Source: a virus
IMG/VR virus record: IMGVR_UViG_3300017917_002938
Location: 32,001 to 96,000 of that record
DNA: 64,000 nucleotides
Direction: 5' to 3' (one strand)
The notes beneath the pieces are model-generated. The model searched no databases and was not told the origin of the DNA. It was given only the letters and a program-made list of their open reading frames with translations. How positions within the stretch are numbered: the first letter of the stretch is position 1; each line of letters begins with the position of its first letter. A program made the translations under genes and the position numbers. Below are positions 1 to 64,000 of the stretch, in pieces.

Positions 1-541
1 GCTGACTGACAAATTGTACAGAGTCAGAATTTGAAAACCCTGTACCTCCGTTATCTACGTCTACACCGAAAATAATATCGGCATCACTATAAACTGTCAG
101 AACATCAGTATTACTGAATGACGAAAGATTTCCTGTGTTACCAGAGTTTAGATAGCGAAGATAAAGGTAGTTGGTATCTGGGTCACGAGAAGAGAATCCG
201 GTTTTGTAATTAATTACCCTTGCAACAAGATTAGCAGCATTTCGTACATTGAGATCTAGATATCCAGGCAGGTCTACTGGCTGGTTATCTAGCTGAACGT
301 CTTGTAGTTTTACATAGTCATATTTTTCAATAAATTGAAAATTACAACCGCTGATGATCGTACCGCTTTTGAATACATGATCACCAAAGCGCTCTATCTG
401 GTTTTGGAGGATAGTCTGTAATTGAGTTAACTCACGAGTTTGTACAGACACGCCAGGACGAAAAAGAACTTTATAATAGTTTTTATCCTGGTCAAAATCG
501 TCATGATATGGTGTAATGTTTAAATTTGTCTCTATAGGCAT
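1..541 (-). CDS. Virion structural protein (DUF4815/VrlC-like), N-terminal part; runs off the window
   Basis: ATG at 541 after GAGG RBS; reads MPIETNLNITPYHDDFDQDKNYYKVLFRPGVSVQTRELTQLQTILQNQIERFGDHVFKSG, typical of the large T4-like structural protein after gp8; absent from ORF track because truncated. Confidence 0.8.
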   Translation of the reverse strand, partial: MPIETNLNITPYHDDFDQDKNYYKVLFRPGVSVQTRELTQLQTILQNQIERFGDHVFKSGTIISGCNFQFIEKYDYVKLQDVQLDNQPVDLPGYLDLNVRNAANLVARVINYKTGFSSRDPDTNYLYLRYLNSGNTGNLSSFSNTDVLTVYSDADIIFGVDVDNGGTGFSNSDSVQFVSQ

Positions 542-550
542 TGTAACCTC

Positions 551-2557
551 TTAAAACTCCAAAACTAGTCTGATAGTTTCTGATTGACTTCCGTTTCTGG
601 TAATGGGATCGCCGTGCTCCGCGTACAGCAAGTCTCCTGTACCGGTAACTATATCTGAAGTATATGATGATAAGATATTTGCTGTAGCACCGCTATCTTG
701 TCCTGTAAGTGTATATATCGAGCCAGAATTGAAAGTTCCGTTAACTTGTGTCAAGCATACCAATGTACTATTAGCAGAATGCATAAAGCCGTTTGCATTT
801 GTAGTAGATTGATATATTGGCTCATCATTAGCGAAAGTTCCAGACAGGTTTGAAATATAAATTCTTGTTCTATTATCGAACGTATTCCAGTTATTATAGG
901 ATTTAGTAGGTTCACCTACATTTATGGCTGTTATTAATCCAGTAGCACCCGTTTCTTCACCGATGATTAGTTCACCAGTAGTAAATTTAGGTGTGGCATC
1001 AGTTACGTAAAGAACACCGCCTGAATAACCTGTTCTAACTGCTTGTGCAGTAATCGTGGCTAATGCAAATTTAGCATTAGTACAAGCAAATCCTACGTTT
1101 GAAGATATTTGTATGACTGAAGAATTAACAAAACTTACTTGTTTTATTCTTTGAACATTATTTGTAGTATCATATATGTAGATGTAATCACCAACTCTAA
1201 CGCTATTAGAAAAATCGGTACTTACACCTGCTGAATTAGAAAACGAGTTAGATGATGTTGTAACTGATACTTCACCGTGTAATCTGCTATATTTAAATTG
1301 GTAAATAATCTCGTCGCTTGCGGTGGAACCTTTTTCGTCTGTAAGAGAAATTTGTACATTATCAAATAAAGGATCTTTCAGTATTTGTATTTTTCTGTAA
1401 TCATTTACTACAGGTAAATAACCTGACTCATCTGTGTTATATTTTACACTTAAACCTATTCTCTTACAACCAAGTTCTTTTGCTGGATTAGTTCCATGTC
1501 CCCCTGATGGAGATATGAAAGGTATTAGTACTGCAGCATTAGAAGCAGCGTTTACTGAGCCCGTATTACCCGCAACAACCGCAGTAGCATAGGAATAATT
1601 ACTTCCTACATTCACCATTACTACGCTATTGATAGGGTAAAGAGTTCCTGATGCTGTATTAACAGTAGCATAAGCTAGTGCACCAGTTCCGTCTCCAGTA
1701 ATAACAACTTTTGGTCTAATAATATATTGAGTTGTAGCGTCAGGGGTAACTGTAAACGCACTATCAATTACCGCAATTCGATCTGTAGTATAATCTACTA
1801 ATGTTCTATATTGACCTGCCCCGGTTCCAGCCACGGTAATTATAACGCTACCAGTATAAAAATCTGCGTTTGAAGATCCTTGAGAGGATAATCTGTAGGT
1901 TGTATTGTTTGATACTCTTATGTCTGCACTACTAAAAGTACCATCAAGGCTTGAAATATAATTAGAACCGTTGGATGTTATTCCTACTACGGTGATAGCA
2001 CCATCTACCGCAGCCGCAGATACTGCCGTATTAGTGTACACCGGCATGTGATTAGAAGTAGCAAACTTCTCAAACGTTGCTTCTGGTACTTGATATAAAA
2101 ACTTCCACTTATATCCATCAACAGTAATAAAACTATCCGCAGAGGTATCAGTGTCGGTAGGTGCTGCGGTTGAAGTGCCGCCAAAATTATTATCTAAACA
2201 TTTATATACATTATAGACAGCACCATTTTTATGCACTACATAATACTGCTTTGTAAGAAGATCAGTATCGGTATGATTGTATCTTGCGTATACGGTGTTA
2301 GACGTCCAGGTGTATCTGTCAATCATATACGCAACATCATTAGACGTTATTTTTTTACCAAATATAATTTCTTGATAGGGATCAATCTCCACGTCTTTAA
2401 CGCTCTCGGTAGGACTGGGTACCTGGTCGTCTCCCCCGTCGTACTCTGTAGATCTTGATGCAACAAGATAGTACACGTTGTTGGCCGGCTCTGTAATAGA
2501 TTCAACCAATTGATCTACAACGTGTCTTCTAAAGTTTCTTAATACTATTTTTCCCAT
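551..2557 (-). CDS. Baseplate wedge subunit (T4 gp8-like)
   Basis: YNVYKCLDNN and DGYKWKFLY motifs, C-terminal ETIRLVLEF; synteny after gp6/gp7. Confidence 0.8.
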   Translation of the reverse strand: MGKIVLRNFRRHVVDQLVESITEPANNVYYLVASRSTEYDGGDDQVPSPTESVKDVEIDPYQEIIFGKKITSNDVAYMIDRYTWTSNTVYARYNHTDTDLLTKQYYVVHKNGAVYNVYKCLDNNFGGTSTAAPTDTDTSADSFITVDGYKWKFLYQVPEATFEKFATSNHMPVYTNTAVSAAAVDGAITVVGITSNGSNYISSLDGTFSSADIRVSNNTTYRLSSQGSSNADFYTGSVIITVAGTGAGQYRTLVDYTTDRIAVIDSAFTVTPDATTQYIIRPKVVITGDGTGALAYATVNTASGTLYPINSVVMVNVGSNYSYATAVVAGNTGSVNAASNAAVLIPFISPSGGHGTNPAKELGCKRIGLSVKYNTDESGYLPVVNDYRKIQILKDPLFDNVQISLTDEKGSTASDEIIYQFKYSRLHGEVSVTTSSNSFSNSAGVSTDFSNSVRVGDYIYIYDTTNNVQRIKQVSFVNSSVIQISSNVGFACTNAKFALATITAQAVRTGYSGGVLYVTDATPKFTTGELIIGEETGATGLITAINVGEPTKSYNNWNTFDNRTRIYISNLSGTFANDEPIYQSTTNANGFMHSANSTLVCLTQVNGTFNSGSIYTLTGQDSGATANILSSYTSDIVTGTGDLLYAEHGDPITRNGSQSETIRLVLEF

Positions 2558-2587
2558 ATCTTCATCCGAAAATATTATTTATTATGC

Positions 2588-5500
2588 TTAGCTAACAGTG
2601 ATGCTTGAGTTTGATGGATTTTCTACTGTTATATCTATTGTCTCAACGCTTGTCTTCAGCACACCACCAAAATATTGAGTTCCAGCTACATGAAGAACTT
2701 CTCTTAAGACATCTCTATATGTTTCTATAGGGATTGCACTTTGCACTTCATAAGAGTATTCTTGGTAATAACTACCATCAAACAATTTTTTTGTATCGCT
2801 TAAAAAACCGTCAGTAGAAAGATACCTACCTTCGCCTACACCCTGATTAAGAATGTTCGTTTTAGCGGTAGCAGAGAATCCTTGACGGTTAGTAAATGAA
2901 ACAGTTTCATCTTGAATGTAGCCTAAACCAGAATCAATAATCTCTACATTAGTTACTGCTCCATTGGCTGAAATAACTCTGGCATCAATGAATGCATTTT
3001 CACCCATAGCCTGTGAACCTGCCTCAACGGTAACACTTTGGGCATTAGCTACAGTGCCGGTTACTGAACCTATTAATTCTTTACCTACAACAAAATCTTT
3101 AAATAGAGACTGTCTTCTAACTAATAACCATCCTCTTGGATTAGTGTTACTTATTGGTGTCGGAGTAGCAGATTTTATAAACCCTCTTACAGACGTTGTA
3201 AGTGATATATTGGTTACTGATCCGTTAGCCAATTGTTTACTTGTAATAGTTCTGAAAGCACCATTTGAAAACACACCGCTAATTGGATCAATCAAAACAG
3301 TATAGGTGTTAAGATCTACATCATAAGAAGCTGCATTCACTACACCATATACAGATGTATTAGTTAATGAGTAAACATACTCACCAGGAATAGGAAGTGA
3401 GGGCATCGTGTTTGACGTAAATACAGCGTCTGTATATACGGTTAGATCCTCACCTATTCCTTTAAGAGTTACAGCAATATTAGCACTGCTTCCAGAACCG
3501 GTTACTGTTACTGACGGGGTAGATGTATAATAGTTTCCTGTATTCGACAGAGCAACGCTAGTAATAGTGCCGTTAGCAGCCGTTGTAACGGTACCGTTTG
3601 CGTTTATGCCGCCACCGCCACTGAACGCTAATACATCACCATTAGTATAACCGGTACCTCCATTGTTAATAACAACGTTCGAACTTAATATACGACTCAC
3701 TGTATAGGAAGGTATTGTAGTGTATCCTGAGCCATTGGCTGATATGGTAACTGCAGTAATAGTTCCATTAGCATTAGTAGTGATGTATGCGTTAGCCCCT
3801 GAGCCTGTTCCGGTAAATACTACAAGCTCATTATTAGTATAACTGGCTCCACCGTTCTCTATTCTTACTGCTCTTATTTTATTTGTATCTGCGGCGTCAC
3901 CTTTAATTACAACCGAGGCTGCATTTGTAATACCTACTCCCCTGTTATTATATACTAAACTTGTGATGGTTCCGTTAGAGTTAGTAACAACCGAAACGTT
4001 CGCTTTAGCTATACTACCTGTTATAGTACTAGTAAACGCAGCATTAATGAAGAAGAGACCCGTTCCATAAACTGTATTACGGAATTGATGACTTGTATTG
4101 AGTGCTGTTCCATTAGTGTATCCCCAGCCTCCGTCACTTATAGTTATAGTATTTAATTGATTATTTCCATAATAATTACCTCCGTTGGAAGTTATAGGGA
4201 GTGCATTAGTAGTTAAACTGTATCTAGTACCTGTAGTCGATTGTATAACGGCTTCACCTCGTCTGAATAGACCGGGAGTACCATCATACTCTATGTACAC
4301 ATCCTGTTTATTATACGACGCTACTAAAGGTTCATAGGGGTACACGAACGGATCAATGTTGTAATTTTCACCCGGGTTAATACTAGTAAGAGAAGCAATA
4401 GAACCTATCGAGATATTACGGGAGTCTAACAAATCATTAAGAAGAGTTTTTAAGTGTCCTGTTTGATTTCCTGCAAACCCGTATGGGAATAAAGCTATTA
4501 CGTTAGCACCAGAGCCGCCGGATAAAGTTATTGTTGGATCAGATGAATATCCTTCTCCAGTATCAACTGGCACTATTACTTCAATAGTGCCTGAGTTATT
4601 AGTTACAATTTGTAAATTAGCGACAGATGATGGAGATCCTCCTGTGGTAGATGTGTATCCGTTTGTATACCCTGTACCACCATTAGCTACCAATACATCT
4701 AAAATATTACCAAATGTAGCATTCGCACCGGTTAATTTTACACTCATGAAAGGAACCGATAAAGTACCTAGACCGTCATTATTACCAGCCAATCTATCAG
4801 AAGTAACTGTAACAGTTTCAGCATTCTCAATAAAACCAATCTGGGCATTAGCAGTTTGTCCACTATAGATATTAGTTATTTCTACTTCTATGTCTGATTC
4901 ATCACCCTTCAATCTACTACCTACTCCGTAATAAAAAGTATTGCTTATGTCTATTAACCCTAGATGGCCACCACCAAACCCATATTGGCCTGCTGTCCAA
5001 CTAGTATGAACGTTAGAGCCCATCACATTACCTGATGCTGTTACGCTAGAATAGGAATTAATGTATCCACCAATATTAGAAGATGCTTTTATAGTACCAC
5101 TCACAAATCCAGATGTACTAATTATAGTATTAGATTCATTAAAAGAATTGCCGCTAGTGTTTGTTATTCTTAATCGTTTAGTGCTGGTAATGAAAGTGGG
5201 ATTGGCATTTCCAAGATAGAAGGTAACGTTTGCAACGTTAGAAAAAGCTGATATACCGGACAAGTTGCTAAATGTTCCTTGAACATTTGCAAGTACCACA
5301 TAGCTTACATTTGACTGATTAAAATTAGATTTCCAAGGCACACCTACAATATATCCGTTAGCAGTCGACCCTTGTCTTACAAACTGACCAGGAGCAAAAC
5401 CACCGGCTATAGATCCAGTATCTAATTCTACTACTACAGTATCTGTGACACTTTCAATTATACCAGTGGTAACGTTAGCAGAACCATTACTCTGTACAAC

Positions 5501-6871
5501 ACTCTCACCACTTATGAAGGTGTTAGATGTATTGACATTTACATCTACGTAATGAATTTCTGGGAAATACAGATACGTATTAGCCAGCATGTCCCCAGTA
5601 GTAGTATTAAAAATAATATTAGCTGTATTACTAGTGCTTCCAACGGTAGAAAATACCATAGAATTACCGGATAAATTAGCTGTGTATAATCTTCCTGTAT
5701 TAGGAAATGGTCCAATAACTGTATGTACTTGAGCGCTTGTTAGATTTTGAGTTACTTTTTCAAATCTTAAAAATGTGTTTGAGGTCGAACTCAACTTTGA
5801 TATCTGCATCACTTTATCAGATATAATTATTTGTGCTGAGTTAGAATATCCAGACCCTCCCCCCGGTGTAACTATAGGTTCACCTAATACTCTACCTCGC
5901 GTAACCCATTTAAAAAAACTTGAACTTGTTGAAATAGTATTGTACAGTATGTTATATAAACCTACCGTAGTTCCATCACCGTATAAAAATACATTGCTGG
6001 TGGGTTGGAATGTAGGGGGAACTAACCTGTAAGTTGAAGCAAGATCCGAAACAATATCCGTTATGGCAAAGTCAACTACTCCTGTTGTACTCTCTATACC
6101 AGTAATCCTTGCTTTACCTCTTATACCAAAATCAGAAACTATATCAACTATTTCACCCTCTTCAAACCCTCTTCCTCCTGTTGTTATATTCATGGAGGTT
6201 AACGACCCGGTTATTCTTGGAGCATTTGCTACTAACCCGTTTTCGGTAATAATATCACCGTATTGAAAATTTCCTCTGACATTACTTAAATAAAGAACAT
6301 CAATCATTCTACCGTTTACTACTCGAGTAATAATTTGTTCTATGAAAGCCTTAGCGCCAGACTTACTACCAGTTATTTCTTTGTTTAACAGCGAAGGAGT
6401 TCTACTAGAGCGCGTAACCTCTAGATATTTTGGCAGATACCATTTTCCTGACGATGCTCTTAAAATATCTCTACTAGGAAGATATACTTGTACAGTCTCT
6501 CCATACAACAATCTAAAAATTAAATCAAGAGATCTTTCACTACCTTTACTTCTGTAAAGGTCTTGAGCTGCTTTGAGTAGAAACTTTTTATTTGTTTGCG
6601 TTACGAACTGAATATTTTTAAGATATTTTTGATAGAAATATACTAAAAATTCATCTAGAGTCTTGTCAATGTCTCTGTTGTCAAGTAAATTTCTTGAGTA
6701 CGCCATGACGTACCCTCCATCCTTGACGGTACCATTATCAGTATACGTACGAGTTTCTAGCCACTTGTAGTACTCTTCTGCAAATAGAAGAAATAAAGGT
6801 CCTTCCTCTTTATAAAAAGATGGAAATTGTCCCTGTACTAAAGGGGAAATATATTCTTCTATTGGTCTCAT
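2588..6871 (-). CDS. Baseplate wedge initiator (gp7-like) with repeated beta-rich NGGxGY modules
   Basis: N-terminal QFPSFYKEEGPLFLLFAEEYYKWLE, C-terminal DGSYYQEYSYEV...LHVAGT; position between gp6 and gp8. Confidence 0.75.
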   Translation of the reverse strand: MRPIEEYISPLVQGQFPSFYKEEGPLFLLFAEEYYKWLETRTYTDNGTVKDGGYVMAYSRNLLDNRDIDKTLDEFLVYFYQKYLKNIQFVTQTNKKFLLKAAQDLYRSKGSERSLDLIFRLLYGETVQVYLPSRDILRASSGKWYLPKYLEVTRSSRTPSLLNKEITGSKSGAKAFIEQIITRVVNGRMIDVLYLSNVRGNFQYGDIITENGLVANAPRITGSLTSMNITTGGRGFEEGEIVDIVSDFGIRGKARITGIESTTGVVDFAITDIVSDLASTYRLVPPTFQPTSNVFLYGDGTTVGLYNILYNTISTSSSFFKWVTRGRVLGEPIVTPGGGSGYSNSAQIIISDKVMQISKLSSTSNTFLRFEKVTQNLTSAQVHTVIGPFPNTGRLYTANLSGNSMVFSTVGSTSNTANIIFNTTTGDMLANTYLYFPEIHYVDVNVNTSNTFISGESVVQSNGSANVTTGIIESVTDTVVVELDTGSIAGGFAPGQFVRQGSTANGYIVGVPWKSNFNQSNVSYVVLANVQGTFSNLSGISAFSNVANVTFYLGNANPTFITSTKRLRITNTSGNSFNESNTIISTSGFVSGTIKASSNIGGYINSYSSVTASGNVMGSNVHTSWTAGQYGFGGGHLGLIDISNTFYYGVGSRLKGDESDIEVEITNIYSGQTANAQIGFIENAETVTVTSDRLAGNNDGLGTLSVPFMSVKLTGANATFGNILDVLVANGGTGYTNGYTSTTGGSPSSVANLQIVTNNSGTIEVIVPVDTGEGYSSDPTITLSGGSGANVIALFPYGFAGNQTGHLKTLLNDLLDSRNISIGSIASLTSINPGENYNIDPFVYPYEPLVASYNKQDVYIEYDGTPGLFRRGEAVIQSTTGTRYSLTTNALPITSNGGNYYGNNQLNTITISDGGWGYTNGTALNTSHQFRNTVYGTGLFFINAAFTSTITGSIAKANVSVVTNSNGTITSLVYNNRGVGITNAASVVIKGDAADTNKIRAVRIENGGASYTNNELVVFTGTGSGANAYITTNANGTITAVTISANGSGYTTIPSYTVSRILSSNVVINNGGTGYTNGDVLAFSGGGGINANGTVTTAANGTITSVALSNTGNYYTSTPSVTVTGSGSSANIAVTLKGIGEDLTVYTDAVFTSNTMPSLPIPGEYVYSLTNTSVYGVVNAASYDVDLNTYTVLIDPISGVFSNGAFRTITSKQLANGSVTNISLTTSVRGFIKSATPTPISNTNPRGWLLVRRQSLFKDFVVGKELIGSVTGTVANAQSVTVEAGSQAMGENAFIDARVISANGAVTNVEIIDSGLGYIQDETVSFTNRQGFSATAKTNILNQGVGEGRYLSTDGFLSDTKKLFDGSYYQEYSYEVQSAIPIETYRDVLREVLHVAGTQYFGGVLKTSVETIDITVENPSNSSITVS

Positions 6872-8664
6872 TATACTCTAATAGCCTCTACGTCTACTCT
6901 AATATCAATGTCTCTGATTTCCAGAATTACATTCTTGCTAGAAAAAATATCTTTTGTTACAGTATCAACAAATATTTTAATACCCTCACCATCGTAAGAT
7001 TGGATATTAAAATTATTAAGAATAATAGTACCTGTTCTATAATCTACAGTTCCAACAGTAGAAAGAACTTGATGGTTGTTTCCAACGGTAGTTACAATAT
7101 TAATATTACCCAACCCATCATCATTAAAATGACATGATCTATTATCGAAAGTAAAGCTAGTAGATGTAATAGAAGCTCTTTCGTTTTCTAAATTGAAAGG
7201 AGTAAGGTTATTGAAGGCGGATAATTCAAAACCAAAATTAACAACTATGTTATTAACTCTTCCTAACAAAGGGGTAATAATTTTAAAAGGTCTTATGAAG
7301 GTATCGTTACTGATAATACTAAAATGTGACTCATCAATATAGTTAGTAAGTCTACTATAACGAAGCGTCTTCTTAAAGTCAGATATATTGTCAGTGTTAT
7401 ATTGACTTATAGCAGACACAACCAACGTTTTAATATCATTGATCCTTAGATTTGTTTGTGTGACGTTATATCTTACCTTTGAATAAACATCAAGATATAA
7501 AAAGTCAGGATCTACGAATACTGGGTCTATAGAGAGAGGAGATCTTGGTTTGATAAAGTTATAAAATTCATCTACTAAACCTTGAGGTGTACCATCAGCG
7601 TTAGCAATATCAACGGAAATATAAACCTTACCGTATTGAGGGGGATCTAACTCTTCTCCACCAAAAGCTGCAATAGCATCTATTACAGGGAAGTTAGCTT
7701 TAAGTAAGTTTTCATAATCAGACGTGGTAATTGCTCTGTCTTGATTTTGGTAATAGCGAGGTGCGTTAAATTTTATAGATTCAATCGCTTCAGTAACAGC
7801 TCCGGAGCTAGCTGCTCGCACAGTACTGATTGCTGATATATTAGCTTGTCCTTGAATAGGTCCATCAATATCAAATACGTCGGTGCCATTAGGTAACTCT
7901 CCGTTACACACTCTGTACTCAACTAGAATAGTGGATCCATTTCGCGGTCTACGAGCAATAACATCATCACCAAATAGTAATTCAAATTGAGTATTTTCTG
8001 CACCCTGTAAAAAGTAAACTGTAGAGTTAGAATTTAAACCTAGAAAGCTCGTAGCGCGTGTGTATGGTACAACATTAGCACCATTATTTTCAATAATACT
8101 GACAACTATACTTCGTGTATCAACCGTTGGATTAGATAGTACAAATCGTTGGGTGTTGTTACTTGAGACGTATACAAAAGTTTCATATACGTAAGTACCT
8201 TCGTAAATTGTAAGGGAGTTAGCTTCGAAGTATCCATTACTGTTGAGACTTAACACTACGTTTTCTTCTGTAGAGAAGGTGTAAGAGTTAGATCCTACTC
8301 TAGTAGTAAAAGAGGTGCCGCGTGGAACTATCAATTGAGATATAGCGCTTGAAGGAGTAATGTTAAAGGATACTTGCGCTTCCGATGAGCGATAAGAGCG
8401 CGGTACGTAGTTTAATTCTTTAACGTGCGATAAAACACTGTCTCTTGTTTGAGCGGTATCCAAGAACATTTCTCTTGAAACCATATTAAGGTAAAACGAG
8501 TTGAGATAAGTGTTATACGCAAGAACGTCCAAGAGGACGTTCATGTTCGATCCTTCGTAGTCGTAATCCTTGAAAGGAGAATTAGAACGTTTTAAATATT
8601 CTTTTAAATTACTCTTGATCTCATCAAAATCAAGACTGGTTAGTGCGACGGATGTGTTAGCCAT
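6871..8664 (-). CDS. Baseplate wedge subunit (T4 gp6)
   Basis: LDFDEIKSNLK..DYDYEGS..LLDVLAYNT, QDRAITTSDY, PPQYGKVYISV. Confidence 0.92.
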   Translation of the reverse strand: MANTSVALTSLDFDEIKSNLKEYLKRSNSPFKDYDYEGSNMNVLLDVLAYNTYLNSFYLNMVSREMFLDTAQTRDSVLSHVKELNYVPRSYRSSEAQVSFNITPSSAISQLIVPRGTSFTTRVGSNSYTFSTEENVVLSLNSNGYFEANSLTIYEGTYVYETFVYVSSNNTQRFVLSNPTVDTRSIVVSIIENNGANVVPYTRATSFLGLNSNSTVYFLQGAENTQFELLFGDDVIARRPRNGSTILVEYRVCNGELPNGTDVFDIDGPIQGQANISAISTVRAASSGAVTEAIESIKFNAPRYYQNQDRAITTSDYENLLKANFPVIDAIAAFGGEELDPPQYGKVYISVDIANADGTPQGLVDEFYNFIKPRSPLSIDPVFVDPDFLYLDVYSKVRYNVTQTNLRINDIKTLVVSAISQYNTDNISDFKKTLRYSRLTNYIDESHFSIISNDTFIRPFKIITPLLGRVNNIVVNFGFELSAFNNLTPFNLENERASITSTSFTFDNRSCHFNDDGLGNINIVTTVGNNHQVLSTVGTVDYRTGTIILNNFNIQSYDGEGIKIFVDTVTKDIFSSKNVILEIRDIDIRVDVEAIRV

Positions 8665-9092
8665 TAACGTACCCTAGATAGTAATAGTTCCAGTACTACT
8701 GGATCTGTTCTGTTTACAACGCCAAAAACAATAGTTACAGAGTATGTATTCATCTCTGGAATAGCTGTTACGATGACCTCTATTAGATCAGCTCTTGGCT
8801 CATAGTTCTTTATAGTTGTTTCAACATAGGTACGAATCAAGCTTTCCGTTTCAGCACTTATGTTTTCAAATAATGTTCTGTTAATATCACTTCCCAGATC
8901 TGGTTGAAACAGTCTTTCACCAGGGTTGGTAAATAGTAGATTCTTTATAGACTGGGATACAGCATCCTCGTTACCAAAACCGTCAACATCTTTTAAATTA
9001 GGATGACGGTCAAAACTATTCCTCATATCAAAATACAATACATCTGCTTTTGATCTAGGTGAGTAGTAGGACGCTTTAGTTATGATTGCCAT
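8664..9092 (-). CDS. Baseplate wedge subunit (T4 gp25)
   Basis: AVSQSIKNLLFTNPGERLFQPDLGS...YEPR gp25 motif. Confidence 0.92.
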   Translation of the reverse strand: MAIITKASYYSPRSKADVLYFDMRNSFDRHPNLKDVDGFGNEDAVSQSIKNLLFTNPGERLFQPDLGSDINRTLFENISAETESLIRTYVETTIKNYEPRADLIEVIVTAIPEMNTYSVTIVFGVVNRTDPVVLELLLSRVR

Positions 9093-9093
9093 T

Positions 9094-10140
9094 TTATGCT
9101 CTAGCTTTTGCTGTTGGGGTATTTGTTATCACGCAAAATCTTATCGGTAATACAATTGCTAACCATTCAAGAGTGATACCAAGAAAGTTTAATAGGTTGA
9201 CTATGAATTCAAGAAACTTCTTAAGTATGTTTACTAAGAAGTTATTTAACCATGTTTTTATATCTGTAATTAACTTTACAAAATCAATGTTAGGAGCTAT
9301 AAGAGAGGGATTAATAGGTAGTTTCCAATCTATCGGGCGCCCAAATATTGGAAGACTTAAGAGTTTAATAGCTTCTACTAAATTGTGATATAACAGGCCT
9401 GCTTCTCCATATAACCTGTATGCTAGTTCTTTAACAGCACTTATTATTTGCTGTACGGTTAGACCACCAGTAGCTAGAATCTCAAGAACATAGCTAATTA
9501 CAGCATTAACAGCAGCATCCCATAACGCCTTTAAATCGAAACGCTTTGTTGCGGCAGCCCAGGCACCAATTAAAGTTTGTATTAAATCTATTATTTGTTT
9601 GATCTTTCTAATTATAGCTGATACTAACGAATCACATATTGCTTTTGTAAGATACCAAACTTCTTTACCCGCATCAATAATGTTGTCGAAAAATTTACGA
9701 GGTATACCTAAAAAATCTAGTATGCTGTTGAGAGCGGCTTTTCCGCTCTCAAATAATTCTTTTATTCTTTGAGCTAAAATTTTAATAAAGTCATATCTGA
9801 ATACATCTGATACTTTTAATTCTAGTACTGGCAGCGTTAAGTCAAGAAAACTACCACCAATAGCTTTCAACAGTGCAAGAAGTTTTTCAAATACTGCTTT
9901 CAATACATCTATTAAATTAATATTGAATAGTCTAGTAACTGCTTCTTTTATTTCTTCTAATGGATTTATAGTTCCATCTCTTCTACACTCCCATCCAATC
10001 AACGGAATATCAATTCCAATCACAGTAGTACCTGGCTGGTTAGGAGCCTTGGAAGCGATAACTTCATACAATGTTTGCATGCTTACTGCTTTAGTAGCAT
10101 CTAAAGTTATATCGCTAGTGACGTGTTGGACTTCAAGCAT
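9094..10140 (-). CDS. Hypothetical amphipathic-helical protein downstream of gp5
   Basis: 348-aa ORF overlapping the gp5 stop; Leu/Ile-rich helical composition. Confidence 0.6.
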   Translation of the reverse strand: MLEVQHVTSDITLDATKAVSMQTLYEVIASKAPNQPGTTVIGIDIPLIGWECRRDGTINPLEEIKEAVTRLFNINLIDVLKAVFEKLLALLKAIGGSFLDLTLPVLELKVSDVFRYDFIKILAQRIKELFESGKAALNSILDFLGIPRKFFDNIIDAGKEVWYLTKAICDSLVSAIIRKIKQIIDLIQTLIGAWAAATKRFDLKALWDAAVNAVISYVLEILATGGLTVQQIISAVKELAYRLYGEAGLLYHNLVEAIKLLSLPIFGRPIDWKLPINPSLIAPNIDFVKLITDIKTWLNNFLVNILKKFLEFIVNLLNFLGITLEWLAIVLPIRFCVITNTPTAKARA

Positions 10141-10825
10141 TTGGGTTAAGTAGTATTGTTCCTGCAGCCTGAATGGTTATATTACCCTCAGACTCTATTC
10201 TGACATCGCCTTTGACAAATACTGTTTTTGATCCTACAACCACCTCAATATCATCGTCAGCGACTTTTGTAACCATTCGGCCATCATTATTAATTTCTAC
10301 GTACGTCCCTGACTTATGATAAACGTGTATTCTTTCTTTATCGGGAGTATCATCAATTTCTATTACGTGTCCGCCTTCTGTTCGCATTACTTTATTGTAA
10401 GGATATTTAGCACCAAAAGCGGAACCTGGTTCAGGTCCTTCAAGCCTTTTGTCTATCTTGTTTATTCCTAACGCTTCGTAAGGTAGATCATTATGTTCGT
10501 CATTATTCTTACTATCTGAATTACCAGGTAAGGTCCCAATCACTACAGGGTAGTTACCGTTTTCTGCGTCCATAAAAAACCCAAAAACTATAGTTCCAAC
10601 AACCGCTCCTGTAGCAAATCCACCAGTTTTCTTTGACGCTGCATTTGTAATAGGTAAAAGAGGTACAGCCCAAGGTAAATTGTCTGTCGATACCTTGGTC
10701 TTTTCTATAGGATGCACATTATAAATGCGAACACGCATCCTTCCTAACTTAAGAGGGTCTTCTCTATCTTCTACCTCACCAATAAACCATCTGAACCCTT
10801 CACTGCCAGCGTATAATGCATGCAT
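10133..10825 (-). CDS. Baseplate central spike (gp5-like; OB-fold plus short beta-helix, no lysozyme domain)
   Basis: WFIGEVEDREDPLKLGRMRVR..LPWA and YPYNKVMRTEGGHVIEIDDTP..ERIHVYHKSGTYVEI. Confidence 0.9.
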   Translation of the reverse strand: MHALYAGSEGFRWFIGEVEDREDPLKLGRMRVRIYNVHPIEKTKVSTDNLPWAVPLLPITNAASKKTGGFATGAVVGTIVFGFFMDAENGNYPVVIGTLPGNSDSKNNDEHNDLPYEALGINKIDKRLEGPEPGSAFGAKYPYNKVMRTEGGHVIEIDDTPDKERIHVYHKSGTYVEINNDGRMVTKVADDDIEVVVGSKTVFVKGDVRIESEGNITIQAAGTILLNPNA

Positions 10826-12072
10826 TATTTTAGTCCTAACTTATTACAATCGAATGTTATTGAATGCTTGAACTTGCGTTCCTCAAGATATACGATGTGT
10901 CTTAATCTTGTTATTAAGTAATTACCTGAATGTAAAGGATCGCTTTTTTCTGTCTGCTCAACTCCTGACGCATCAGGCAATTCTAGCTTTACCATCATAC
11001 CGGCGGCGAGTTGTGAATCTCCGTGCACCTCCACTCTCACCATACTCTCATTAAACAGAGAGAAAAAAGCTGTCCTATAACCTAACATGTCGCCTACAAA
11101 ATCATTAGGTCTACTGCTATCAGTAGCAATAAAATATCTCTGACCTCCACTTTCATTTTCAGAAATAAACTGATCAGAATTGTTTATTGAGGATTTAGTT
11201 GACGCGTAAGGTATTTTACTTTTTTGTTGTGATAGTTTGAACTCAACATCGTTGTATTTTTTAGTTTTTAAATCAAATACTTTTACCTTGTTACTTAAAG
11301 TACCAGATTGAGTTTTACGGTACGTATCAAACGAAGTCAAGTGTTGGAAATTTATTATATTTCTAAACTGAAAATTTCTTGATTCTTTATTAGTATTGAC
11401 CCCTGGTAGTGCTCTAAATATTCTGTTTTCAGAAACTGTTTTCTCTTCTTCTATAAGTTGTTCTATACTTTTGAACTGAAACCCATATTGGTTTTCAAAA
11501 AATACGTACACACCACCTGTAGGTGCTTTACTAACAGCTCTCATTTTTAAAAAATCAATAGCTTGAAGCCCTTGCATTTTAGGTATAATAAGATTAACAA
11601 TACCTTTTGTGTCTTCTATAGCTACCGTCTTTTTTGATTTGATTTTATTTTTTAAAATATCTATTACGATATTAGATATAGAATCTTTATATCCATTTTC
11701 AACTACCACGTTTGCACTACTAAAGTGCTCAGCAGAAACTGCCCTGATAACGTAAGCTGCACTCGTACCAGTGGTATTAATAACTTTATTGTTTACGCTA
11801 AAGACCTTAAGCTTGTAAATTGTCTCTTTATCTCGGAAAGGAGATGTAAACTTTACTGTAATTTCTTCTTCACCTACAATAGGAAGCTTACCTATTAAAT
11901 TAATAGAGTCCTGAACTACAAACTCAGCATACACAGTAGGTTCATAAATGTCTTCATAAATTGAAAATGTTATAACTTGTCCTCTGATATCAATATCATT
12001 ACCTCCGAGAACAGATTTTATTCTCAGACTAACAAGATTGATATCTCCTAATTCGTAATTACTAGTTCTCAT
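10825..12072 (-). CDS. Baseplate hub protein (gp27/late-control-D-like)
   Basis: SIYEDIYEP..GEE, FFENQYGFQFKSIEQL, HGDS..AG..SGNYLITRLRH; between gp53 and gp5. Confidence 0.7.
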   Translation of the reverse strand: MRTSNYELGDINLVSLRIKSVLGGNDIDIRGQVITFSIYEDIYEPTVYAEFVVQDSINLIGKLPIVGEEEITVKFTSPFRDKETIYKLKVFSVNNKVINTTGTSAAYVIRAVSAEHFSSANVVVENGYKDSISNIVIDILKNKIKSKKTVAIEDTKGIVNLIIPKMQGLQAIDFLKMRAVSKAPTGGVYVFFENQYGFQFKSIEQLIEEEKTVSENRIFRALPGVNTNKESRNFQFRNIINFQHLTSFDTYRKTQSGTLSNKVKVFDLKTKKYNDVEFKLSQQKSKIPYASTKSSINNSDQFISENESGGQRYFIATDSSRPNDFVGDMLGYRTAFFSLFNESMVRVEVHGDSQLAAGMMVKLELPDASGVEQTEKSDPLHSGNYLITRLRHIVYLEERKFKHSITFDCNKLGLK

Positions 12073-12956
12073 GCTGGGGTCAGTACTTGCTGTAGTTCTT
12101 CTTCTATCTGTCCAATGAAGGCTTTATCAATAAGTCGAATATGCTTTTTATCTTCATTAAGCTCAGTTTCATAATCATACGCATTAATTAATTCCCAGTA
12201 AATACTTTCTGTTTCAGAAATATCGGTAGAAAGTACAGTAGCATTATTAATAATAGAGGAGCTTGATGTGTTAACTACAATAGCAGTTTTGTCCGATCTC
12301 GTAACAATGCTGCCGGAAGTACTTACAAACGTACCTGAGATGTATTGCAATACTATATTGTTACCGTAAATGTTTTTAATATATCCACTTCCTACTTCTG
12401 TACCGCCGTTAGATTGAGTTAACTTCTCACCTAGTATATACCCAGGTACCGTGTTACTGTAAGTTAATTGTATTGTCTTATTGGTCTCTACTGCAATATC
12501 AATTTGCTTTCTTGAATAGCTTACAATATTCTGGTTATATCCAACTGTAGGATTCCAGTATTTTTTTCGTGCAGCTGGTAGTGCTTGGTATTGTACAGGA
12601 GTAATTATTGAGTCGTCACCGTACCAGTTAACTCTATAAAACATAGGAGTGCTTAAAGCAGCTTCCATCGACCCATATTTTTTATTAATAAAGTTTTTAA
12701 AATCTTTATCAAACAAAGGCCATTCATAGTAAGGGTCTACTATTTCATTAGCAAGATATATTACCCAGGAATACCTAGGATCGCCGTAGTAAAAATTAGC
12801 TATAGTATCCGGGCGCTGACCTTCTGTAACCGTGTATGGGTAAAATATATTAATTGTTTTTCTTGTAAGCTCGTTAAATTTAACGCTAGCAAGAATGTTT
12901 AACGCAGGGTTGTTGAGGTAGTCTATTATCGGAAATTTTTCAAAATAATTGTACAT
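12069..12956 (-). CDS. Baseplate wedge subunit (T4 gp53)
   Basis: YFEKFPII, GQRPDTIANFYYGDPRYSWVIYLANEIVDPYYEWP, AYDYETELNE. Confidence 0.9.
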   Translation of the reverse strand: MYNYFEKFPIIDYLNNPALNILASVKFNELTRKTINIFYPYTVTEGQRPDTIANFYYGDPRYSWVIYLANEIVDPYYEWPLFDKDFKNFINKKYGSMEAALSTPMFYRVNWYGDDSIITPVQYQALPAARKKYWNPTVGYNQNIVSYSRKQIDIAVETNKTIQLTYSNTVPGYILGEKLTQSNGGTEVGSGYIKNIYGNNIVLQYISGTFVSTSGSIVTRSDKTAIVVNTSSSSIINNATVLSTDISETESIYWELINAYDYETELNEDKKHIRLIDKAFIGQIEEELQQVLTPA

Positions 12957-12970
12957 GCTAGGTCTCCGAT

Positions 12971-14068
12971 TTAACCAACGTTGTTAATGTCTCTAGGTTC
13001 AGTAGTTGCTGAACCGTATCTCTGAGATGATTCACCAGTAGATACTTTTCCACCAGACTCACTGAACGCTGCAAAATTATCAATAACGTCCTTTCTTACC
13101 CATGGCTCAATTTCACCGAAATTAAGTGATAATTCTATTTCTACTGGTTCCCTTGTACCTGCAAAAAAAGCTGGAGTACCCTGAGGTGCAAAATTAACTG
13201 ACATAGATTTTAAATGACACTTCTTAATAAAGTATAAGTTGTCAATAGCTGGCCCAAACGATATGTCGCAAACATCAGGAAATGTGTAAGTTAGTCTGTG
13301 AGTTCCTTCGTCGGGGTGCATTCTTACTTTAAATTCTTTAATAATTCTTCTTAGCTCTCTACTTTCATCTGGAGAGTTTGGAGAAAATTTATATGAGAAG
13401 GAATGCTCTCTTAAATTAATACCCTGAAATTGGAGTGCTTGGAAAGGATTCAAAACCGTACCGGTATATCTTTCGAAAGCAGTTCCTGCCGTATCACTGA
13501 TACTACCGACTACGGTTCTAGCTGCGTAAGTCATAGCCTCACTGCTAGAAACTGTTTGACCTAGATTTTTAAAGATCTCTCTTACTTGTTTATCAGAAAC
13601 ATTTTTACCTTTGAAAGCATCATCTAGCCCTTTTATAAGACCTGTATCTTTCAAAACTCCAAAAAGTCCAATCTGCTTATCTGCATAACTCATATTGTGA
13701 GCGTCTATTAGATTGGAAGGAATAGGAAGTTTGATTACCGATTTAATTTTTTCAGTAGTTGATTGTGTCGGGTTAGTTCGAGAAAGCGTATGAAATTTAA
13801 ATTGAACGTAATAGTCTTTGAGGGTGGATGGATATTGGTAATTGCCTCCCTCTTTGTATTTTTCTGCTGCTTTAGTTGGACTAGAGCTATCAAAAAAAGC
13901 AGGTGGCATCGCGTCAGCCGGTGTAAGCTGACCTGTTTTAACGTTCAAAGAACTACCTCCAGCAGAACCTCCTGGCACATTTTTTGTTTGTGAGCTTGCT
14001 TTAAGTACTTGGGAAAGTGCTGCAACCGCGGTTGCTGCTGTTAATAACTTGGTTATGACCGTTGCCAT
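12971..14068 (-). CDS. Baseplate tail-tube cap (T4 gp48)
   Basis: LNPFQALQFQGINLREHSFSYKFSPNSPDES..IIKEFK..PVEIELSLNFGEIE. Confidence 0.85.
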   Translation of the reverse strand: MATVITKLLTAATAVAALSQVLKASSQTKNVPGGSAGGSSLNVKTGQLTPADAMPPAFFDSSSPTKAAEKYKEGGNYQYPSTLKDYYVQFKFHTLSRTNPTQSTTEKIKSVIKLPIPSNLIDAHNMSYADKQIGLFGVLKDTGLIKGLDDAFKGKNVSDKQVREIFKNLGQTVSSSEAMTYAARTVVGSISDTAGTAFERYTGTVLNPFQALQFQGINLREHSFSYKFSPNSPDESRELRRIIKEFKVRMHPDEGTHRLTYTFPDVCDISFGPAIDNLYFIKKCHLKSMSVNFAPQGTPAFFAGTREPVEIELSLNFGEIEPWVRKDVIDNFAAFSESGGKVSTGESSQRYGSATTEPRDINNVG

Positions 14069-14073
14069 AAATA
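14066..14073 (+). promoter_or_regulatory. T4-type late promoter variant (CATAAATA)
   Basis: One mismatch to TATAAATA, 6 nt before the gp4 ATG at the start of the plus-strand late operon. Confidence 0.6.
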
Positions 14074-14079
14074 CTCTCT

Positions 14080-14520
14080 ATGAGTTATAAGGGATTTTTT
14101 AAGCCTAGGAATCCATCTAAATATAGAGGAGATCCTACAAAAATTATTTATCGTAGTTCTTGGGAACTACGATTGATGTCGTATTTAGATAGCCATCCAG
14201 ACGTAGTTGAATGGGCTAGCGAAGAGTTCTGTATTCCTTATCGCTCCCCTATAGATGGCAAGATTCACAGGTATTTTCCTGATTTCTACATTAAAAAGAA
14301 AAGTGCTTCTACAGGTTTGATAGAATCTATAGTCGTAGAAGTAAAACCTATGTCGCAATCGATGCCACCTACTGTTAAGAAAAAACCAACAAAAAGGTAT
14401 CTAAAAGAAGTTATGACTTGGGGTGTGAACGAAGCAAAATGGAAAGCAGCTAAAGCTTTTTGCGAGGATAGAAAATGGAAGTTTCAAGTAATGACCGAAC
14501 GAGAATTAGGAATTAAATAA
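14080..14520 (+). CDS. Head completion nuclease (T4 gp4)
   Basis: YKGFFKPRNPSKYRGDPTKIIYRSSWE..HRYFPDF..EVKP..NEAKW. Confidence 0.93.
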   Translation: MSYKGFFKPRNPSKYRGDPTKIIYRSSWELRLMSYLDSHPDVVEWASEEFCIPYRSPIDGKIHRYFPDFYIKKKSASTGLIESIVVEVKPMSQSMPPTVKKKPTKRYLKEVMTWGVNEAKWKAAKAFCEDRKWKFQVMTERELGIK

Positions 14521-15116
14521 TGGCCGATTATTTTTCAAATCTGTTGAAAACCAGTACTTACAAACAAAGCATGCCTGCTAAAACCGCAGAGGCTGTTACG
14601 TGGTATAGAAAAAAAGCATCGGGCGTACCCACATTGAAGCCTGAAACTTCAATTAAAAAGCTTACCAATCAAGCTGTAAATACAGTAAGACCAGGTAGAC
14701 TTTATCTATACGGATATGATCCAAAACTTAAAAATGTTTTACCTTACTATGATATGTTTCCTATAGTATTTCCATTTGCAAAAACTCCTAACGGGTTTAT
14801 GGGTATAAACATGCACTATTTACCTCTTGTACTGAGAGCCAAGTTGATGGATAACCTTACAACATTAATCAATAATGACAAAGAAGATGAAACTACCAAA
14901 CTAAGACTATCTTATGATATTCTTAATAGCGCGGCTAGATTTAAATACTTTAAACCTTGTGTAAAACAGTATCTAAATAGTCATGTAAGAACACGTCTAA
15001 TTGAAATAACCCCCGCTCAATGGGAAACAGCTATTTTTCTACCTCTACAACGTTTTGCAAAAGCTAGTAACGAAAAGGTTTGGAAAGACAGTAGAGCAAT
15101 TATAAACAGGAATTAA
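14520..15116 (+). CDS. DNA end protector protein (T4 gp2)
   Basis: YDPKLKNVLPYYDMFP..GINMHYLP..PCVKQYL..FLP. Confidence 0.92.
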   Translation: MADYFSNLLKTSTYKQSMPAKTAEAVTWYRKKASGVPTLKPETSIKKLTNQAVNTVRPGRLYLYGYDPKLKNVLPYYDMFPIVFPFAKTPNGFMGINMHYLPLVLRAKLMDNLTTLINNDKEDETTKLRLSYDILNSAARFKYFKPCVKQYLNSHVRTRLIEITPAQWETAIFLPLQRFAKASNEKVWKDSRAIINRN

Positions 15117-15117
15117 A

Positions 15118-16014
15118 ATGGCTTTATCGGACTCTATAGGAAGAGCACTATCACAAACTAATCAGGTTGCTGGAGTAGTTAGCGGCCTTTCTCCTCTCCT
15201 ACCTCAATCAGTAAGAGATAGTTTAGGAGAACTATTCGGATTCAAGAAGAAACCAGCCTCGCCTAGAGGATTGAATCTGATGCTATCGAGATTAAACAAG
15301 CTCAACGGAGTATCTCGTCCTAGCTTGTTTTATGTTAAAATTAACCCGCCTCCTTTCTTAGCTCAGGTAGGAAAAGTAACTGAAGATCTTCAGTTCTTAA
15401 CCGAATCTTGCGCGTTGCCTGGCATATCGCTAGCTACTACAGATATAAGAAGATTCGGATATGGTCCAACGGAGAAGAAGCCGTACGCACCTATATTCAC
15501 AGATCAGACGATGACATTTTTAGGAGATGGTAGGGGAACAGTACACAAATTTTTTTACCAATGGCTTAACGGCATGGTAAAGTTCACTGGACCTACATCT
15601 GATACTTACTATTCAGGACCACCAGGTTTACCTACGTTTGAAGTAGAATACAAAACAAACTATCGAACCGATATTGAAATAGTTACGTATGATGAGCTGC
15701 ATAGACAGATTATTATTGTAAAGATGTACGAAGCATATCCTATCTTTATGGGTGATGTTGCTTTAAATTGGAATGATACAGATTCTATCATGAGAATACC
15801 TATTACCTTCTCGTACTTTAACTGGGAAAGAACTAACATCAGTATTGATTATACTGCAGGAGAAAAACCTACCGATAATAGTCTATCGCTGTTACAAAAA
15901 TTAAACAAAGTAGGAAATGCTATTCAAACACTTTCTACCATTCGTAAACCTCGTAATGTTGCTGATGTTATAAATGCTGTTAACAACAGTCAGATTGCTG
16001 TGGGTAAATTTTAA
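15118..16014 (+). CDS. Baseplate tail-tube initiator (T4 gp54)
   Basis: SRPSLFYV, ESCALPG, EAYPIFMGDVALNW..IPITFSY. Confidence 0.8.
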   Translation: MALSDSIGRALSQTNQVAGVVSGLSPLLPQSVRDSLGELFGFKKKPASPRGLNLMLSRLNKLNGVSRPSLFYVKINPPPFLAQVGKVTEDLQFLTESCALPGISLATTDIRRFGYGPTEKKPYAPIFTDQTMTFLGDGRGTVHKFFYQWLNGMVKFTGPTSDTYYSGPPGLPTFEVEYKTNYRTDIEIVTYDELHRQIIIVKMYEAYPIFMGDVALNWNDTDSIMRIPITFSYFNWERTNISIDYTAGEKPTDNSLSLLQKLNKVGNAIQTLSTIRKPRNVADVINAVNNSQIAVGKF

Positions 16015-16028
16015 ATTAAGGAGTTATA

Positions 16029-16739
16029 ATGGCTTTACCAAAAATTGAATATCCAACCTTTGAATTGACACTTCCTTCGTCAAAACGAAAAATAAACTAT
16101 AGACCATTTCTAGTAAAAGAAGAAAAACTTTTACTGATGGCTCAATCCAGTGAAGACTCAAAAGAAATAGTAAACTCTATTCGACAAGTACTTAATAATT
16201 GTATTTTGACTGAAGGTATAGAAGTTGACTCTTTAACTACATTTGATCTGGAATATTTGTTTGTTAAAATTAGAGCTAAGTCAGTAAATAACATGATTAG
16301 TCTTACATACAGAGACATGGAAGATGATCAGCGATATACGGTTGAGGTTGATTTAGATCAGATTGAGATTATAGAAGATCCTGAACACAATAATGATATT
16401 AAGATAAACGAAACCACAGGTATCATTCTTAGACATCCAAAAGCAGATTTAAGTAACTTGTTAAAAGACACTCAGAATGAAATGGATGTATTCTTTGATA
16501 TTCTCAAATATTGTATTGAGACTGTATATCAAGGTAGTGAAAGATTTGACTTTCAAGATAATACTGAAGAAGAAAAGGATGAGTTTATTAGCTCATTAAA
16601 TGTAGAGTCATTTAAGCAAATACAAAAATATTTTTCTACCATGCCAAAACTTCACTATGAAGTGAAGTATACTAATAGTCAAGGAACTGAAAGAATAATT
16701 ACGCTGACCACTCTTAACGATTTTTTTTCGTTGGGCTGA
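16029..16739 (+). CDS. Baseplate hub assembly protein (T4 gp26)
   Basis: MALPKIEYPTFELTLPS..YRPFLVKEEKLLLMA..FDLEYLFVKIRAKSV..LNDFF. Confidence 0.92.
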   Translation: MALPKIEYPTFELTLPSSKRKINYRPFLVKEEKLLLMAQSSEDSKEIVNSIRQVLNNCILTEGIEVDSLTTFDLEYLFVKIRAKSVNNMISLTYRDMEDDQRYTVEVDLDQIEIIEDPEHNNDIKINETTGIILRHPKADLSNLLKDTQNEMDVFFDILKYCIETVYQGSERFDFQDNTEEEKDEFISSLNVESFKQIQKYFSTMPKLHYEVKYTNSQGTERIITLTTLNDFFSLG

Positions 16740-16918
16740 GCCATAACTCATTAGCAAATTATTACACGCTAGTGTTCAGCTTGGCCCAGCACCACAAGTG
16801 GTCAGTAACCGAGATTGAAAACATGATACCCTTTGAGCGCGATTTGTACGTTGATATGTTAAGGGATTACCTAGAACGAGAAGAAGAACGTATAAAGAAT
16901 AAGCAACGAAATGGGTAA
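16721..16918 (+). CDS. gp51-like baseplate hub assembly segment, probably reached by -1 frameshift from gp26
   Basis: -1 frame after the T8 run reads FVGLSHNSLANYYTLVFSLAQHHKWSVTEIENMIPFERDLYVDMLRDYLEREEERIKNKQRNG*; no upstream ATG/RBS. Confidence 0.75.
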   Translation, partial: FFFVGLSHNSLANYYTLVFSLAQHHKWSVTEIENMIPFERDLYVDMLRDYLEREEERIKNKQRNG

Positions 16919-18287
16919 AGCAAGTAGAAAGAAAAAAGAAGCTAGAGCCTCTAAAGCCTTAGCCAAAGCTAGTCCTGAAGTACAAGCGGCAGCAGAAGAA
17001 GCTGCCGAAGCTGCTTCCGGGGCTATCGATATGGGTGGTGGTCTATCAACCCAAGAAGGAAAAGTTGCTGATCAATTAAACGGATATTCACTTGAAATAA
17101 AAGCTACTCTTACTTCTATGGAAGAGACGCTAAACATTATAAGAGAATACTCCCGTCCAACAATAACAGAAGAAGTTGTGCCAGAACAAAAATCTCTGTA
17201 TTCACAAATAGGTGAAACAACCGGCAATGTTAAAAAAGCAGGATTAGATGTTGCTAAATTTGCTTTACTTTTTCCTTTACTAGTATCAGAAGAAGTAAGA
17301 AAAAAAGTATTAGCTATGTGGGAAGGTTTTCTAGAAGGATTAGGTCTAGGAAAAGAAAAAATAGAACTGTTTACAAAAATAATTAAAGTAGTAGGTGGTT
17401 TGCTAGTTTTATATTGGGGCGCTAAAACTATTAAGCGAGTATTCGATGCTTTTAATAGTATGTACAAGTTAGCACAACTTATGACTGTAGCTGCATTAAT
17501 TACTGATTCAAAAGAAGTAAAAATTGAAAAAGAAAGACAATCGGCAGAAAAAGGTAAAAAAGATCTAAGAAGACAACGAGCAAAGGTTAGATTAGAAAAA
17601 AGAAAAGCTGGTAGACTGAAAGGTCTTAAAAGACTAGCCAAAGTTATAGCTGGAATAGGTCCTTTAATTGGTAAACGTGTCATAGCTGCAATACCGTTTA
17701 TAGGTACAGTGGCCTCAGTAGCGTTTTTAGTAGCCGAACTTGGTGAAGAAGCTTTCAGTGCTATGGATGAGGCAGAAGAGGAAGAAATAACAAAACTTGT
17801 TCCTTTATCTGCTGAAGAAAAGCAACTTCTAAAAGATGAAGGCTATACGGACGAACAGATTAAAGAAATGGAAGACGAGGTAGCTGCTAATAGAGCAAGA
17901 TATGATAAAGATCTAGCTACTTTGAGAAGAAACAAAGAAGAATATGAGGAAAGATTACGAAACGGTCTAGTATCACCCGATGAAATGATGGGTGGTAGTA
18001 ATTATGATGTACAGATAGAAGTTTTAGAAAGCAGGTTGAGAGAGGCTGATAAACGTGCCGCAGAGGCTAGCTTTAATCCTACTTTCGAACTAGAAAGCCC
18101 TGACACGGACAGAGCAATAGTACCAGAACCTGTCTCTGGGGTATCTATTGAATCGGTACCATCGGCTGATAGTAGTTCAGTTAGAGAAAAGAGTGAGTTG
18201 TCGGTAGCAGATAGAAGAGATGTAGCGCTTGGTGATACTAATATTCTAAACGTATTTAACAATAACACTATTTTAGTGGCAGAATAA
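16911..18287 (+). CDS. Tape-measure-like/baseplate hub protein, part 1
   Basis: Helical, Ala/Lys/Glu-rich with hydrophobic segments; follows gp26/51 where gp29-like genes sit. Confidence 0.55.
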   Translation: MGKASRKKKEARASKALAKASPEVQAAAEEAAEAASGAIDMGGGLSTQEGKVADQLNGYSLEIKATLTSMEETLNIIREYSRPTITEEVVPEQKSLYSQIGETTGNVKKAGLDVAKFALLFPLLVSEEVRKKVLAMWEGFLEGLGLGKEKIELFTKIIKVVGGLLVLYWGAKTIKRVFDAFNSMYKLAQLMTVAALITDSKEVKIEKERQSAEKGKKDLRRQRAKVRLEKRKAGRLKGLKRLAKVIAGIGPLIGKRVIAAIPFIGTVASVAFLVAELGEEAFSAMDEAEEEEITKLVPLSAEEKQLLKDEGYTDEQIKEMEDEVAANRARYDKDLATLRRNKEEYEERLRNGLVSPDEMMGGSNYDVQIEVLESRLREADKRAAEASFNPTFELESPDTDRAIVPEPVSGVSIESVPSADSSSVREKSELSVADRRDVALGDTNILNVFNNNTILVAE

Positions 18288-18288
18288 A

Positions 18289-20004
18289 ATGATAGTAGAA
18301 AACGTTAACGTAAAAAGAGAAGACGCTCCTGCGTACGTAAAGCAGTTGTCAGAAGCTACTGCCTTGAAACAGATTAAAATGTTTCTTCCTAAGTTTGTTC
18401 AAAGCTCAGAAGATAGAATAAAAAAACTAGAAAATGCAACTAATAAGACGGCTTTAAGTAAAAAAGGAGTTGAATCGCTAGCTAGTATTTCTAGTACAAT
18501 GAGTGAGATTTCTCAAACTCTTAAATCAATGTCGGGTGTGATAGGTAATGTTGCTAACGAACTTAAACCAGATATAAAAGAAAAGTACGACGTAGAAGAA
18601 GCTAAGCTGGAAGAAAAAGCAGGTATATCAACAACAGCCACAACAAAAGAAGGTGAAAGAGAAGTAGGATTTTTTGATGCGTTAAAATCTCTATTCACTA
18701 ATCCCGCTGTACTAGCGGCGGTAGCGGGTATCGTGTATGCTATTCTTCCAAAGAGTATACAAGATAAAATTAAAGCAGCGTTAGGTGGGTTCATAGAAGG
18801 TATCGAAATGAACACCGGTCCGCTGAGTGAAATGTCTACTGGATTAAAAATTGCAGGTGCTGCTATTGCAACATATTTTGCCGCTTCAATAGTTCAAAAA
18901 GTAGCTGATGCAGTCATAATGATGATTAACGTTGTTAAGGCGATGAAATCTGGTATTGGTAGACTTAAAAAGCTACCAGGTGTAGCTAAGTTTGCTTTAG
19001 GAGTAGCTGCGGGCGTGGGTACTGCTCTTGTGTTGAAAGATCTTTTAGATGAAGAGCCTGAAGAAGAAAAACCTAGTGCAGAGCCGGAAGCACCGAGACC
19101 TTCTAGAGATGGAAAGCCTGAAAGCAAACCTCAAGATAAAGCTTTACCTCCTGCAGGTGAATCAAAACGAGAAAAAGATAGTAAGTCGTCCTCTACTAAA
19201 AAAGGTTCAGTAAATGAAGTTATAGTAGAGAAGAGAGACGGTACTAGTAAGAAGTCTAGATCAGAAGGACCTCCTGGCTCCCTTGCTGCTATCAGAGAAA
19301 TGATTGCAGATGCTGAGAGCGGCGGAGACTATAATATAATGGTGGGTGATAGACCAGGAGGTAAACGTCTTCCATTAACAGATATGACTATAGCTGAAAT
19401 TCTTGCCTTACAAAGTAGAATGATAGCTAGTGGACGTGAATCTACCGCTGTAGGTAAGTATCAAATTATAAGAGGAACTTTAAAAGAACTAGTTGCAAAA
19501 ATGGGTATAGACTTAAATACTAAGTTTAATGAGTCAACCCAAGATACATTAGCTAATCATCTTATTAAAGGAAATGGATACGAGGATTACAAGTCCGGTA
19601 AAATTCCTGCAGAAAAATTTCTAAGAAGACTTGCGCAAACGTTTGCAGGTATTCCTACAAGTAAAGCAGGACTAAGCGCTCACCAGGGTAAAGGTTCTAA
19701 TAAAGCAACTATAACTTACGAAAGAGCTATGTCCGCTCTACGAGTTGCGCAGCTAGAATTAAATGATTCACCTTCAGTTGCAAGCGGTGCGAGTTCCGGT
19801 TCTACTATACTTGCATCTTCAGAGCGCGTAAATACTCCACAACAGAGTAGTAGCAAAGTTAATGTAACCAGCGCGACAACTAATAATGCTGACACCTTTA
19901 AGACGAAAAAAACGGAGAAGGTATCGATACCTTCTCCGTTAGCTGATAGAGGCTCTCTATATGCTGGATCAAAATTTAATCCAGTAGTAGATATGCCTGT
20001 TTAA
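18289..20004 (+). CDS. Tape-measure-like protein with C-terminal lysozyme-like muramidase domain
   Basis: Hydrophobic helices, then IADAESGGDYNI..STAVGKYQII..TL..FNESTQD motif of lambda-lysozyme-like glycosylases. Confidence 0.65.
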   Translation: MIVENVNVKREDAPAYVKQLSEATALKQIKMFLPKFVQSSEDRIKKLENATNKTALSKKGVESLASISSTMSEISQTLKSMSGVIGNVANELKPDIKEKYDVEEAKLEEKAGISTTATTKEGEREVGFFDALKSLFTNPAVLAAVAGIVYAILPKSIQDKIKAALGGFIEGIEMNTGPLSEMSTGLKIAGAAIATYFAASIVQKVADAVIMMINVVKAMKSGIGRLKKLPGVAKFALGVAAGVGTALVLKDLLDEEPEEEKPSAEPEAPRPSRDGKPESKPQDKALPPAGESKREKDSKSSSTKKGSVNEVIVEKRDGTSKKSRSEGPPGSLAAIREMIADAESGGDYNIMVGDRPGGKRLPLTDMTIAEILALQSRMIASGRESTAVGKYQIIRGTLKELVAKMGIDLNTKFNESTQDTLANHLIKGNGYEDYKSGKIPAEKFLRRLAQTFAGIPTSKAGLSAHQGKGSNKATITYERAMSALRVAQLELNDSPSVASGASSGSTILASSERVNTPQQSSSKVNVTSATTNNADTFKTKKTEKVSIPSPLADRGSLYAGSKFNPVVDMPV

Positions 20005-20927
20005 TCTTCTTTAGCTAAGTTCTTAAAGTAATTAAGAACATCGTCTGATTCCTCTCCATCCCCATCAACGGTTACCGGTGCAGGTTTTGCCTGCAAAGTC
20101 CTTTGAGGTTTAGAATCTTGTCTAGGCAACTCATCATCCTCGTCACTATCAATAGCACGAGTCTGAGGACGGTTAGTTTGACCACCGAGCCCTAAAACCT
20201 TGTTAAGCTTGGTCTTAAGCTCGTCATAAGACTTAAAGTTAGATGGTTCGAGGAATGTTTGAAGCTTATGCTCGGACTTCCAAACTTTTTCAAGTTTTTC
20301 GTCATCATCAAACAATGGACCTGCTTTATCAAACTCTGACTTATCGTAATTGCGATAACCTTCATAATTACGAATCTTTAGTTTGAAGTCTGCGCCTTCC
20401 CAAAGGTCAAACGGGTTCATAGGTTGCTCGTCTTCGAACTCTGGGTTCATTGCTGCATTCAGCTTCTCAAAGATCTTCTTACCATATTTGAATAAGAGTA
20501 CTTTACCTTCGTTCTCTGGATGCGCAGTATCTTTTACTACGTAGATATTAGAGATGAATGAGAGGCGACGTTTTTGCTTACGAACAATCTCCTTGTTTGC
20601 CTCGATACCAGAATCCCATAACTGCTTATTATACTCAGATACTGGGTCGTCTTGGCCAAGAGTGGTCAAAGACTTTTCAATATACCATCCACCAGGTCCT
20701 TGGAATCCATGATCCCAAATACGAATGAACGGAGTATCTTCCCCTGCAGGTGCGGGAAGGAAGCGAATAACAGCATAGCCGTTACCTGCTTTATCTACTT
20801 CCGGTTTCCAGAAGCGATCATCATCCGATTGACCTTGTTGTGGGGATTGAAGTTTGGTGACTTCGGTGGCGAGCTTTTCAAGCTGCGATTGACGGGATTT
20901 CTTAAGAGCTGCGAAATCGATTGACAT
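20001..20927 (-). CDS. Single-stranded DNA-binding protein (T4 gp32)
   Basis: DDRFWKPEVDKAGNGYAVIRFLPAP..HGFQGPGGWYIE..YGKKIF..NPFDLWEGADFKLKIR; acidic tail. Confidence 0.96.
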   Translation of the reverse strand: MSIDFAALKKSRQSQLEKLATEVTKLQSPQQGQSDDDRFWKPEVDKAGNGYAVIRFLPAPAGEDTPFIRIWDHGFQGPGGWYIEKSLTTLGQDDPVSEYNKQLWDSGIEANKEIVRKQKRRLSFISNIYVVKDTAHPENEGKVLLFKYGKKIFEKLNAAMNPEFEDEQPMNPFDLWEGADFKLKIRNYEGYRNYDKSEFDKAGPLFDDDEKLEKVWKSEHKLQTFLEPSNFKSYDELKTKLNKVLGLGGQTNRPQTRAIDSDEDDELPRQDSKPQRTLQAKPAPVTVDGDGEESDDVLNYFKNLAKED

Positions 20928-21007
20928 ATTTTTTCTCCTTGTATATGCGATGTATTAACGTATGCGATTTATCCACTTTATCATGATATATGATTATTTA
21001 TTATAAC

Positions 21008-21721
21008 TTAAACCCCATGATTAATCAACTGTTCGTGATTAATAATTGATCTCTCAACCATGTCACGTACATATGGTTCTCTTAAGTCAAAATAAACCAT
21101 CAGCGTCGATCTTACTTCATTACTTCTATTGTAAACGTTGTGATGATCGAACGAATTGAAGTAGTAAGCTTTCCCTGCAGGTAACTTACCACACTTCAAA
21201 CTTTTAAACCAATTTGGTTTGTAAAATCTCTTGTACCACTTAAACTCATTACTATCAATGACACAATAATCAAATTCTTCTGGCATGTAGATAGGAATCT
21301 GAACAGTAATAATGTATGGAGGTTGACCGTGTTCAATTACATGACTATGCCATAACAAAGAACGTTTTGGATCAATTCTCATGTACCTTACACGTGTACG
21401 AACTTCACCACCGTTCATCTCACGCATCAGTGACATAGTGTACGGGCATAACTTAGCTGCTTCAGTAGGTTTAAATTGTTCTATTGTACGAACAATATCA
21501 CCTTCGTGTAGATCTGTATATAATCCCCCATCGGTACTGATAAGACCAATACCTGACCAACTTTTAGAATAATAATTTCGTACTAATTTATATTTGGTTT
21601 CATAACGATGAAATTCATATGCAGCAGATACAGCGTCGTATTCCTTACGCAAGAGGTCGATATCAATATGATGGTCTAACTCAAGCCACGGTAGCTCTCT
21701 CAGCTTCTCTATTACATCCAT
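21008..21721 (-). CDS. 2OG-Fe(II) oxygenase, aspartyl/asparaginyl beta-hydroxylase-like
   Basis: RVRYMRIDPKRSLLWHSH..YYFNSFDHHNVYNRSNEVR cupin pattern. Confidence 0.65.
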   Translation of the reverse strand: MDVIEKLRELPWLELDHHIDIDLLRKEYDAVSAAYEFHRYETKYKLVRNYYSKSWSGIGLISTDGGLYTDLHEGDIVRTIEQFKPTEAAKLCPYTMSLMREMNGGEVRTRVRYMRIDPKRSLLWHSHVIEHGQPPYIITVQIPIYMPEEFDYCVIDSNEFKWYKRFYKPNWFKSLKCGKLPAGKAYYFNSFDHHNVYNRSNEVRSTLMVYFDLREPYVRDMVERSIINHEQLINHGV

Positions 21722-21726
21722 TCCTA

Positions 21727-22320
21727 TTACTCATTATCACTGAACTTGTTAAGAACAATTTGTTTCATCTTCTGCCTATCATACTGAAAGAATGGTCGGT
21801 ACTTCTTACATTTAAGATGTACTTGTGGCCAGATGATAGGCTCTTCTATTCTACGCGACCATACTTTAAAAAATCCAGCCAAGTCATCTAGTATGATAAG
21901 TGTTTCAATCCTTATTTCATTACGAAGATACTTTCGTAGAGCAGGCGGATGTTGACCGTCAGTTACAATAAAATTACTATTAAAATCCGAATCTAGATTG
22001 TTAAGGTCTTCTGTAAAGATATAGGAGAGGGACTCCCTTACCTTCATCATCTCACGATAACGTTTATCTGCTTCTTGATTATTAACTAAATTTCCTACCC
22101 AGTCATCTCCACTGTATACGAAATTAGCAACTAGGTAGTCCAATACAGATTTTTGTTTTGAAAGTTTATGGAAAAAGTATTTGTCGGTTCTTTTTTCAAA
22201 TGTACTTTTACTTGCACGTACTGCTCCATTATACTTGAAGTAGTCATAATATTTTGTATAAAAGTGGCTCTTGAGAGCACAGTACATTTTATACGCGTCA
22301 AATGCGTCCATTTTTACCAA
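21727..22320 (-). CDS. Helicase loader (T4 gp59)
   Basis: YKMYCALKSHF..YDYFKYNG..FEKRTDKYFFHKLSK..KKYRPF; upstream of gp32. Confidence 0.9.
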   Translation of the reverse strand: MVKMDAFDAYKMYCALKSHFYTKYYDYFKYNGAVRASKSTFEKRTDKYFFHKLSKQKSVLDYLVANFVYSGDDWVGNLVNNQEADKRYREMMKVRESLSYIFTEDLNNLDSDFNSNFIVTDGQHPPALRKYLRNEIRIETLIILDDLAGFFKVWSRRIEEPIIWPQVHLKCKKYRPFFQYDRQKMKQIVLNKFSDNE

Positions 22321-22925
22321 AGCTTATATGTCACCTGAAATGAGGAATTTCTTCCGTACGTTTTGATACTCTTGTTAGTATAATCAATGAAGCCATGTTT
22401 AGCAAACAACTTGTCCCACCATGGTTTCTCTTCTAATGTATGATGATAGCCTTCGTCTTGAAAGGTAGCAATGGATGCAAGAAATAATCCTCCAGGTTTA
22501 AGATTAGATTTAATACCTTCTATAACCTTATCAAGATCTTCTGCTTTGATATGTTCCATAACATCATAAGCTGATATTACATCAAATTGAAATTTAGATC
22601 CACTCTCGTCTTCAAAATACCAAGGTTTTGTAACATCAGCAGTAAAAAGATTATCAGGAATAGTAGCCCACTCTGCACGTTTGTTCTTTAGAGGATGGTC
22701 ACTGCCCTCTACCCCTACTGCAATTTGACCTTGTTCAAGAAACTGAGCTACAAAACCTCCTCCGGAGCATCCGATATCACAATAGGACACTTTACCATTG
22801 AACAATTCAATAACTTCCTTGACGTATGTTTCATTTTTTGTATTGTCGTTAGCAGCACCTTTTGGTTCTATATGGTCCTGACTTTCATATGCAACGGGAT
22901 GATTAGTAACAATGTTTAACCTCAA
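22314..22925 (-). CDS. Class I SAM-dependent methyltransferase
   Basis: DIGCSGG motif I, FDVISAYDVMEHI, LKPGG. Confidence 0.85.
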   Translation of the reverse strand: MRLNIVTNHPVAYESQDHIEPKGAANDNTKNETYVKEVIELFNGKVSYCDIGCSGGGFVAQFLEQGQIAVGVEGSDHPLKNKRAEWATIPDNLFTADVTKPWYFEDESGSKFQFDVISAYDVMEHIKAEDLDKVIEGIKSNLKPGGLFLASIATFQDEGYHHTLEEKPWWDKLFAKHGFIDYTNKSIKTYGRNSSFQVTYKLW

Positions 22926-22934
22926 TTTTATCTC

Positions 22935-23171
22935 CTAGATTGGTAGCTTACGTGACTTTGGAAGGTAGTTATTTTCCTCAGCCTCGTTTTGTATTTTCGC
23001 TTTCATTTTTGCGCTTCCTTTGATCAAGGAAGCTGCGGTTTCAATTTCAATATCGTTTTGTTGACAGTACATTATTACTGCGTCGATGTACTCCATTTTC
23101 TTCTCAGCAACCAGCTTCTCTATCTCTTGCATAAACGTGGTTGGGGATCTTTCAAAATTAACTACGTCCAT
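22935..23171 (-). CDS. Late-promoter transcription coactivator (T4 gp33)
   Basis: FMQEIEKLV..EYIDAVIMYCQQNDIEIET..KIQNEAEENNYLPK. Confidence 0.9.
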   Translation of the reverse strand: MDVVNFERSPTTFMQEIEKLVAEKKMEYIDAVIMYCQQNDIEIETAASLIKGSAKMKAKIQNEAEENNYLPKSRKLPI

Positions 23172-23509
23172 TATTTAAACACAATCATAGCAAGAAGTAT
23201 AGCATGAGTGATGAACCCTCCGCCAATCGTAACGATGTTAAGGATGTCTTTGTTGATCAGAGCTTTGATGAAGAACAAGAACAACCCTCCCCATAAGAAG
23301 AAAACAACATCCAATGACGGCATGTTATCGCTATACCCTACTAACAATGCCAGGACGGAAGGAATGGTAGCGCAGTGTAGCATGACATACCCTAACCATT
23401 CTACAAACTTAGCTGATAAATGGCTTAGACTATAATTTATAACACGGGACGCCCATTCTACAAAGCTTTCCATCTTAGCAGCGAGCGGTGTAATGTTTTC
23501 AAGTGCCAT
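23171..23509 (-). CDS. Small membrane protein (3 TM)
   Basis: Three hydrophobic segments; coupled to neighbouring genes. Confidence 0.65.
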   Translation of the reverse strand: MALENITPLAAKMESFVEWASRVINYSLSHLSAKFVEWLGYVMLHCATIPSVLALLVGYSDNMPSLDVVFFLWGGLFLFFIKALINKDILNIVTIGGGFITHAILLAMIVFK

Positions 23510-24083
23510 CGTTTCTACCCTTATAAAAAATATGTGTTCCTATCTTACCAATCTTTTCTAGATTCCATTTCGGATTTACATAATCAGCATGATAGTACAA
23601 CGCTTCTTTTAAACCGTCAATGCGGAAGTTTTCCAATAAAACTTTTTTAGCTACTTCCTGACTCTCGTTATACAGGACAGGGTGGACAATTTTCTTTTTA
23701 TGACTCTGCTCACAGAACCAAGAAAATTGACATACTACCTTGTCATATATTACATTTTTTTGATATACTACAGCACAAACATTGCTAGGGAACTTGCCTG
23801 AGTTAACTCTATTCAAAGTAACTTGAGCTACCGCAACCTTGCCTTCGAATGGCTCTGTTGCTGCCTCCCAATAAATGTTCTTGGTTAGACAGTCTAGTTG
23901 CTTTGTTGTCTCGCTAGCAGTAACACCAATAGGCATTCTAGCTGTATTGTAGTAAGATTGAACCTTAGTATCGTACGCATACTTAATTACCTTCAATGCA
24001 AAAAAGGCTCCTAGTATGATCGCTATCGATAGTAAAATGTTAGAGATTGTTCTATGTTTGAACAATACTATACCCTTAAACAT
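23499..24083 (-). CDS. Cell wall hydrolase (SleB/Hydrolase_2) with N-terminal TM anchor
   Basis: CLTKNIYWEA..GKVAVAQVTLNRV..FP..VC.VVYQ..CQFSW..YYHADYVNPKW..IGTHIFY. Confidence 0.9.
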   Translation of the reverse strand: MFKGIVLFKHRTISNILLSIAIILGAFFALKVIKYAYDTKVQSYYNTARMPIGVTASETTKQLDCLTKNIYWEAATEPFEGKVAVAQVTLNRVNSGKFPSNVCAVVYQKNVIYDKVVCQFSWFCEQSHKKKIVHPVLYNESQEVAKKVLLENFRIDGLKEALYYHADYVNPKWNLEKIGKIGTHIFYKGRNDGT

Positions 24084-24303
24084 AAGTCCTCCTTATATGG
24101 GTAAATTATAACTACTTTGTGTTATTAAATCTAGCGGTACGTTGGTAGATTTGACAAGTAGTTAATCATCATAGGAGCGGCGAAGTGTGCCATTAGCATC
24201 CAGATGACGATAAAAGCGAAGGGATCCATAGTCCTCCTGTTAATGTCGTGCGACATGGTAGAAGTATATATGGATCCCGAGAAGAGGAGTTAACCTCTAT
24301 TGA

Positions 24304-24756
24304 TTAAAATGCAAATTTGACACCAGCATTTACTGAGCTACCATCAAAGCTGTCGATGCGAGATTGTCCTAGTTGATAGCGATAATCTGCTGTTAAAGCT
24401 ACTGATTTAGTAATTGAATAGCTTGCGCCAGCACCTACTAGCCAAGCATACCCATCAGAGCCTGTGCGGTTATTAATAAAACCTGCACCTCCCTTTGCGG
24501 TAAGTACGATAGGTCCTACTTTGGTAATATCTACAGTACCTAGAACGGAATATCGTTCTTGTTCGATACCACTGTTGCGAAATTGATCGTAAGCGAGCTC
24601 GAACCCAGTATCACCACTTTTCTTTCCGAGGGTAATACCAACAGATGATCTATCGGTTCCTGCGAAACGTTCTCCTCCGTTAATTCCTAGCTCGAATGCT
24701 GAAGCGGCCGTAGCGCTCAAAAACAAAATAGAAAAAATAGCCGTTTTAAACTTCAT
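24304..24756 (-). CDS. Outer-membrane beta-barrel protein (OmpA/Ail-Lom-like)
   Basis: Start re-assigned to MKFKTAIF (signal peptide ending ASA); amphipathic strands; terminal Phe (AGVKFAF). Confidence 0.8.
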   Translation of the reverse strand: MKFKTAIFSILFLSATAASAFELGINGGERFAGTDRSSVGITLGKKSGDTGFELAYDQFRNSGIEQERYSVLGTVDITKVGPIVLTAKGGAGFINNRTGSDGYAWLVGAGASYSITKSVALTADYRYQLGQSRIDSFDGSSVNAGVKFAF

Positions 24757-24784
24757 GAATAGCCTTTCAATGTTATGATAAAAA

Positions 24785-25091
24785 GAGAAGTTTTTATTCT
24801 GTTGCCAAGTCAAAAACCTCTCCACAAAAAACTCCGGTCAGCGGTTAGGCTGCCAGTGCAAATCTTTCATCGTTTGCGTTTACTTTTTTTGCTTGATTTA
24901 CGGTCATCGCCTACCGTGTTGCCGTCTCTACTATCTACCCCTGTCGAAACCATGACTGGCCCATTAGAAAGAACTCTTTAGTATAGTCTGTAGCACTTGT
25001 CTGTCTCTATACAGGATGAAGAATTCTTTCTGGTGGACCAGGCGGGAGTCGAACCCGCGTCCAGAAGTCCTTCGCTTTGAAGGGATCACAA
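24785..25091 (-). ncRNA. ssrA: Two-piece (permuted) tmRNA; tag ANDERFALAA
   Basis: Acceptor piece ends ..GACGCGGGTTCGACTCCCGCCTGGTCCACCA at 25031; coding piece starts GGGCCAGTCATGGTTTCGAC at 24962; GGGCCAG/CTGGTCC stem with G3:U70; tag ORF 24877-24845; outer ends approximate. Confidence 0.92.
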
Positions 25092-25098
25092 CAATTCT

Positions 25099-25308
25099 TT
25101 ACTTAGGTGCGCCGGTTGGCTCGGCCTTCTTGTGTGTTTTGATCTTCTTACACTCTTGAACTTTTTTCCCGTCCTTGCCTACGACAGGCTTACCATCTTT
25201 ACCTACTTTATCATGACATACTTCTTTAACTACTGCTTCTGCATGCACTGGTGCAATAGAAGTAACTAAAAATAGTGATAATGCAATGGTTGACAATTGT
25301 TTTAACAT
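25099..25308 (-). CDS. Small secreted Lys-rich protein
   Basis: Signal peptide, two Cys, AGGAG RBS. Confidence 0.65.
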   Translation of the reverse strand: MLKQLSTIALSLFLVTSIAPVHAEAVVKEVCHDKVGKDGKPVVGKDGKKVQECKKIKTHKKAEPTGAPK

Positions 25309-25391
25309 GTTATCTCCTGTTTAATACCGTTCTATACGGTAAGCTTATTTATCAGCAAGAGAACCGAGTCTCCCCGGTTCTCTCTAAGCTA

Positions 25392-26327
25392 TCAGGCTGC
25401 TTCAGCGTATTCTACTGCCTTCTCAAGTGCCTTTACCTTCAATGTCTTGTTAGGACCGTACCAGGCAGATGTCAGACGAGTGTCTGCTGAACGTCCTACC
25501 AGATGGTCAGTCAGAAACGTTACTGCATTGAACGGCTGCCACCAAGTTCCTTCGGCGTACTTAGCCCCAGGCTGTCTTTCAATCAAGTCCAATGCCTTGA
25601 TAGCATTACGAGAAAGTTCTTTGTTCTCTTTACCTGACAATGATGGGAATACTTCCATGAAATACTCTTTCACTTTGTCTTGCTTAAAGCGCTTCGATCC
25701 AAGGAATTGAGCCATCTCTTTGTACTTGGCTAGCTTATGTGTAGCGATGCCAAGCTGTTCCTTTACTTTAGTAGCATCAAAGGCAGTACGGTGAGATACC
25801 TTAACCATATTGTCATTCTTTGACGCAAGACTCAAAGTAAGCGTATTGTTGCAAACAACTCGAACTGGAGTAAAGCGAACATCGATAGATTGACCAAACT
25901 TATGAGGATTAGTAAAAAGTAGATATGAGTCCACTTGATCACCCTTGAACAGTTCAAATGAGTCTTTGACCTTAGCAAGAGCCCACACAATCTGACCACC
26001 CTTAAGCGAACCAGCTGTATGCATTTCAAGATCACCTGTACGGCAATATTCATCGAAGAATTCGAATGCTTCAGCGTTTTGAACTGGGTTCCAGTCACTG
26101 GAGACAACGTCAAGGATTTTGTCATCAGAGTCTCGAACTAGTGCAGACCAACCTACGTTAACACTTCGTCCTGCCACCTCTGCGAACGCTGGTGCTTTGG
26201 TAACTTGCCAGTCCAGCTTGGCTTTTCGTAACATCTGTTCTGGAGATAGATCTGCGGGTACTTTTTCACCCAGACCGTGCCAAGGTACTTCTCCTGCGTA
26301 AGCCATCGTTTCGATTAAATGAGCCAT
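25392..26327 (-). CDS. DUF932 (LGT_TIGR03299-like) protein
   Basis: MAYAGEVPWHGLG..VQNAEAFEFF..TAGSLKGG..TPVRVVCNNTL. Confidence 0.88.
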   Translation of the reverse strand: MAHLIETMAYAGEVPWHGLGEKVPADLSPEQMLRKAKLDWQVTKAPAFAEVAGRSVNVGWSALVRDSDDKILDVVSSDWNPVQNAEAFEFFDEYCRTGDLEMHTAGSLKGGQIVWALAKVKDSFELFKGDQVDSYLLFTNPHKFGQSIDVRFTPVRVVCNNTLTLSLASKNDNMVKVSHRTAFDATKVKEQLGIATHKLAKYKEMAQFLGSKRFKQDKVKEYFMEVFPSLSGKENKELSRNAIKALDLIERQPGAKYAEGTWWQPFNAVTFLTDHLVGRSADTRLTSAWYGPNKTLKVKALEKAVEYAEAA

Positions 26328-26358
26328 TTTAACTTCCTTTCACGTTGAACATATTTAT

Positions 26359-26387
26359 ATTGTATTCGCGGGACGAAAATAAATCAA
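26359..26387 (-). promoter_or_regulatory. Phage early sigma70-type promoter, overlapping a late TATAAATA (26352-26359)
   Basis: TTGATT-17-TACAAT. Confidence 0.75.
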
Positions 26388-26468
26388 GCGTTTTGTATGA
26401 ATGTCAAAAGCTGACTTAGTAGGTGTGGTTTATACACAAACGTAGCTATGACGAAGCCTGCGATAAAG

Positions 26469-26900
26469 TTAATCATTATAAGCCTCCTCTTCCTCTTCGT
26501 AGTCATATTCTGGATCAGTCTCGATCAAGAGATGACCAATACGAATGATACCGTCCCAGTCACGATTTAACTCTGCTCTTCCTCCAGACGTAGAGAATGG
26601 ATGTTCAAACTCAACTATAGTGCCACCGTCAAGGAAGTTACTTGGGCATGTCTGATCAATATCTTCAAGACGAATACAACCTATCAAGCCTGCATCTACG
26701 CTGTAGCGGTTACCTTTCTGGTCTCGGTATTCACCATCACCCCATTTAGTACCGAAGGTAGCAAAACGGCGACCGTCTTTCAAATTGAACTCACCATCTA
26801 GACATTGGTGTCCTTTAATCGTAAGGTCGCAGAACTCATCCCATTCATTATGCATGACGTAACACAGATCTCCGACATAGTACTTACCTGCAGGCATCAT
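26469..26900 (-). CDS. Conserved hypothetical phage protein
   Basis: ATG at 26900 after AGGAG; YYVGDLCYVM..GDG.Y..VDAGLIGCI. Confidence 0.7.
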   Translation of the reverse strand: MMPAGKYYVGDLCYVMHNEWDEFCDLTIKGHQCLDGEFNLKDGRRFATFGTKWGDGEYRDQKGNRYSVDAGLIGCIRLEDIDQTCPSNFLDGGTIVEFEHPFSTSGGRAELNRDWDGIIRIGHLLIETDPEYDYEEEEEAYND

Positions 26901-26932
26901 ATCAAATCTCCTTTTCAACAATTGATATATTA

Positions 26933-26962
26933 ATTATAGCGCGCTCGCGTAATTAAATCAAC
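26933..26962 (-). promoter_or_regulatory. Phage early promoter
   Basis: GTTGATTTAATT..TATAAT, 17-nt spacer. Confidence 0.8.
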
Positions 26963-26986
26963 TGTTTTAGAAGTAACTATTTTTAG

Positions 26987-27598
26987 TTAAACCACGAATT
27001 CTGTGGTGTCGTTCTCACATGCCCATAGAGTGGCTATAATTTTAGTGCCTTTTATGACTTTTTCACCTGCATGAATAGTCATGTCATTTACTACTTGAAA
27101 AGGATAGTTATATTTGAAGACAAGCATGTCGCCTTTGGAAGGGAGAACTGCAAATTTTAGTTTACTGAATGACGTGGCCCCGCCTTCGTCGGGGGTGCGT
27201 AAGTAAACAATTGCAGTAGCTATACGCTGACCTTCTTTCTTGATGTTGGGGTTTTTTTCAATCACAGATTGATCGTAGAAGTCATAATGATTTTTGTACT
27301 CTTGACCTTCTTCGTATTTTGTGAGAGTAACCCTTTGCATGGTTTTTGTAGGTCTTCCTATAATCTTGGAAAACTTTCTATGCATGTAGTGAGAAATAAA
27401 ATCATTACGGTACATAAAAAAAGAGGAACTAGTTCTCCATGAAGGATCTAATTCACTTTCAGATGTATAGACATTAACTACTTTAGATTGTTTGAAGTAT
27501 TTGTCATACTTCCAGCAAACGAAGTCACAAAAAAAGCCGGAGAACGCTCCCTCGTAGAGCGTTACTTCCGGCATATCGTTCAGTATTTCTTTTTTCAT
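26987..27598 (-). CDS. Prolyl-4-hydroxylase-like 2OG-Fe(II) oxygenase
   Basis: KYEEGQEYKNHYD..RIATAIVYL..GGATSF..HAGEKV..K; start moved to MKKEIL because the longer ORF overlaps a tRNA. Confidence 0.85.
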   Translation of the reverse strand: MKKEILNDMPEVTLYEGAFSGFFCDFVCWKYDKYFKQSKVVNVYTSESELDPSWRTSSSFFMYRNDFISHYMHRKFSKIIGRPTKTMQRVTLTKYEEGQEYKNHYDFYDQSVIEKNPNIKKEGQRIATAIVYLRTPDEGGATSFSKLKFAVLPSKGDMLVFKYNYPFQVVNDMTIHAGEKVIKGTKIIATLWACENDTTEFVV

Positions 27599-27603
27599 GT
27601 TAG

Positions 27604-27678
27604 TGGTGGGCTGACTAGGAATTGAACCTAGACTCAATCGATTATGAGTCGACTGCTTTACCATTAAGCTATCAGCCC
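27604..27678 (-). tRNA. tRNA-Ile2(CAT)
   Basis: Cloverleaf; GTCGACTCATAATCGAT anticodon arm like lysidine-accepting ileX; CCA encoded. Confidence 0.8.
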
Positions 27679-28337
27679 GTATTATTTAAAAGTTGATCGG
27701 TAAATTCTAATAGTAATTTATGTTGCCTGCCTTCATGATACAACCCTCTCATCCAGCTATGAATGGTGTACCAGTAACGTTGACTTTCTGGATGACAACC
27801 TATAAGGCCGATGTTGTTTTGAATTGCTGCCATAACATCACCATTCTTATACCTGGCAACAGTTTTAAACATGCTTTCGTTTCCTACTATAGCACAACCG
27901 TCAAAAAAGAACATCCTTTCTTTGTTACCGTTCCATTCAACTTCTATATTTTTTGCATGAGGGCGTCTTGTATCAGTTCCTGGTCTCCGTATATATTGAA
28001 CAGTATCGGCTTCTTTTAGTATATTAAAATAGTGCTTACCGGCCCAATATGCTCCCATACAAATGCCAAGGTACTTGCCTCCTCCGTTTACAAATTTCAT
28101 TACGTGATCGTGATTTTCTCTCATCAAGTAATCAAACGAATCGGAGGATCCTTCCCCTCCAGGAAAAATCACTACATCAACGTCATCAAAAAAATCATCC
28201 TCAACTTGATGTCGAGTAAATATTTTAAATTTGTAGTGTGGTGTAAGTGATTCTATTGTTCCGTTAACGCATTGTATGGAACACTTTGGATGATGTAAAA
28301 ATATTGCTGCCGTTGTGTGCTTGTATGTCAAAGACAT
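27672..28337 (-). CDS. BPL_N / class I glutamine-amidotransferase-like protein
   Basis: [24 protein letters not shown]. Confidence 0.8.
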
Positions 28338-28350
28338 AACCTCGTGTTGT

Positions 28351-28433
28351 TGGTACCCGAGACGGGATTCGAACCCGTACGCTTTTGGCGGGGGATTTTA
28401 AGTCCCCTGTGTCTACCGTTCCACCACCCGGGC
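28351..28433 (-). tRNA. tRNA-Leu(TAA)
   Basis: Cloverleaf with variable arm, CCA. Confidence 0.92.
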
Positions 28434-28438
28434 GACTA

Positions 28439-28657
28439 TTAATTGTTATTTTTCTTTACAAAATCTACAATCTTTTGAGCTTCTGTTAACACTGCCTCTA
28501 CAGTTGGTGGCTCTTCTTGGAAATCGGGACTAATCATTCCTGTCTGAGGGTTGCGAGTGCGTTCCATTTTGGAATAAAAAGACTGGTTTACTTGATCACG
28601 TGCAAGTTCTACCGCACGCACTACAAAATTAGACTCATTAGATTGATTGATAATCAT
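28439..28657 (-). CDS. Hypothetical protein
   Basis: AGGAG RBS; PTVEAVLTEAQKIVDFV. Confidence 0.6.
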   Translation of the reverse strand: MIINQSNESNFVVRAVELARDQVNQSFYSKMERTRNPQTGMISPDFQEEPPTVEAVLTEAQKIVDFVKKNNN

Positions 28658-28668
28658 TATAACTCCTA

Positions 28669-29325
28669 TTAACGAATTGTATATTGTCCGACAACTGCAC
28701 CAGGTTTTTGTAGTGTAGCATCGCGACGCTTCTTGTATTCCTCGTTGTCCACTTCAAGCAATTCAATTACACCATCAGAAGCACGAGACTGTTTATCTAG
28801 CTCTTTAAATTTCTTCTCTCTCAGCTCATTTCTAGAATTATTGTCAACGAGACGGCGGCTTTCATCGAGGGGGAGAGATAGGAGTACAAAAGCTCTATAA
28901 CCGTCTTTTTCTTTCGTTAGGAAAAGCTTTTCGCGTTTATACATTGAGAGTGATTGCTTAGTAACAATTTTAGAAACACGATCTACTTCCCTATCAATAC
29001 TTTTCATATCAGCAGTACCCTGTTCGTTTACTGACTCACGAATCATAGATTCTACTACTACGTTAACGCGATTGGCTAGTTCGACCCTGGCATTCATCAT
29101 TGCTTTGTCGATAGCAAATTGCATGTGTTTAGATACATCGGTTGCACTAACGTAGATCATTTTATCCGTAGTTAACGAGTCGTTGGTGTACCAATCAGGT
29201 ACCTCTCCTTTGAACTCAGCTACCGCTACCGTTTTTACTCCATCGGTAGTATTAGTTTTAAACGCTGAACATCCAGTCTCAAGAATACCAGCTGCGCACA
29301 GCAATAAAATTGTTAACATTCTCAT
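28669..29325 (-). CDS. Lipoprotein (LPP20-like)
   Basis: Lipobox-like TGC, VPDWY, QFAIDKAMMNARVELA. Confidence 0.65.
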   Translation of the reverse strand: MRMLTILLLCAAGILETGCSAFKTNTTDGVKTVAVAEFKGEVPDWYTNDSLTTDKMIYVSATDVSKHMQFAIDKAMMNARVELANRVNVVVESMIRESVNEQGTADMKSIDREVDRVSKIVTKQSLSMYKREKLFLTKEKDGYRAFVLLSLPLDESRRLVDNNSRNELREKKFKELDKQSRASDGVIELLEVDNEEYKKRRDATLQKPGAVVGQYTIR

Positions 29326-29334
29326 TTCACATCC

Positions 29335-30054
29335 TCATAGTCTAAAAATAGAATAATCCTTATAAACAACTCTTCGAGAGTACACCGGTAGAGTTTTAAT
29401 AAGCTCGTCCAAATGCTTCTTACTGATGTTATCGTAGTCGAAATTAAGCTTGGTCGACGTAAAAATAAACACCAATGTCTCTTTAGAGAAGTTAACGCCG
29501 TCTTTTAGTTTTGCTTCAATATGAATCGAGTTCAATTTATAAAAGTCGGAAGGAAAAATAAACTTACCGTTCACTACTCTATCCATATTATATTGAAGCG
29601 GATGAATTAAATCAACCCCATCTTTATAAACAGCAAAGACGTACATATGAACGGGTTGACGAGCATTAACGGTATACTCTACTATGTCACCGTTTTTAAA
29701 TTCACTCTTACCGTTTACTGTTACGTAGATTGATGCTGGATTATTTACTAAAACTTTCACTTCAGAATGACATATACCATTCCGTATGATTGTCTTTGAG
29801 GAAATTACTTTATTAATTTGACCCGCAGCATATGTCTCTGATTCTTTTTGATACTGACATGATGGGTCTTTGTTTTTAGTGTCTGCACAAACGTACGTTT
29901 CCACAGATTCAATAAGCATTCCGTTAGCTTGTTTAAGAGCGTGTTCAAATGCTTTTGACTCTGCAATTGCACAATTGTTATGTTCTCCCTTACCGTCATA
30001 TACCTGAGCGGTTACGACAGAAGGGAGAAGCAATGCTAGAAGTAATTTTTTCAT
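29335..30054 (-). CDS. Secreted protein, possible DUF4384-like C-terminal domain
   Basis: Signal peptide; GDIVEYTVNARQPVHMYVF..LIHP. Confidence 0.5.
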   Translation of the reverse strand: MKKLLLALLLPSVVTAQVYDGKGEHNNCAIAESKAFEHALKQANGMLIESVETYVCADTKNKDPSCQYQKESETYAAGQINKVISSKTIIRNGICHSEVKVLVNNPASIYVTVNGKSEFKNGDIVEYTVNARQPVHMYVFAVYKDGVDLIHPLQYNMDRVVNGKFIFPSDFYKLNSIHIEAKLKDGVNFSKETLVFIFTSTKLNFDYDNISKKHLDELIKTLPVYSRRVVYKDYSIFRL

Positions 30055-30060
30055 ACTAGT

Positions 30061-30090
30061 ATTGTAACGAAAATGAAAAAATAAAGCAAC
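30061..30090 (-). promoter_or_regulatory. Phage early promoter (leaderless transcript likely)
   Basis: GTTGCTTTATTT..TACAAT, 17-nt spacer; ATG 6 nt downstream. Confidence 0.7.
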
Positions 30091-30101
30091 TAGTTTATGT
30101 C

Positions 30102-30176
30102 TGGCCCGGCGTGAGGGAATCGAACCCCCATTCGCACTTTAGAAGAATGCTGTCCTATCCATTGAACGAACGCCAG
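30102..30176 (-). tRNA. tRNA-Arg(TCT)
   Basis: Cloverleaf, CCA. Confidence 0.9.
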
Positions 30177-30185
30177 GTATTGTTA

Positions 30186-30656
30186 TTATGCTGCTTTCAG
30201 AGATTTAAATCTATCGGCTGCATATGAGGCTGCGAAAGCTTCTGGTTTAACCAAAGGTACAACATTACATGTACCACGAATGTATCCAATAGCTTCATTC
30301 ACCACGCATGATGATCCGTGCATTTCGTTAGGGTTGATGTCAAGATGAACTTGAACATCTCTGCCTTCTAGTACATCAGCAAGCTTCAAATACAATTCAC
30401 TAACCTTATACACCTCATTCATTAGACGGTAACGTGGGCGATTAAACTTTTGATCGTAGTCACGTTCTTTTTGAATTTCACCAAATAGTTTACAACCGTT
30501 ATTACCGTTGATGTGAACGACAATAGCTAGAATGTAATCCGCCCACCATTCCTTACCAACTTTATATCTCTCAGAGTCACAACCAATATAGATTTTTGTT
30601 TCTGGAGATTGCGCCTGAATGAATTCTTTTACTTCTTCTAGATCAAGCTTACGCAT
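30186..30656 (-). CDS. RNase H-like YkuK/DUF458 protein
   Basis: IYIGCDS..RLMNEV..VHLDINP..VKPEAFAASYAADR. Confidence 0.85.
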   Translation of the reverse strand: MRKLDLEEVKEFIQAQSPETKIYIGCDSERYKVGKEWWADYILAIVVHINGNNGCKLFGEIQKERDYDQKFNRPRYRLMNEVYKVSELYLKLADVLEGRDVQVHLDINPNEMHGSSCVVNEAIGYIRGTCNVVPLVKPEAFAASYAADRFKSLKAA

Positions 30657-30671
30657 AGTACTACCTTTCTA

Positions 30672-30745
30672 TGGCACCCCGAGAGGGATTCGAACCCCCA
30701 CCAACGGTTTTGGAGACCGCAATGCTGCCGTTACACCATCGAGAT
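30672..30745 (-). tRNA. tRNA-Trp(CCA)
   Basis: Cloverleaf, CCA. Confidence 0.9.
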
Positions 30746-30756
30746 ACGTTTTTTAT

Positions 30757-31017
30757 TTAGGGTGAGGATATGAGTTTGATCCGGCAACGAAGCCGCTTAG
30801 CAATATGCAATTAGCAATATGCAATAAGCAGACCACAAAGCATAGGATTCCGTTTATCAACAAGCAGCGACTTTCGTCTTGTATGGAACGGAGCAACAAG
30901 CATGGGTTGGTCGGGATTGATCGGATTCGGGTTAACAAGGCCCAAACCTAGCTAGTAAGACATTTCAAGTGTCAACTAGATTGCAACAACGCCCCCTTCA
31001 CTCCCCCATACCCTCAA
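30757..31017 (-). ncRNA. Unannotated structured RNA with tandem heptamers
   Basis: 5'/3' closing stem GAGGGTATGGG/CTCATATCCTC, several hairpins, five tandem TGCWWAK units. Confidence 0.6.
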
Positions 31018-31021
31018 AACT

Positions 31022-31603
31022 TTATAGAATACCTTCCGCTTTAAGAGTCTGAACGGTTAGTTCAGACAATGTAATCAAGGTATTGACATTGAGTTGTAAG
31101 AGTTTATCTTGCAGCTCTTGACGATCACGCTTGAGGTTTCTAACTGCATTTTTTGCAGCGTCAATATCTGATTGCAACACTACGCTGGTTTCAACGTTGT
31201 TAAAACGGTCACCGTAAATGGATGCACGCGCAGAATCGGAAGGTTGTTCTTTGAACTTTTGAATTCGTGCACTGATTTCAATCTGACTCTTACGAGGTTT
31301 GAGACCTGCAATCACACTATGTACGGCCATAGAAGCGTCTGTAGCTTCTACTTCTGCTAAGATAGTGTTAATGTCAGCATCAGCATTAGCCTTACCTACG
31401 CGTTTACGAATGTCGTACATTGCGTTGATAAGTGATAGTTTACGAGTAACTGTATCGTTTAACTCTGCACGGTTTTTGGTAAGAGTATCTTCTACCCCAT
31501 CTGTAAACTCAGATACCTGAGTCTCAGATTCAAATTTTATTCCGTTAATAGTTTTACGAATCTCGGCTTGAATTGCATTAGCTTTACGTAGATTAACTTG
31601 CAT
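31022..31603 (-). CDS. Coiled-coil protein, weakly resembling the DIP1984/DUF6847 family
   Basis: ATG after AAGGA; NLRKANAIQAEI..YDIRKRVGKAN..LKRDRQELQDKLLQLNVNT. Confidence 0.6.
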   Translation of the reverse strand: MQVNLRKANAIQAEIRKTINGIKFESETQVSEFTDGVEDTLTKNRAELNDTVTRKLSLINAMYDIRKRVGKANADADINTILAEVEATDASMAVHSVIAGLKPRKSQIEISARIQKFKEQPSDSARASIYGDRFNNVETSVVLQSDIDAAKNAVRNLKRDRQELQDKLLQLNVNTLITLSELTVQTLKAEGIL

Positions 31604-31628
31604 GTTATTTCCTTTCAATCAATAATGT

Positions 31629-31658
31629 ATTCTATATGAATTTTTTAATAAGATCAAC
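31629..31658 (-). promoter_or_regulatory. Phage early promoter
   Basis: GTTGATCTTATT..TAGAAT, 17-nt spacer. Confidence 0.7.
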
Positions 31659-31659
31659 T

Positions 31660-31735
31660 TGGTGCTGCCTCGTGGGATCGAACCACGTTCCTCGGTTCTT
31701 CAGACCGGTGCTATGACCACATCAGCTAAAGCAGC
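31660..31735 (-). tRNA. tRNA-Phe(GAA)
   Basis: Cloverleaf, CCA. Confidence 0.88.
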
Positions 31736-31742
31736 ATTAAAT

Positions 31743-31817
31743 TGGTACCTGGTCACGGTTTCGAACCGCGGACCCTCTCCTTGTAAGGGAGACGCTCTAC
31801 CCCTGAGCTAACCAGGC
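31743..31817 (-). tRNA. tRNA-Val(TAC)
   Basis: Cloverleaf, CCA. Confidence 0.92.
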
Positions 31818-31828
31818 ATAATTCTCTT

Positions 31829-31904
31829 TGGGGTACTATAAGAGGATCGAACTCTTACTATCTCGGTCACAGCGAGAGGTGCAGACCACTACACTAATAG
31901 TACC
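31829..31904 (-). tRNA. tRNA-His(GTG)
   Basis: Cloverleaf, G-1:C73, CCA. Confidence 0.9.
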
Positions 31905-31914
31905 CCAAAAAGAA

Positions 31915-32148
31915 CTAAGTTATTTGTTTCTGTACTCTACCTATACGACTATTTTTACTCCAATCATATTTGGTTCCATCTGGACATTTTCCATCTTTGA
32001 CAGAATCTACTCCAAATTTACCAACAATCTCTGTAACGCCGTTTGTAATAGTTACAAACTTTCCATATGCTTTTGCAAACTCCAATGCATCATTCAATGT
32101 TGGACTTGCGTTTAGTATCATACCGTTTTCTATTTTAATATTCCACAT
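31915..32148 (-). CDS. Hypothetical protein
   Basis: 77 aa, AAGGA RBS, fits between tRNAs. Confidence 0.65.
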   Translation of the reverse strand: MWNIKIENGMILNASPTLNDALEFAKAYGKFVTITNGVTEIVGKFGVDSVKDGKCPDGTKYDWSKNSRIGRVQKQIT

Positions 32149-32157
32149 AAAAATCCT

Positions 32158-32231
32158 TGGCCGGGGTGCTAGGGCTCGAACCTAGAATAGCAGAGTCAAA
32201 GTCTGCGGTGTTACCATTACACTACACCCCA
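32158..32231 (-). tRNA. tRNA-Gln(TTG)
   Basis: Cloverleaf, CCA. Confidence 0.92.
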
Positions 32232-32239
32232 ATAATGAA

Positions 32240-32455
32240 TTTGTTGTAGTAGTGCCGCCATCGTTATCGGCACCATTCACCTGGATTAACTAGCCCGGGC
32301 AGGACTCGGTAAGTCACTTGGGATACTCATCCAGTTAGCAACCATACTGCGGCGATCTTCCGATCGCCCGGGAGTTGAACCCGTCCCCTTCTACTATATC
32401 AGTCCTTCGAAGAAACCTTTATAGCGTGACATTCTCTTGCTGACACTACAACAAA
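32240..32455 (-). ncRNA. Unannotated multi-stem RNA containing a T-arm mimic
   Basis: 11-bp closing stem TTTGTTGTAGT/ACTACAACAAA; nested GTCAC/GTGAC and AGGAC/GTCCT; CGGG-TTCAACT-CCCG; GGCGATC-GGAA-GATCGCC. Confidence 0.7.
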
Positions 32456-32458
32456 ACT

Positions 32459-32535
<77 letters not shown>

Positions 32536-32541
32536 ATAACT

Positions 32542-32615
32542 TGGTGCCCCTTGACAGAATCGAACTGCCGTACCCGGGTTACAAAGCCGGTGTAATACCA
32601 CTATACTAAAAGGGC
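32542..32615 (-). tRNA. tRNA-Thr(TGT)
   Basis: Cloverleaf, CCA. Confidence 0.88.
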
Positions 32616-32620
32616 AAAAA

Positions 32621-32695
32621 TGGCTCCGGTGGCTGGGATCGAACCAACGACCAATTGATTAACAGTCAACTGCACTACCGCTGTGCTACACCGGA
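32621..32695 (-). tRNA. tRNA-Asn(GTT)
   Basis: Cloverleaf, CCA. Confidence 0.92.
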
Positions 32696-32701
32696 ATAAC
32701 C

Positions 32702-32775
32702 TGGTTGCGGGAGAGGGAATCGAACCCCCATCTGGAGCTTATGAGACTCCTGAATTACCGTTACTCTATCCCGCG
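32702..32775 (-). tRNA. tRNA-fMet(CAT), initiator-type
   Basis: CGCGGG 5' end with C1:A72 mismatch, CAT anticodon. Confidence 0.82.
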
Positions 32776-32782
32776 TCAAAAT

Positions 32783-32857
32783 TGGCGGTCTCAAGGGGTA
32801 ACGATCCCCTTCTTTATGCGTGACAGGCATACGTGCGTCCATGAACACTTTGAGACC
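32783..32857 (-). tRNA. tRNA-Asp(GTC)
   Basis: Cloverleaf; atypical ATCGTTA T-loop. Confidence 0.85.
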
Positions 32858-33044
32858 TATATTCTTTGCACGGCTACGTTTTTCAAGTCGCCCCGTACTG
32901 AGTTTACAACCCTGTCGCCACCTTTGCTTATTCTGCTGTGTGGATCATCATACCAGATTCTGCTTACGTCTGCGCTAACGGTCTTCTGGACACCGGATCT
33001 TTATCGCGTAATCAAGCGCCTCTGCCACGCTGAGGAGCGGAAAC

Positions 33045-33133
33045 TGGTGGAAGTGGTAGGATTCGAACCTACAGCGTTTCTTATGTGGCGGATTTACAGT
33101 CCGTTGCCTTCAACCAATTCAGCACACACTTCC
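33045..33133 (-). tRNA. tRNA-Tyr(GTA)
   Basis: Cloverleaf with variable arm, CCA. Confidence 0.9.
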
Positions 33134-33138
33134 AATTT

Positions 33139-33222
33139 TGGTGCCCCAGGAGAGACTCGAACTCTCACGCCTTTCGACATTGGCTTCTAAGACCAACGTG
33201 TCTACCATTCCACCACCGGGGC
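33139..33222 (-). tRNA. tRNA-Leu(TAG)
   Basis: Cloverleaf with variable arm, CCA. Confidence 0.92.
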
Positions 33223-33226
33223 AAAT

Positions 33227-33382
33227 TACCATTTGTTTAGTGTTATCGTGCCTATTTGTCAACAATGTAGCTAGCACTGACAAGCGAATAACAGTTATAT
33301 CAGACAGTGTTGGTCGCACCCTTACTGTCGCGTAGTCATAGCGTCCTATGACGATACCTTTGATAACACTAAACAAATGGTA
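33227..33382 (-). repeat. 21-bp perfect inverted repeat enclosing three hairpins; one arm includes the tRNA-Glu ACCA end
   Basis: TACCATTTGTTTAGTGTTATC (33227-33247) / GATAACACTAAACAAATGGTA (33362-33382). Confidence 0.85.
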
Positions 33383-33453
33383 CACCGTACGGGAATCGAA
33401 CCCGTCTTACCAACGTGAAAGGCTGGTGTCCTAAACCGATAGACGAACGGTGC
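33378..33453 (-). tRNA. tRNA-Glu(TTC)
   Basis: Cloverleaf, CCA. Confidence 0.9.
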
Positions 33454-33480
33454 ATTTAACTTTTTTAAAGAACGAAACGA

Positions 33481-33510
33481 ATTATATTCTGCGATGGAAA
33501 ATAAATCAAC
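33481..33510 (-). promoter_or_regulatory. Phage early promoter inside tRNA array
   Basis: GTTGATTTATTT..TATAAT, 17-nt spacer. Confidence 0.8.
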
Positions 33511-33584
33511 TGGTCCTTTCGAGAGGTAACGATCCTCTGTCTCTCGGTTATCAGCCGAGTGCTCTACCTTTGAGCTACGAAAGG
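33511..33584 (-). tRNA. tRNA-Ile(GAT)
   Basis: Cloverleaf; atypical ATCGTTA T-loop. Confidence 0.85.
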
Positions 33585-33585
33585 T

Positions 33586-33660
33586 TGGTGGTAATGAAGA
33601 GACTCGAACTCCTAACCTACACCGTATGAAGGTGCCGCACTACCATTGTGCTACATTACC
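33586..33660 (-). tRNA. tRNA-Met(CAT), elongator-type
   Basis: Cloverleaf, G1:C72, CCA. Confidence 0.82.
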
Positions 33661-34193
33661 AGTCTAGATGGTTTTACAGCCTGCAATGCAAACTTTAGCG
33701 TATCGTCGGTCTGAAAGTCTAAATGTACACATTTAAAATCTGCCTTATAGATATACCTAAAATCTGACATCGATGTCTTACCAATTTGCCTTGTGTATTC
33801 GGATTGATCGAGAAATATAAGAGATTCTTTTTGAATCACTCTCGTATGACTCGGATCTCCCCATACCCAGGGCGAGTTAATATTTGGACAGGTAGCCATC
33901 AAGAAACCTCCTGGTTTCAGAATTCTCCAGAACTCACTAAACTGAGCAAAGAAAAATTTATAGTCTCCCTGTCTTCCGGTATGTTCTAGAACTTCATATG
34001 CATGAATTTCATCAAACGTATTATCCTCAAAAACCGAATATGGTATGTTACAAAGATCCCACACTATATCCGGTTTATGATCGCGGTTAATATCAAGGGT
34101 AGTTAGATTATTCCATTCAGGATTACCATCATGAATGACTTTCTCTCTACGACTACCACATCCAATTAATAGTTCTTTTTTATAGTTTACCAT
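33651..34193 (-). CDS. Class I SAM-dependent methyltransferase (Methyltransf_11-like)
   Basis: LLIGCG, FDEIHAYEVLEH, WRILKPGG, WGDPSHTR. Confidence 0.85.
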   Translation of the reverse strand: MVNYKKELLIGCGSRREKVIHDGNPEWNNLTTLDINRDHKPDIVWDLCNIPYSVFEDNTFDEIHAYEVLEHTGRQGDYKFFFAQFSEFWRILKPGGFLMATCPNINSPWVWGDPSHTRVIQKESLIFLDQSEYTRQIGKTSMSDFRYIYKADFKCVHLDFQTDDTLKFALQAVKPSRLVM

Positions 34194-34290
34194 ATAGAAA
34201 CATACTAAATCTGCGACACCGTCAAATGCCGCATCGCCTAGTTGACGCTAGACCGCCAGAGTGTGGCGTTCAGTATGTTTTTATATGGTA
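34188..34290 (-). repeat. 19-bp inverted repeat joining the tRNA-Lys ACCA end to the methyltransferase start codon
   Basis: 34188-34206 / 34272-34290, one mismatch. Confidence 0.8.
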
Positions 34291-34360
34291 GGGGCACAGA
34301 GAATCGAACTCTGATTAATAGGTTAAAAGCCTACTACTTTAGCCGTTAAGTTATACCCCC
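34286..34360 (-). tRNA. tRNA-Lys(TTT)
   Basis: Cloverleaf, CCA. Confidence 0.9.
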
Positions 34361-34482
34361 AGCAATTCTTGTTTTTGAGCTCTACGTAGTGCCTTATTAG
34401 ACTTACGATGAACTCCTGCTTTACGAAAAAGCGCTAAACGAACGAAGCAGTTACGTTCGCGCGCGATGGGTTTTCGTTTCAT
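34351..34482 (-). CDS. Small basic protein (43 aa) with stop inside tRNA-Lys
   Basis: GAGG RBS; MKRKPIARERNCFVRLALFRKAGVHRKSNKALRRAQKQELLGV*. Confidence 0.7.
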   Translation of the reverse strand: MKRKPIARERNCFVRLALFRKAGVHRKSNKALRRAQKQELLGV

Positions 34483-34580
34483 TTTTTCCTCACTTTAAGT
34501 TTTTGTCGATTACTACTATTAGTATTATTACGATAAGAAGTACTGAGACCGCCCCATGTTGTTTCTCCTTAACAAGTCTA

Positions 34581-34610
34581 ATTATAGATGTAGTTGGAAA
34601 ATAAGGCAAC
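34581..34610 (-). promoter_or_regulatory. Phage early promoter
   Basis: GTTGCCTTATTT..TATAAT, 17-nt spacer. Confidence 0.75.
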
Positions 34611-34638
34611 AACTTTTTTTCTAACTATTTCTAGTTAC

Positions 34639-34716
34639 TGGAGTGTCGAGTCAGATTTGAACTGACGGCTTTACGGGTTTGCAATCCGTTCCCTTGGACC
34701 TCTCGGGCATCGACAC
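34639..34716 (-). tRNA. tRNA-Cys(GCA)
   Basis: Cloverleaf, U73, CCA. Confidence 0.88.
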
Positions 34717-34721
34717 ATATC

Positions 34722-34795
34722 TGGTGCTGCTAGGAGGTAACGATCCTCCGTTTCCGCCTTACCAAGGCGGTGTAATACCTTTATACTATAGCAGC
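34722..34795 (-). tRNA. tRNA-Thr(GGT)
   Basis: Cloverleaf; atypical ATCGTTA T-loop. Confidence 0.85.
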
Positions 34796-34800
34796 AAAAA

Positions 34801-34888
34801 TGGCGGAGGGTATCAGACTCGAACTGATGCGCCCATTTCTGAACGACGGTTTAGCAAACCGCTGGTTTAACCGCTCACCCAACCCTCC
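34801..34888 (-). tRNA. tRNA-Ser(GCT)
   Basis: Cloverleaf with long variable arm, G73, CCA. Confidence 0.92.
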
Positions 34889-35475
34889 TAAGTAGCAAAC
34901 TTCCACTCTGTTTTTTCTTTAAACCCTACCTCACCACCTTGCTCTTTTATTCTTTTGAACACCTCTTCAAGCAGTATTGGTCTAAAGTCAATCTGCTCAA
35001 CACAGACAGAGAAATAGCGAGGATCAATTTTTTTTCCATGTTTAGTAAATCCATCATCCATTTTTACTCTATTCGAATGGAGATGTCCATGAACGTTGCA
35101 GCCAAACCGATACAGTTGGTCAGGGTGCACTGGTACATGAGTAAAAATACAACCGTTCATTACATGGCTGCCTCTGATATCTCTAAAGTATTGAGTGTAT
35201 TCTTCAAGTTTAAAAATATCGTGGTTACCTTTAATCAACACTTTGTCTCCGTTCAACCGACCTAGCGTTTTTAATGCTTTACGGTTGATAACAACGTCGC
35301 CTAGATGATATACTTTGTCATTGGGTCGAACAGTTTCGTTCCACCGCTTGACCATTTCTTCATCCATCTCATCCGGGTTATCCCACGGCCTGAGCTTCTC
35401 TCCGTCTTCACGTGTAAATCGGCATACGCCGGCGTGACCGAAGTGCGTATCGCTAACTACGAATACCGATGGCAT
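34888..35475 (-). CDS. Calcineurin-like metallophosphoesterase
   Basis: SDTHFGH, LGD, KGNHD, THVP, HGHLH. Confidence 0.92.
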   Translation of the reverse strand: MPSVFVVSDTHFGHAGVCRFTREDGEKLRPWDNPDEMDEEMVKRWNETVRPNDKVYHLGDVVINRKALKTLGRLNGDKVLIKGNHDIFKLEEYTQYFRDIRGSHVMNGCIFTHVPVHPDQLYRFGCNVHGHLHSNRVKMDDGFTKHGKKIDPRYFSVCVEQIDFRPILLEEVFKRIKEQGGEVGFKEKTEWKFAT

Positions 35476-35495
35476 ATACGCCTCCTTTCATGTTA

Positions 35496-35590
35496 TGGTA
35501 CTCCCGACAGGATTCGAACCTGTATCATCCCCTCATCTAGAGGCATCGCCGAGGTATAAGCTCGGAGTTTTACCGTTAAACTACAGGAGC
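35496..35590 (-). tRNA. tRNA with TAT anticodon (nominal Ile) and long variable arm
   Basis: 7-bp acceptor, CCGAG-CTTATAC-CTCGG anticodon arm, ~24-nt variable region, TTCGAAT T-loop, ACCA. Confidence 0.75.
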
Positions 35591-35598
35591 ATCTAAAG

Positions 35599-35672
35599 TG
35601 GTCTGGGTGGCAAGAATCGAACTTGCACCTCAAGTATCCAAGACTCGTCGACTACCACTATCCTACACCCAG
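35599..35672 (-). tRNA. tRNA-Pro(TGG), second copy
   Basis: C1:G72, A73, TGG anticodon. Confidence 0.82.
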
Positions 35673-35680
35673 ATAAAAAT

Positions 35681-35756
35681 TGGTGGACCGGCGGGGTAAC
35701 GATCCCCGATCTTCGCATTGCAAGTGCGACGTGTAGCCCTCTATCACTACCAGCCC
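35681..35756 (-). tRNA. tRNA-Ala(TGC)
   Basis: G3:U70; atypical ATCGTTA T-loop. Confidence 0.87.
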
Positions 35757-35806
35757 AAAATGACTTACTACTTGTCCTATTATACGCCATAAGTCAAGGC
35801 GAGTTT

Positions 35807-35899
35807 TGGCGGAGACGGTGAGACTCGAACTCACACACCCATTTCTGAGCCTTCGGTTTTCAAGACCGCTGCCGCTATGCCGATTCGGCTAACATCTCC
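35807..35899 (-). tRNA. tRNA-Ser(TGA)
   Basis: Cloverleaf with long variable arm, CCA. Confidence 0.92.
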
Positions 35900-35904
35900 T
35901 TATT

Positions 35905-35978
35905 TGGAGCGGATAGGGGAAATCGAATCCCACTCTGCACAGCTTGGAAGGCTGGCGACACACCTCGTGCTTACCCGC
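35905..35978 (-). tRNA. tRNA-Gly(TCC), reduced D-arm
   Basis: GCGG acceptor, U73, TCC anticodon. Confidence 0.78.
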
Positions 35979-35982
35979 ATAA

Positions 35983-36061
35983 ACCATATAAAAGTTCTTT
36001 GCTCAGTATGGACTCTGACTATGCCTTGTCGTTACAAGCATTCAAAGAACTTTTATATGGT
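35983..36061 (-). repeat. 19-bp perfect inverted repeat including the tRNA-Leu(CAA) ACCA end
   Basis: ACCATATAAAAGTTCTTTG (35983-36001) / CAAAGAACTTTTATATGGT (36043-36061). Confidence 0.85.
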
Positions 36062-36139
36062 ACCCCTGCTCGGACTCGAACCGAGACTTACTAACACTCC
36101 TTTTGAGAGAGCTGCCTTTACCAATTTGGCCACAGGGGC
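36058..36139 (-). tRNA. tRNA-Leu(CAA)
   Basis: Cloverleaf, CCA. Confidence 0.88.
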
Positions 36140-36142
36140 ACA

Positions 36143-36217
36143 TGGAGCGGGCAGCGAGGATCGAACTCGCAACTAAACCTTGGCAAGGTCTCGTGTTACC
36201 ATTAGCACCATGCCCGC
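36143..36217 (-). tRNA. tRNA-Gly(GCC)
   Basis: Cloverleaf, CCA. Confidence 0.92.
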
Positions 36218-36223
36218 ATCATA

Positions 36224-36299
36224 TGGCCGGTCCTGAGAGAATCGAACTCCCACTTCAGCGTTCGTAGCGCTGCGTAATCATCCATTTTACTAAGGACCG
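36224..36299 (-). tRNA. tRNA-Arg(ACG)
   Basis: Cloverleaf, CCA; first tRNA of the array. Confidence 0.9.
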
Positions 36300-36330
36300 A
36301 CTAAATCGTGTTCTAAATTGTTAATGAGCA

Positions 36331-36360
36331 ATTGTAGTTGAGGTAAAAAAATAAATCAAC
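36331..36360 (-). promoter_or_regulatory. Phage early promoter just upstream of the first tRNA
   Basis: GTTGATTTATTT..TACAAT, 17-nt spacer. Confidence 0.75.
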
Positions 36361-36380
36361 TACTTTTTTTGCTAAAGAGC

Positions 36381-36419
36381 AAACAAAAACCCCAGGGTGT
36401 TTAGTCCTGGGGCTTGTGT
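36381..36419 (-). terminator. Intrinsic terminator (attenuator) upstream of tRNA array
   Basis: AAGCCCCAGG/CCTGGGGTTT stem followed by TTTTTGTTT; 5' strand alternatively pairs with 36445-36458. Confidence 0.85.
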
Positions 36420-36440
36420 TAGATCTCTAGATACTATTGG

Positions 36441-36566
36441 CTACACACAAACCCCTGGTGATGGATACTCAATGGCATTACCTCCAAATGAGCGGCCACA
36501 CTGACTCCATGTTACGTCTAGCGTAACGGAGTGTTTCAGCGATGTGGGTATGAGTGTTTGCATCAT
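36441..36566 (-). CDS. Putative attenuator leader peptide containing all 20 amino acids
   Basis: MMQTLIPTSLKHSVTLDVTWSQCGRSFGGNAIEYPSPGVCV*; directly below a -10 box; last codons form the antiterminator strand. Confidence 0.75.
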   Translation of the reverse strand: MMQTLIPTSLKHSVTLDVTWSQCGRSFGGNAIEYPSPGVCV

Positions 36567-36569
36567 AGT

Positions 36570-36598
36570 ATTATATAGCATCCTTTGCCCTAGGGCAA
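36570..36598 (-). promoter_or_regulatory. Sigma70-type promoter for the leader
   Basis: TTGCCC-17-TATAAT with upstream A-tract; -35 lies in the palindrome TTGCCCTAGGGCAA. Confidence 0.7.
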
Positions 36599-36611
36599 GC
36601 TTTTTTTTTGT

Positions 36612-37121
36612 TTATTTCAAATCTTTTTTGACTAGGTACACGTAAGTGTAAGCGTTCTGCTTAGAGACTCCTAGTGCTTCCGCAACTAGATCTATAACCA
36701 CCTTATCACCTTTATCTTTGTTCTCAATGTACAGTTGCTGGGCAATCGCACGTTTAGAGCCCTTCTTACCTTTTACTTTAGCTTTTCCGCTTTCCATAGT
36801 AACTGCCACGTCAGGCATCTTGAACGCAGTGGGACCCAAAATTTGAGTAAGATTGTTGATACGAGCATCAGCTTTCTCTAAAACTGCTTTAGGATCAACC
36901 GCCCCATCGTTCATTTGCTTTTCAATAGCAGTCATTGCAAAGATGTAAGCTTTGCGTACGTTAGTTTCAGGTTTTAGACCAAACGCATACATGATCTTAT
37001 TTGCAGCTTTGAGAGGATCAGGCTGAGCATCTAAGTATTCACGAATTGAACGAATAGCGCGAGTCGGAGACATTCCCGGCTCAAGCTTAAGTTTAGTCAT
37101 CAAATCAGTACCATGATTCAT
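36612..37121 (-). CDS. Hypothetical protein with possible C-terminal helix-turn-helix
   Basis: VIDLVAEALGVSKQNAYTYVY; preceded by two tandem early promoters. Confidence 0.6.
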   Translation of the reverse strand: MNHGTDLMTKLKLEPGMSPTRAIRSIREYLDAQPDPLKAANKIMYAFGLKPETNVRKAYIFAMTAIEKQMNDGAVDPKAVLEKADARINNLTQILGPTAFKMPDVAVTMESGKAKVKGKKGSKRAIAQQLYIENKDKGDKVVIDLVAEALGVSKQNAYTYVYLVKKDLK

Positions 37122-37147
37122 AGTTCTCACCTTTCACATAAAACATT

Positions 37148-37242
37148 ATTATAACGACATGAAGAAATTAAATCAACTGTTATTTACAATATCTTAATAC
37201 ATTTATAACTATATTGTACAGTGTAATGTAAATTAAATCAAC
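37148..37242 (-). promoter_or_regulatory. Two tandem early promoters (37148-37177 and 37213-37242)
   Basis: GTTGATTTAATT..TATAAT and GTTGATTTAATT..TACAAT, both with 17-nt spacers. Confidence 0.75.
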
Positions 37243-37936
37243 TGTTATTTAAAGTATATTGTTTGAAGATTTGAGTGGCTTTTTCGCGTCTGGGATTGCT
37301 AGATTCTACAAATGTCTGTAGGTCACCTTCTTCTACTGCTATTGCAATAGCAATTTGCGGAACTTTGAACCCGTACATTTCCTCTATCATCATAGCATAT
37401 ACAGTAGCTTGTATGAAATAGTTCTCAATCCACTCTTTATTTTTTGGCTTGGTGGAGGTTTTGTAGTCGAGAATGGAAGTTATTCCATGAAGTCTTCCTA
37501 CTAGATCGCATCTACCGGCTGTCTTTAGCGTATGAGAATACAAAGGAATTTCAATACCGTACACTCTATCTAAGTGCTCATCCAGATAGGGCTGTATCTG
37601 TTTGAACATCATTACATTAGACGGCATGTGACCGGAGAAGTAGTTGTCTACGTTCCTGATATAATCTTCACAAATGGAGTGTACTTTTGTTCCTCGAGTG
37701 GCCGCCTGAGTTCTAATTTTATTGGCTTGCTCTACTCCAACTCTTTCTACCCACTCAGTAATACCTTCCTTGGTTAAGGAAGAGAGAACGGTAGTAACGG
37801 AGGGATATTTTTCACCAGTAGGGGTGACGTAAAAACGCTTACCATCTACGTATTCTGTTTCCAGCTCTTTGGTTGGAAGAAGTAGATGTTCAAAGTAACG
37901 GTCACGATGAAAATTTGTTTGAAAAGGTAATGTCAC
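37238..37936 (-). CDS. PD-(D/E)XK exonuclease
   Basis: YPSVTTVLS..RGTKVH..CE..AGRCD..LDYKTS..YFIQATVYA. Confidence 0.88.
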   Translation of the reverse strand: MTLPFQTNFHRDRYFEHLLLPTKELETEYVDGKRFYVTPTGEKYPSVTTVLSSLTKEGITEWVERVGVEQANKIRTQAATRGTKVHSICEDYIRNVDNYFSGHMPSNVMMFKQIQPYLDEHLDRVYGIEIPLYSHTLKTAGRCDLVGRLHGITSILDYKTSTKPKNKEWIENYFIQATVYAMMIEEMYGFKVPQIAIAIAVEEGDLQTFVESSNPRREKATQIFKQYTLNNS

Positions 37937-38232
37937 AAAATACCATGTTTTTTAAGCACTTGATCTGTCTTCACTTCTTTAGTTGAACGTGATCTAGTTT
38001 TATCTGCAAGAGGAGATCTAGGATGGGCTTCCGATATCTTTGAAAGAACTTCTTTAAAGCCTTGATCGGTCCTGATACCTCCAACACCACTGACAATATT
38101 TAAAGCTTGATCAGGTGTAAAGAAGCGTTCTAGATTAGGATTATCTTTTACATACTGATCATATTCTGACATACGTAGAATAATTTCAGATGTTGCACCA
38201 GTCATCTTGTCACGGAATGCATAAGTTGGCAT
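37933..38232 (-). CDS. FmdB-like small protein (Cys-less)
   Basis: MPTYAFRD..TG..GFKEVLSKI..HP. Confidence 0.6.
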   Translation of the reverse strand: MPTYAFRDKMTGATSEIILRMSEYDQYVKDNPNLERFFTPDQALNIVSGVGGIRTDQGFKEVLSKISEAHPRSPLADKTRSRSTKEVKTDQVLKKHGIL

Positions 38233-38233
38233 A

Positions 38234-38458
38234 TTACTTTACTGGTTGTTTTTTTGGCTTACCTGGGCCTCTAGGTTTTGTAGTTCTTGGCTTAGATGCT
38301 TTTGCAACTACTGGTTTAGATTCCTCTACAGGTACAGAAACGGATTCTTGTACTAGAGGTTTGTTATTTACCTCTTCTACCTTTGCAGGTGCAGGCTCAG
38401 GTACCTTCGCTGCAGGGCTTCCGGTAAAAAATTGAGTTAAAACTTTAAAAAGATACAT
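38234..38458 (-). CDS. Hypothetical Pro/Lys-rich protein
   Basis: AGGAG RBS; in operon. Confidence 0.6.
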   Translation of the reverse strand: MYLFKVLTQFFTGSPAAKVPEPAPAKVEEVNNKPLVQESVSVPVEESKPVVAKASKPRTTKPRGPGKPKKQPVK

Positions 38459-38466
38459 TATAGCTC

Positions 38467-38649
38467 CTATTGTTCGTCGTACAACATCATTTTATTTATA
38501 TCTCTAGATCGTAATGCATTTTGAAAGTTTTTGTTTTGCTTTTGATGCAACTGAGTTTTTTTCTTTTTAAAATAATGGTGATTATTTTCACCAAACTCTA
38601 TAGCCATATCCTTTACGTGGCTTTTATGCTTCTTTTGCGTTTTGCTCAA
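38467..38649 (-). CDS. Hypothetical basic protein
   Basis: GGAG RBS before TTG; in operon. Confidence 0.5.
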   Translation of the reverse strand: MSKTQKKHKSHVKDMAIEFGENNHHYFKKKKTQLHQKQNKNFQNALRSRDINKMMLYDEQ

Positions 38650-39073
38650 TTTGCTCCTCCGTTAACAGCCCGGGAAAGGCCTGCCGAACGATTTTTTCGT
38701 TGATGTTTTTAAAGGGTAGTTTTTTGTCTTTTACTGCCACTAATAACTCCGCATCCTTTGAATCTATTGATTCTAAGAGTTGGAGAAAAAGCATCTCTCT
38801 CTTGACTTTGGTAAGGTTAGGATTACCACCTTCAACAAAGAGATACAATCTTCGAAGTTCTTGAAGAAGTCTACCTTCTTGATCTATTGCTTCTGTTGCC
38901 TTAAAGGGAGCAGGACCAGTAGGTAACAGAAATTTAATTGTAGGGTCAAATGCGTATTTGAGAATAGTCTGTAGAGGGGCGGAGTTATTTTCCTGTAAGA
39001 GGCGAACTCTATCTGTCGGGGTTTTGCCCTCAGAACATATTTTAAGTACTGTGTAAAGACTTGTAATTCTCAT
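38624..39073 (-). CDS. Conserved T4-like hypothetical protein found next to rnh
   Basis: FDPTIKFLLPTGPAPF..RRLYLFVEGG..KREMLFLQLLE..AELL..KDK. Confidence 0.75.
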   Translation of the reverse strand: MRITSLYTVLKICSEGKTPTDRVRLLQENNSAPLQTILKYAFDPTIKFLLPTGPAPFKATEAIDQEGRLLQELRRLYLFVEGGNPNLTKVKREMLFLQLLESIDSKDAELLVAVKDKKLPFKNINEKIVRQAFPGLLTEEQIEQNAKEA

Positions 39074-39921
39074 AAAAAATCATCCATTTTCTCAGAAAGG
39101 GAAACCAGTTTTAATTGCTCGAAGTATTCGAGTAGTTTATTAGGTTTGTTGGTTTGTTGTTCATATTCGCTAATAATTTTTTCTCTAATATTTTCTGGAG
39201 TGTAGTGAAGATCGATTAGCTCTTCGTTACGAATCCAGTTTCTAAGTAGGTCACCTTTAAAGTGCTCTCTGGGATTGACGATGTCAATATACTTTTCGAC
39301 ACGAAGAGGCTTTTGACGCTCTCCTTTAACAAGGCAGTCGTCTGATGAAAGAATATTAGGAATACCGTCACCTCGGTCACCTTTGAGAATAAGCTCTCTG
39401 GTGAACCGGATAGGGTCAGTGTGTACGATTTGTTTCTTACGTACTGGGTCATATTGCGATACATTACCGTAGACATGAAGTTGTGCGAAGTCTTTATCAC
39501 CCGATAGAATCATTATGTGTTCACCAGTATTTAGCATGTTACCAAACTTATGAACTAATGTAGCAATGACATCGTCTGCCTCTGCGCTCTCAACCTGAAT
39601 AACTCTATACGGAGAATAATCTTTGAGTTCGCCCTTGATCTTGGACAGCGTATTAAAAATGCTACTCCAATCGAGTTCTGATTTTTCTCTATCTTTTTTA
39701 CGGTTAGCTTTATAATAAGGAAAAGTTTTCTTACGCCATATGTTCTTATCATCACAAGCAATGATAAGATCACCGTAATCCTTATACTTTTTCTTCATGG
39801 CACGTATCTGATTCAGAACCATATGTCTGAACAGGCCTTCGTCGAATTTAATATCGGTATGATTTCCAATCTGTGCCATGTAGTTGGAAATCATTACCTG
39901 GTTTAGGTCTACTATAATCAT
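39070..39921 (-). CDS. rnh: T4-type RNase H (5'-3' exonuclease)
   Basis: IIVDLNQ, YYKANRKK, EADDVIA, SGDKDFAQL, GDRGDGIPN. Confidence 0.93.
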   Translation of the reverse strand: MIIVDLNQVMISNYMAQIGNHTDIKFDEGLFRHMVLNQIRAMKKKYKDYGDLIIACDDKNIWRKKTFPYYKANRKKDREKSELDWSSIFNTLSKIKGELKDYSPYRVIQVESAEADDVIATLVHKFGNMLNTGEHIMILSGDKDFAQLHVYGNVSQYDPVRKKQIVHTDPIRFTRELILKGDRGDGIPNILSSDDCLVKGERQKPLRVEKYIDIVNPREHFKGDLLRNWIRNEELIDLHYTPENIREKIISEYEQQTNKPNKLLEYFEQLKLVSLSEKMDDFL

Positions 39922-39927
39922 AAGTTG

Positions 39928-39957
39928 ATTGTATGTGGTTCTTAAAATTAAATCAAC
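39928..39957 (-). promoter_or_regulatory. Phage early promoter (leaderless rnh transcript likely)
   Basis: GTTGATTTAATT..TACAAT; ATG 6 nt downstream. Confidence 0.75.
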
Positions 39958-40581
39958 TTAATAAACTACCTTTGACATGTCTACTACTGGGTGAATGTTT
40001 TTGCGTCTGATCGTTTGCGCCATGGTGTGCATGATAGCTTGATGACTGTCCTCAACTATACCATAATTATTAGATTGTACGTGAAGTACTATGTCTGCTA
40101 GGTTTTTAGACTCACCGCCGTCAAACCCTACAAGAGCAATAGTATACATGTCCCGCGCTCTGGCTTGTTTAAGTGCCTTAATGATGTTAGGTGACTTACC
40201 ACTAGACGAAATAACTACCAAAATGTCCCCTTTATTGCCCAGGAAACTTAACTGCTTGCAGAAAACATCTTCATAAGATATATCATTAGCAATTGCTGAT
40301 ATGAGGGACATATTGCTTGACAGGCTGTGTAGCTTTGGAAAAAGCATAGTGCTATTATTTACGCCCTTCATGTGATCACACGTCATATGTTCAGCTATAG
40401 CAGCTGAACCTCCATTACCGCATACAAATATCTGTTTGCTGTTATGAGTAGCATCCTCAATCATGTTAGTAGCTATCTCATATGCTTCAGGGCTTATTGT
40501 GAGCAGCGCGTTGTGTAGTTGCTCAGCGTAGCTTGTAAGATAATTAAACGCCGGTAATTCAGAATCTAGTTGTTCCGTCAT
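39958..40581 (-). CDS. gmhA: Sedoheptulose-7-phosphate isomerase (SIS domain)
   Basis: CGNGGSAA.AEH, SAIAND, ISSSGKSPNI, GFDGG, ED.H; start reset to MTEQLD. Confidence 0.85.
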   Translation of the reverse strand: MTEQLDSELPAFNYLTSYAEQLHNALLTISPEAYEIATNMIEDATHNSKQIFVCGNGGSAAIAEHMTCDHMKGVNNSTMLFPKLHSLSSNMSLISAIANDISYEDVFCKQLSFLGNKGDILVVISSSGKSPNIIKALKQARARDMYTIALVGFDGGESKNLADIVLHVQSNNYGIVEDSHQAIMHTMAQTIRRKNIHPVVDMSKVVY

Positions 40582-41569
40582 CGTATACCACCTCTGCTCC
40601 TCTTTCTGTAAAATCAAAATTGCTAAACTCTTCATAAGAAGACATAGCTGCTTGCACGACGTGTCTCTTCTTGGGAGGTACATACAAAAGTAAAAACCCT
40701 CCTCCACCCGCACCAAGAATTTTGCCTCCAATTGCACCTGCTTTCAAAGCAGCAGAATACATTTTATCTATTTCAGGGTTGCTTATGTTGTTTGCTAGAG
40801 TTTTTTTAAATTGCCAGCTCACATCAAGCATTTTACCGAACTCGTCTAAATCAGCAGTTTCACTTTCAAGAATATCACGTGCATGGTGAGCAAAATCAAC
40901 CATACTTTTTAGACCGTTTCTTTTTTTCTTATCGTTCACTAACGTGTTGCCTTGTTTGGATAGAATATCGTTAGCTACTCTGGTTGTACCAGTGTAAAAA
41001 AGCATGAGGTTATCTCTTAGTCTTTGTGATCGTTCTGTACTGATAATAATCGGAGACACACTAACACTACCATCACTATTAAAAATATACTCATTCATAC
41101 CTCCAAAAGCTGCAGCATACTGATCTTGTTTACCGAGTATGTCTCCGCACATATTTCTTTCAATGTCATAGGCTGATTCGGCAACTTCAAATTCAGTCTC
41201 ACTCCAACCGTTCATAGCTCCTAAGGCTCTGCAAAGTGCTACAGTAAAGGTAGATGAAGAACCTAGACCAGTTCCTTTGGTAGGCATCTCACAAAAAGAC
41301 GCTACTTCAATACCTCTACTAATAGTATATTTTTTAAGAGTCTCTCGAATTCTATCATGTTGTAATTCGTTTAGATCTTCTACCGACTCAATTCTATCGT
41401 ATACGGCTTTAATATAGTTTTTAGGCGTTTTATTTACTACTAAGTACATGTACTTGTCTATAGCCACGCTTAGAGTACAGCCGGGTTGTTTTTCATTTTC
41501 ATAAAACTCCGGCATATCACTTCCGCCTCCAAAGAAACTAACTCTTAGAGGAGCTCTTACTACGATCAT
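40559..41569 (-). CDS. hddA: D-glycero-alpha-D-manno-heptose-7-phosphate kinase (GHMP family)
   Basis: APLRVSFFGGGSD, GTGLGSSS, GKQDQYAAAFGG, GGKILGAGGGGF. Confidence 0.88.
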   Translation of the reverse strand: MIVVRAPLRVSFFGGGSDMPEFYENEKQPGCTLSVAIDKYMYLVVNKTPKNYIKAVYDRIESVEDLNELQHDRIRETLKKYTISRGIEVASFCEMPTKGTGLGSSSTFTVALCRALGAMNGWSETEFEVAESAYDIERNMCGDILGKQDQYAAAFGGMNEYIFNSDGSVSVSPIIISTERSQRLRDNLMLFYTGTTRVANDILSKQGNTLVNDKKKRNGLKSMVDFAHHARDILESETADLDEFGKMLDVSWQFKKTLANNISNPEIDKMYSAALKAGAIGGKILGAGGGGFLLLYVPPKKRHVVQAAMSSYEEFSNFDFTERGAEVVYDDGTTRF

Positions 41570-42582
41570 TGAGTTAGCGCCCTTTGCGTATCATATACGA
41601 ACGTTGGTGCAGTAGGTATCTTCCTAGAGTCAACAGTCGGATGTTTGGCTTTTAACCCGTTTAATAGATCTGACCATTGAGCAGATATCTTGTTCCAATT
41701 GAATCGAGTGTCAGCGTAGGCTTTTTGAAGTACCAAGTAATTACGGATTGATTCTTCTTTTACAATTGAAATAGCGTGATCTAATGCATGATAGAAGATA
41801 TTTGCATGCTCGTTTTTATCGGTAGATCCCTGATATTGAAAAGTCATGTTACCAGATGTGTCGATTAATCCACCCCAGCTAGGATGTACGCAGAATAGTT
41901 CAGCTGACATAGCCTCAATCAAGCTACGAGAATTACATTCTAACCAAGTAGATGGGTATGCAAATATATGACTTTTTGCAACTTGAGCTCTAACAACCTC
42001 GTTAGGTTGAAACCCGTGGTAGGTCATTTGTGGGTGATTACGAATTTTTTCGTACAAGGCTTCGTAATTTTTATCTGCCTCTTCCCATCCGTAGATTTTA
42101 AAACTAGAAAATACATGCAGATGAATATTCTTGTGCTTCTCTGCTAGTTTTTCAAATACTGGTACTAAAATATCAAGCCCACGTTGAGGGGTAGACGTAT
42201 AGATTAGATTAATTACGTCGTCGGGTTTGGTAAGCTCTTCCGTCTTAAAAATCTCAATCGGAGTTTCAATCACCTGACATGTAGAGTCGTATGGCACTCC
42301 TAAAAAGTCACGGTATCGATTGTATTGCCAATTACCGCAAAAAACTAACTTATGAAAACGCATTCGACTGTTAATATCTTTCAAGTGATTACACTCTGGG
42401 TCTTCTGGTAGGTCGTGTAACCAGTAGATACGAATTTTATCGTTTTCTATTTCTCTTACTCGAGAGCATATGATTTGGAAATCATCTGCTAGACCTTCAG
42501 GTAAACGTTCTGCTAGTTGACGTTTAACAGTCTCAGTTCCTCCTTGACTGTTCTTACTAATTTCGTTTTCTTCAAACGGCAT
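41566..42582 (-). CDS. Glycosyltransferase (GT-B)
   Basis: GGTE, YTSTPQRGL, FAYPS..E..SLIEAMSA; start MPFEEN. Confidence 0.85.
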   Translation of the reverse strand: MPFEENEISKNSQGGTETVKRQLAERLPEGLADDFQIICSRVREIENDKIRIYWLHDLPEDPECNHLKDINSRMRFHKLVFCGNWQYNRYRDFLGVPYDSTCQVIETPIEIFKTEELTKPDDVINLIYTSTPQRGLDILVPVFEKLAEKHKNIHLHVFSSFKIYGWEEADKNYEALYEKIRNHPQMTYHGFQPNEVVRAQVAKSHIFAYPSTWLECNSRSLIEAMSAELFCVHPSWGGLIDTSGNMTFQYQGSTDKNEHANIFYHALDHAISIVKEESIRNYLVLQKAYADTRFNWNKISAQWSDLLNGLKAKHPTVDSRKIPTAPTFVYDTQRALTQ

Positions 42583-43549
42583 CTTTTTCTCCAGCTTTTT
42601 GTTGATAATAATTCCAAGCACTTTCAATAATACCCTCTAGGTGATCATTATAGCTAAAATTCATTTCTTTTGCAAATAACGACCCGTCTGCTACAAGATG
42701 AGGTGGGTCGCCCGGCCTTGAAGGTTGTGCATGAACTACTATGGTCTTACCGGTTACTTTCTCAAATACTTCTTTTAATTTCTTGACCGATACACCATTG
42801 GATGTTCCTAGATTGTAGGTGTTGTGGATTGAGGGTAGAGGTGTTTCAACTGCTAGCATATGTGCTTCACAAATATCATGTACGTCAATGTAGTCTCTTG
42901 TACATGTACCATCAGGTGTTTCTGCTAGATCGGTACCATACACGTTAAAAGGCTCATCATAGTATGCAGCATGACATAGCTTTTGTAATACGTGAGAAGA
43001 GTCTAAATGATCACCACAATCTTCATCAGCACCTACTACATTAAAATATCTGAATACACAGGTAGGTATGTGATACGCATGTGATAATTCTTCTAGCACT
43101 GATTCAGCTATTAGTTTACTTCTACCGTAGGGATGAGGTGGAGCTAATGGGTGTTCTTCATTAATTAATTCAGACGTCTTACCGTAAACACCTGCAGTAG
43201 ATGAAAATACAAACTTACCTCGCCAACCAGACCGTAATAAATTATGAAACAAAGATATAGTTTGAGCAGAATTGTAAAAGTAATAGGATGCGGGTGCTCT
43301 AAAACTATCCGGTACGTTGGCTAATGCTGCTAGATGAAATACATTCTCAACTTCATAGGTTTTGCATGATGCTAGAAAAGATTCATCCTGTACATCACAA
43401 TAGTGTAAGAAGTCGACGTACTTATTAGCACGTCTATTTGTATCATGATCTACACCTATAACAATGCATTCAGGATATTTTTTCTTAACATGCTTGGCTA
43501 GCACTTTACCAATATATCCATTACATCCTGTTATCAATACTGATTTCAT
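42572..43549 (-). CDS. galE: UDP-glucose 4-epimerase-like NAD-dependent epimerase
   Basis: ITGCNGYIG, FSSTA, YGRSK, RYFNVVG, DGTCTRDYIDV. Confidence 0.85.
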   Translation of the reverse strand: MKSVLITGCNGYIGKVLAKHVKKKYPECIVIGVDHDTNRRANKYVDFLHYCDVQDESFLASCKTYEVENVFHLAALANVPDSFRAPASYYFYNSAQTISLFHNLLRSGWRGKFVFSSTAGVYGKTSELINEEHPLAPPHPYGRSKLIAESVLEELSHAYHIPTCVFRYFNVVGADEDCGDHLDSSHVLQKLCHAAYYDEPFNVYGTDLAETPDGTCTRDYIDVHDICEAHMLAVETPLPSIHNTYNLGTSNGVSVKKLKEVFEKVTGKTIVVHAQPSRPGDPPHLVADGSLFAKEMNFSYNDHLEGIIESAWNYYQQKAGEKDAV

Positions 43550-43956
43550 TGATTGTCCTTAATTCTATTTCTTAGTTCAGTCGTACTAAATCCATGATCT
43601 CGTTTATTGTAAACTATATCGATCATTTTATCCATACAAAAGTTTTTACCAGTGAAGTCCCTACCAACATAATCATCTCCTACAAATCTGACGTTAACGT
43701 CGCGTGAGCTTAGTATTTGAACAATCTCATGCTCGTAAGCATAAGGAATCACCTCATCAATGTACTTGATGGCTGATAGTTGAACGTATCGTTCATAGAG
43801 GGACTGTACGGGGGTGTTTTTTGTATCCCGTTCGAGTGCGGGATTGACTTGCAGGCCTGCAATCAGGTAATCACAATTACGTTTGCATTCAGCAAACATT
43901 AGAACATGACCGGCGTGACAAAGATCAAATGCACCAAAAGTAATACCAATTTTCAT
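43546..43956 (-). CDS. Cytidylyltransferase-family nucleotidyltransferase (TagD-like)
   Basis: GAFDLCHAGH HxGH motif, RDHGFSTTELR. Confidence 0.85.
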   Translation of the reverse strand: MKIGITFGAFDLCHAGHVLMFAECKRNCDYLIAGLQVNPALERDTKNTPVQSLYERYVQLSAIKYIDEVIPYAYEHEIVQILSSRDVNVRFVGDDYVGRDFTGKNFCMDKMIDIVYNKRDHGFSTTELRNRIKDNQ

Positions 43957-43957
43957 A

Positions 43958-44236
43958 TTAAATATCAAACTTAACTTGTGTAATACTATCTAGGCGGAAT
44001 GATCTCCAGGATTCTTTTTCTAGATCATATACCGGTAAAGTTTCCTCACTAACTACTCGCTTTTTTTCAGAGGTAGATTCGGAAGGAATATTGATCATTA
44101 AATCTTCTTTCAACGTACAGCTCATTACTCTCTCTGTACCATCTTTTTTAGTGAATGTAATCTCCACCGGGCCCATTTTTAACATATCGGTAAGCCACTT
44201 ACGACCTTCAGGTGTATTAAATTCGTTTGATGTCAT
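43958..44236 (-). CDS. Sm/SH3-like (WYL_2-type) small protein
   Basis: ITFTKKDGTERVMSCT..VYDLEKESWRSFR. Confidence 0.78.
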   Translation of the reverse strand: MTSNEFNTPEGRKWLTDMLKMGPVEITFTKKDGTERVMSCTLKEDLMINIPSESTSEKKRVVSEETLPVYDLEKESWRSFRLDSITQVKFDI

Positions 44237-44252
44237 AATATTGTATTCCATA

Positions 44253-44282
44253 AAAAGAGAGGGGCGCAAAGCCCCTCTTAAA
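44253..44282 (-). terminator. Intrinsic terminator
   Basis: AAGAGGGGC/GCCCCTCT stem with T-run on the minus strand. Confidence 0.7.
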
Positions 44283-44311
44283 GACCCACTCGAGGGGATT
44301 AGGTTCTTAGA

Positions 44312-44563
44312 TTAGAGACCTAGAGCGAGTGCACGGTAACCAGCAGCAATTACGCTACGTGAAGGAGTACCTAGACGGTACTTGTTAGTTACGCGACCTT
44401 TAGTATCTACATGACGGTTCAAGTAGATTGGTAGCCCGTCTTCCATACGAAGGTTAGAAACAACCTTTGAAGGAGATGCAATATTGAACTGTGCCTTGAT
44501 CTGCTTAGCAGTCAGTTGTTGACCGTTAAAAAATGCCTTGCGCAGTTTAGCTTTCTGAGTCAT
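44312..44563 (-). CDS. Small basic winged-helix-like protein
   Basis: LTAKQI..F.IASP..VSNLR..YRLGTPSR; own promoter at 44607-44635. Confidence 0.65.
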   Translation of the reverse strand: MTQKAKLRKAFFNGQQLTAKQIKAQFNIASPSKVVSNLRMEDGLPIYLNRHVDTKGRVTNKYRLGTPSRSVIAAGYRALALGL

Positions 44564-44647
44564 AATATTCCTTTCAAGTTAAAAAATGTCGACTAACGAC
44601 TCTATAATTGTAAACAAACTAATAATCGAAATCCACTCCACCTGAAC

Positions 44648-44833
44648 TTATCCTACTTTCTGAATTGTGTAGGATTCTTTGGCGCATTTAATAGTGCGAT
44701 TGTTAACTTGCAAAACGTAGTAAGCCCTACCTTCAATGGTATCTTCATTAATAATATCACCTTTGATGGTTTCGCTATTGTAGCGATTCTTTAACGTGAC
44801 ATTAAATACACGTTTAAAAGTATGCTTTTTCAT
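44648..44833 (-). CDS. Hypothetical protein
   Basis: 61 aa, ATGA-coupled to upstream gene. Confidence 0.55.
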   Translation of the reverse strand: MKKHTFKRVFNVTLKNRYNSETIKGDIINEDTIEGRAYYVLQVNNRTIKCAKESYTIQKVG

Positions 44834-45384
44834 TTTGAATAAGTTAGTCCAGCTTTTATTACAAAGTAGCTATCGATTACGTCAGATACAGGATTTGATA
44901 CTGACCTTGATAATTGTAATCTATCTCTTATGTTAAATCCAGTTTCCTGAATGAACATTTGTTCCATGACTTCTTTTTTAGAGTTACCCTTACCGGTAGC
45001 TGCTTTTTTTACGACTGTCGGAGGAATGGTAGTATAGGTTACGTTACTTTTCCACAAGTTGTATTTTAGTATTCCACAGTTCTCAGCAATATTAAATACT
45101 CTCCCTGTTGATGCAAAGGAATAATCTTCGATAAAGATATGTTCAGGGGAATGTTCGTAAAGTAGGTTTAGTATCCACGTAGAGATAAAATGATATCTCA
45201 TCATGTCGTTACTTTCATAGTCTTCGATCATAGTACCCTCTAGTTGACCGAAAACACCTTGTAATTTTTTTTGTTTTGTTAGGTAATAAAATTTACAACC
45301 ATTAAAGTTAAACTCATCACCCTCAAAATAACATACTGCTGGAGATGTTAGAGATAGATCAATTCCTAAAACCTTCATTATCAT
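44830..45384 (-). CDS. RuvC-like Holliday junction resolvase
   Basis: LGIDLSLTSPA, FIEDYS, PPTVVKKAATGKGN, DVIDSY. Confidence 0.82.
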   Translation of the reverse strand: MIMKVLGIDLSLTSPAVCYFEGDEFNFNGCKFYYLTKQKKLQGVFGQLEGTMIEDYESNDMMRYHFISTWILNLLYEHSPEHIFIEDYSFASTGRVFNIAENCGILKYNLWKSNVTYTTIPPTVVKKAATGKGNSKKEVMEQMFIQETGFNIRDRLQLSRSVSNPVSDVIDSYFVIKAGLTYSK

Positions 45385-45529
45385 CTTCTCCTATTTCATC
45401 ACCATCTTCATCAAATTCAATTACAACATCAGATCCACAATAAGGGCAAAACGCCACTACATCCTCTGTTTCATGTAATGATATTACGTCAAATTCTGCA
45501 TCACATTCGTAACAATGAATTATGTCCAT
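45359..45529 (-). CDS. Small zinc-ribbon protein with acidic tail
   Basis: MDIIHCYECDAEF..FCPYCGSD..; GAGG RBS; below ORF-track cutoff. Confidence 0.7.
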   Translation of the reverse strand: MDIIHCYECDAEFDVISLHETEDVVAFCPYCGSDVVIEFDEDGDEIGEDDNEGFRN

Positions 45530-46011
45530 GTTTTTTCCTCTAGTTGAGTTACTGTTAATCCCGCACTATGTAGCAACTGTATACCAGATTCATCCCTATA
45601 GTTAGATCCATAATATACTCTTTTGATCCCTGATTGAAGGATTAGTTTAGAACATTCTACACAGGGAGCATGTGTGATAAAGATATCTGCTCCATCTGAA
45701 CTATTATTTGTGCGGGCTAATTTGGCTATGGCATTTGCTTCTGCGTGTATTACTTCAGGTTTTGTTTTTAAATTAAAAGGTTTACCGTCTGAATCCTCAT
45801 ACTGCCATTCTTTATTATTAATGTTCCATTCGTTGGCATACTCTCTATCTTCACACTCATTATCCATACCTGAAGGCATGCCGTTATACCCAAATGATAT
45901 TATATTGTGATCTTTTACGATCACGGCACCTACTTTAAGTCTTTGGGCATGAGATAAAAAAGAGGTGGACTTGGCCACCTCCATAAAAAACTTTAAAAAT
46001 TTAAATTTCAT
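45520..46011 (-). CDS. dCMP deaminase
   Basis: VGAVIVK, GYNG, HAEANAI, PCVEC. Confidence 0.92.
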   Translation of the reverse strand: MKFKFLKFFMEVAKSTSFLSHAQRLKVGAVIVKDHNIISFGYNGMPSGMDNECEDREYANEWNINNKEWQYEDSDGKPFNLKTKPEVIHAEANAIAKLARTNNSSDGADIFITHAPCVECSKLILQSGIKRVYYGSNYRDESGIQLLHSAGLTVTQLEEKTWT

Positions 46012-46247
46012 CTTACAATTAAAAGTAATGCTTTTGCACAGTCAATAATGTATTGTTTTGTTTCATCATCTTCTAAAATTTCGCCGTTAGCTCTAATATC
46101 TCTTATTTGTTGAATATTAAAAACAAATTCTTCGCTATTGATAATACCTTTTCTAAAGGACTCAGCGGTATCGAGTAAGTCTTTAGCAAGATTTGCGGCA
46201 GGAGTTGAACCTTCAGCGCGAGATTTTAATTCTTCATAAAATGACAT
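46008..46247 (-). CDS. Hypothetical protein
   Basis: 79 aa, in operon. Confidence 0.55.
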   Translation of the reverse strand: MSFYEELKSRAEGSTPAANLAKDLLDTAESFRKGIINSEEFVFNIQQIRDIRANGEILEDDETKQYIIDCAKALLLIVR

Positions 46248-46250
46248 AAT

Positions 46251-46445
46251 TTAGTCCTTACGATTTGATTTCTTAAAATAACTACACCATCCGTCTGGAG
46301 ATATGACACCAGATACTGCGGAACATCCATTGGGAGGTCTCCACATTGTGCATTCCGAGCAGTGCTCACTACCCTTAGGTTTTGACTGATATTTTGCTTC
46401 TACCTTAGAGTCTTTTTCTTCGTTAAATTGAGTGTATGATTTCAT
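46251..46445 (-). CDS. High-potential iron-sulfur protein (HiPIP)-like
   Basis: YQ..P....CSEC..W....C..V.G.ISPDGWC..F. Confidence 0.8.
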   Translation of the reverse strand: MKSYTQFNEEKDSKVEAKYQSKPKGSEHCSECTMWRPPNGCSAVSGVISPDGWCSYFKKSNRKD

Positions 46446-46449
46446 TATA

Positions 46450-47184
46450 TCATCTTTCTATAATTTTTGCAAGTCCTAATTTTTTAAATAATGACAGCCA
46501 AAACCATCCTATGTCAATCTCCCACCACTTCTGCGACAGCTTTGGATTAGCTGGAGAACTGTGATGATTGTTATGTAGTTCCTCACCACCAATTAACAAA
46601 CCGAAAGGTATAATGTTAGTAGATTTATCTTTTGTATCGGTATTCCTATAACCAAACCAATGTCCTACACCGTTTACGACGCCAGCAGCCCAGAACGGAA
46701 TCCATATCATTTGAATGCCCCAGATCAAGGCACCAATCCAACCAAAGAGGGCGAGGTTGAGCAAAAGGAGAATGCCAACGCCAAGTCTGGAGTGAGGAGT
46801 GTATACGTTGTGCTCCACCCAATCAGAAGGAGTACCACGGCCATATGAATTAACCATATCTTTATCTTTTGCTGCTTCATGATACAAAAACGCTCCTTTG
46901 AACAATACTGTTTTTATACCAAACAAAACCGGGGAGTGTGGGTCTCCCTCAACATCGGTTTTTTGGTGGTGCTTACGGTGAACTGCTACCCACTCTTTCG
47001 TTATTTGCCCTGTGGTGAGCCAAAGCCAGAACCTCATAAAGTGTTCAAGTGGTTTTGAAAACTCAATACCCATATGGGCTTGACCTCTATGCAAGAATAG
47101 AGTAACACACACAATAGTAATGTGTGTACATACGAGTAGGTAAATTAGTTCTGTCAAGCCGCTTTCCCCCATACATCTGACCAA
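46450..47184 (-). CDS. Membrane fatty-acid (delta-9-type) desaturase; true start possibly TTG near 47157
   Basis: His boxes HRGQAH, HRKHH, HNNHH. Confidence 0.9.
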   Translation of the reverse strand: MVRCMGESGLTELIYLLVCTHITIVCVTLFLHRGQAHMGIEFSKPLEHFMRFWLWLTTGQITKEWVAVHRKHHQKTDVEGDPHSPVLFGIKTVLFKGAFLYHEAAKDKDMVNSYGRGTPSDWVEHNVYTPHSRLGVGILLLLNLALFGWIGALIWGIQMIWIPFWAAGVVNGVGHWFGYRNTDTKDKSTNIIPFGLLIGGEELHNNHHSSPANPKLSQKWWEIDIGWFWLSLFKKLGLAKIIER

Positions 47185-48140
47185 TTGCCCGATAGTGCTC
47201 CTTTGGCATAGTCAGTGGCACGATTTTCAAAAAAGTTAGTATGAGTAGGAGCATTAATCATTTCTTCAACCCAAGGCAGTGGGTTCTTTTTAACTTTAAA
47301 GATACCTTTAAGACCGAGAGAAATAAGACGTCTGTCAGCAATATATCTGATGTACTGCTTTACATCGGCTGGCGTAAGGTCAGGCATATCACCCATCTTG
47401 AATGCTAGATCAATAAATTTATCTTCTAAGTCTACCATTCTTTCGGCGATGGTATAAATCTTACCTTTTAATTCATCGTTCCAAATCTCTCTATTTTCTT
47501 CAATGTACGTACGGAACAGTTTAATCATGTTCTCGGCATGCATAGTCTCATCAACGATAGACCAGGTAACTATCTGACCCATTCCCTTCATCAATCCGTG
47601 ACGAGGAAAGTTAAGTAACATAATAAATGAACTAAACAGTTGCATACCCTCGGTAAATGCTGAAAAGACCGCAATATGAGTAGCAGTATTCTCTTTCGTA
47701 GTGTTCTTCGATGATATGTCGGTCACGTAGTCATGTTTGTTCTTCATTTCCTCATATTCAAGAAACTCATTATAGGTTGTTTCCGGTAACCCCAGAGTCT
47801 CAATCAGATGAGAGTACGCTGCGATATGTAAAGCTTCTCTCGCTGCAAACCCCATCAACATCATTCTTATTTCCGGTTGTGGGAAGTAAGGTAAGTAGTT
47901 CTTGACGTATCCCCCCGCTACATCTACATCCCCTTGTGTGAAGAATCGAAAAATGTGCGTTAGAAATTGCTTCTGAGCTGGTGTAAGGCGACGTTTCCAA
48001 TCTTTTTCATCCTCTAACATAGGTACTTCTGTATGTAACCAGTGTGCTTGTTCATGCTTAAGCCACGCATCATATGCCCATGGGTAATGAAAAGGTTTAA
48101 AGCTGTTTCTTTCGTCGGTTACTCTTACTTTTGATATCAT
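47154..48140 (-). CDS. nrdB: Ribonucleotide reductase class Ia beta subunit
   Basis: FRFFTQGD, REALHIAAY, EGMQLFSSF, DETMH, NFFE. Confidence 0.95.
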   Translation of the reverse strand: MISKVRVTDERNSFKPFHYPWAYDAWLKHEQAHWLHTEVPMLEDEKDWKRRLTPAQKQFLTHIFRFFTQGDVDVAGGYVKNYLPYFPQPEIRMMLMGFAAREALHIAAYSHLIETLGLPETTYNEFLEYEEMKNKHDYVTDISSKNTTKENTATHIAVFSAFTEGMQLFSSFIMLLNFPRHGLMKGMGQIVTWSIVDETMHAENMIKLFRTYIEENREIWNDELKGKIYTIAERMVDLEDKFIDLAFKMGDMPDLTPADVKQYIRYIADRRLISLGLKGIFKVKKNPLPWVEEMINAPTHTNFFENRATDYAKGALSGNWSDVWGKAA

Positions 48141-48149
48141 TTACTATCC

Positions 48150-48662
48150 TTATTTTATTGGCCAATGTTTATTAAATTTTTCAAAATAAAACATTAATTC
48201 TTCTTTCTCATCATCATAGTACTCACCGACATAATCTGATTTGACACGTGCATGAATATTTTCACACATAGCAACCAAGGTAATATTATTTCTGATATAG
48301 CCCCAATTGTAGAGAACGTCAAGCATCCATTTCCAATTGCCACCTCGAATGATACCTGCTTCCACTAATACTAGATGTTGGTATGGTCTAATATCTCCTG
48401 ATTGCATAACCATCTTCTTAATATATTGATCAGGTTCTTCATCTGGATATGTTACCTCTACAGGGATGATTGATAACATTTCTCCTCGCCTACTCCAACT
48501 ATGTGCAAGATGCATAGCAACTGTTGCTGAGTAATCAGGAGATGCCATAATCACAGCAGTAGTACTAGGATCAAAGTTGGAGCTATCAACAATAGTTTCT
48601 AATCGTTGTATCAGCTCCCACTCTTTCTCTCTGGTAATAAAGTGCAGTGGTCTTCTGGTCAT
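48150..48662 (-). CDS. Hypothetical protein, phosphoribosyltransferase-like fold
   Basis: LVLVEAGIIRGGN resembles a degenerate PRPP-binding loop. Confidence 0.45.
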   Translation of the reverse strand: MTRRPLHFITREKEWELIQRLETIVDSSNFDPSTTAVIMASPDYSATVAMHLAHSWSRRGEMLSIIPVEVTYPDEEPDQYIKKMVMQSGDIRPYQHLVLVEAGIIRGGNWKWMLDVLYNWGYIRNNITLVAMCENIHARVKSDYVGEYYDDEKEELMFYFEKFNKHWPIK

Positions 48663-48777
48663 TTTTTATCTTGATACTTAACAGCGTGTACTAAGCCACC
48701 GTAAAATAGGCCTGTTATAATAATAGCCATAGGTGGTACAACAAATACCATGTAAAACAAAAAAACTATCTTCCAAA

Positions 48778-50574
48778 TCATCCTTCACACGCCAGGCAAG
48801 TGTCGCCTTCGGTCAGAGCTTTAAGATCAATCTCTTTGATTACTTCTCTCTCAATTTTTTTCGAAACTTTATCTGCTTTGCCAATTTTTTCTGAACGGCA
48901 GTAGTATAAAGTTTTTAATTTTTGTTTCCATGCCTGAAAATGTACTGCATGAAGATACTTGATATTTACATTCGGTCGAAAGAAGAGGTTAATGGATTGT
49001 GCTTGATCAATGTAACTTTGTCTGTCAGCTGCGTGCTCCACAACCCATCTTTGGTCAATTTCCATAGACGTTTTGAATACATCTTTTGTCCAGTCGTCAA
49101 GGAAGTCCAAGTGTTGAACCGATCCGTCGTTAGCAATAATACTTGACCATATTTCTTGATAGTCGAGTTTAGAGTCATTTTCACATTTCTCCTTAATGAT
49201 TCGATCTAGATACTTGTTCTTGTTTAGGTGAGCACCCGACAAAGTGTCTTGACGGTAAGCATTAGCACGATAAGGCTCAACAGAAGGAGAAGTATTTCCC
49301 ATAAGGATAGAAGAAGAAGCATTCGGAGCAATAGCCATAAGGTGACTGAAGCGCTTACCAGTGCCAACAGCATCAGGAGCTTCACCTCGCTCTTTACCCA
49401 ACTGAAGATTAGCCTCATCTAACTTACTCCTTATATGCTTAAATATTTTATGATTAGCAGATACGGCTAGCGCTGATTCCCATGGTAGATTATTCTTCTG
49501 CAAGTACGCGTGCCACCCTAGGGCACCAACGCCAATAGAACGCTCAGCGCTAGCAGAATAACGGGCCCTGGAGATGGCATCAGGTGCGTTATCAATAAAA
49601 TACTGTAGAACGTTATCGAGCATTTCAGCAACATCCCGTAAGAATTGAGGGTCGTTTTTCCAATCATCGTAATACTCCAAGTTTAAAGAGGATAGGCAAC
49701 ATACTGCGGTTCGTTCTTCGTTAGTAGGAAGAATAATTTCCGAGCAAAGATTTGATTGATGTACTTTAAGACCTTTTTCTTTTAGCCACGTGGGTAGTTG
49801 TCTGTTTGATTCATCAATAAAGTGAATGTAGGGTTCACCCGTCTGCATTCTAAGTTCAAGTATCTTTTGCCACAGTTCTTTAGCAGATACTGTGTCTCTA
49901 ATTTCACCGGAGTGAGGATCACGTAACTGCCAGGAGTCATCGGACTGAGGATCCTGCATGCAACGTTCAACAATCTCCATAAAGTTATCGGTGATATTAA
50001 TACCGTGATGTAGATTCAACGCTCGCATATTTTGATCACCAGTCGGCTTTCTCATCTCTAAGAAAGTAATAATATCTGGATGACTAATATCAAGATAAGC
50101 AGCATAACTGCCCCTACGAGTACGCCCTTGGCGATATGCCAGAGAAGACGCATCGTAAATTTTGAGGTGCGGCATAACACCAGTAGATTTGTCATCCGCC
50201 GAACGTATACCGAAACCAATCCCAACACCGCCACCAAGCATACTAAGCCAATTAGTTTCACTAAGATTATCAACTAAACCCTCCGCAGTATCTTCTATGT
50301 AATTCAAAAAACAGCTGATAGGCATACCCCTTTTACTGCGCCCAAAGGATAGAATTGGTGTTGAATATGACAACCAATGCTTGGATGAATACTCGTACAG
50401 CCGCTGAGCATGAGCAGGGTTACTACCGAAAGAGCTCGACACATATGCAAACCTCTCTTGTGGTGATCGTTCCTCGTCTTTCATGTAGCTTTCTCTCAGC
50501 CTTATCTTACCTAATTCATCAAATAGACTATCGCGCGAATAGTCTACCGAGATACCGTGAACGACATCTTGCAT
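48778..50574 (-). CDS. nrdA: Ribonucleotide reductase class Ia alpha subunit (no ATP cone)
   Basis: PISCF, SNLCSEI, AIAPNASSS, LKTLYY, C-terminal CLACEG. Confidence 0.95.
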   Translation of the reverse strand: MQDVVHGISVDYSRDSLFDELGKIRLRESYMKDEERSPQERFAYVSSSFGSNPAHAQRLYEYSSKHWLSYSTPILSFGRSKRGMPISCFLNYIEDTAEGLVDNLSETNWLSMLGGGVGIGFGIRSADDKSTGVMPHLKIYDASSLAYRQGRTRRGSYAAYLDISHPDIITFLEMRKPTGDQNMRALNLHHGINITDNFMEIVERCMQDPQSDDSWQLRDPHSGEIRDTVSAKELWQKILELRMQTGEPYIHFIDESNRQLPTWLKEKGLKVHQSNLCSEIILPTNEERTAVCCLSSLNLEYYDDWKNDPQFLRDVAEMLDNVLQYFIDNAPDAISRARYSASAERSIGVGALGWHAYLQKNNLPWESALAVSANHKIFKHIRSKLDEANLQLGKERGEAPDAVGTGKRFSHLMAIAPNASSSILMGNTSPSVEPYRANAYRQDTLSGAHLNKNKYLDRIIKEKCENDSKLDYQEIWSSIIANDGSVQHLDFLDDWTKDVFKTSMEIDQRWVVEHAADRQSYIDQAQSINLFFRPNVNIKYLHAVHFQAWKQKLKTLYYCRSEKIGKADKVSKKIEREVIKEIDLKALTEGDTCLACEG

Positions 50575-50592
50575 ATTTACCTCTTTTTATAA

Positions 50593-51372
50593 TTATTGTT
50601 GTACTAAATTTTTAATGACAGGGAATACAGTGGCAATAACTTTCGCACACTCTTTCGCTATATCACAATGCTCTTGTTGTGTACCGTTACTTGATCTTAG
50701 TTGAATATAATGTACCCAAGATCTAACAGTACCATTCACATACAGTCTTGACTTTGTATTACCTTCTGGTAGCACACATCTTGCTTGTTCTTTAGCAATA
50801 CCTTTTTCTATTGCCCATTTGTAGATGTCTTTGGATCTACTAATTAAGTCGCGCTGTAGATTTTCCCACTGATAAGCTAACTGTCTATGCTCATTGTTAC
50901 TCATATCAAGCGGTATAGAGTTTTGTCTATTGGTAGTGTCCTGTAACCTTGCCTCTCGTATCATGAAGCTTAGATCGTCAGTTGGATCAGCGTACCTTTG
51001 GGAAAACTCTTGAAACGAGAACGACCGATGTCTGAGTAACTGTCTGGCAACGTCTCTGGTGGTTGTAATTTCAAGACACATGGAGACCATTTCGAGAGGT
51101 GACCAATGTTGATGTTTAATGAGGTATTTAATAAGCTTCTCTGATGTCTCGGTGTTAAATTGGTTCGATGGATTGGAGACACGGGCACAATACGCGATGA
51201 GTTCTTGTACATCTTTGATACCCATGCTTGAGTATTCACTAGTGGGTTGGGAATAGGAGACCAGTTTAACATCTTGCTCGTTCACTAAACAATCCTCGGT
51301 TGTTAAAATATCATAATATTCGTTCGTCAGATTTTTTTCATAATAATTATTTTCAATCATTTTATGTTTCAT
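50593..51372 (-). CDS. thyX: FAD-dependent thymidylate synthase; start uncertain
   Basis: CARVS, HWSPLE, RQLLRHRSFSFQEFSQRY. Confidence 0.93.
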   Translation of the reverse strand: MKHKMIENNYYEKNLTNEYYDILTTEDCLVNEQDVKLVSYSQPTSEYSSMGIKDVQELIAYCARVSNPSNQFNTETSEKLIKYLIKHQHWSPLEMVSMCLEITTTRDVARQLLRHRSFSFQEFSQRYADPTDDLSFMIREARLQDTTNRQNSIPLDMSNNEHRQLAYQWENLQRDLISRSKDIYKWAIEKGIAKEQARCVLPEGNTKSRLYVNGTVRSWVHYIQLRSSNGTQQEHCDIAKECAKVIATVFPVIKNLVQQ

Positions 51373-51393
51373 TCATTGGTGGTTTATGTAGGC

Positions 51394-52404
51394 TCAGATT
51401 TTTTTCCAAACTGTGTGTTTTAACTTAGCTTCTAGTCCTTTGAAGGTATTTTTTTGAATTATTTCCATGACATTTTTACCTGCTAAAACCATGTCGTTCA
51501 CGTCTTTTTCTTCTAATGATTGAGGCCAGATCACAATATTATATCCTAGATCAATCATGGAGTCCATCTTCTTATTAATCTCTTTGTTGCGTGGCTCATT
51601 ATCATAAACAAAACACACGTTCATGTTGCCTGGAAATATTTTCGATATGTTTGCGTCTGATCCGGCCATGGCTACTCCATTAGGTAAAAACAAAGAGTCA
51701 ATAGGGCCTTCAGTCACGTAAATTAACTTAGACGTATCAACAGTATCTAAACCAAATAACTTGGGCTTAGACTGATCAATCATAATCGTGATATACCGTA
51801 CACCATTCTTAGAAAAGCTACGGCCTTGAAACCCGTACATATTTTCGTCTTTATCAAGAAACGGAATAATAAGTCTAGGTTCGTCTTTAGATCCTTCCGA
51901 TGTTACATCAAACTTTTCAGGTATGATTGTATTAACCCATTCCTTAAACTTAGGACAGAAGAATAACTTGTAGTGCGTGTTAGGAGGTATACGTCTCTTT
52001 ACAACATACTTCTTTGCTGGATGATCAGGTGATAATTGACTGATCTTCTTAAGGGAAACCAATGGAGACGCAATTCTATACTTGGGTATGTGTACTTTTG
52101 TTATATCTGGCTGAACAACCGGAGCTCCCTGGTTTTTCTCAGTAAACTTCTCAAGGACATACTCTTTATGTAATTCAGGATCAAGGTGCTTGATAAAATT
52201 ACCAAAGGCCATAGAAGCACCACAATTATGACAATAGAAAGTCATTCTACCTTCTTTTTCAAGAATATAGCCTCTAGACTTGTATTTGTTCTTTTGTGAA
52301 TCACCGCAGATAGGACATCTGAAGTTGTACGATGGTCCTCGCTTTGCAAAGCGCTCCAATCGCACGGAGAGTATACCAATATATTTATGCTCAATAAAGC
52401 TCAT
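51394..52404 (-). CDS. DNA primase (T4 gp61)
   Basis: CPICGDS..CHNC zinc finger, EGPIDSLF, YDNEPRN, KDVNDM. Confidence 0.95.
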   Translation of the reverse strand: MSFIEHKYIGILSVRLERFAKRGPSYNFRCPICGDSQKNKYKSRGYILEKEGRMTFYCHNCGASMAFGNFIKHLDPELHKEYVLEKFTEKNQGAPVVQPDITKVHIPKYRIASPLVSLKKISQLSPDHPAKKYVVKRRIPPNTHYKLFFCPKFKEWVNTIIPEKFDVTSEGSKDEPRLIIPFLDKDENMYGFQGRSFSKNGVRYITIMIDQSKPKLFGLDTVDTSKLIYVTEGPIDSLFLPNGVAMAGSDANISKIFPGNMNVCFVYDNEPRNKEINKKMDSMIDLGYNIVIWPQSLEEKDVNDMVLAGKNVMEIIQKNTFKGLEAKLKHTVWKKI

Positions 52405-52432
52405 TATAATTATCCTGAAATCCGACAATACG

Positions 52433-52462
52433 ATTATATTATTATCGGATCAGGAAATCAAC
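52433..52462 (-). promoter_or_regulatory. Phage early promoter for primase/nucleotide metabolism operon
   Basis: GTTGATTT..TATAAT, 17-nt spacer. Confidence 0.7.
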
Positions 52463-52470
52463 TTGACATG

Positions 52471-52710
52471 TTAGAAGAGTTTGTCTATTCGAACGTGAGC
52501 TAAAATATAACCTACTACGACAGCGGCTCCCACTATCATCCAACGCCAACGTTCAAGAACATCTACGCGACTACTCATATTGTCCATTTTAAAACATAGA
52601 TTGTCGTACTGTTCTTTTTGATCTTTTTTGATCTCTTTAACGTCACTAGCAATATTTTTTACTTCGTTCTCTAACACGGCTATCCTTGAGGTTGTGTCGA
52701 ATTGTTCCAT
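52471..52710 (-). CDS. Coiled-coil plus single TM protein (XhlA-like)
   Basis: RIAVLE..LERWRWMIVGAA. Confidence 0.6.
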   Translation of the reverse strand: MEQFDTTSRIAVLENEVKNIASDVKEIKKDQKEQYDNLCFKMDNMSSRVDVLERWRWMIVGAAVVVGYILAHVRIDKLF

Positions 52711-52713
52711 ATA

Positions 52714-52998
52714 TTATTCTTCTTTTTGTGTCGACTTGGTATTTAGGGATGTAATTTTTTCCTGTCCTCTAGTCCACGCCGCTACACCTAAAACGGCACC
52801 CATAGCCATATGAAACAAACCTCCATCAGAAGACGTTAGAGGTTTCCACTGAGTAGTAATAGAACCACCTGTATGGATCTGTACCAGTATGACTACAATA
52901 GGAGCAATAATAAAATCGAACAAACAAATAGCCATGTAAGTCCAACCCATAGCTGGACGCCATTTATTATTTACCCAATTATCACTTAATCTTGTCAT
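52714..52998 (-). CDS. Putative holin
   Basis: WRPAMGWTY..FDFIIAP..GAVLGVAAWTRGQEK; 2 TM; next to spanins. Confidence 0.6.
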   Translation of the reverse strand: MTRLSDNWVNNKWRPAMGWTYMAICLFDFIIAPIVVILVQIHTGGSITTQWKPLTSSDGGLFHMAMGAVLGVAAWTRGQEKITSLNTKSTQKEE

Positions 52999-53242
52999 GT
53001 ATCTCTTTTTGAATACGATACCATTCTATCCACGCCTCATTTTTTATAGAACATTCATGGTACAAGGTATAATTTTCTACTACTGATTTAGCAACATCAC
53101 TCAATTTAACTTCACCAGATAGCTTATTAAGTTCAGAACATTTTTCCATTAACGCTGGAGGTACTTCCGGAAAGTTTTGCTTTACCGGCACTGACATACA
53201 GCCGGTTAAAACAAAAGCTATCAGTACAATAAGTTTATTCAT
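52982..53242 (-). CDS. Putative o-spanin lipoprotein
   Basis: MNKLIVLIAFVLTGC lipobox, FPEVPPALMEKC, NYTLYHEC. Confidence 0.75.
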   Translation of the reverse strand: MNKLIVLIAFVLTGCMSVPVKQNFPEVPPALMEKCSELNKLSGEVKLSDVAKSVVENYTLYHECSIKNEAWIEWYRIQKEIHDKIK

Positions 53243-53243
53243 A

Positions 53244-53510
53244 TTACCACGCTCTGCACGACCAGTATCTTGCTTTGGTTTTTGGACCCGGATCATCACA
53301 GTTATGTCTTGCTCTGAAACTTCTACGTCTAGCTGGAATATGTTTCTTTATTGAAAGATTCTTATCACCGAAGTTAACTTTCACTACATTACCATTTGCA
53401 TTTTTTACAAACACTTTTGATTTCTTAACATCACCAGCCATAGGTTTGTTAAGCTGAACTGTGCGGCCTTGGTATTCTGCTTCGGAAATAAATTCTTTAT
53501 ATCTTAACAT
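53244..53510 (-). CDS. Small basic putative capsid-internal protein
   Basis: MLRYKEFISE leader; KVNFGD..RRRSFRARHNCD..RYWSCRAW. Confidence 0.65.
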   Translation of the reverse strand: MLRYKEFISEAEYQGRTVQLNKPMAGDVKKSKVFVKNANGNVVKVNFGDKNLSIKKHIPARRRSFRARHNCDDPGPKTKARYWSCRAW

Positions 53511-53511
53511 A

Positions 53512-53832
53512 TTATTTACCTTTGTGCATGTTAATGAACCAATGGGCAAGTTGTTTTTTTCTAGGCGAAGCACTATCAGAAGAACGAACTTTTTTGAGTT
53601 GAGAAATACTCTTACCCTTCAATCCATGTCTGGACATGTCACCCTTATTTTCGGGGTTTCGGCCATCCATAAAGTTCTCTTGAGCGTCTATAAAGTTTTG
53701 TTTTGTAGGAGCACCTTTAGAACCTGGCTTTCGCATACGCTCACCGGAGCCGGCTTTGATGCGTTTACGCTTAGCATGAATATTGTCCCACAGTCCTCTT
53801 TTCTCACTAATGAAATCTTTATACCTTATCAT
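53512..53832 (-). CDS. Small basic putative capsid-internal protein
   Basis: MIRYKDFISE leader; GLWDNIHAKRKRIKAGSGERMRKPGSKGAPT. Confidence 0.65.
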   Translation of the reverse strand: MIRYKDFISEKRGLWDNIHAKRKRIKAGSGERMRKPGSKGAPTKQNFIDAQENFMDGRNPENKGDMSRHGLKGKSISQLKKVRSSDSASPRKKQLAHWFINMHKGK

Positions 53833-54266
53833 TTTACTCTTTCTGAAGCTTGGTTTATAGTAACGATAAACTCTTGAGGAATCTTACACTGATCATCATA
53901 CTTTATTATTTCTTTATCCACATATTGTATTAATGTTTCCCCACGCTCTTTTACTACTTGTATTTTGTTAACAACTTTTGTCTGTATTTCAACATTTTTT
54001 TGTTTTGATTCTTTTTCAGCGGCTGCAATTTGCTCTTGCAACTCGCTAACACGGGCCTGCCATATTAGATCGTTATGTTTGTACCCTAGCAACCAAAGAG
54101 ATATTACAAGGAGAGGAATAGCAATTATTTTTACAATAGAAGCGTAACTTCCTACAACTGGTATCTTTGAAAAAACCGTACCTACAATCAGCCCTATTGC
54201 ACTTGCCGCAAAAACTCCGTAAACCAATAGATCAGGTATAAACGACAAGTAGCTAAACATCCACAT
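53829..54266 (-). CDS. Putative i-spanin
   Basis: N-terminal TM segments, coiled coil, C-terminal C.IP..F...N. Confidence 0.72.
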   Translation of the reverse strand: MWMFSYLSFIPDLLVYGVFAASAIGLIVGTVFSKIPVVGSYASIVKIIAIPLLVISLWLLGYKHNDLIWQARVSELQEQIAAAEKESKQKNVEIQTKVVNKIQVVKERGETLIQYVDKEIIKYDDQCKIPQEFIVTINQASERVK

Positions 54267-54268
54267 TA

Positions 54269-54757
54269 TTATTCCTTATTGTAGTTTGGAAATTTTCTTT
54301 TTAGCATCTTTTTTAGAATAGGATTATGTTTTTTAGACACACCAGGCTCTCCCTGAGCACCTACTCCAGCCCCTGCAATGTTTCCTTGGCCTACTACATT
54401 GGCAATTTCTTCTGTTAATGTGAGTTCATTACTAATAAAATATTGCTCTAACTCTTCTTCTGAAAGAACATGTAGTTGATTGTGTTCTTTTAGAAGTAAA
54501 GCTGCCGCAGCAATAGTACCGATACGAGAAGAACCACCAGGTACTTTTGCTAGAAGTTTCTTCAAGTTAGCAGTCATAATATCAAAATAACCCCATGCAT
54601 TTATTTCTTCTGGAGTTTTAAGTTCAGCACGCTTTTTTAAAACATGACCCGTACTATCAATTATGCCAAGCTTGTATGCATCCCAGTTTTCAAAGGGAGT
54701 GGCAATTCTTTTTAAGAACTGATATATTAGAAAAACATCAACTACTTTGTTTGCCAT
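54269..54757 (-). CDS. Conserved T4-like hypothetical protein
   Basis: VDVFLIYQFLKRIATPFENWDAYKLGIID..G. Confidence 0.7.
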   Translation of the reverse strand: MANKVVDVFLIYQFLKRIATPFENWDAYKLGIIDSTGHVLKKRAELKTPEEINAWGYFDIMTANLKKLLAKVPGGSSRIGTIAAAALLLKEHNQLHVLSEEELEQYFISNELTLTEEIANVVGQGNIAGAGVGAQGEPGVSKKHNPILKKMLKRKFPNYNKE

Positions 54758-55154
54758 TTTGTATTTCTCTGAGAGAGTTTACTATACCTGGGTCCATTAT
54801 TATATCTGATGTAATAATGTTCTTACCATCAATTCCAATACCAACAACTTTGTCTGGTAAATAATTAAGCATTACAAGAAAGGGTTTTAAACAATGATAA
54901 AAACCTTTTAATTTGAAAAATAAAAGCCGTGTAGCGGCTTCTACGCCAAACAGATTGTAAATAATAATGATGTGATTGAGTATCAGCCGCTCTTTCAACT
55001 CACCTGATTCTTCGTAACGGCTGAATAATCTCTTTATATACTTAAACCTGTTTAAATCTTCGTAAAACTCCAGCGTGTCAAAACAAGACGGGTTATCATA
55101 ATGTTTTGCTGCATAAAGTAGAAAATTTGTCTCATCTAATTTCTCAGTGTGCAT
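54738..55154 (-). CDS. Conserved T4-like hypothetical protein
   Basis: NFLLYAAKHYDNP.C..EFYEDL.RFKYIKRL..ERLILNHII. Confidence 0.75.
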   Translation of the reverse strand: MHTEKLDETNFLLYAAKHYDNPSCFDTLEFYEDLNRFKYIKRLFSRYEESGELKERLILNHIIIIYNLFGVEAATRLLFFKLKGFYHCLKPFLVMLNYLPDKVVGIGIDGKNIITSDIIMDPGIVNSLREIQNGKQSS

Positions 55155-55171
55155 AATTTATAGTTATAATA

Positions 55172-56266
55172 TTAAACAATATGTCTATATACTCCGCTTG
55201 CGTCGTAGAACCAAGTATGAGATTGACCTAGGTTATTCATACTGTAAGTAATTTGAAGGGTACCGGTAGCAGGATCTTCTATAGAGTTGGCTCCTCCCCC
55301 AGACGTAATATTAAGTATATGACCGGAGTTGTTAATTATTTTAACTGTATAAAATCTACCCTCTGTAATTCCAGTATTAGGTAAAGTTAGGGTACAGTTA
55401 GATCCAACAGCATTTAAATCTACTAATAGTACATCAGCAGCGCTAGGATTACCATTGGCCGCGTATGTGTTGCTCGTTATAGTAGTAGGTTTAACAAAAC
55501 TACCTTTGAATGCTGTGCTCTGCAAGGTGGTATCAGGGAAAGATAACTGACCGTTAGCGCCAAATTTCCAAATGTAGTCGGCACCGTTATTACCAGTTTC
55601 AATTTGAACACCACCGTTTGATCCATTTTTAGCAGACCCTGCTATACGAACGGTAGGATTTACTTCTGATTGACCGGTAACCTGAATAAAATTCACGCCC
55701 ATTATACCTGGGCCTATTTGAATAGTATCGCCGTTTGCTTCGTATATTATACTACCGGAGAAGAGAACGTTATCAGTAGCAGCTGATCCTGTATCCCCTT
55801 TATTACCCTGAGATCCTAGATCACCTTTATCTCCTTTAGATCCTACCTCCCCTTTTGATCCTAGATCGCCTTTTTGACCTTTTATACCTGTAACGTAAAC
55901 ATTAGATGATGCGTCAGAGGACCCAAACTCAAGAGTATTGTTTGCGTCGGTATAGGTTGCGCTGATGTAGCGCTCGCCCTTCTCACCCTTTGCTCCAGTT
56001 GCTCCAGTTGAGCCGGTAGAACCTAAATCACCCTTATCTCCTTGACCGCCTTTCTCACCTTTATCTCCCTTGGAACCAGTAGTTCCAAGCTCGCCTTTTT
56101 CTCCTTTGTTTACAAGACCAACAAAGTACTGAGCCATGTTGTTGGCCAATACCTTTTTAGTCTCACCAGCAGAAACATCCACAACAACAAAAAGATCTCC
56201 GTTCGCTACTGCATTAGCAGCGAGTGTGGTTAAATCGGAGATCTTTTTTGCGCGATCAGTTGCCAT
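55172..56266 (-). CDS. Collagen-repeat fibre protein
   Basis: KKISDL N-terminus; two G-X-Y (KGE/KGD) runs. Confidence 0.8.
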   Translation of the reverse strand: MATDRAKKISDLTTLAANAVANGDLFVVVDVSAGETKKVLANNMAQYFVGLVNKGEKGELGTTGSKGDKGEKGGQGDKGDLGSTGSTGATGAKGEKGERYISATYTDANNTLEFGSSDASSNVYVTGIKGQKGDLGSKGEVGSKGDKGDLGSQGNKGDTGSAATDNVLFSGSIIYEANGDTIQIGPGIMGVNFIQVTGQSEVNPTVRIAGSAKNGSNGGVQIETGNNGADYIWKFGANGQLSFPDTTLQSTAFKGSFVKPTTITSNTYAANGNPSAADVLLVDLNAVGSNCTLTLPNTGITEGRFYTVKIINNSGHILNITSGGGANSIEDPATGTLQITYSMNNLGQSHTWFYDASGVYRHIV

Positions 56267-56271
56267 AGTGA

Positions 56272-57120
56272 TTAAGCGTCAGGTAATACAGTATCGTCAG
56301 ATGCATCGGAAGCGATTGATCCCATTGCAACCAGTGTTTCATAGTTTACACGACCAGCACGCCCACCAGTACCCTCGGTTCTTACAACCCATCCAGCGTG
56401 TGCAAGCCCGGTATTGATACCGCCACCAACAGTTGCTTGTCCGGTAGCTGTCTCACCTTTAACAGTGTGTGTTTGACCTGCGGTTGCTGTTGCTTCGGTT
56501 AGGTTAACATTAGAACCATTTTGTGTGGTTGATACGGCAAAAGAGGATGCGTTTACAAACGAGATGTAATAGAAAGTGTTACCAGTGAGACCACCGATAG
56601 CGGTATTACCAGTAGGAACTTCGTAGTAAATTCTGTCGCCAACTACAAATTTGCTGTTAGCAGTTGTTAACGCAATCGTATCAGTAGTATTGCTTACACC
56701 TGTGGTGTTAGCAGTAACGTTAAGTGCTGATGGTGCTGCTACTGCTACTGTAGGAGCAACCTTGTATCCAGAACCCGCAGCAGATACATTCAATGCAATA
56801 ATTCTACCAGTAGAAGTATTAGCTGTTGCGTTTGCTGTAGCAGAAGCTCCTCCGTTTACCGCGGTAAGAGTTACTGCTGCGTTAGCTGTATAGCCCGAAC
56901 CTGGATTAGTAATAACAATGTTAACAACTGGACCGCCGCTAACGACCATCTCAGCTGCATCTACACCGTACATACCGATTGTTTCTCCAGTTCCATAACC
57001 GTTTGCGGTTGTGTTACCGAACATTAAGTTTGCGTTGGTTCTTGTTGGTGCCTGAGCAACCTGTGCTGGTGCCCAAAGTACGCTGTTAGAAGCAACGTCT
57101 GATTTACCCCATTGACTCAT
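56272..57120 (-). CDS. Virion structural protein
   Basis: MSQWGKSD..; C-terminal HAGWV..GGRAGRV.YETLVAM. Confidence 0.65.
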   Translation of the reverse strand: MSQWGKSDVASNSVLWAPAQVAQAPTRTNANLMFGNTTANGYGTGETIGMYGVDAAEMVVSGGPVVNIVITNPGSGYTANAAVTLTAVNGGASATANATANTSTGRIIALNVSAAGSGYKVAPTVAVAAPSALNVTANTTGVSNTTDTIALTTANSKFVVGDRIYYEVPTGNTAIGGLTGNTFYYISFVNASSFAVSTTQNGSNVNLTEATATAGQTHTVKGETATGQATVGGGINTGLAHAGWVVRTEGTGGRAGRVNYETLVAMGSIASDASDDTVLPDA

Positions 57121-57156
57121 TTGTTTCTCCTTTGATAGGTTTATTAATAGTATTTA

Positions 57157-57360
57157 TTATTTCTTCTCAGCAAGCATGTCACGTAAAAAAGCCGATGATT
57201 TACTTACTATTTCAAAATTTTCTCCTGATGTTTCAGATAATGGCTGCTCTTGACGAATCTCAGGAGTACCAGCTTTATTTCTAATAGCAGTAAGATCACT
57301 GTCGGTACTCTCGTTGCGTTTTCTAGCAACAACCACCGGATTTATTACGTTAATAGGCAT
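57157..57360 (-). CDS. Hypothetical protein
   Basis: TAATG-coupled to upstream gene. Confidence 0.5.
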   Translation of the reverse strand: MPINVINPVVVARKRNESTDSDLTAIRNKAGTPEIRQEQPLSETSGENFEIVSKSSAFLRDMLAEKK

Positions 57361-59492
57361 TACTTTCCCCCAGATACCATTTTATGCACTGCCATGAAAT
57401 TATCATGGGATTGTGCAATATGGTTATGAAGTTGGGATCTTGCTTCAGGCTTCACTTTCTGAAGTGCTGAAAGGACTGCGTGAGCATGCTCGGCCTTAAC
57501 AAAGTGAGTCTTACCATTATCAAACTTAACATCAGCTCCACCCTTGGTTTTAAATCCTTCTTTACCTTTTACTTCATGAGCTTTAGCATCAGCCGCTTTA
57601 CTCAGCTGAACATGTACATGCTGGTCTGGTTCTTTACCAGAATCCGAACCACCATAATCATGGTCCTCATCATCACCTGATTTAGTTTTACCTTTTGACC
57701 ATTTTGGGTCTGTAGGATTTTTACGAGGGCGGCCGCGGCCCTCGTCAATGTCTTGCATTAGTGTTTTAAATGTTTTCATATTACTCTCGTCAAAGTGTTT
57801 GTAGTCAACGGTAGTCTTGTCACTTGTAGCTCCATGAGATACTAAGTGAACTTTGTCACCTTCTCTAGTAGCATGAACTCTTCTACCGGTTTCATCCTTG
57901 AATGATGTTTTTGAATTTACGCCAGATGGACGTAAATCTCTAATAGCTTTTTGATGTTCAGGATGTAAAGGATAGGAAGTATCAGCACCTTTATGCACAG
58001 TAATCATCTTACCCCAAGAATAGTTTTGTTTTTTAACAGTAACTGCTTCTTGAATATTATCACATACGCATGGCTCTTCCATACATTCTGGGCACAGATC
58101 AGACTCATTCATTTTAAGAATAGACTGTTCTCTTCCTTTTACTGATGCAGAATCGCTGCTTGCTTTTTTACGAGCTATCATTTGAATATTACTACGATCT
58201 GCTTCTGCTTTATCTTTTTTTGCTTTGAAATCATTTACTTGCTTTTCTGATTTTAATCTTTGCAATCTCGCTTTATTAAGATCATCCATTTCTTTTTCAA
58301 ATTCTGCACTTGACTCATTCATGCCTTTTTTAGCCTGTAAGTAAGCAGCAATTCCCATTATACGGCGCTTTTCTTTTGACTTACCTTTAAACTGAGGTGC
58401 ATTAGACTTTTTAAAGTCCCTTATGTAATCACCAGCAGTAGCAGAAGCTGGTAATTTTTCATCAAGCTGCTCTACATCCTCTTTCATTTGTTTACGTAAA
58501 GACATTTTAGCAGTATTCTCGGCATCTTCTTTATCGCTGTGATAAGATACTGGGCCTTCACCCATGTGCTTACCATCTTTATAATGATGAACCTGATACT
58601 CATTATACTCAGTATCTTTGTATACTCTTGCTGTATGAGATCCTTCTCCATGTTTGGAAATCAAACGCTTTCCAGTAGTCAAACTTGCTTCGTCAACATG
58701 TTCGAGTTCTTCCGGTAATTTACCTTTAGGCCCTGTTCGTTTGATATCATAAGCATGAGATTTAGTCATACCTATTTTGTCTCCCGGATATGTTTTTTTA
58801 TAAACTTGACCAGTACCATGTTGTTTAGCATAAGATGCTCTATTGGCCAAAGGATCAGAGTTATTATTACCTTCCTTTACATTCATTTGTTCTTCCTTGT
58901 ACGATTCTTTCTGCAGGTTTTTTCTAGTAGTCAACTTAACAGATAATGCAATACCCTTTGCACGCTTATCTTGTCGGGCTGCTGCAGCTTTTTGCGTATC
59001 ACCTTGTGCTACTCTTTTCATAAAGTTTTGATGACCATAATCACTAACCGCACTAGACATGTACTTGTCATGTGCTTGTTGGCTTATTTCATTAACTGTA
59101 CCAATGTAGTGATGATCATGCACCTTATAACCTTTGCGGCGATAATGCATGATAGCGGACGTGATAGCTTTTTCTTTATCTGGTCCTTTTACACGAACGG
59201 TCTTCTGAATAGTTTCTTTACGTTTAGAAACCATTGGGTGTTTAGGATCAGTTACTGTCAAGCCAATACGGTGTACATTTTCTTCTAACTCAACTTCTTC
59301 TTTATTTAAAGCTTTTCTGATACTAGCAGTAGTTTTTTCTATCTGTTTACCAGTTGCTTTCATAACATTACCTAGCCTATCAGTAGACTTTCTGAACTGA
59401 CCTTTAGCAGCCAATTCATCAGCCGACTTCTTTGCTTTTTCTTTATATCGGTCAAGCAGCTCTGAGCTAACCTCTTGAATTGACTTAGCCAT
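57360..59492 (-). CDS. Large modular Lys/His-rich putative capsid-internal protein
   Basis: Start MAKSIQE; modules separated by xxE linkers (EEVELEE, EELEHVDE, EDVEQLDE, MNE, IQE, IDE). Confidence 0.65.
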   Translation of the reverse strand: MAKSIQEVSSELLDRYKEKAKKSADELAAKGQFRKSTDRLGNVMKATGKQIEKTTASIRKALNKEEVELEENVHRIGLTVTDPKHPMVSKRKETIQKTVRVKGPDKEKAITSAIMHYRRKGYKVHDHHYIGTVNEISQQAHDKYMSSAVSDYGHQNFMKRVAQGDTQKAAAARQDKRAKGIALSVKLTTRKNLQKESYKEEQMNVKEGNNNSDPLANRASYAKQHGTGQVYKKTYPGDKIGMTKSHAYDIKRTGPKGKLPEELEHVDEASLTTGKRLISKHGEGSHTARVYKDTEYNEYQVHHYKDGKHMGEGPVSYHSDKEDAENTAKMSLRKQMKEDVEQLDEKLPASATAGDYIRDFKKSNAPQFKGKSKEKRRIMGIAAYLQAKKGMNESSAEFEKEMDDLNKARLQRLKSEKQVNDFKAKKDKAEADRSNIQMIARKKASSDSASVKGREQSILKMNESDLCPECMEEPCVCDNIQEAVTVKKQNYSWGKMITVHKGADTSYPLHPEHQKAIRDLRPSGVNSKTSFKDETGRRVHATREGDKVHLVSHGATSDKTTVDYKHFDESNMKTFKTLMQDIDEGRGRPRKNPTDPKWSKGKTKSGDDEDHDYGGSDSGKEPDQHVHVQLSKAADAKAHEVKGKEGFKTKGGADVKFDNGKTHFVKAEHAHAVLSALQKVKPEARSQLHNHIAQSHDNFMAVHKMVSGGK

Positions 59493-59493
59493 G

Positions 59494-59895
59494 TTACTTC
59501 TTCTTATGGTTGCCGTGGGCTTCAGAAACAACGATCTCTAAATTCTCTACAGGTACTTTTTTTTCAATGCCATGCTCAAACATAACATCATACCATGCAA
59601 TAGATCCATCTTCAGTAGGTTCAGCATGCTGGGAGAAAAGAGTTCTACCCTCACCCATTGTCTTATGTTTTACATGAACAGCACATTGGTGTTGTCCTGG
59701 AGTATCTCTTTGGGCAGCTTCTTCCATTTTTTCATGAGCGGCCGATTCACCCTTTTTATCTTTCTTTAAGAGTTTAAAATCGTGCGCGTCAATCTTACCA
59801 TTTTTATTTTTATCAATTTTGTGTTGATTGCCTTTTAATACTTCTTGAATAGAAGCAAGCACTTCTGGTTTGTCATACTGTTTTCTTAAGTCCAT
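59494..59895 (-). CDS. Putative prohead core/internal protein with EF-hand-like motif
   Basis: LKGNQHKIDKNKNGKIDAHDFKLL; HQCAVHVKH..WYDVMFEHGIE. Confidence 0.6.
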   Translation of the reverse strand: MDLRKQYDKPEVLASIQEVLKGNQHKIDKNKNGKIDAHDFKLLKKDKKGESAAHEKMEEAAQRDTPGQHQCAVHVKHKTMGEGRTLFSQHAEPTEDGSIAWYDVMFEHGIEKKVPVENLEIVVSEAHGNHKKK

Positions 59896-59909
59896 TTTTT
59901 TCTCCTGGG

Positions 59910-60548
59910 TTAGTCTTCATCAATAATTTTAATCTTACGTTGCATTAGCAACCCTCTTGACACTTTCATTGAATCATTATCGATATCTCTGTCAGGAGGC
60001 TCGGCTGTTGGTTCGTATGGTTTACTAGCAAATCGTTTGGTTTTCTCAATATCAAATCTAGTCATATCAGGTAAAACGTTTGAACCTTCGTCAACCAGAC
60101 TTTTGATTTTGTTTAGAATATCGTCAATATAGTCATGCTCTTTTTCTAATTTCATATCTTTAGCATAACCTTTGATATTCTGTACTAACTTTTCTGCTTC
60201 CTTTACGTCCTGTTCTGCAGCTCTTTGTTTTACTTTAGCTGTTTTGTAGATACCAAACAATTTGTCATGGTCTATTAAAGATTTTTCTGCTAGACTTGGA
60301 CTAACATCTTTAGGTAGTTTTTGAGCATACAAAATTTGAGCTTTTGGTTCCATTTCAAAATGTTTAGTTTTGTATGTACCTGCAGCTATTTGATCTCTAC
60401 CATCTTTTTCAACATACGTTTTATCTCCCACATCGGGGAATTTAGTTTTAAGAACACCCATAACGGCTTCTTCCACTGAACGGAAGTTACCTTCTCCGCG
60501 CTTACCCTTAAGCACGTCCATAATTGTGTTCTCTACAGTTCTATACAT
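59910..60548 (-). CDS. Hypothetical protein
   Basis: Start MYRTVENTI coupled to the dps stop. Confidence 0.6.
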   Translation of the reverse strand: MYRTVENTIMDVLKGKRGEGNFRSVEEAVMGVLKTKFPDVGDKTYVEKDGRDQIAAGTYKTKHFEMEPKAQILYAQKLPKDVSPSLAEKSLIDHDKLFGIYKTAKVKQRAAEQDVKEAEKLVQNIKGYAKDMKLEKEHDYIDDILNKIKSLVDEGSNVLPDMTRFDIEKTKRFASKPYEPTAEPPDRDIDNDSMKVSRGLLMQRKIKIIDED

Positions 60549-60982
60549 TATCCACCTGTGGCTTTTAACATCCAAGCGTGTTTGGAGTGGGCATCTAATC
60601 TTCCTGCAATAAAATCAGCAAGACCTTGTTTGTTTAGATCATTTGCAAGTGCAAACGTCTTGTTCAATTCTGTTATTACAATGTAATTATCGCGTGATAG
60701 TTCATCTATCATATCTTTAGCAGATAATATTTTATCTTGATCTCTTATTTTAGATAGTTCCAACATTCGGTATAAGCTCCCAGGAGCAAAACTATCTAAT
60801 GCTCTTACTTCTTCAGCCATAGGATCTATTGAACCGTAAACCTCTTCATACAGATTACCAAAGAAGGTATGATACTGAGGGAAGTTAGGACCTTCAACAT
60901 TCCAGTGAAACCCCTGAGCCTTTAAGTAAAAAGAAAAGGTGGTTCCTAGGGCAATTTTCAGTTGATTGATTAACTCATCCAT
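60548..60982 (-). CDS. dps: Dps/ferritin-like protein
   Basis: FHWNVEGPNF.QYH..F..LYEE..D..AE..R; H.KHAWML. Confidence 0.92.
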   Translation of the reverse strand: MDELINQLKIALGTTFSFYLKAQGFHWNVEGPNFPQYHTFFGNLYEEVYGSIDPMAEEVRALDSFAPGSLYRMLELSKIRDQDKILSAKDMIDELSRDNYIVITELNKTFALANDLNKQGLADFIAGRLDAHSKHAWMLKATGG

Positions 60983-60983
60983 A

Positions 60984-63209
60984 TTATTTTTTCTTCGCTA
61001 GTTTTTTCTGCACTTGGGTTAATAATGTAGGGTCAGAAGAAAGTATGTCGGCTAACCTATCATACATCTTTGCCATTAAGTCCCTATCCTTTTGATTCAA
61101 TTTTTCTATATCGTCTAGATTACTTAAACGAGAAAGTATTTGAGAGAATTTAGTTTTATCTCCCGATACTTTTGTTCCTAGGTCACGCTCTCTTGCATAG
61201 CGTGTAGGATCTCTTTCTCTCATCTGCTCGAGCACGGTAGGGTGGTGAGCAAACCCACCTTGTATTTTCATACCTAGATCGGCTGCTGTCATTACAGTAC
61301 CTAAGCCTGTTGGTTTAGCAATTTCAAAAACTTCGGTTATGGTTTTTTTTTGTTGTATGTCACGAGTAATAGCTTGTGCGGAAGTTTTATCTCCTCTTTT
61401 GATAGCAGCTGCAGCCTTCATGTGTAGATTAGCTAGCATATGCTTGCCTTTTTGTCTTAACTTCGCTGCTTGCTGTTCATGAGAAGAGGCATTCTCATCA
61501 ATAGTAGTCAGAGCATCAAAAAACTCTTTTACATTAACCTTCTGTTTTTTCTGCTTAATAGGCTTTATTCCTTGCACAGTCATTTTTTTAAAGCCTTTTG
61601 ACTCATAATATTGTCTTGCTCTCTCACTAGCACTTTCATCCGACTCTGCTTGTACTTTTAGCTCTTTGACAATACGAGCTTGAACTCCGGGGTTTAGTGG
61701 ATCATGCATGTGAAGAGTTACAAGGTGGGTATGCTGCGGATCTTGAGTAGGCATGTCACTTATTCTTTTAGCAGTTTTACTAACTTGTTCTGCTAAATCA
61801 CTATCTAACCTTACAAAAGAATCACCGCCGCTAACAAATGAGTTTACTCTATTGAATGCTGCCTGTTGTGGAGTATAGTTTATATCTGCTGTTTTTTTCC
61901 ATTCGTTTATACCTCTAGTATAAACCTCGGCTACTATATTAAAAGGAATGTTGTATTGATCGGCTTTTTTCTGAAGAGAATTAATTTCTTGTTCACTTAA
62001 GTTGCTGATAAGAGCATTATATACCTTTTCAACATACCCTACCAAACGAGACATTTCTTTAAGTGTCTCACCGTGCATAGGTTCGTGAGAGAAAGCCATG
62101 AAGCTTTTCATACCAGGAGGCTTTCCATGATGTGTTCTTACACGCACAAGCCTTTGTTGTTCGGCTTGTTTTACTTTGGGCATTAAACGTAAAGCCATAC
62201 GTTTAATAAATTTAGTTTTTGAATCAATCATCTTATCTACACCAATTTTATCGGATGTCGACATATGTTGATAGCTTGCCCCTCTTTTACCGGCAAATCT
62301 TATACGAAGAACGTTCTTTGCTCTCTTCTCAGCTCTTCTTTTTAATGTAGTATCGGTAGCTAGTTTTTGTTTTGCAATGTTACGAGCACGTGTAAGTCTT
62401 GGGTTAATTCGTTTCATTAGCAGAGCGCGTTGACGTCTTTGCATCAGATTAACCACGCGTTCAAAAATATCTTCTGTAGTTTCTTTAACAGATTGAATGT
62501 GCTTTACTATCTCATCAGCGTGTGGATGTAATGCTTTAGGAAGACCGGATTTAAATTTTGATTTGTTGCCCGCTCTAGCATGCTCGCGCATTTTAGTGCC
62601 TGACATACCCTCAGCACCTTCGGCATCTGGATCACGGTGACCAGCTGAAACAACTTTAATGGATTTGAAATTATAGTGTCCGTGCTTACCTTCTACATTG
62701 TTGTAAGCTTTTAACTTCTTTTCATACTCATCTACACGATCAGACCCAGCAACTACCACTAGATGTTTGTGGCCAGCAGCATGTAGCTTAGATGCTGCGT
62801 GAAATATGGATGGATGTTCTTTAGAGGAACCAGTAACGTGAACGCTCTCACCCGCTACCTTTTTAAGGTAACCTAATTTTTTGTGTTGTGGGAGAGGATC
62901 TTTAGAAGTGCCTTCGGAATGGCTAGCTACAATATGAGCCTGGCCTCCGTGTTCATCTGCTACTTCTTTTACTTTATTGATAAGTTTTTCATGTCCGATG
63001 GTAGGAGGATTATAGCGTCCAAAAGCCATAACAGCAGTAGAATCCTTAGCTTCCGCAACTGGTCGCTTACCTAGTCCATCATCTATAAATGGATTAATGT
63101 CAATTTTATCAGGTGTTTCACCTGTAACAGTCTTACCCTTCTGAAGTTTTGCATCAGAAGCAGTTTCTTTAGCTGGTTTCTTACCAGCTGGTATATCTTT
63201 ATCTTTCAT
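60984..63209 (-). CDS. Cytidylyltransferase-like (HxGH) domain fused to basic modules
   Basis: AFGRYNPPTIGHEKL, VAGSDRV, SAGHRDPDAEG..GMSGTKMR; later AFNRVNSF module. Confidence 0.8.
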   Translation of the reverse strand: MKDKDIPAGKKPAKETASDAKLQKGKTVTGETPDKIDINPFIDDGLGKRPVAEAKDSTAVMAFGRYNPPTIGHEKLINKVKEVADEHGGQAHIVASHSEGTSKDPLPQHKKLGYLKKVAGESVHVTGSSKEHPSIFHAASKLHAAGHKHLVVVAGSDRVDEYEKKLKAYNNVEGKHGHYNFKSIKVVSAGHRDPDAEGAEGMSGTKMREHARAGNKSKFKSGLPKALHPHADEIVKHIQSVKETTEDIFERVVNLMQRRQRALLMKRINPRLTRARNIAKQKLATDTTLKRRAEKRAKNVLRIRFAGKRGASYQHMSTSDKIGVDKMIDSKTKFIKRMALRLMPKVKQAEQQRLVRVRTHHGKPPGMKSFMAFSHEPMHGETLKEMSRLVGYVEKVYNALISNLSEQEINSLQKKADQYNIPFNIVAEVYTRGINEWKKTADINYTPQQAAFNRVNSFVSGGDSFVRLDSDLAEQVSKTAKRISDMPTQDPQHTHLVTLHMHDPLNPGVQARIVKELKVQAESDESASERARQYYESKGFKKMTVQGIKPIKQKKQKVNVKEFFDALTTIDENASSHEQQAAKLRQKGKHMLANLHMKAAAAIKRGDKTSAQAITRDIQQKKTITEVFEIAKPTGLGTVMTAADLGMKIQGGFAHHPTVLEQMRERDPTRYARERDLGTKVSGDKTKFSQILSRLSNLDDIEKLNQKDRDLMAKMYDRLADILSSDPTLLTQVQKKLAKKK

Positions 63210-63250
63210 GTTTTCCTTTGATCAGGTTTACCTTAGCCTAACTGACCTTT

Positions 63251-63258
63251 TATTTATA
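63251..63258 (-). promoter_or_regulatory. T4-type late promoter TATAAATA
   Basis: Exact consensus ~40 nt upstream of the start at 63209. Confidence 0.75.
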
Positions 63259-63276
63259 ATTTATTGATTTTATCTA

Positions 63277-64000
63277 TTATCTTGTTACTTCGTCCCAATC
63301 CATTGATGCATGAACAACCGTATTTAAGGTATCGCTAACAGCACATAGAGTCAATTCATACGGTGTGTTTGACAGTCCATCTCTTTCTAATTGAAATTTA
63401 AATAATGCTTCGCGTAAGATAGTAACAGGGACAGCAGATTGTGTTGTAGATGATGTAAACCCTGATGCAAGAATTCTTCCACCAGAAACAGTTGCTGAAT
63501 CTAATTTATACTCTATACTACTATTCGTTCCTGCACTGACCCAGGACCCCCCGCTTGTTGTTGCAGATGCTCTTACTTGCCAATTGACAACAGCGTTATT
63601 TGTTCCAGTAAGTAAGGATATTGCAGTTATAATTGCAATAGCGTCTAGATTAGAAGCTTTCAAACGAAGAGAGACTAAATTATAAAATGTTCCTGGCGTC
63701 GAAAGAGTTATAGGTGAAGTAACAGAACTTCCTACCGCTTGTTGTGTTCCACTTAACTCATACCCACCTTCTGATATTACAGTTGAACATATCTGTTTTA
63801 AAGTACTTGAGCTTGCTGTTGTTCCTGTATTCGTTATTTCATATCTCAAAGGAAGAGTAGCAGTTGTCATGTAAGGAACTGTATTACGGTTGTCGTTATG
63901 AAATACATGAGCGGTCTTCATTATTCCATCTACAACAAACCCACATCTGACATCACCAACACCTAGCCACTCGATATCAAACCATAGAATATTAGTTTTT
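63277..64000 (-). CDS. Virion structural-type protein, C-terminal part (starts beyond the window)
   Basis: Frame open to window end; WLGVGDVRCGF, LPLRYEI, QICSTVISEGG. Confidence 0.6.
   Translation of the reverse strand, partial: KTNILWFDIEWLGVGDVRCGFVVDGIMKTAHVFHNDNRNTVPYMTTATLPLRYEITNTGTTASSSTLKQICSTVISEGGYELSGTQQAVGSSVTSPITLSTPGTFYNLVSLRLKASNLDAIAIITAISLLTGTNNAVVNWQVRASATTSGGSWVSAGTNSSIEYKLDSATVSGGRILASGFTSSTTQSAVPVTILREALFKFQLERDGLSNTPYELTLCAVSDTLNTVVHASMDWDEVTR

Follow-up and report, generated by a model that had tools for sequence, protein, structure and literature searches.

What does it mean for a phage gene when its stop codon lies inside a tRNA? In the 64,000-nt stretch of virus DNA analyzed here (the window; positions 32,001-96,000 of IMG/VR record IMGVR_UViG_3300017917_002938), four minus-strand open reading frames end within the 5′ end of the next tRNA, and an initial annotation had proposed that tRNA maturation turns all four into programmed non-stop mRNAs. 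The overlaps are real, as judged from the tRNAs called by ARAGORN, the ORF list and a reading of the minus strand. The TGA (27674-27672) of a GATase/BPL_N-like gene (27672..28337) forms nt 5-7 of a tRNA(CAU) (27604-27678). The TAG (33653-33651) of a methyltransferase gene (33651..34193) forms nt 8-10 of a tRNA-Met (33586-33660). The TAA (34353-34351) of a basic ORF of 43 codons (34351..34482) forms nt 8-10 of a tRNA-Lys(UUU) with encoded CCA (34286..34360; 65.4 bits with the Rfam tRNA model), and the G of the TAG (34890-34888) of a metallophosphoesterase-like gene (34888..35475) is nt 1 of a tRNA-Ser(GCU) (34801-34888). The Rfam model places the 5′ ends of the first three tRNAs at 27678, 33660 and 34360, the same bases as ARAGORN. 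ARAGORN is the sole caller of tRNA-Ser(GCU), whose G1-C72 acceptor pairing is readable in the sequence. A nucleotide search against cultured phages matched tRNAs alone and found no close relative.

Overlaps between genes and tRNAs are in themselves nothing unusual for the related phage group. The window has eight ORF-to-tRNA junctions, four that overlap and four with gaps of 5-11 nt. At related phage loci, 25 of the 122 unique junctions that involve ORFs of 100 aa or more are overlaps (~20%), so four out of eight is just mildly above expectation. The overlapping stops at these loci concentrate at tRNA nt 8, 13 and 19, positions at which tRNAs supply ready-made stops through U8-A9-R10 and a TAA or TAG in the D-loop. 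Stops within tRNA 5′ ends are thus common in these phages and should not be taken for regulation by themselves. What separates the four genes is a survey of conservation against simple compaction. The lack of a stop ahead of the tRNA is conserved among relatives of the 43-aa ORF, whereas orthologues of the GATase/BPL_N, methyltransferase and metallophosphoesterase genes do not conserve the overlap, as incidental compaction predicts. On this comparison, the proposal of programmed non-stop mRNAs is strongly supported for the small ORF and not for the three enzymes.

The small ORF is usually located between two tRNAs. In the window, its conserved core spans residues 1-34, and its last two codons and stop are inside tRNA-Lys. 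The first nucleotide of this tRNA (34360) directly follows a CTG codon, so the last codon of an mRNA cut there by RNase P would be a sense codon. No stop precedes the downstream tRNA in 77 of 90 unique phage copies. That tRNA is Lys-UUU in 73 copies, Lys-CUU in one, Arg-UCU in two and Met in one, and its first nucleotide falls 12-26 nt past the end of the core in 73 of the 77. The nominal stops occur at tRNA nt 6, 8, 11-14, 16, 19, 21, 24, 28 or beyond, and all three reading frames into the tRNA are used (38, 24 and 15 copies). In-frame stops are found at 0 of 74 junctions, as opposed to 18 and 13 in the other two frames. The fused tRNA-Lys genes are diverse (53 distinct, 37-99% identical, median 63%), with U at position -1 in 46 of 71 fused tRNAs, and the tails past the core, from 2 to more than 40 residues long, are unrelated and unconstrained. 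The small ORF accompanies 4 of 27 unique tRNA-Lys(UUU) genes at loci fetched with other baits, which suggests that the ORF needs the tRNA and not the reverse. The copy in Acidovorax phage ACP17 has its own stop and no tRNA, and the copy at locus L246 has its own stop within a hairpin. At L162-L165, where tRNA-Lys is interrupted, a search for an intron or a 3′ half found no matching acceptor strand. The near-exclusive partnership with tRNA-Lys(UUU) is not explained by a pure model in which any RNase P site would do.

Selection on the 43-aa ORF is that of a protein-coding gene. Its pN/pS is 0.13, 53% of pairwise differences fall at third codon positions, and the whole 34-residue core is under purifying selection. 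A Shine-Dalgarno sequence, GTGAGG (34488..34493), lies 5 nt ahead of the ATG (34482-34480), and this feature is conserved, as AGGA/GGAG-type sites precede the ATG of relatives by 5-9 nt. The sequence TTGCCT-17 nt-TATAAT (34581..34609, minus strand), lying ~100 nt upstream of the ORF, agrees with a sigma-70-like promoter at 10 of 12 positions, a consensus match only. The protein begins with a short basic segment, followed by a hydrophobic helix and, at the C-terminus, a second, strongly basic helix. The family comprises 430 clusters at 90% identity and 582 clusters at 50% identity. It has no match in Pfam (E<=1), NCBIfam or PHROG, or at E<=10 in a profile search of all PDB chain sequences, and Foldseek found no fold match in the PDB for the AF2 model. 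A likeness by eye to ribosomal proteins L34, S21 and L28 was set aside, as Pfam gave no match at E<=1. By sequence comparison, phages and bacteria share a large and so far undescribed family of very small, basic proteins.

Other family members carry a different structure at the same spot. In a sister phage clade that lacks an adjoining tRNA-Lys, all 30 unique copies have a near-perfect helix of 18-26 bp that starts 17-22 nt after the end of the core, with the stop either enclosed by the helix or downstream of it. A 15-bp run in this helix is unbroken in 10 sequences, with two compensatory pairs; fold z-scores are between -5.4 and -8.3, and the structured tails matched no known Rfam family. The bacterial homologues, whose alignment matches that of the phages with 98.9% probability in hhalign (E 1e-17), occur as one copy in 57 of 301 Burkholderiales-order genomes. 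They are apart from tRNAs and not next to tRNA-Lys. In 11 of 29 bacterial copies, an intrinsic terminator inside the ORF ends 12-99 nt before the first in-frame stop (at locus L441 it was also found by a terminator scan tool), and the tails past the terminator are unrelated even among close relatives. Three copies have an ordinary stop 6-20 nt ahead of the terminator, and a simple scan found no terminator in 12 of the 29. Directly upstream on the same strand is rtcB in 8 of 34 bacterial loci, and hslVU in 4.

One family with three 3′-end devices ahead of any stop is, going by its gene layouts, the design of arfA and brfA, the only two bacterial genes for which, to our knowledge, control through a non-stop mRNA is known. 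In the arfA mRNA, a long hairpin within the 3′ portion of the coding region leads to truncation before the stop, under documented RNase III/non-stop control. The product receives a tmRNA tag as long as trans-translation is not overloaded, and the tails of the nominal full-length protein are hydrophobic or lack conservation (PMC3989581). In fold computations, E. coli arfA folds the same way as the sister-clade hairpins, and this clade shares the arfA layout in its sequence architecture. The new proteins are also small and basic, like ArfA. In the window, the putative truncating device is instead a tRNA gene, and so RNase P, rather than an RNase III hairpin. We rejected homology to ArfA (PF03889): Pfam gave no match at E<=1, a PF03889 search of the phage genome came back empty at E<=10, hhalign of the phage and bacterial alignments against an ArfA alignment gives at most 0.1% probability, and no KGKGS motif is present. 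ArfA occurs in 3 of the same 301 genomes, none of these three together with the new family, too few cases to count as evidence.

In brfA of Bacillus subtilis, an intrinsic terminator within the coding region produces the non-stop mRNA (PMC6881298). The 11 bacterial members with a terminator before the stop resemble brfA in this, and in both families N-terminal helices are followed by a basic C-terminal part. BrfA comes from a different phylum, however, and the phage copies use a tRNA, as in the window, or a hairpin rather than a terminator. Homology to BrfA was rejected as well, with no match at E<=10 among PDB chains, a set that includes solved rescue-factor complexes, and none by Foldseek against the PDB. 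ArfT of Francisella tularensis, a lineage-restricted, unannotated basic rescue factor of 40 aa, is an example of how such factors arise independently and escape annotation; compared by description only, it differs from the new family in that arfT has a normal stop and is outside tmRNA control (bioRxiv 10.1101/465609).

The 43-aa ORF is probably subject to programmed truncation before its stop. RNase P would cut at nt 1 of tRNA-Lys, so that the mRNA breaks off on a sense codon 4-8 codons past the core and, in the window, yields a truncated product of 41 residues. Excision of flanking tRNAs also defines mRNA ends in mitochondrial tRNA punctuation and in bacterial mRNA-tRNA co-transcripts, and frames there can lack a complete stop. 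In mitochondria, polyadenylation completes the stop, so termination is normal. The frame of the small ORF, unlike these, ends on sense codons in all three phases, which makes stop completion impossible. [quoted passage not shown] That the phage carries its own tmRNA, as the initial annotation stated, is borne out by ARAGORN, which calls a permuted tmRNA with the tag ANDERFALAA (24754..25145, minus strand), and by Rfam (beta_tmRNA, 154.6 bits; tmRNA_permuted, 146.1 bits). This tmRNA and the host's own likely tag the non-stop products together; searches of the phage genome for SmpB, RF and Pth genes found none. Of 18 large contigs with the ORF, 14 encode a phage tmRNA, as do 9 of the 10 that are at least 90% complete; the three hairpin-clade genomes have none. 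This co-occurrence may be plain shared ancestry.

The protein would most probably be a ribosome-associated factor that is needed once rescue capacity runs out, a role that its size and charge layout would fit. A ribosome-rescue-type function is a tentative assignment for the family, which may represent a new alternative rescue factor of Burkholderiales, borrowed by their phages. We put forward, with some reserve, a model in which these proteins form a fourth class of small alternative rescue factors for ribosomes, one that evolved independently, is native to Burkholderiales-order bacteria, in which canonical ArfA is nearly absent, and was acquired by their large phages with tRNAs and a tmRNA. 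The family's non-stop mRNA would be placed under tmRNA control by a terminator, an RNase III hairpin or RNase P tRNA excision, used interchangeably.

If this model is correct, the arfA/brfA signature extends to a new and widespread protein family (582 clusters at 50% identity; about one-fifth of the sampled Burkholderiales-order genomes), which includes the first candidate for a rescue-type factor under non-stop mRNA control in phages. tRNA processing would be a novel route to a programmed non-stop mRNA, with this use of RNase P tRNA excision new to biology, and it would help explain why large phages carry tmRNA beside their tRNA arrays. Ribosome rescue would also be linked to RtcB RNA-repair and HslUV stress operons. 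Finally, the model would supply an annotation rule for stop-less small genes, which gene callers truncate, extend or miss.

An unlikely explanation is that all four ORFs are translated from the unprocessed precursor up to the stop that the tRNA provides, with the C-terminal tail tolerated and the tie to tRNA-Lys inherited as synteny in a compact tRNA island. Since transcription and translation are coupled, leading ribosomes could reach the stop in unfolded tRNA before RNase P acts, so a full-length product with a short tolerated tail could be made. The frequency of ordinary overlaps, at the same tRNA positions, fits this explanation, as do the ordinary stops of some family members, which also speak against programmed truncation. 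Synteny alone is not a sufficient explanation, however, for the use of all three frames and of very different tRNA-Lys genes, or for the long hairpins and pre-stop terminators that take the place of the tRNA elsewhere in the family. Nor does tolerance of a tail account well for the complete absence of in-frame stops at the junctions, or for tails that share neither length nor sequence.

Structured RNA past the core could also serve mainly to block 3′ exonucleases or stabilize a very short mRNA, or to work as a switch that responds to ribosomes, and not to remove stops. The tRNA, the hairpin and the terminator are all stable 3′ structures, and hairpins and terminators are known to stabilize mRNA. 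Such a function does not require a position upstream of the stop, though, and the terminators of the 11 bacterial copies would halt transcription before any stop was reached. RNase P would take the tRNA away and leave no cap, and the tails behind the structure are unconstrained. We regard this explanation as quite improbable.

Very improbable is a primary role in tRNA-Lys biology, with the small ORF serving as a cis-acting leader (uORF) for the folding or maturation of tRNA-Lys, or encoding a factor specific to its damage or repair, for instance against anticodon nucleases, and with the non-stop feature secondary. Anticodon nucleases classically target tRNA-Lys(UUU), which is the near-exclusive partner of the ORF, next to a few cases of tRNA-Arg(UCU), and some bacterial copies directly follow rtcB, which encodes a ligase that reseals cleaved tRNAs. 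The ORF is nevertheless found with few phage tRNA-Lys(UUU) genes, and neither the hairpin clade nor the bacterial copies have a neighboring tRNA-Lys. A leader peptide would have few constrained codons and an obligatory coupling to downstream RNA; the 43-aa ORF has neither, and the strong amino acid-level selection over the whole core in all these clusters points to a trans-acting protein.

That all four genes were deliberately placed on non-stop mRNAs, with levels tracking RNase P or tmRNA activity, is hardly credible despite the overlaps, the phage tmRNA and a 1-nt loss of the stop in the closest GATase-like relative, since conservation is lacking for the overlaps of all three enzymes, whose orthologues retain an intact stop 0-7 nt ahead of the tRNA. 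From these comparisons, the three overlaps look like incidental tight packing, with each gene entering the next tRNA by a few bases because of end-to-end packing in the tRNA island. Among relatives of the GATase/BPL_N-like gene, the overlap is found in the closest one only, one more ends 1 nt ahead of a different tRNA, and 13 have no tRNA. The methyltransferase overlap appears to be lineage-specific, as 65 of 67 relatives have no downstream tRNA. For the 1-nt overlaps, in the metallophosphoesterase gene of the window and the GATase-like gene of L081, polyadenylation could conceivably complete UA to UAA as in mitochondria; conservation lends this no support. Orthologues of the metallophosphoesterase gene overlap a tRNA at 0 of 27 unique junctions, and in 31 of 80 loci the tRNA begins 0-7 nt past the stop, so the overlap in the window is a 1-nt slip from the usual abutting layout.

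The source phage record of the window is 163.5 kb long (IMG/VR). The window carries 29 tRNA genes and a permuted tmRNA (24754-25145), minus strand throughout (ARAGORN), and Rfam assigns the tmRNA to the betaproteobacterial class. Four minus-strand ORFs end within the 5′ end of the next tRNA. The stop TGA of a GATase/BPL_N-like gene (27672-28337) is nt 5-7 of tRNA(CAU), the TAG of a methyltransferase gene (33651-34193) is nt 8-10 of tRNA-Met, the TAA of a small basic 43-aa ORF (34351-34482) is nt 8-10 of tRNA-Lys(UUU) (34286-34360), and the G of the TAG of a metallophosphoesterase-like gene (34888-35475) is nt 1 of tRNA-Ser(GCU). The tRNA calls, the ORF list and the sequence place all four exactly as the initial annotation had them, and Rfam gives the same 5′-end bases for tRNA(CAU), tRNA-Met and tRNA-Lys. 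The other four ORF-to-tRNA junctions of the window have gaps of 5-11 nt. On the 3′ side of tRNA(CAU) lies a 2OG-Fe(II) oxygenase gene, whose likeliest start is an ATG 5 nt past the tRNA CCA end (27596-27604, minus strand), so packing is tight on both sides of the tRNAs; the ATG proposed by the ORF finder, at 27664, is within the tRNA.

The baseline set consists of unique junctions in loci of related uncultured phages, with ORFs of at least 100 aa that end no more than 40 nt from the tRNA 5′ end and cross no other tRNA. The stop lies entirely ahead of the tRNA in 97 of 122 such junctions, mostly 0-10 nt away. The tRNA is overlapped in 25 of 122 (20%), with stops concentrated at tRNA nt 8, 13 and 19. 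Packing therefore often produces an overlap as a side effect. Homing-endonuclease-like ORFs account for many of the baseline overlaps, with stops at tRNA nt 5, 8, 13 and 19; they include GIY-YIG-like (loci L332, L341 and L161) and Cys-rich, HNH-like examples (L334, L147 and L177). This suggests that insertions beside tRNA genes produce ORF/tRNA overlaps.

The initial annotation had proposed that tRNA maturation removes all four stop codons, and that a survey of overlap conservation would separate such programming from simple compaction. That survey speaks for programming at the 43-aa ORF and against it at the three enzyme genes, whose overlaps are not conserved among relatives. The metallophosphoesterase-like gene, with a Pfam match slightly below cut-off, has 446 relatives, and a tRNA is overlapped in 0 of 80 fetched loci (0/27 unique junctions). 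A tRNA begins 0-7 nt past the stop in 31 of the 80, and it differs by locus (Ser, Leu, Cys, Met, Trp, Gln or Arg); the 1-nt overlap in the window is a minimal slip. The methyltransferase has its own stop and no tRNA after it in 65 of 67 relatives, and one relative has a 2-nt overlap with tRNA-Val. In the closest relative of the GATase/BPL_N-like gene (82% identity) the G of TAG is nt 1 of the same tRNA as in the window, in another a tRNA-Ser begins 1 nt past the stop, and 13 relatives have no downstream tRNA.

At the 43-aa ORF, no in-frame stop precedes the downstream tRNA in 77 of 90 unique ORF nucleotide sequences from fetched phage loci; counts here and below refer to unique sequences rather than to independent events. 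The tRNA is Lys(UUU) in 73 of the 77, Lys(CUU) in one, Arg(UCU) in two and Met in one. It starts 12-26 nt past the end of the conserved core (residues 1-34) in 73/77, and the ORF enters it in all three phases (38/24/15, n=77). The nominal stop is placed by whatever triplet the tRNA chances to offer: it falls at tRNA nt 6, 8, 11-14, 16, 19, 21, 24 or 28, or past the entire tRNA. An in-frame stop is absent from all 74 core-to-tRNA junctions, while the other two frames contain one in 18 and 13. The fused tRNA-Lys genes comprise 53 distinct sequences, 37-99% identical. Bacterial RNase P prefers U at position -1, and the fused tRNA has U there in 46 of 71 cases. Upstream, a tRNA ends within 100 nt of the ATG in 64/90, and its identity varies. 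Conversely, the ORF accompanies only 4 of the 27 unique tRNA-Lys(UUU) genes present in loci retrieved through other baits. The 43-aa ORF is a gene without a stop of its own, and the dependence runs from ORF to tRNA, not from tRNA to ORF. In L162-L165 (~1600-1760; e.g. L163:1612-1740) the ORF enters the 5′ half of tRNA-Lys alone (acceptor, D-arm, anticodon stem), and the rest is replaced by a structure with a ~15-bp closing stem; ARAGORN calls no tRNA there and a matching 3′ acceptor strand was not found.

The ORF is a genuine gene. A Shine-Dalgarno sequence, GTGAGG, lies 5 nt 5′ of the ATG, and a promoter-like site ~100 nt 5′ of the ORF. Between this site and the ORF lies a mini-ORF of 9 codons that has a strong AAGGAG Shine-Dalgarno (34528-34557, minus strand). 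The core has a pN/pS of 0.13 over 60 unique sequences, and third codon positions hold 53% of pairwise differences. Profile search returned 430 clusters at 90% identity, and 582 clusters at 50% identity with E<=1e-3 among 1.84 billion representatives, with a core consensus of about PRNPFVxLALFRKAGxHRKxNKALRR. Database members listed as "longer" result from gene calling that continued through tRNAs, and their tails are translated tRNA-Lys. Pfam, NCBIfam, PHROGs and PDB sequences gave no match. AlphaFold2 predicts helices at 12-21 and 29-41 joined by a loop (pLDDT 76), a model for which Foldseek found no fold match. From this comparative evidence, the ORF is a member of a large family of unknown proteins, and no description of the family was found in searches of the non-subscription literature. 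A divergent unannotated homologue occurs in a cultured phage, Acidovorax phage ACP17, between gp244 and gp245 (L399:2501-2653; NC_041997 151742-151894). It ends at a TGA of its own, with no tRNA close by; it lacks an ATG, GTG or TTG start, and possibly uses CTG or is read from the upstream gene.

A sister phage clade, with the core ...PRNYLVKLALF..., has a hairpin in place of the tRNA. Each of the 30 unique copies has, from 17-22 nt past the core end, a helix of 18-26 bp that is close to perfect, either as a simple hairpin or as a long stem closing an 80-100-nt insert. A 15-bp run is unbroken in ten sequences, with compensatory double changes at two pairs. Fold z-scores range from -5.4 to -8.3. 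The stop falls within the 3′ arm, within the loop or past it. Folding places an equivalent hairpin after the basic core of E. coli arfA, where it is the RNase III site that renders the mRNA non-stop, and the tail of full-length ArfA is hydrophobic and destabilising (PMC3989581). The hairpin-clade tails are also hydrophobic, and the stem dictates them. In L331, L339, L343 and L344 (~1620-1745) the insert, which matches no Rfam family, contains a T-arm-like hairpin with loop GGTTCGAAAC. A conserved structured element of ~70 nt, likewise without an Rfam match, lies between the ORF and tRNA-Gly(UCC) in L324, L325, L328, L330 and L339, ~100 nt before the tRNA; it begins ATGCGGTGTGT and ends CCACCGCTCC.

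Bacteria have a third arrangement. In a set of 301 genomes of the order to which a Rhodoferax MAG belongs (Burkholderiales), searching with the phage profile detected a single copy in 43 genomes, and searching with a bacterial profile did so in 57; hhalign pairs the phage alignment with the bacterial one at 98.9% probability (E 1e-17). An intrinsic terminator ends 12-99 nt 5′ of the first in-frame stop in 11 of 29 bacterial loci, the arrangement of brfA (PMC6881298). A terminator-scan tool confirmed the internal terminator of L441. The residues G-R-D-D-x-P-P-F-F are the terminator in translation, and past it the sequence is unlike even between near-identical genes. A normal stop precedes the terminator by 6-20 nt in three loci, and our own scan found no terminator in 12/29. 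Same-strand rtcB (RNA 2′,3′-cyclic-phosphate ligase) lies directly 5′ of the small gene in 8 of the 34 loci (L413, L415, L416, L418, L424, L425, L428 and L445), and hslV-hslU occupies this position in 4 of 34 (L420, L422, L434 and L436). In five loci the start codon of the small gene is where the reading frame of a ~320-372-aa protein without a Pfam match terminates. Of the same 301 genomes only 3 encode canonical ArfA, 0/3 with the new family, too few for an exclusion test.

One protein family thus has three unrelated RNA 3′-end devices, each at the core end and before any stop. RNase P cleavage of the window copy would fall after ...GAA TTG CTG and leave a 41-residue peptide. No description of non-stop mRNAs made by RNase P was found in the same non-subscription literature. 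We infer a rescue-factor function from this mode of control, from the protein's size and charge distribution, and from its RNA-repair and protease gene neighbours. Known small Arf-type factors share no homology with one another, are confined to particular lineages and frequently lack annotation (ArfT, bioRxiv 10.1101/465609). The rtcB linkage and the preference for tRNA-Lys(UUU) leave room for a role related to tRNA damage. Coupled translation may bring ribosomes to the tRNA-borne stop ahead of processing. Some family members have normal ends, namely three bacterial loci and the ACP17 copy; the stop of the L246 copy is inside a hairpin.

The window phage encodes its own tmRNA, and its genome has no SmpB, RF or Pth genes. 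A permuted tmRNA occurs in 14 of 18 large ORF-carrying contigs and in 9 of the 10 with a completeness of 90% or more, a co-occurrence that shared ancestry could produce. The large hairpin-clade contigs G011, G013 and G014 (L313, L326 and L361) have no permuted tmRNA, and in the tRNA-fused clade 14 of 15 carry it.

Follow-up and report, generated by a model that had tools for sequence, protein, structure and literature searches.

Described systems related to the locus

In large phages many genes and intergenic elements are conserved without having an assigned role, and for an RNA with regularly repeated motifs there are several described systems to compare with. The ring proteins TRAP and HutP of Bacillus read periodic triplets, about 11 (G/U)AG triplets with 2-3-nt spacers in the trp leader for TRAP and NAG triplets with 4-nt spacers in the HutP sites, and multi-site sponge RNAs such as CsrB, RsmZ and CrcZ are well established. 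The T4 autoregulators gp32 and RegA recognise single-stranded stretches of their own mRNAs that are periodic or rich in U/G, and a terminal helix blocks exonucleases. The known type III antitoxins consist of ~34-36-nt tandem repeats that precede the toxin gene and are separated from it by a terminator, and the toxins are endoribonucleases of the ToxN/AbiQ type. Stable RNAs other than tRNAs are found among phage tRNA genes, as with the T4 species 1 and 2 RNAs (rnaC and rnaD, 119-139 nt), which are released by tRNA-processing enzymes, and the large ornate GOLLD and ROOL RNAs of phages and prophages are also often near tRNA genes and have many conserved unpaired positions. GOLLD, ROOL and OLE form homo-oligomers without protein (PMC12286853).

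A structured non-coding RNA next to a helical protein gene

In the window (the whole 64,000-nt stretch of phage DNA that was analysed), a preliminary description had placed a promoter, a gene for a helical protein and, after its stop codon, a segment with stems and tandem 7-mers, all of which were found again at the same positions. The segment is a conserved structured non-coding RNA of ~255-257 nt (window 31016-30760, minus strand), and the elements of the locus, in order of transcription, are as follows:

31629-31657, minus strand: sigma-70-type promoter, -35 TTGATC, 17-nt spacer, -10 TAGAAT (scores 9/12)
31022-31603, minus strand: gene for a 193-aa protein, predicted all-helical (ORF; ATG at 31603, stop codon TAA at 31024-31022)
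31017-31021, minus strand: AGUUU linker from stop codon to RNA (UAA(A)GUUU kept in most main-clade relatives)
30760-31016, minus strand: whole structured non-coding RNA, ~257 nt, starting with the first P1 base and ending in the ACCC tail (alignment of 46 members, covariation)
31005-31016, minus strand: P1 5' arm UGAGGGUAUGGG, purine-rich (pairs with 30774-30763)
30952-30979, minus strand: hairpin P3, CUAGU-UGACA/UGUC-ACUAG with loop CUUGAAA (MFE and centroid folds)
30926-30946, minus strand: hairpin P4, UUUGGG/CCCGAA (91% paired, 3/3 pairs changed on both sides)
30887-30895, minus strand: UGCUC (invariant in 37 sequences), then P5 5' arm CCGUU (30891-30887)
30869-30878, minus strand: hairpin P6, GAC-GAAA-GUC, inside the P5 loop (83% paired, 4/4 pairs changed on both sides)
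30856-30868, minus strand: conserved single strand GCUGCUUGUUGAU in the P5 loop (invariant T/G columns)
30850-30854, minus strand: P5 3' arm AACGG (covariation)
30797-30838, minus strand: array of six YUG-N4 heptads, UUGUGGU, CUGCUUA, UUGCAUA, UUGCUAA, UUGCAUA and UUGCUAA (Tandem Repeats Finder, pattern scan)
30782-30795, minus strand: small hairpin P7, CGGC-UUCGUU-GCCG (folds, alignment, covariation)
30763-30774, minus strand: P1 3' arm CUCAUAUCCUCA (arm variants and covariation)
30760-30762, minus strand: unpaired 3' tail CCC after A30763 (R-C-C in most relatives)
30672-30745, minus strand: tRNA-Trp, starting 14 nt after the RNA tail
30186-30656, minus strand: RNaseH_like gene (PF04308, YkuK-type; Pfam E 1.6e-17)

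The RNA is closed by P1, in which GAGGGTATGGG (31015-31005) pairs with CTCATATCCTC (30774-30764) and a possible U31016-A30763 pair would extend the helix to 12 bp; in the 46 aligned sequences 96% of the P1 cells are paired and 10/11 pairs are changed on both sides. The P5 stem of TCCGTT (30892-30887) and AACGGA (30854-30849) is likewise 96% paired in the main clade (46 sequences), and among 22 distant members the value is 94%, 5/5 pairs of P5 being changed on both sides, the enclosed P6 being 90% paired in the distant set. The P3 hairpin is present in relatives with different stem sequences (68% paired, a moderate value since the alignment is poor here), and the P4 loop corresponds in relatives to a conserved YCUUGAAAA/CCUGAAA motif, which was also seen by eye in distant members other than CcrColossus. 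P7 reads GCGA/UCGC in most relatives and GCGG/CCGU or CGGC/GCCG in others, and is followed by GAUCAAA, the window form of the UGAAUUGA motif. The tail after P1 is ACC in most relatives, with GCC, AUC and UCC also found, and UACC in the alpha-proteobacterial phages.

Over the 46 sequences 88% of the cells pair, and the covariation score of 0.478 compares with 0.08-0.12 for slid partners and was reached by none of 500 shuffles. The single-sequence fold has an MFE of -77.8 kcal/mol and is not exceptional (z = -1.47), and as thermodynamic stability alone is unremarkable, the case for structure rests on the covariation, which is among the clearest obtainable. From the raw MAFFT alignment RNAalifold retrieved hardly more than P1, the helices of the 5' domain (P2-P4) and any pseudoknots are partly defined, and in a brute-force scan for extra covarying column pairs the signal was swamped by G-U-tolerant noise. 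The covariance model R1, made from the 3' domain only, gives 100.9 bits for the window copy, which was itself in the R1 seed alignment. The RNA is single-copy in the phage genome. A 61-aa ORF within it, raised in the preliminary description as a possible conserved protein, proved not to be conserved, as in the nearest subtype a stop ends the frame after 7 codons; this loss, together with a 7-nt period that is incompatible with codon structure, marks the RNA as non-coding.

The RNA is not in Rfam 15 and was previously uncatalogued. Rfam searches matched nothing on the element with cmscan at E<=1 on the window region or at gathering thresholds on the whole window, and in 10 related loci they returned tRNAs, GOLLD elsewhere and noise, with the element unmatched. 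It is not a tmRNA or tRNA-like RNA, types marked by a T-arm, a G3-U70 acceptor stem and a tag reading frame, as ARAGORN and Rfam call nothing here; the real tmRNA of the phage lies at 24776-25145. An RNase P RNA is improbable, since no Rfam match was obtained at E<=1. Our literature searches found no description of the RNA, which could be included among the 8495 unnamed candidate RNAs of an IMG/VR catalogue (PMC10690425).

The heptad array

The periodic heptamers are the most conserved single-stranded feature of the RNA. The preliminary description had listed five tandem UGC 7-mers, and a period-7 tandem array is indeed present, but the conserved unit is YUG-N4 rather than UGC-N4 and there are six units instead of five. 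In every heptad the UG is invariant and the four spacer bases are free to vary. Two further YUG units lie in the internal loop (GCUGCUUGUUG, 30868-30858), and in distant members the strand equivalent to 30856-30868 also has two further UUG units 7 nt apart, with the form UUGCNNNUUG being kept in distant clades. At 30797-30830 Tandem Repeats Finder reported repeats with periods of 7 (4.6 copies) and 14. In 128 kb (the window, both strands) four or more consecutive YUG heptads occur once, and five or more occur only here in the 163.5-kb genome, the reversed control pattern giving 0 matches. The CcrColossus genome (280 kb) likewise holds a single array of five or more units, that of the RNA, and KVP40 holds none. 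In some subgroups parts of the array could pair together, for instance CCUGC/GCAGG between units 2 and 5, and because of this the array is perhaps not fully single-stranded.

As with the TRAP and HutP sites, the triplets are conserved, the spacers are not, and the RNA is predicted to be single-stranded; the 7-nt period is shared with HutP, and six units would suit a hexamer. The differences are in the triplet, which is YUG here instead of (G/U)AG or UAG, in the number and spacing of the units (six, plus two, with 4-nt spacers), in the setting, as the array is inside a large folded RNA and not an attenuator, and in the candidate partner, an all-helical 193-aa protein without a TrpBP or HutP Pfam match (no HutP match for the helical protein, no TrpBP match in 76 members of its family). 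By analogy, the pair may work like TRAP or HutP, without being a member of either. The strictly 7-nt-spaced UUG array is unlike any of the protein-RNA recognition systems compared here.

The helical protein

The family of the protein comprises 1831 clusters at 50% identity (E<=1e-3), and among the 150 best listed almost every one is 184-199 aa long. In PHROGs the protein is represented only by phrog_25230, of unknown function. The AF2 model is an all-helical bundle (pLDDT 89), and the family is about neutral in charge (median pI 6.6, net charge ~0). No match to a Pfam, NCBIfam or PADLOC family was obtained, nor was any RNA-binding domain recognisable in the Pfam and NCBIfam searches. The preliminary description had noted a loose resemblance to the DIP1984/DUF6847 family. 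The DIP1984 structure of Corynebacterium diphtheriae (PDB 3kdq) is in fact the best structural match by two independent aligners and nearly full length, but the likeness stays at the level of the fold and in the range of noise: the Foldseek match (E 7e-3, TM 0.36/0.44) is weak and below the level that separates helical proteins from chance, and the VIA wide match (Z 10.1, rmsd 8.0 A over 140 residues; 8-12 A overall) has a Z in the range of unrelated helical proteins. There is no sequence-profile signal either, the DIP1984/DUF6847 profile being absent from all Pfam/NCBIfam matches of the window protein and from the 25 most-matched families for 76 members, and 3kdq is not among the matches listed in a profile search of PDB sequences at E<=10. 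We regard the models as indicating a weak fold similarity only, and since DIP1984 itself has no assigned function, the match explains nothing. Structural look-alikes of the protein were found even in tRNA-rich giant viruses, and another comes from Vp_R1. The T4 protein e.6 (197 aa, encoded near the T4 tRNA genes) was considered as a homologue and is unrelated (hhalign probability 0.2%).

These results also bear on the suggestion in the preliminary description that the pair is a type III toxin-antitoxin-like module, in which the RNA would neutralise a toxic protein. The resemblance to ToxIN-type systems is one of general layout only, with a protein gene beside a repeat-bearing RNA, and the two differ in repeat length, gene order, toxin fold and genomic behaviour. 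In place of the 30-40-nt tandem repeats of the ToxIN, CptIN and TenpIN type, Tandem Repeats Finder finds period 7 and 14 over 34 nt only, and these repeats sit within a large folded RNA; in most cases this RNA follows the gene, as in the main clade; the modelled protein is an all-helical bundle without a PADLOC or Pfam match to a ToxN/AbiQ-type toxin; and lytic phages keep the module vertically, as part of the genome core. We give this explanation almost no weight.

Linkage and distribution of the RNA and the protein gene

We compared the loci of protein homologues for the presence of the RNA, the preliminary description having asked whether homologous genes lack it. They do carry it: the RNA is directly after the stop codon in 55/55 non-identical loci (protein at least 38.5% identical, downstream flank long enough), and almost all homologues, down to 28% identity, have the RNA nearby. 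An nhmmer profile found the RNA in 104 of 258 loci, and all 104 have the protein gene, with no RNA-only locus; the RNA is evolutionarily tied to its neighbour. A protein-independent DNA pattern scan gave 15 real matches, with the gene directly upstream in all of them. Among distant loci R1 gave full-length same-strand matches beside the gene in 17/26, and heptad runs were found in four more. In one clade (L083-L093) the RNA is upstream of the gene and behind its own promoter. RNA and gene are thus shown to be tightly co-inherited across very distant large phages, irrespective of their relative order.

In the four cultured phage genomes that were read through, the RNA is an unannotated gap of 270-310 nt after the gene, each with P1, P5 and heptads, and the pair is present in Caulobacter phage CcrColossus (the gp272-gp273 gap), in the Brevundimonas vB_BpoS phages and in Vibrio phage 2.275.O, the last copy being missed by R1 and recognised by eye only. 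In CcrColossus and Kabachok the only genome-wide R1 match adjoins the homologous gene. The module is a clean and widespread one of two parts, of which annotation has missed the RNA; the host of CcrColossus is a genetic model organism, and the Brevundimonas and Vibrio phages with the pair are isolates as well. The module spans freshwater, marine and sewage phages with hosts from at least three proteobacterial classes. Nothing in 50,697 phage records matched the region by megablast or blastn, and a strict 5-heptad scan of bacterial genomes (185,579 species representatives) gave 23 matches, none with the rest of the RNA or the protein, hence no cellular copy was found. We propose a new family of a heptad-UUG RNA and a ~190-aa helical partner, defined by a terminal 10-14-bp helix with R-C-C tail, UGCUC-P5 enclosing UUGNNNNUUG, at least 3-6 YUG-N4 heptads and an adjacent gene of the 184-199-aa family; the window copy has all of these features.

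The linkage also weighs against the idea that the RNA acts on a host factor without the neighbouring protein, as a decoy or sponge whose 6-8 heptad-spaced UUG sites titrate a hexameric or cooperative host RNA-binding protein, with the helical protein doing a separate job in the operon. Of the 104 RNA loci none lacks the gene, a degree of linkage that is unusual for functionally independent genes in mosaic phage genomes, and we know of no host protein that recognises YUG-N4 repeats. CsrB, RsmZ and CrcZ offer a precedent, as these too are non-coding RNAs with many copies of a short motif, suggesting multivalent protein capture; they are however cellular RNAs which are genetically unlinked to the protein and have no long closing helix, and neither their motifs (GGA in the loops of hairpins, or A-rich CA) nor their irregular spacing is seen here. 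A sponge would fit a protein that is not basic and has no RNA-binding domain, and strong early sigma-70 expression would fit host takeover. The UUG motif is kept in phages of alpha-, gamma- and probably beta-proteobacteria, and with a motif shared across several proteobacterial classes any target would have to be a conserved host protein. On balance we consider a sponge rather improbable.

Promoter, processing and a putative RNA-protein particle

The unit has its own promoter, as the preliminary description had noted, and this is conserved: in 40/52 loci of relatives a site ~55 nt before the ATG scores at least 10/12 against TTGACA-17-TATAAT, compared with 0/52 for stretches within the gene. 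A predicted near-consensus sigma-70 promoter is thus found before the unit in most relatives, and judged by these scores the unit is driven by a strong promoter of the host type. P1 starts about 5-8 nt after the stop codon of the protein gene. The intervening AGUUU linker fits what we take to be the RNase E consensus (RN↓WUU), which makes it a possible, putative RNase E-type cleavage site.

We infer that a T4-like freshwater phage transcribes the region early, as a single unit with two cooperating products, the 193-aa protein and a stable RNA of ~255 nt. The precursor would be cut between the stop codon and P1, at the AG↓UUU RNase E-type site, and a second cut by RNase P at the 5' end of the following tRNA would free the 3' end of the RNA, which in other phages would end at a terminator instead. 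The RNA would then be trimmed back to the 12-bp terminal helix, leaving the R-C-C overhang, a type of end at which 3' exonucleases stop on stable RNAs. The six YUG triplets of the array and the two in the internal loop would be single-stranded and act together as a multivalent platform, each heptad binding one of several copies of the helical protein, much as TRAP and HutP read periodic triplets. The outcome would be a defined RNA-protein particle made early in infection, and its location within the tRNA/tmRNA clusters of many phages hints at a role in host translation or RNA metabolism.

The same closeness of RNA and gene could mean that the RNA is a cis-acting element of the mRNA of the protein (as its 3' UTR, and in the rearranged clade as its 5' UTR) which stabilises the transcript, or is bound by the protein for autoregulation, or both, with no free particle. 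Whether it precedes or follows the gene, the RNA is in every case predicted to be transcribed together with it, P1 is so near the stop codon that terminating ribosomes would touch it, and both the exonuclease block by a terminal helix and the autoregulation by T4 gp32 and RegA are precedents. However, a stabiliser or operator needs far less than an RNA of ~255 nt in which six or more helices are conserved and many unpaired bases are invariant; the RNA is kept in 5', in 3' or in ORF-separated position, which is hard to fit with translational control from one site; and the terminal helix with its R-C-C overhang resembles a matured stable RNA. We think a cis-acting element unlikely.

The RNA and the protein probably work together as a putative RNA-protein particle. 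The reading that we favour, though with confidence only a little above even, is that the phage expresses such a particle early, with the heptad array as a putative multivalent platform for the helical protein; this reading is weakened by a protein that is about neutral and has no recognisable RNA-binding domain. A more far-reaching proposal, which we put forward tentatively and with clearly less confidence, is that of a new kind of phage RNP in which the 6-8 heptad-spaced UUG triplets of the ~255-nt RNA wrap a homo-oligomer of a predicted novel all-helical RNA-binding fold. Such a particle would be expressed early and at high level from its sigma-70 promoter, would serve to take control of a conserved process of the host, with translation or RNA turnover as the most plausible ones, and would have been kept from T4-like to phiCbK-type and Vibrio jumbo phages. 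If true, the particle would add both an RNA-binding fold and a phage strategy of early host takeover.

Genomic neighbourhood

Most of the loci checked in the freshwater clade have a tRNA (Trp, Gly or Val) at ~1-25 nt from the tail of the RNA, whereas in the alpha-proteobacterial phages the RNA is not in a tRNA cluster. The context in the clade of the window is thus the same as that of T4 rnaC and rnaD; those RNAs are shorter and show no homology, there is no heptad array in T4, and R1 did not match the T4 tRNA region and gave marginal matches only (E 0.5-1) elsewhere in T4. A particle as proposed above might clarify why phage tRNA clusters hold stable RNAs other than tRNAs, a question that dates back to the T4 species 1 and 2 RNAs.

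In relatives L009 and L078 the same tRNA clusters hold GOLLD, which precedes the RNA by a few hundred bases, and together with the many invariant unpaired nucleotides and conserved loops, and with the protein-free homo-oligomers of GOLLD, ROOL and OLE, this speaks for an RNA-only assembly or a ribozyme-like activity of the RNA itself, the gene being merely a conserved neighbour. GOLLD and ROOL are nevertheless other families, are 2-3 times larger than the ~255 nt found here and have no linked protein gene, and an RNA-only function leaves the strict gene linkage unexplained, which makes it very improbable in our view.

Finally, the RNaseH_like gene which follows the tRNA in the window is a frequent same-strand neighbour of the pair, being within 2.5 kb in 35 of 67 loci and most often directly upstream of the protein gene or the RNA.

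Genomic setting and transcription of the unit

The viral record holding the window (163,543 bp, about 93% complete) carries T4-type baseplate genes and 29 minus-strand tRNA genes (27.6-36.3 kb of the window), and inside this cluster a promoter, a 193-aa ORF, a 276-nt ORF-poor stretch and tRNA-Trp follow each other on the minus strand.

Features of the window
24776-25145, minus strand: circularly permuted (two-piece) tmRNA (RF01850 beta_tmRNA, 154.6 bits; RF04321 tmRNA_permuted, 146 bits)
27604-36299, minus strand: array of 29 tRNAs, including three tRNA-Met-type genes and one tRNA-Ile(tat)
30745-30672, minus strand: tRNA-Trp
31603 (ATG) to 31024-31022 (stop), minus strand: 193-aa ORF
31657-31629, minus strand: σ70-like promoter

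The preliminary description had given this unit an early promoter of its own, and the related loci bear out the promoter: a near-consensus σ70 sequence (TTGACA-17-TATAAT) sits some 55 nt ahead of the ATG and scores at least 10 out of 12 in 40/52 loci, a score reached by 0/52 control stretches inside the gene. The promoter is clearly strong, and its conservation before the ATG thus makes the unit an autonomous transcription unit, which is probably expressed early and strongly.

The permuted tmRNA, which lies a little downstream of the tRNAs, points to a possible betaproteobacterial host, and several long non-tRNA spacers in the array (e.g. 32232-32458 and 33223-33377) may hold more stable RNAs. 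In two freshwater relatives the same tRNA cluster contains a GOLLD RNA (RF02032) with an embedded tRNA, a few hundred bases upstream of the helical-protein gene (locus L078, 1832-2295, 203 bits; locus L009, 1722-2182, 185 bits); the window gave no GOLLD match at the gathering score.

A new structured RNA family

All helices and repeats of the preliminary description were found in place, and Tandem Repeats Finder reports its tandem 7-mers as a period-7 and period-14 array. The fold energy of the window RNA as a single sequence is ordinary (z = -1.47), and a structured RNA is therefore unprovable from the window sequence alone. Loci around protein homologues were fetched from metagenome and IMG/VR contigs (n = 114), and the downstream RNA recurs as a 245-275-nt element, starting 5-10 nt 3' of the stop codon, in 55/55 non-identical loci with a protein at least 38.5% identical and a sufficiently long flank. 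The arms of its closing helix P1 (10-12 bp) vary by lineage with complementarity kept (e.g. GAGGAACAAUG/CAUUGUUCCUC, GAGAGUAAGA/UCUUACUCUC, GGAAGUGGGA/UCUCACUUCC and GAGAAGGA/UCCUUCUC), and an unpaired R-C-C comes after the 3' arm. In an alignment of 46 members, 88% of cells hold standard pairs, and the covariation score is 0.478 versus 0.08-0.12 with partners slid by 1-3 columns, the observed value being reached in 0/500 shuffles. P1 is 96% paired in this alignment, with both sides changed in 10/11 pairs, and helix P5 keeps its pairing in the distant set with both-side changes at all five positions. The 61-aa ORF seen over the window RNA is not conserved, as its frame closes after 7 codons in the nearest subtype (locus L015) and within 3-31 codons in most other relatives. 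These comparisons show that the element is a new structured RNA family; searches of the window and ten relatives found no Rfam 15 family matching the element at E≤1.

Architecture of the RNA, from 5' to 3' end
1: P1 5' arm, purine-rich
2: purine-rich stretch, GAUAAGAGAG in most members
3: two hairpins, the second with the conserved loop YCUUGAAAA / CCUGAAA
4: invariant UGCUC leading into helix P5
5: P5 loop, with small hairpin P6 and conserved single strand GCUGCUUGUUGMU
6: P5 3' arm
7: six YUG-N4 heptads
8: small hairpin P7
9: UGAAUUGA
10: P1 3' arm
11: R-C-C tail

The heptad array is both unusual and conserved. The UG of every unit is invariant in 37 sequences, with spacers free to vary, and the period is 7 nt, with 8-10 nt now and then between units 4 and 5. 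Runs of at least four heptads occur once in the window (both strands scanned) and runs of at least five at the RNA site alone in the whole 163,543-bp genome, where a reversed control pattern had no match. The nearest functional analogies are the periodic-triplet systems TRAP and HutP, the latter also with a 7-nt period; membership of either is ruled out because triplet identity and protein fold differ.

Members of the freshwater clade usually have a tRNA whose start is about 1-25 nt from the RNA tail, and therefore RNase P cleavage at this tRNA would set the 3' boundary of the RNA. Exonuclease-matured stable RNAs usually keep a helix at their ends and a short overhang rich in C, and from such general knowledge of RNase T and stable-RNA processing the R-C-C tail could be a stop signal for trimming. 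The conserved UAA(A)GUUU ahead of P1 matches an RNase E site in form and may be one.

Linkage of the RNA to one protein family

In a search of 2.9 million viral contigs with a pattern for the heptad array only, 15 of the 80 loci listed hold the rest of the RNA, all 15 with the gene immediately upstream, and the remaining 65 match by chance. A profile of the RNA, searched with nhmmer, matched 104/258 loci, each of which encodes the protein (104/104), and none of them had the RNA without the gene. Next to this co-occurrence, it is quite unlikely that the RNA targets a host protein with no need of its neighbour, and very improbable that it forms an RNA-only assembly.

A rearranged clade (protein 35-37% identical) has the RNA upstream of the gene, behind its own TTGATT...TATAAT promoter and preceded by an RNaseH_like gene; its P1 is 14 bp long and its tail reads GCC. 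A purely cis-acting mRNA element, a role compatible with the position after the stop codon, is unlikely for an RNA kept on either side of the gene. Heptad runs in distant clades lie upstream of the gene, downstream, or one small ORF away. A covariance model of the RNA 3' domain gave full-length, same-strand matches adjoining the gene in 17/26 distant loci (E≤1, with about one false match expected per whole search), four further loci of this set have heptad runs, and in L097, a 360-kb jumbo phage contig, the RNA was recognised by eye. It is clear that the genetic linkage of the RNA with one protein family is strict and ancient, and holds through several gene orders.

In isolated phages, the gene for each relative of the protein is followed by an unannotated gap of 273-311 nt, holding P1, P5 and heptads.

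Cultured phages with the RNA
Vibrio phage 2.275.O, NVP2275O_333: gap RNA, then an intrinsic terminator
Brevundimonas phages vB_BpoS-Kabachok and vB_BpoS-Gurke: gap RNA after the protein gene
Caulobacter phage CcrColossus, gp272: gap RNA after the protein gene

The CcrColossus RNA has six perfect UUG-N4 units, with no second such array in 280 kb, and the post-gene gaps hold the sole genome-wide match of the covariance model in CcrColossus and in Kabachok. In the alpha-proteobacterial phages the module lies outside a tRNA cluster (in Kabachok it is upstream of the major capsid gene, at a distance of about 1.5 kb), and therefore the tRNA context is inessential and the protein neighbour essential. 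In the marine jumbo phage 2.275.O a textbook intrinsic terminator, AAAGCCACCC-UA-GGGUGGCUUUUUUUU (locus L259, 3265-3292), replaces the tRNA after the RNA, and 3'-end making therefore differs among lineages. A marginal match of the covariance model (E 0.34) was seen in KVP40 (AY283928, 86196-86286, minus strand).

The RNaseH_like gene (PF04308, YkuK-type; phrog_11311; window 30186-30656, minus strand) adjoins the pair on the same strand in 35/67 loci, usually directly upstream, and is a candidate third member of the module; its identity of 67-87% is far above the conservation of the helical protein.

The helical protein and its proposed role

Metagenomic homologues of the 193-aa protein number in the hundreds, and searching 1.84 billion representatives with a profile gave 1831 protein clusters at E≤1e-3, the best 150 of which are nearly all 184-199 aa long. 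The protein is absent from Pfam, NCBIfam and PADLOC and found in PHROGs only as a function-unknown family (phrog_25230), and the RNA is absent from Rfam 15. No description of either was found in the literature searched; the 2023 IMG/VR catalogue of 8495 unnamed candidate RNAs (PMC10690425) might include the RNA. A type III toxin-antitoxin pair, put forward in the preliminary description from the pairing of protein and repeat RNA, gains nothing from PADLOC, which assigns the protein to no family, and is barely credible. On balance we favour an RNA-protein particle, in which the two gene products would join, the heptads would serve as a putative binding platform, and the whole would act on a host process early in infection. 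Family members carry roughly no net charge (median pI 6.6), which speaks neither for nor against sequence-specific RNA binding.

A confident AlphaFold2 model (76-sequence alignment, pLDDT 89, pTM 0.69) predicts long helices and two short terminal strands. As to the suspected likeness to DIP1984, this protein (3kdq) is the best solved-structure match with both Foldseek and VIA-align, at values (E 7e-3, TM 0.36/0.44, Z 10.1 at rmsd 8 Å) no higher than unrelated helical proteins attain. Predicted viral structures match the model far better, with TM 0.66-0.83 for CcrColossus K4K6G4, Erwinia phage pEa_SNUABM_47 and the KVP40-like Vibrio phage Vp_R1. Matches in BFVD extend to two giant viruses rich in tRNAs, Yasminevirus and Catovirus (TM 0.5-0.7, E 4e-6 and 1.5e-4), a likeness between models which may reflect either homology or a common helical arrangement.

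Follow-up and report, generated by a model that had tools for sequence, protein, structure and literature searches.

What does a short open reading frame (ORF) that contains every amino acid do between a promoter and a terminator at the head of a phage tRNA array? The reason why large phages carry such arrays is debated, with codon supplementation on one side and, on the other, a need to replace tRNAs that host defences, or the infection itself, have destroyed. The ORF in question lies on the minus strand of a 64,000-nt stretch of DNA (positions 32,001 to 96,000 of IMG/VR record IMGVR_UViG_3300017917_002938; hereafter the window), which belongs to the 163.5-kb genome of a T4-like phage from lake water. 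We consider it likely that the locus is a ribosome-dependent transcription attenuator, which gauges overall decoding capacity and feeds the tRNA array. In our best reading what it reports is a slowing of decoding, whichever amino acid or tRNA class is affected; trouble with codons of any kind would probably prompt the phage to produce additional tRNAs.

The leader locus and the tRNA array

The locus opens with a sigma-70-type promoter, TTGCCC-17-TATAAT (36570..36598, minus strand, A-tract upstream), present as the first-pass annotation of this DNA had described it. The ORF that follows (36441..36566, minus strand) has 41 codons, or 40 from the second ATG of an ATG ATG pair (36566-36561). This second ATG (36563) is 6 nt past the -10 box, where a sigma-70 transcript is expected to start, and is probably the leaderless start of the ORF, in agreement with the earlier proposal. 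All 20 amino acids are encoded by codon 34, ten of them once only, and 34 distinct codons are used, again as annotated. The ORF product has no match in Pfam or PHROG, and the Rfam search returned no model matching the leader.

A mid-ORF hairpin closing at the Trp codon (36505..36531, minus strand) is a candidate RNA polymerase pause hairpin. Codons 37-41 form the 5' strand of a putative antiterminator (36445..36458, minus strand), whose 3' strand (36406..36419, minus strand) overlaps the 5' arm of an intrinsic terminator (36381..36413, minus strand; 8-9 bp G+C stem at 36413-36389, 9-nt loop, U5-G-U3). The claimed pairing at 13 of 14 antiterminator positions is correct, with one A-A mismatch and one G-U pair. 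The local fold energy of the antiterminator is -21.8 kcal/mol vs -14.6 kcal/mol for the terminator. The terminator and the mid-ORF hairpin, both of which had been predicted, are present in the minimum free energy fold (z = -3.4).

The first gene past the terminator is tRNA-Arg(ACG), followed by the rest of the array (27604..36299, minus strand), which holds 29 tRNAs for all 20 amino acids, 27 of them in 30102-36299, with small genes interleaved. The annotated spacing of about 80 nt holds (the first tRNA is 82 nt past the U-tract), but the count of 30 tRNAs has to be amended, as ARAGORN reports 29 tRNAs and one tmRNA. The latter is permuted (two-piece), of betaproteobacterial type, with the tag ANDERFALAA (24754-25145, minus strand). 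The array has no tRNA-Gly(UCC), though the leader uses GGA and GGG; it includes four CAT-anticodon tRNAs and a 95-nt tRNA with a UAU anticodon (35496-35590). Embedded in it are genes for a calcineurin-like phosphoesterase (34888-35475), a methyltransferase-like protein (33651-34193) and an RNase H-like protein (30186-30656). Where two promoters had been claimed inside the array, we find at least three promoter-like sites (34609, 33509, 30089) and a weaker one at 31657. Among cultured phages, the capsid proteins closest to that of the window phage are those of Stenotrophomonas phage DLP6 (68.5%) and Methylophilales phage Melnitz (63%); by inspection, DLP6 has a tRNA array and no such leader.

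A family of leaders that accompanies tRNA arrays

Searches with the terminator matched its exact 28-nt core in 36 viral contigs and a near-exact form of it in at least 120 contigs from metagenomes; an internal motif gave 87 contigs. After truncated and duplicate copies were dropped, the family set comprised 141 distinct leaders of 35-53 codons; one further locus, L170, was kept out of it for having no Trp. At the sequence level, a short ORF between promoter and terminator is the family-wide layout. A sigma-70-like promoter lies at most 110 nt from the ATG in 140/141 leaders, the exception (L114) having no clear, well-placed match. The spacing between promoter and ATG is 6-10 nt in 39 leaders, which are leaderless or nearly so, and 24-65 nt in the others. 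The tie to tRNA genes is close: a tRNA lies within 1.5 kb of the leader in 78 of the 79 loci with enough flank. Few genes are common to the window phage and most family flanks, which suggests that the leader cassette probably moves together with tRNA arrays.

L114 was reached through the gene upstream of the leader (synteny) alone and is a true orthologue, keeping the all-20 ORF, the terminator and the antiterminator; searches for further close orthologues of the window leader found none. Among seven loci with the upstream gene, five have neither tRNA nor leader and one (L112) has three tRNAs without the leader, so that the leader tracks large arrays and not the upstream gene. The -35 box of the window promoter is overlain by a perfect 14-bp palindrome (36584-36599), readable as a plus-strand terminator, and L114 has a different hairpin at this position.

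A DNA search of cultured phages revealed no homologue of the window leader or of the L009 leader. An exact-pattern scan of bacterial genomes gave a sole match, an all-20 leader (L108:5725-5925) on a 6.2-kb phage-like contig in a Polynucleobacter MAG, which is either a host hint or a binning error. The tmRNA type together with this related contig hints at freshwater Betaproteobacteria as host. Similar leaders may occur in Burkholderiales chromosomes as well.

Several relatives carry additional elements. In L004, L007, L009, L011 and L034 a conserved, structured-looking RNA without an Rfam match lies 20-170 nt past the terminator, before the first tRNA, and in L006, L023, L024, L033 and L036 a conserved small ORF lies between terminator and first tRNA. 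In L002, L003, L026 and L035 the T4-like late motif TAAATA, absent from the window promoter, is found inside the sigma-70 promoter spacer, and these leaders may also be transcribed late. A separate late-promoter idea, based on a CTATATA 5 nt from the ATG that is common to the window and L114, was rejected: the late motif of the phage is (A/C)TAAATA, and CTATATA is not enriched.

Amino-acid completeness and codon variety

How unusual is a leader with all 20 amino acids? For one such ORF the chance is 0.4-0.5% with phage codon usage and 1-2% if codons are drawn uniformly or the leader bases are shuffled; the corresponding values for at least 34 distinct codons are 0.1-0.2% and 5-7%, and the joint chance is 0.01-0.5%. 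In the genome, two of 215 short ORFs (35-53 aa) are complete, the window leader among them. Taken alone, the window leader (a 0.4-2% event) is suggestive and short of decisive.

The family goes further. All 20 amino acids are present in 126/141 leaders, and the remainder have 17-19. As a control for bias, we restricted the set to leaders that the terminator or synteny had brought up and clustered these at 70, 50 and 40% identity, which removes the relatedness between leaders only partly; 35/45, 18/25 and 12/16 (72-78%) of them are complete. Column permutation predicts means of 12%, 9% and 7% for these sets (maximum 32%), and the control frames and the reverse strand are complete in 0/25, 1/25 and 3/25. 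Cys, His, Tyr and Phe usually occur in one copy per leader, in a column that shifts between leaders. Completeness is kept while the sequence turns over, an outcome in favour of the original proposal. Up to 2% of shuffles of one 41-codon ORF do hold all 20 amino acids, but we give next to no credence to a chance ORF beside an ordinary terminator, which is contradicted by 141 homologues and by the statistics of their completeness, placement and tRNA linkage.

Variety extends to synonymous codons, as the first-pass annotation had anticipated: the leaders use on average 34.7 distinct codons vs 31.6 under a synonymous null and 33.6 +/- 0.2 under a column-wise synonymous null. Ser-AGY is present in 45/45 leaders (36 expected) and Arg-CGH in 44/45 (33 expected); these two classes, Ser-UCR and Ile-AUY are found in nearly every leader. 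This excess indicates that tRNA classes are sampled as well as amino acids. The earlier term "pan-tRNA" is overstated for the window leader, which has no codon of five isoacceptor classes (Leu-UUR, Arg-AGR, Arg-CGG, Thr-ACY and Ala-GCR), four of which are encoded in the array.

The position of the amino acids is also constrained. The set is complete before the antiterminator G-run in 117/141, 19/25 and 12/16 leaders, compared with 32, 6.2 and 4.0 leaders under permuted codon order. The gap from completion to the G-run has a median of 8 nt in the family and is 9 nt in the window leader; 8-9 nt is about the stretch covered by a ribosome beyond its A site. Judging by these comparisons, the leader is selected for completeness, for codon variety and for having the full set ahead of the switch.

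The predicted antiterminator/terminator switch

Throughout the family the G-run lies 10-33 nt before the leader stop codon. The antiterminator covaries across the family, an expectation of the original proposal: its positions +4 and +5 alternate between C-G and U-A and are 96% and 99% paired vs 85% and 91% when shuffled, in a register picked for best pairing, although the G and C runs determine it. Covariation extends to L114, whose antiterminator differs from that of the window by one pair changed on both sides and by one G-U replaced by A-U. Relatives, too, fold a hairpin at their Trp codon, with moderate scores (median z of -1.6 vs shuffles and -0.9 vs synonymous recoding).

These observations bear on a further alternative, in which the ORF is the gene of a small functional protein and the terminator does no more than end the transcript of that gene. 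The nearly invariant Trp and a common NDRTPE motif would fit such a protein; yet column conservation predicts fewer complete leaders than are found, a protein would explain neither the excess of synonymous codons nor an antiterminator that covaries, the window copy has no NDRTPE, and the Trp codon also closes the mid-ORF hairpin. We regard this alternative as very improbable, and continue with the attenuator.

In folding calculations the ORF end suppresses the terminator in 20/25 representatives, vs 0.05 expected from shuffled ends. When only the RNA 3' of a modelled ribosome is folded, a sharp switch is predicted 11-12 codons before the stop in the family and near codon 32-33 in the window leader, with the terminator favoured when the ribosome is near the stop. 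The untranslated leader is predicted to read through in 67/77 relatives.

The copy in the window

The predicted switch is less clean in the window copy than in most relatives. If the RNA 5' of the ribosome is also allowed to pair, 17/26 representatives still read through at most ribosome positions in the folding model, whereas in the equilibrium model the terminator is favoured for the window leader and L114 once the ribosome has passed about codon 12; for the naked RNA of these two leaders the model gives the terminator 0.93-0.97. The statement that a stall at almost any earlier codon leads to read-through is thus borne out by the model for most relatives and is ambiguous for the window copy once its 5' end pairs. 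A 5' anti-antiterminator was considered as a selected feature and rejected, as the long-range helix with the G-run is no stronger than in shuffles (p about 0.2), and may therefore be an artefact of modelling. Otherwise, this helix may represent a trp-like shut-off without ribosome loading, or a narrowed sensing window.

Furthermore, the early promoter that had been placed downstream of the terminator is indeed found there (TTGATT-17-TACAAT, 36331..36359, minus strand), between terminator and first tRNA and independent of the switch. It belongs to the commonest promoter class of the phage, with 20 minus-strand matches. With a main-class promoter past the terminator, the attenuator in the window copy can only add to a basal tRNA supply. 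This promoter is absent from L114; among 110 relatives a promoter-like match is present in 38 and absent from 72, and in most relatives the attenuator looks like the sole input to the first tRNA block. One could argue that the family is functional and that the window copy is largely bypassed or vestigial owing to this strong promoter, with its absence from L114 and the ambiguous folding of the window leader in favour. We find this quite improbable: the copy still has its 20 amino acids and 34 codons, and both terminator and antiterminator are undamaged, despite many peptide differences from L114.

Natural variants

The excluded locus L170 (Ga0315909_10000268; match at 4614-4641) has the same terminator behind a 30-codon leader with 13 amino acids. 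In 4.6 kb of this truncated locus the tRNAs cover 10 amino acids, all of which are in the leader, and none of the seven that the leader lacks. L170 may link the all-20 leaders with leaders matched to their tRNA block. A GOLLD RNA lies within its tRNA block, and promoters are present past the terminator. A general rule, by which the amino acids missing from leaders with 17-19 of them would be those of missing tRNAs, was discarded: the loci are too short for it, and the L133 leader has no Val, yet its array has a tRNA for Val.

In the cultured Synechococcus phage BUCT-ZZ01 (ON615601.1, UTS52160.1; L241:1694-1880) a 46-codon ORF with 19 amino acids (no Gly) precedes a 28-tRNA array, and a GGTGCT past the ORF can pair with the 5' arm of the terminator. 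This element, represented by one sequence, is a possible cultured analogue without evident sequence likeness. We found no description of it in the literature covered, which was mostly outside subscription journals.

Proposed mechanism and significance

We propose that the host sigma-70 polymerase would start at or near the ATG, as the spacing suggests, and that a ribosome would translate the 40-41 codons, possibly synchronised with the polymerase by a pause at the mid-ORF hairpin. If all codons are read promptly, the ribosome would cover the G-run in the last five codons, the terminator would fold and transcription would stop, in line with the folding model. If an amino acid or tRNA class is scarce, the ribosome would wait upstream of the switch point, the antiterminator would form, and the polymerase would enter the array; the folding model and the covariation are consistent with this step. 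Candidate triggers are starvation, host tRNases and phage-driven tRNA decay.

An attenuator that senses ribosome speed or disturbance in general (by antibiotics, by toxins that damage ribosomes, by shut-off), in which codon variety merely averages decoding speed, would account for the predicted read-through after any stall upstream of the switch and for that of the untranslated leaders, and antibiotics do trigger leaders of the whiB7 type. Such a sensor could do without single, position-shifting codons for Cys, His, Tyr and Phe and without an amino-acid set that is finished about 8 nt ahead of the switch; its output here would be tRNA, and in L170 all 10 amino acids served by the tRNAs downstream are contained in the 13-amino-acid leader. 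We consider it rather unlikely as the explanation, although general and codon-specific sensing are compatible and not mutually exclusive.

Returning to codon-specific sensing, we tentatively suggest, with a little less than even credence, that the leader is a "complete codon test strip", selected to sample all amino acids and the majority of isoacceptor classes ahead of a fixed switch point. It would be an alarm for host defences that destroy tRNAs of any specificity and would supply a replacement tRNA pool on demand; the cassette, passing with arrays from one phage to an unrelated one, could be re-tuned to what the array contains (L170).

If the array opens only when decoding falters, on-demand tRNA replacement would be favoured as its purpose, and this question could be put to the test with a 220-nt reporter. 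A coding region under selection for a full set of amino acids, and not for a sequence, is constrained in an unusual way. The leader element would also serve as a compact biosensor for starvation or tRNase activity.

Comparison with known systems

The leaders of amino-acid operons (trpL, hisL, pheL, leuL, thrL, ilvL) contain runs of 1-3 amino acids and control biosynthetic enzymes. The phage leader resembles the trp, his, thr and ilv leaders in having a leader ORF and mutually exclusive antiterminator and terminator within reach of the ribosome, and its mid-ORF hairpin is a candidate counterpart of their pause hairpin. Unlike them it has no cognate codon runs, each rare amino acid occurring about once, and tRNA genes instead of biosynthetic or synthetase genes lie downstream; the Rfam leader models give sub-threshold matches only. 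In contrast to trp, most family members are predicted to read through when untranslated. T-box riboswitches also read tRNA status and switch a terminator, but bind one uncharged tRNA directly; no T-box model of Rfam matches the leader at gathering score or at E <= 10.

Among uORFs that sense antibiotics we know of no requirement for amino-acid completeness. Ribosome stalling on the uORFs of vmlR (PMC9226507), msrD (10.1101/2021.11.29.470318) and toiL (PMC12121999) is reported to turn on downstream genes in answer to drugs; these uORFs control protein genes, whereas the phage leader precedes tRNA genes. In the literature covered, largely outside subscription journals, we found no description of attenuation of phage tRNA arrays.

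The first-pass annotation had invoked trp/his/thr logic, of which the shared layout stands; the closest known logic is that of the whiB7/wblC uORF of mycobacteria, in which full translation leads to termination and stalling to the antiterminator (10.1101/2023.06.02.543512). There, what is sensed depends on which amino acids the uORF contains: that of M. smegmatis has 19 amino acids, composition varies by species, and several amino acids are absent from that of M. tuberculosis. A uORF stripped of its single Trp codon responds less to Trp starvation, which shows that one codon can matter for sensing, and loss of the start codon raises read-through (10.1101/2023.06.02.543512). Similarly, the 3' end of the phage uORF overlaps the antiterminator, and complete translation is predicted to lead to termination. 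For the untranslated leader the folding model predicts read-through in 67/77 relatives and the terminator in the window copy. The two systems differ in that the output of whiB7/wblC is a transcription factor, while the phage leader sits before tRNA genes, and in that the phage leaders, with 35-53 codons, are kept complete and with extra isoacceptor codons. We claim no shared ancestry. In sum, the phage leader appears to work like whiB7/wblC and is laid out like trp/his/thr, yet it belongs to neither, having no codon runs and a different output.
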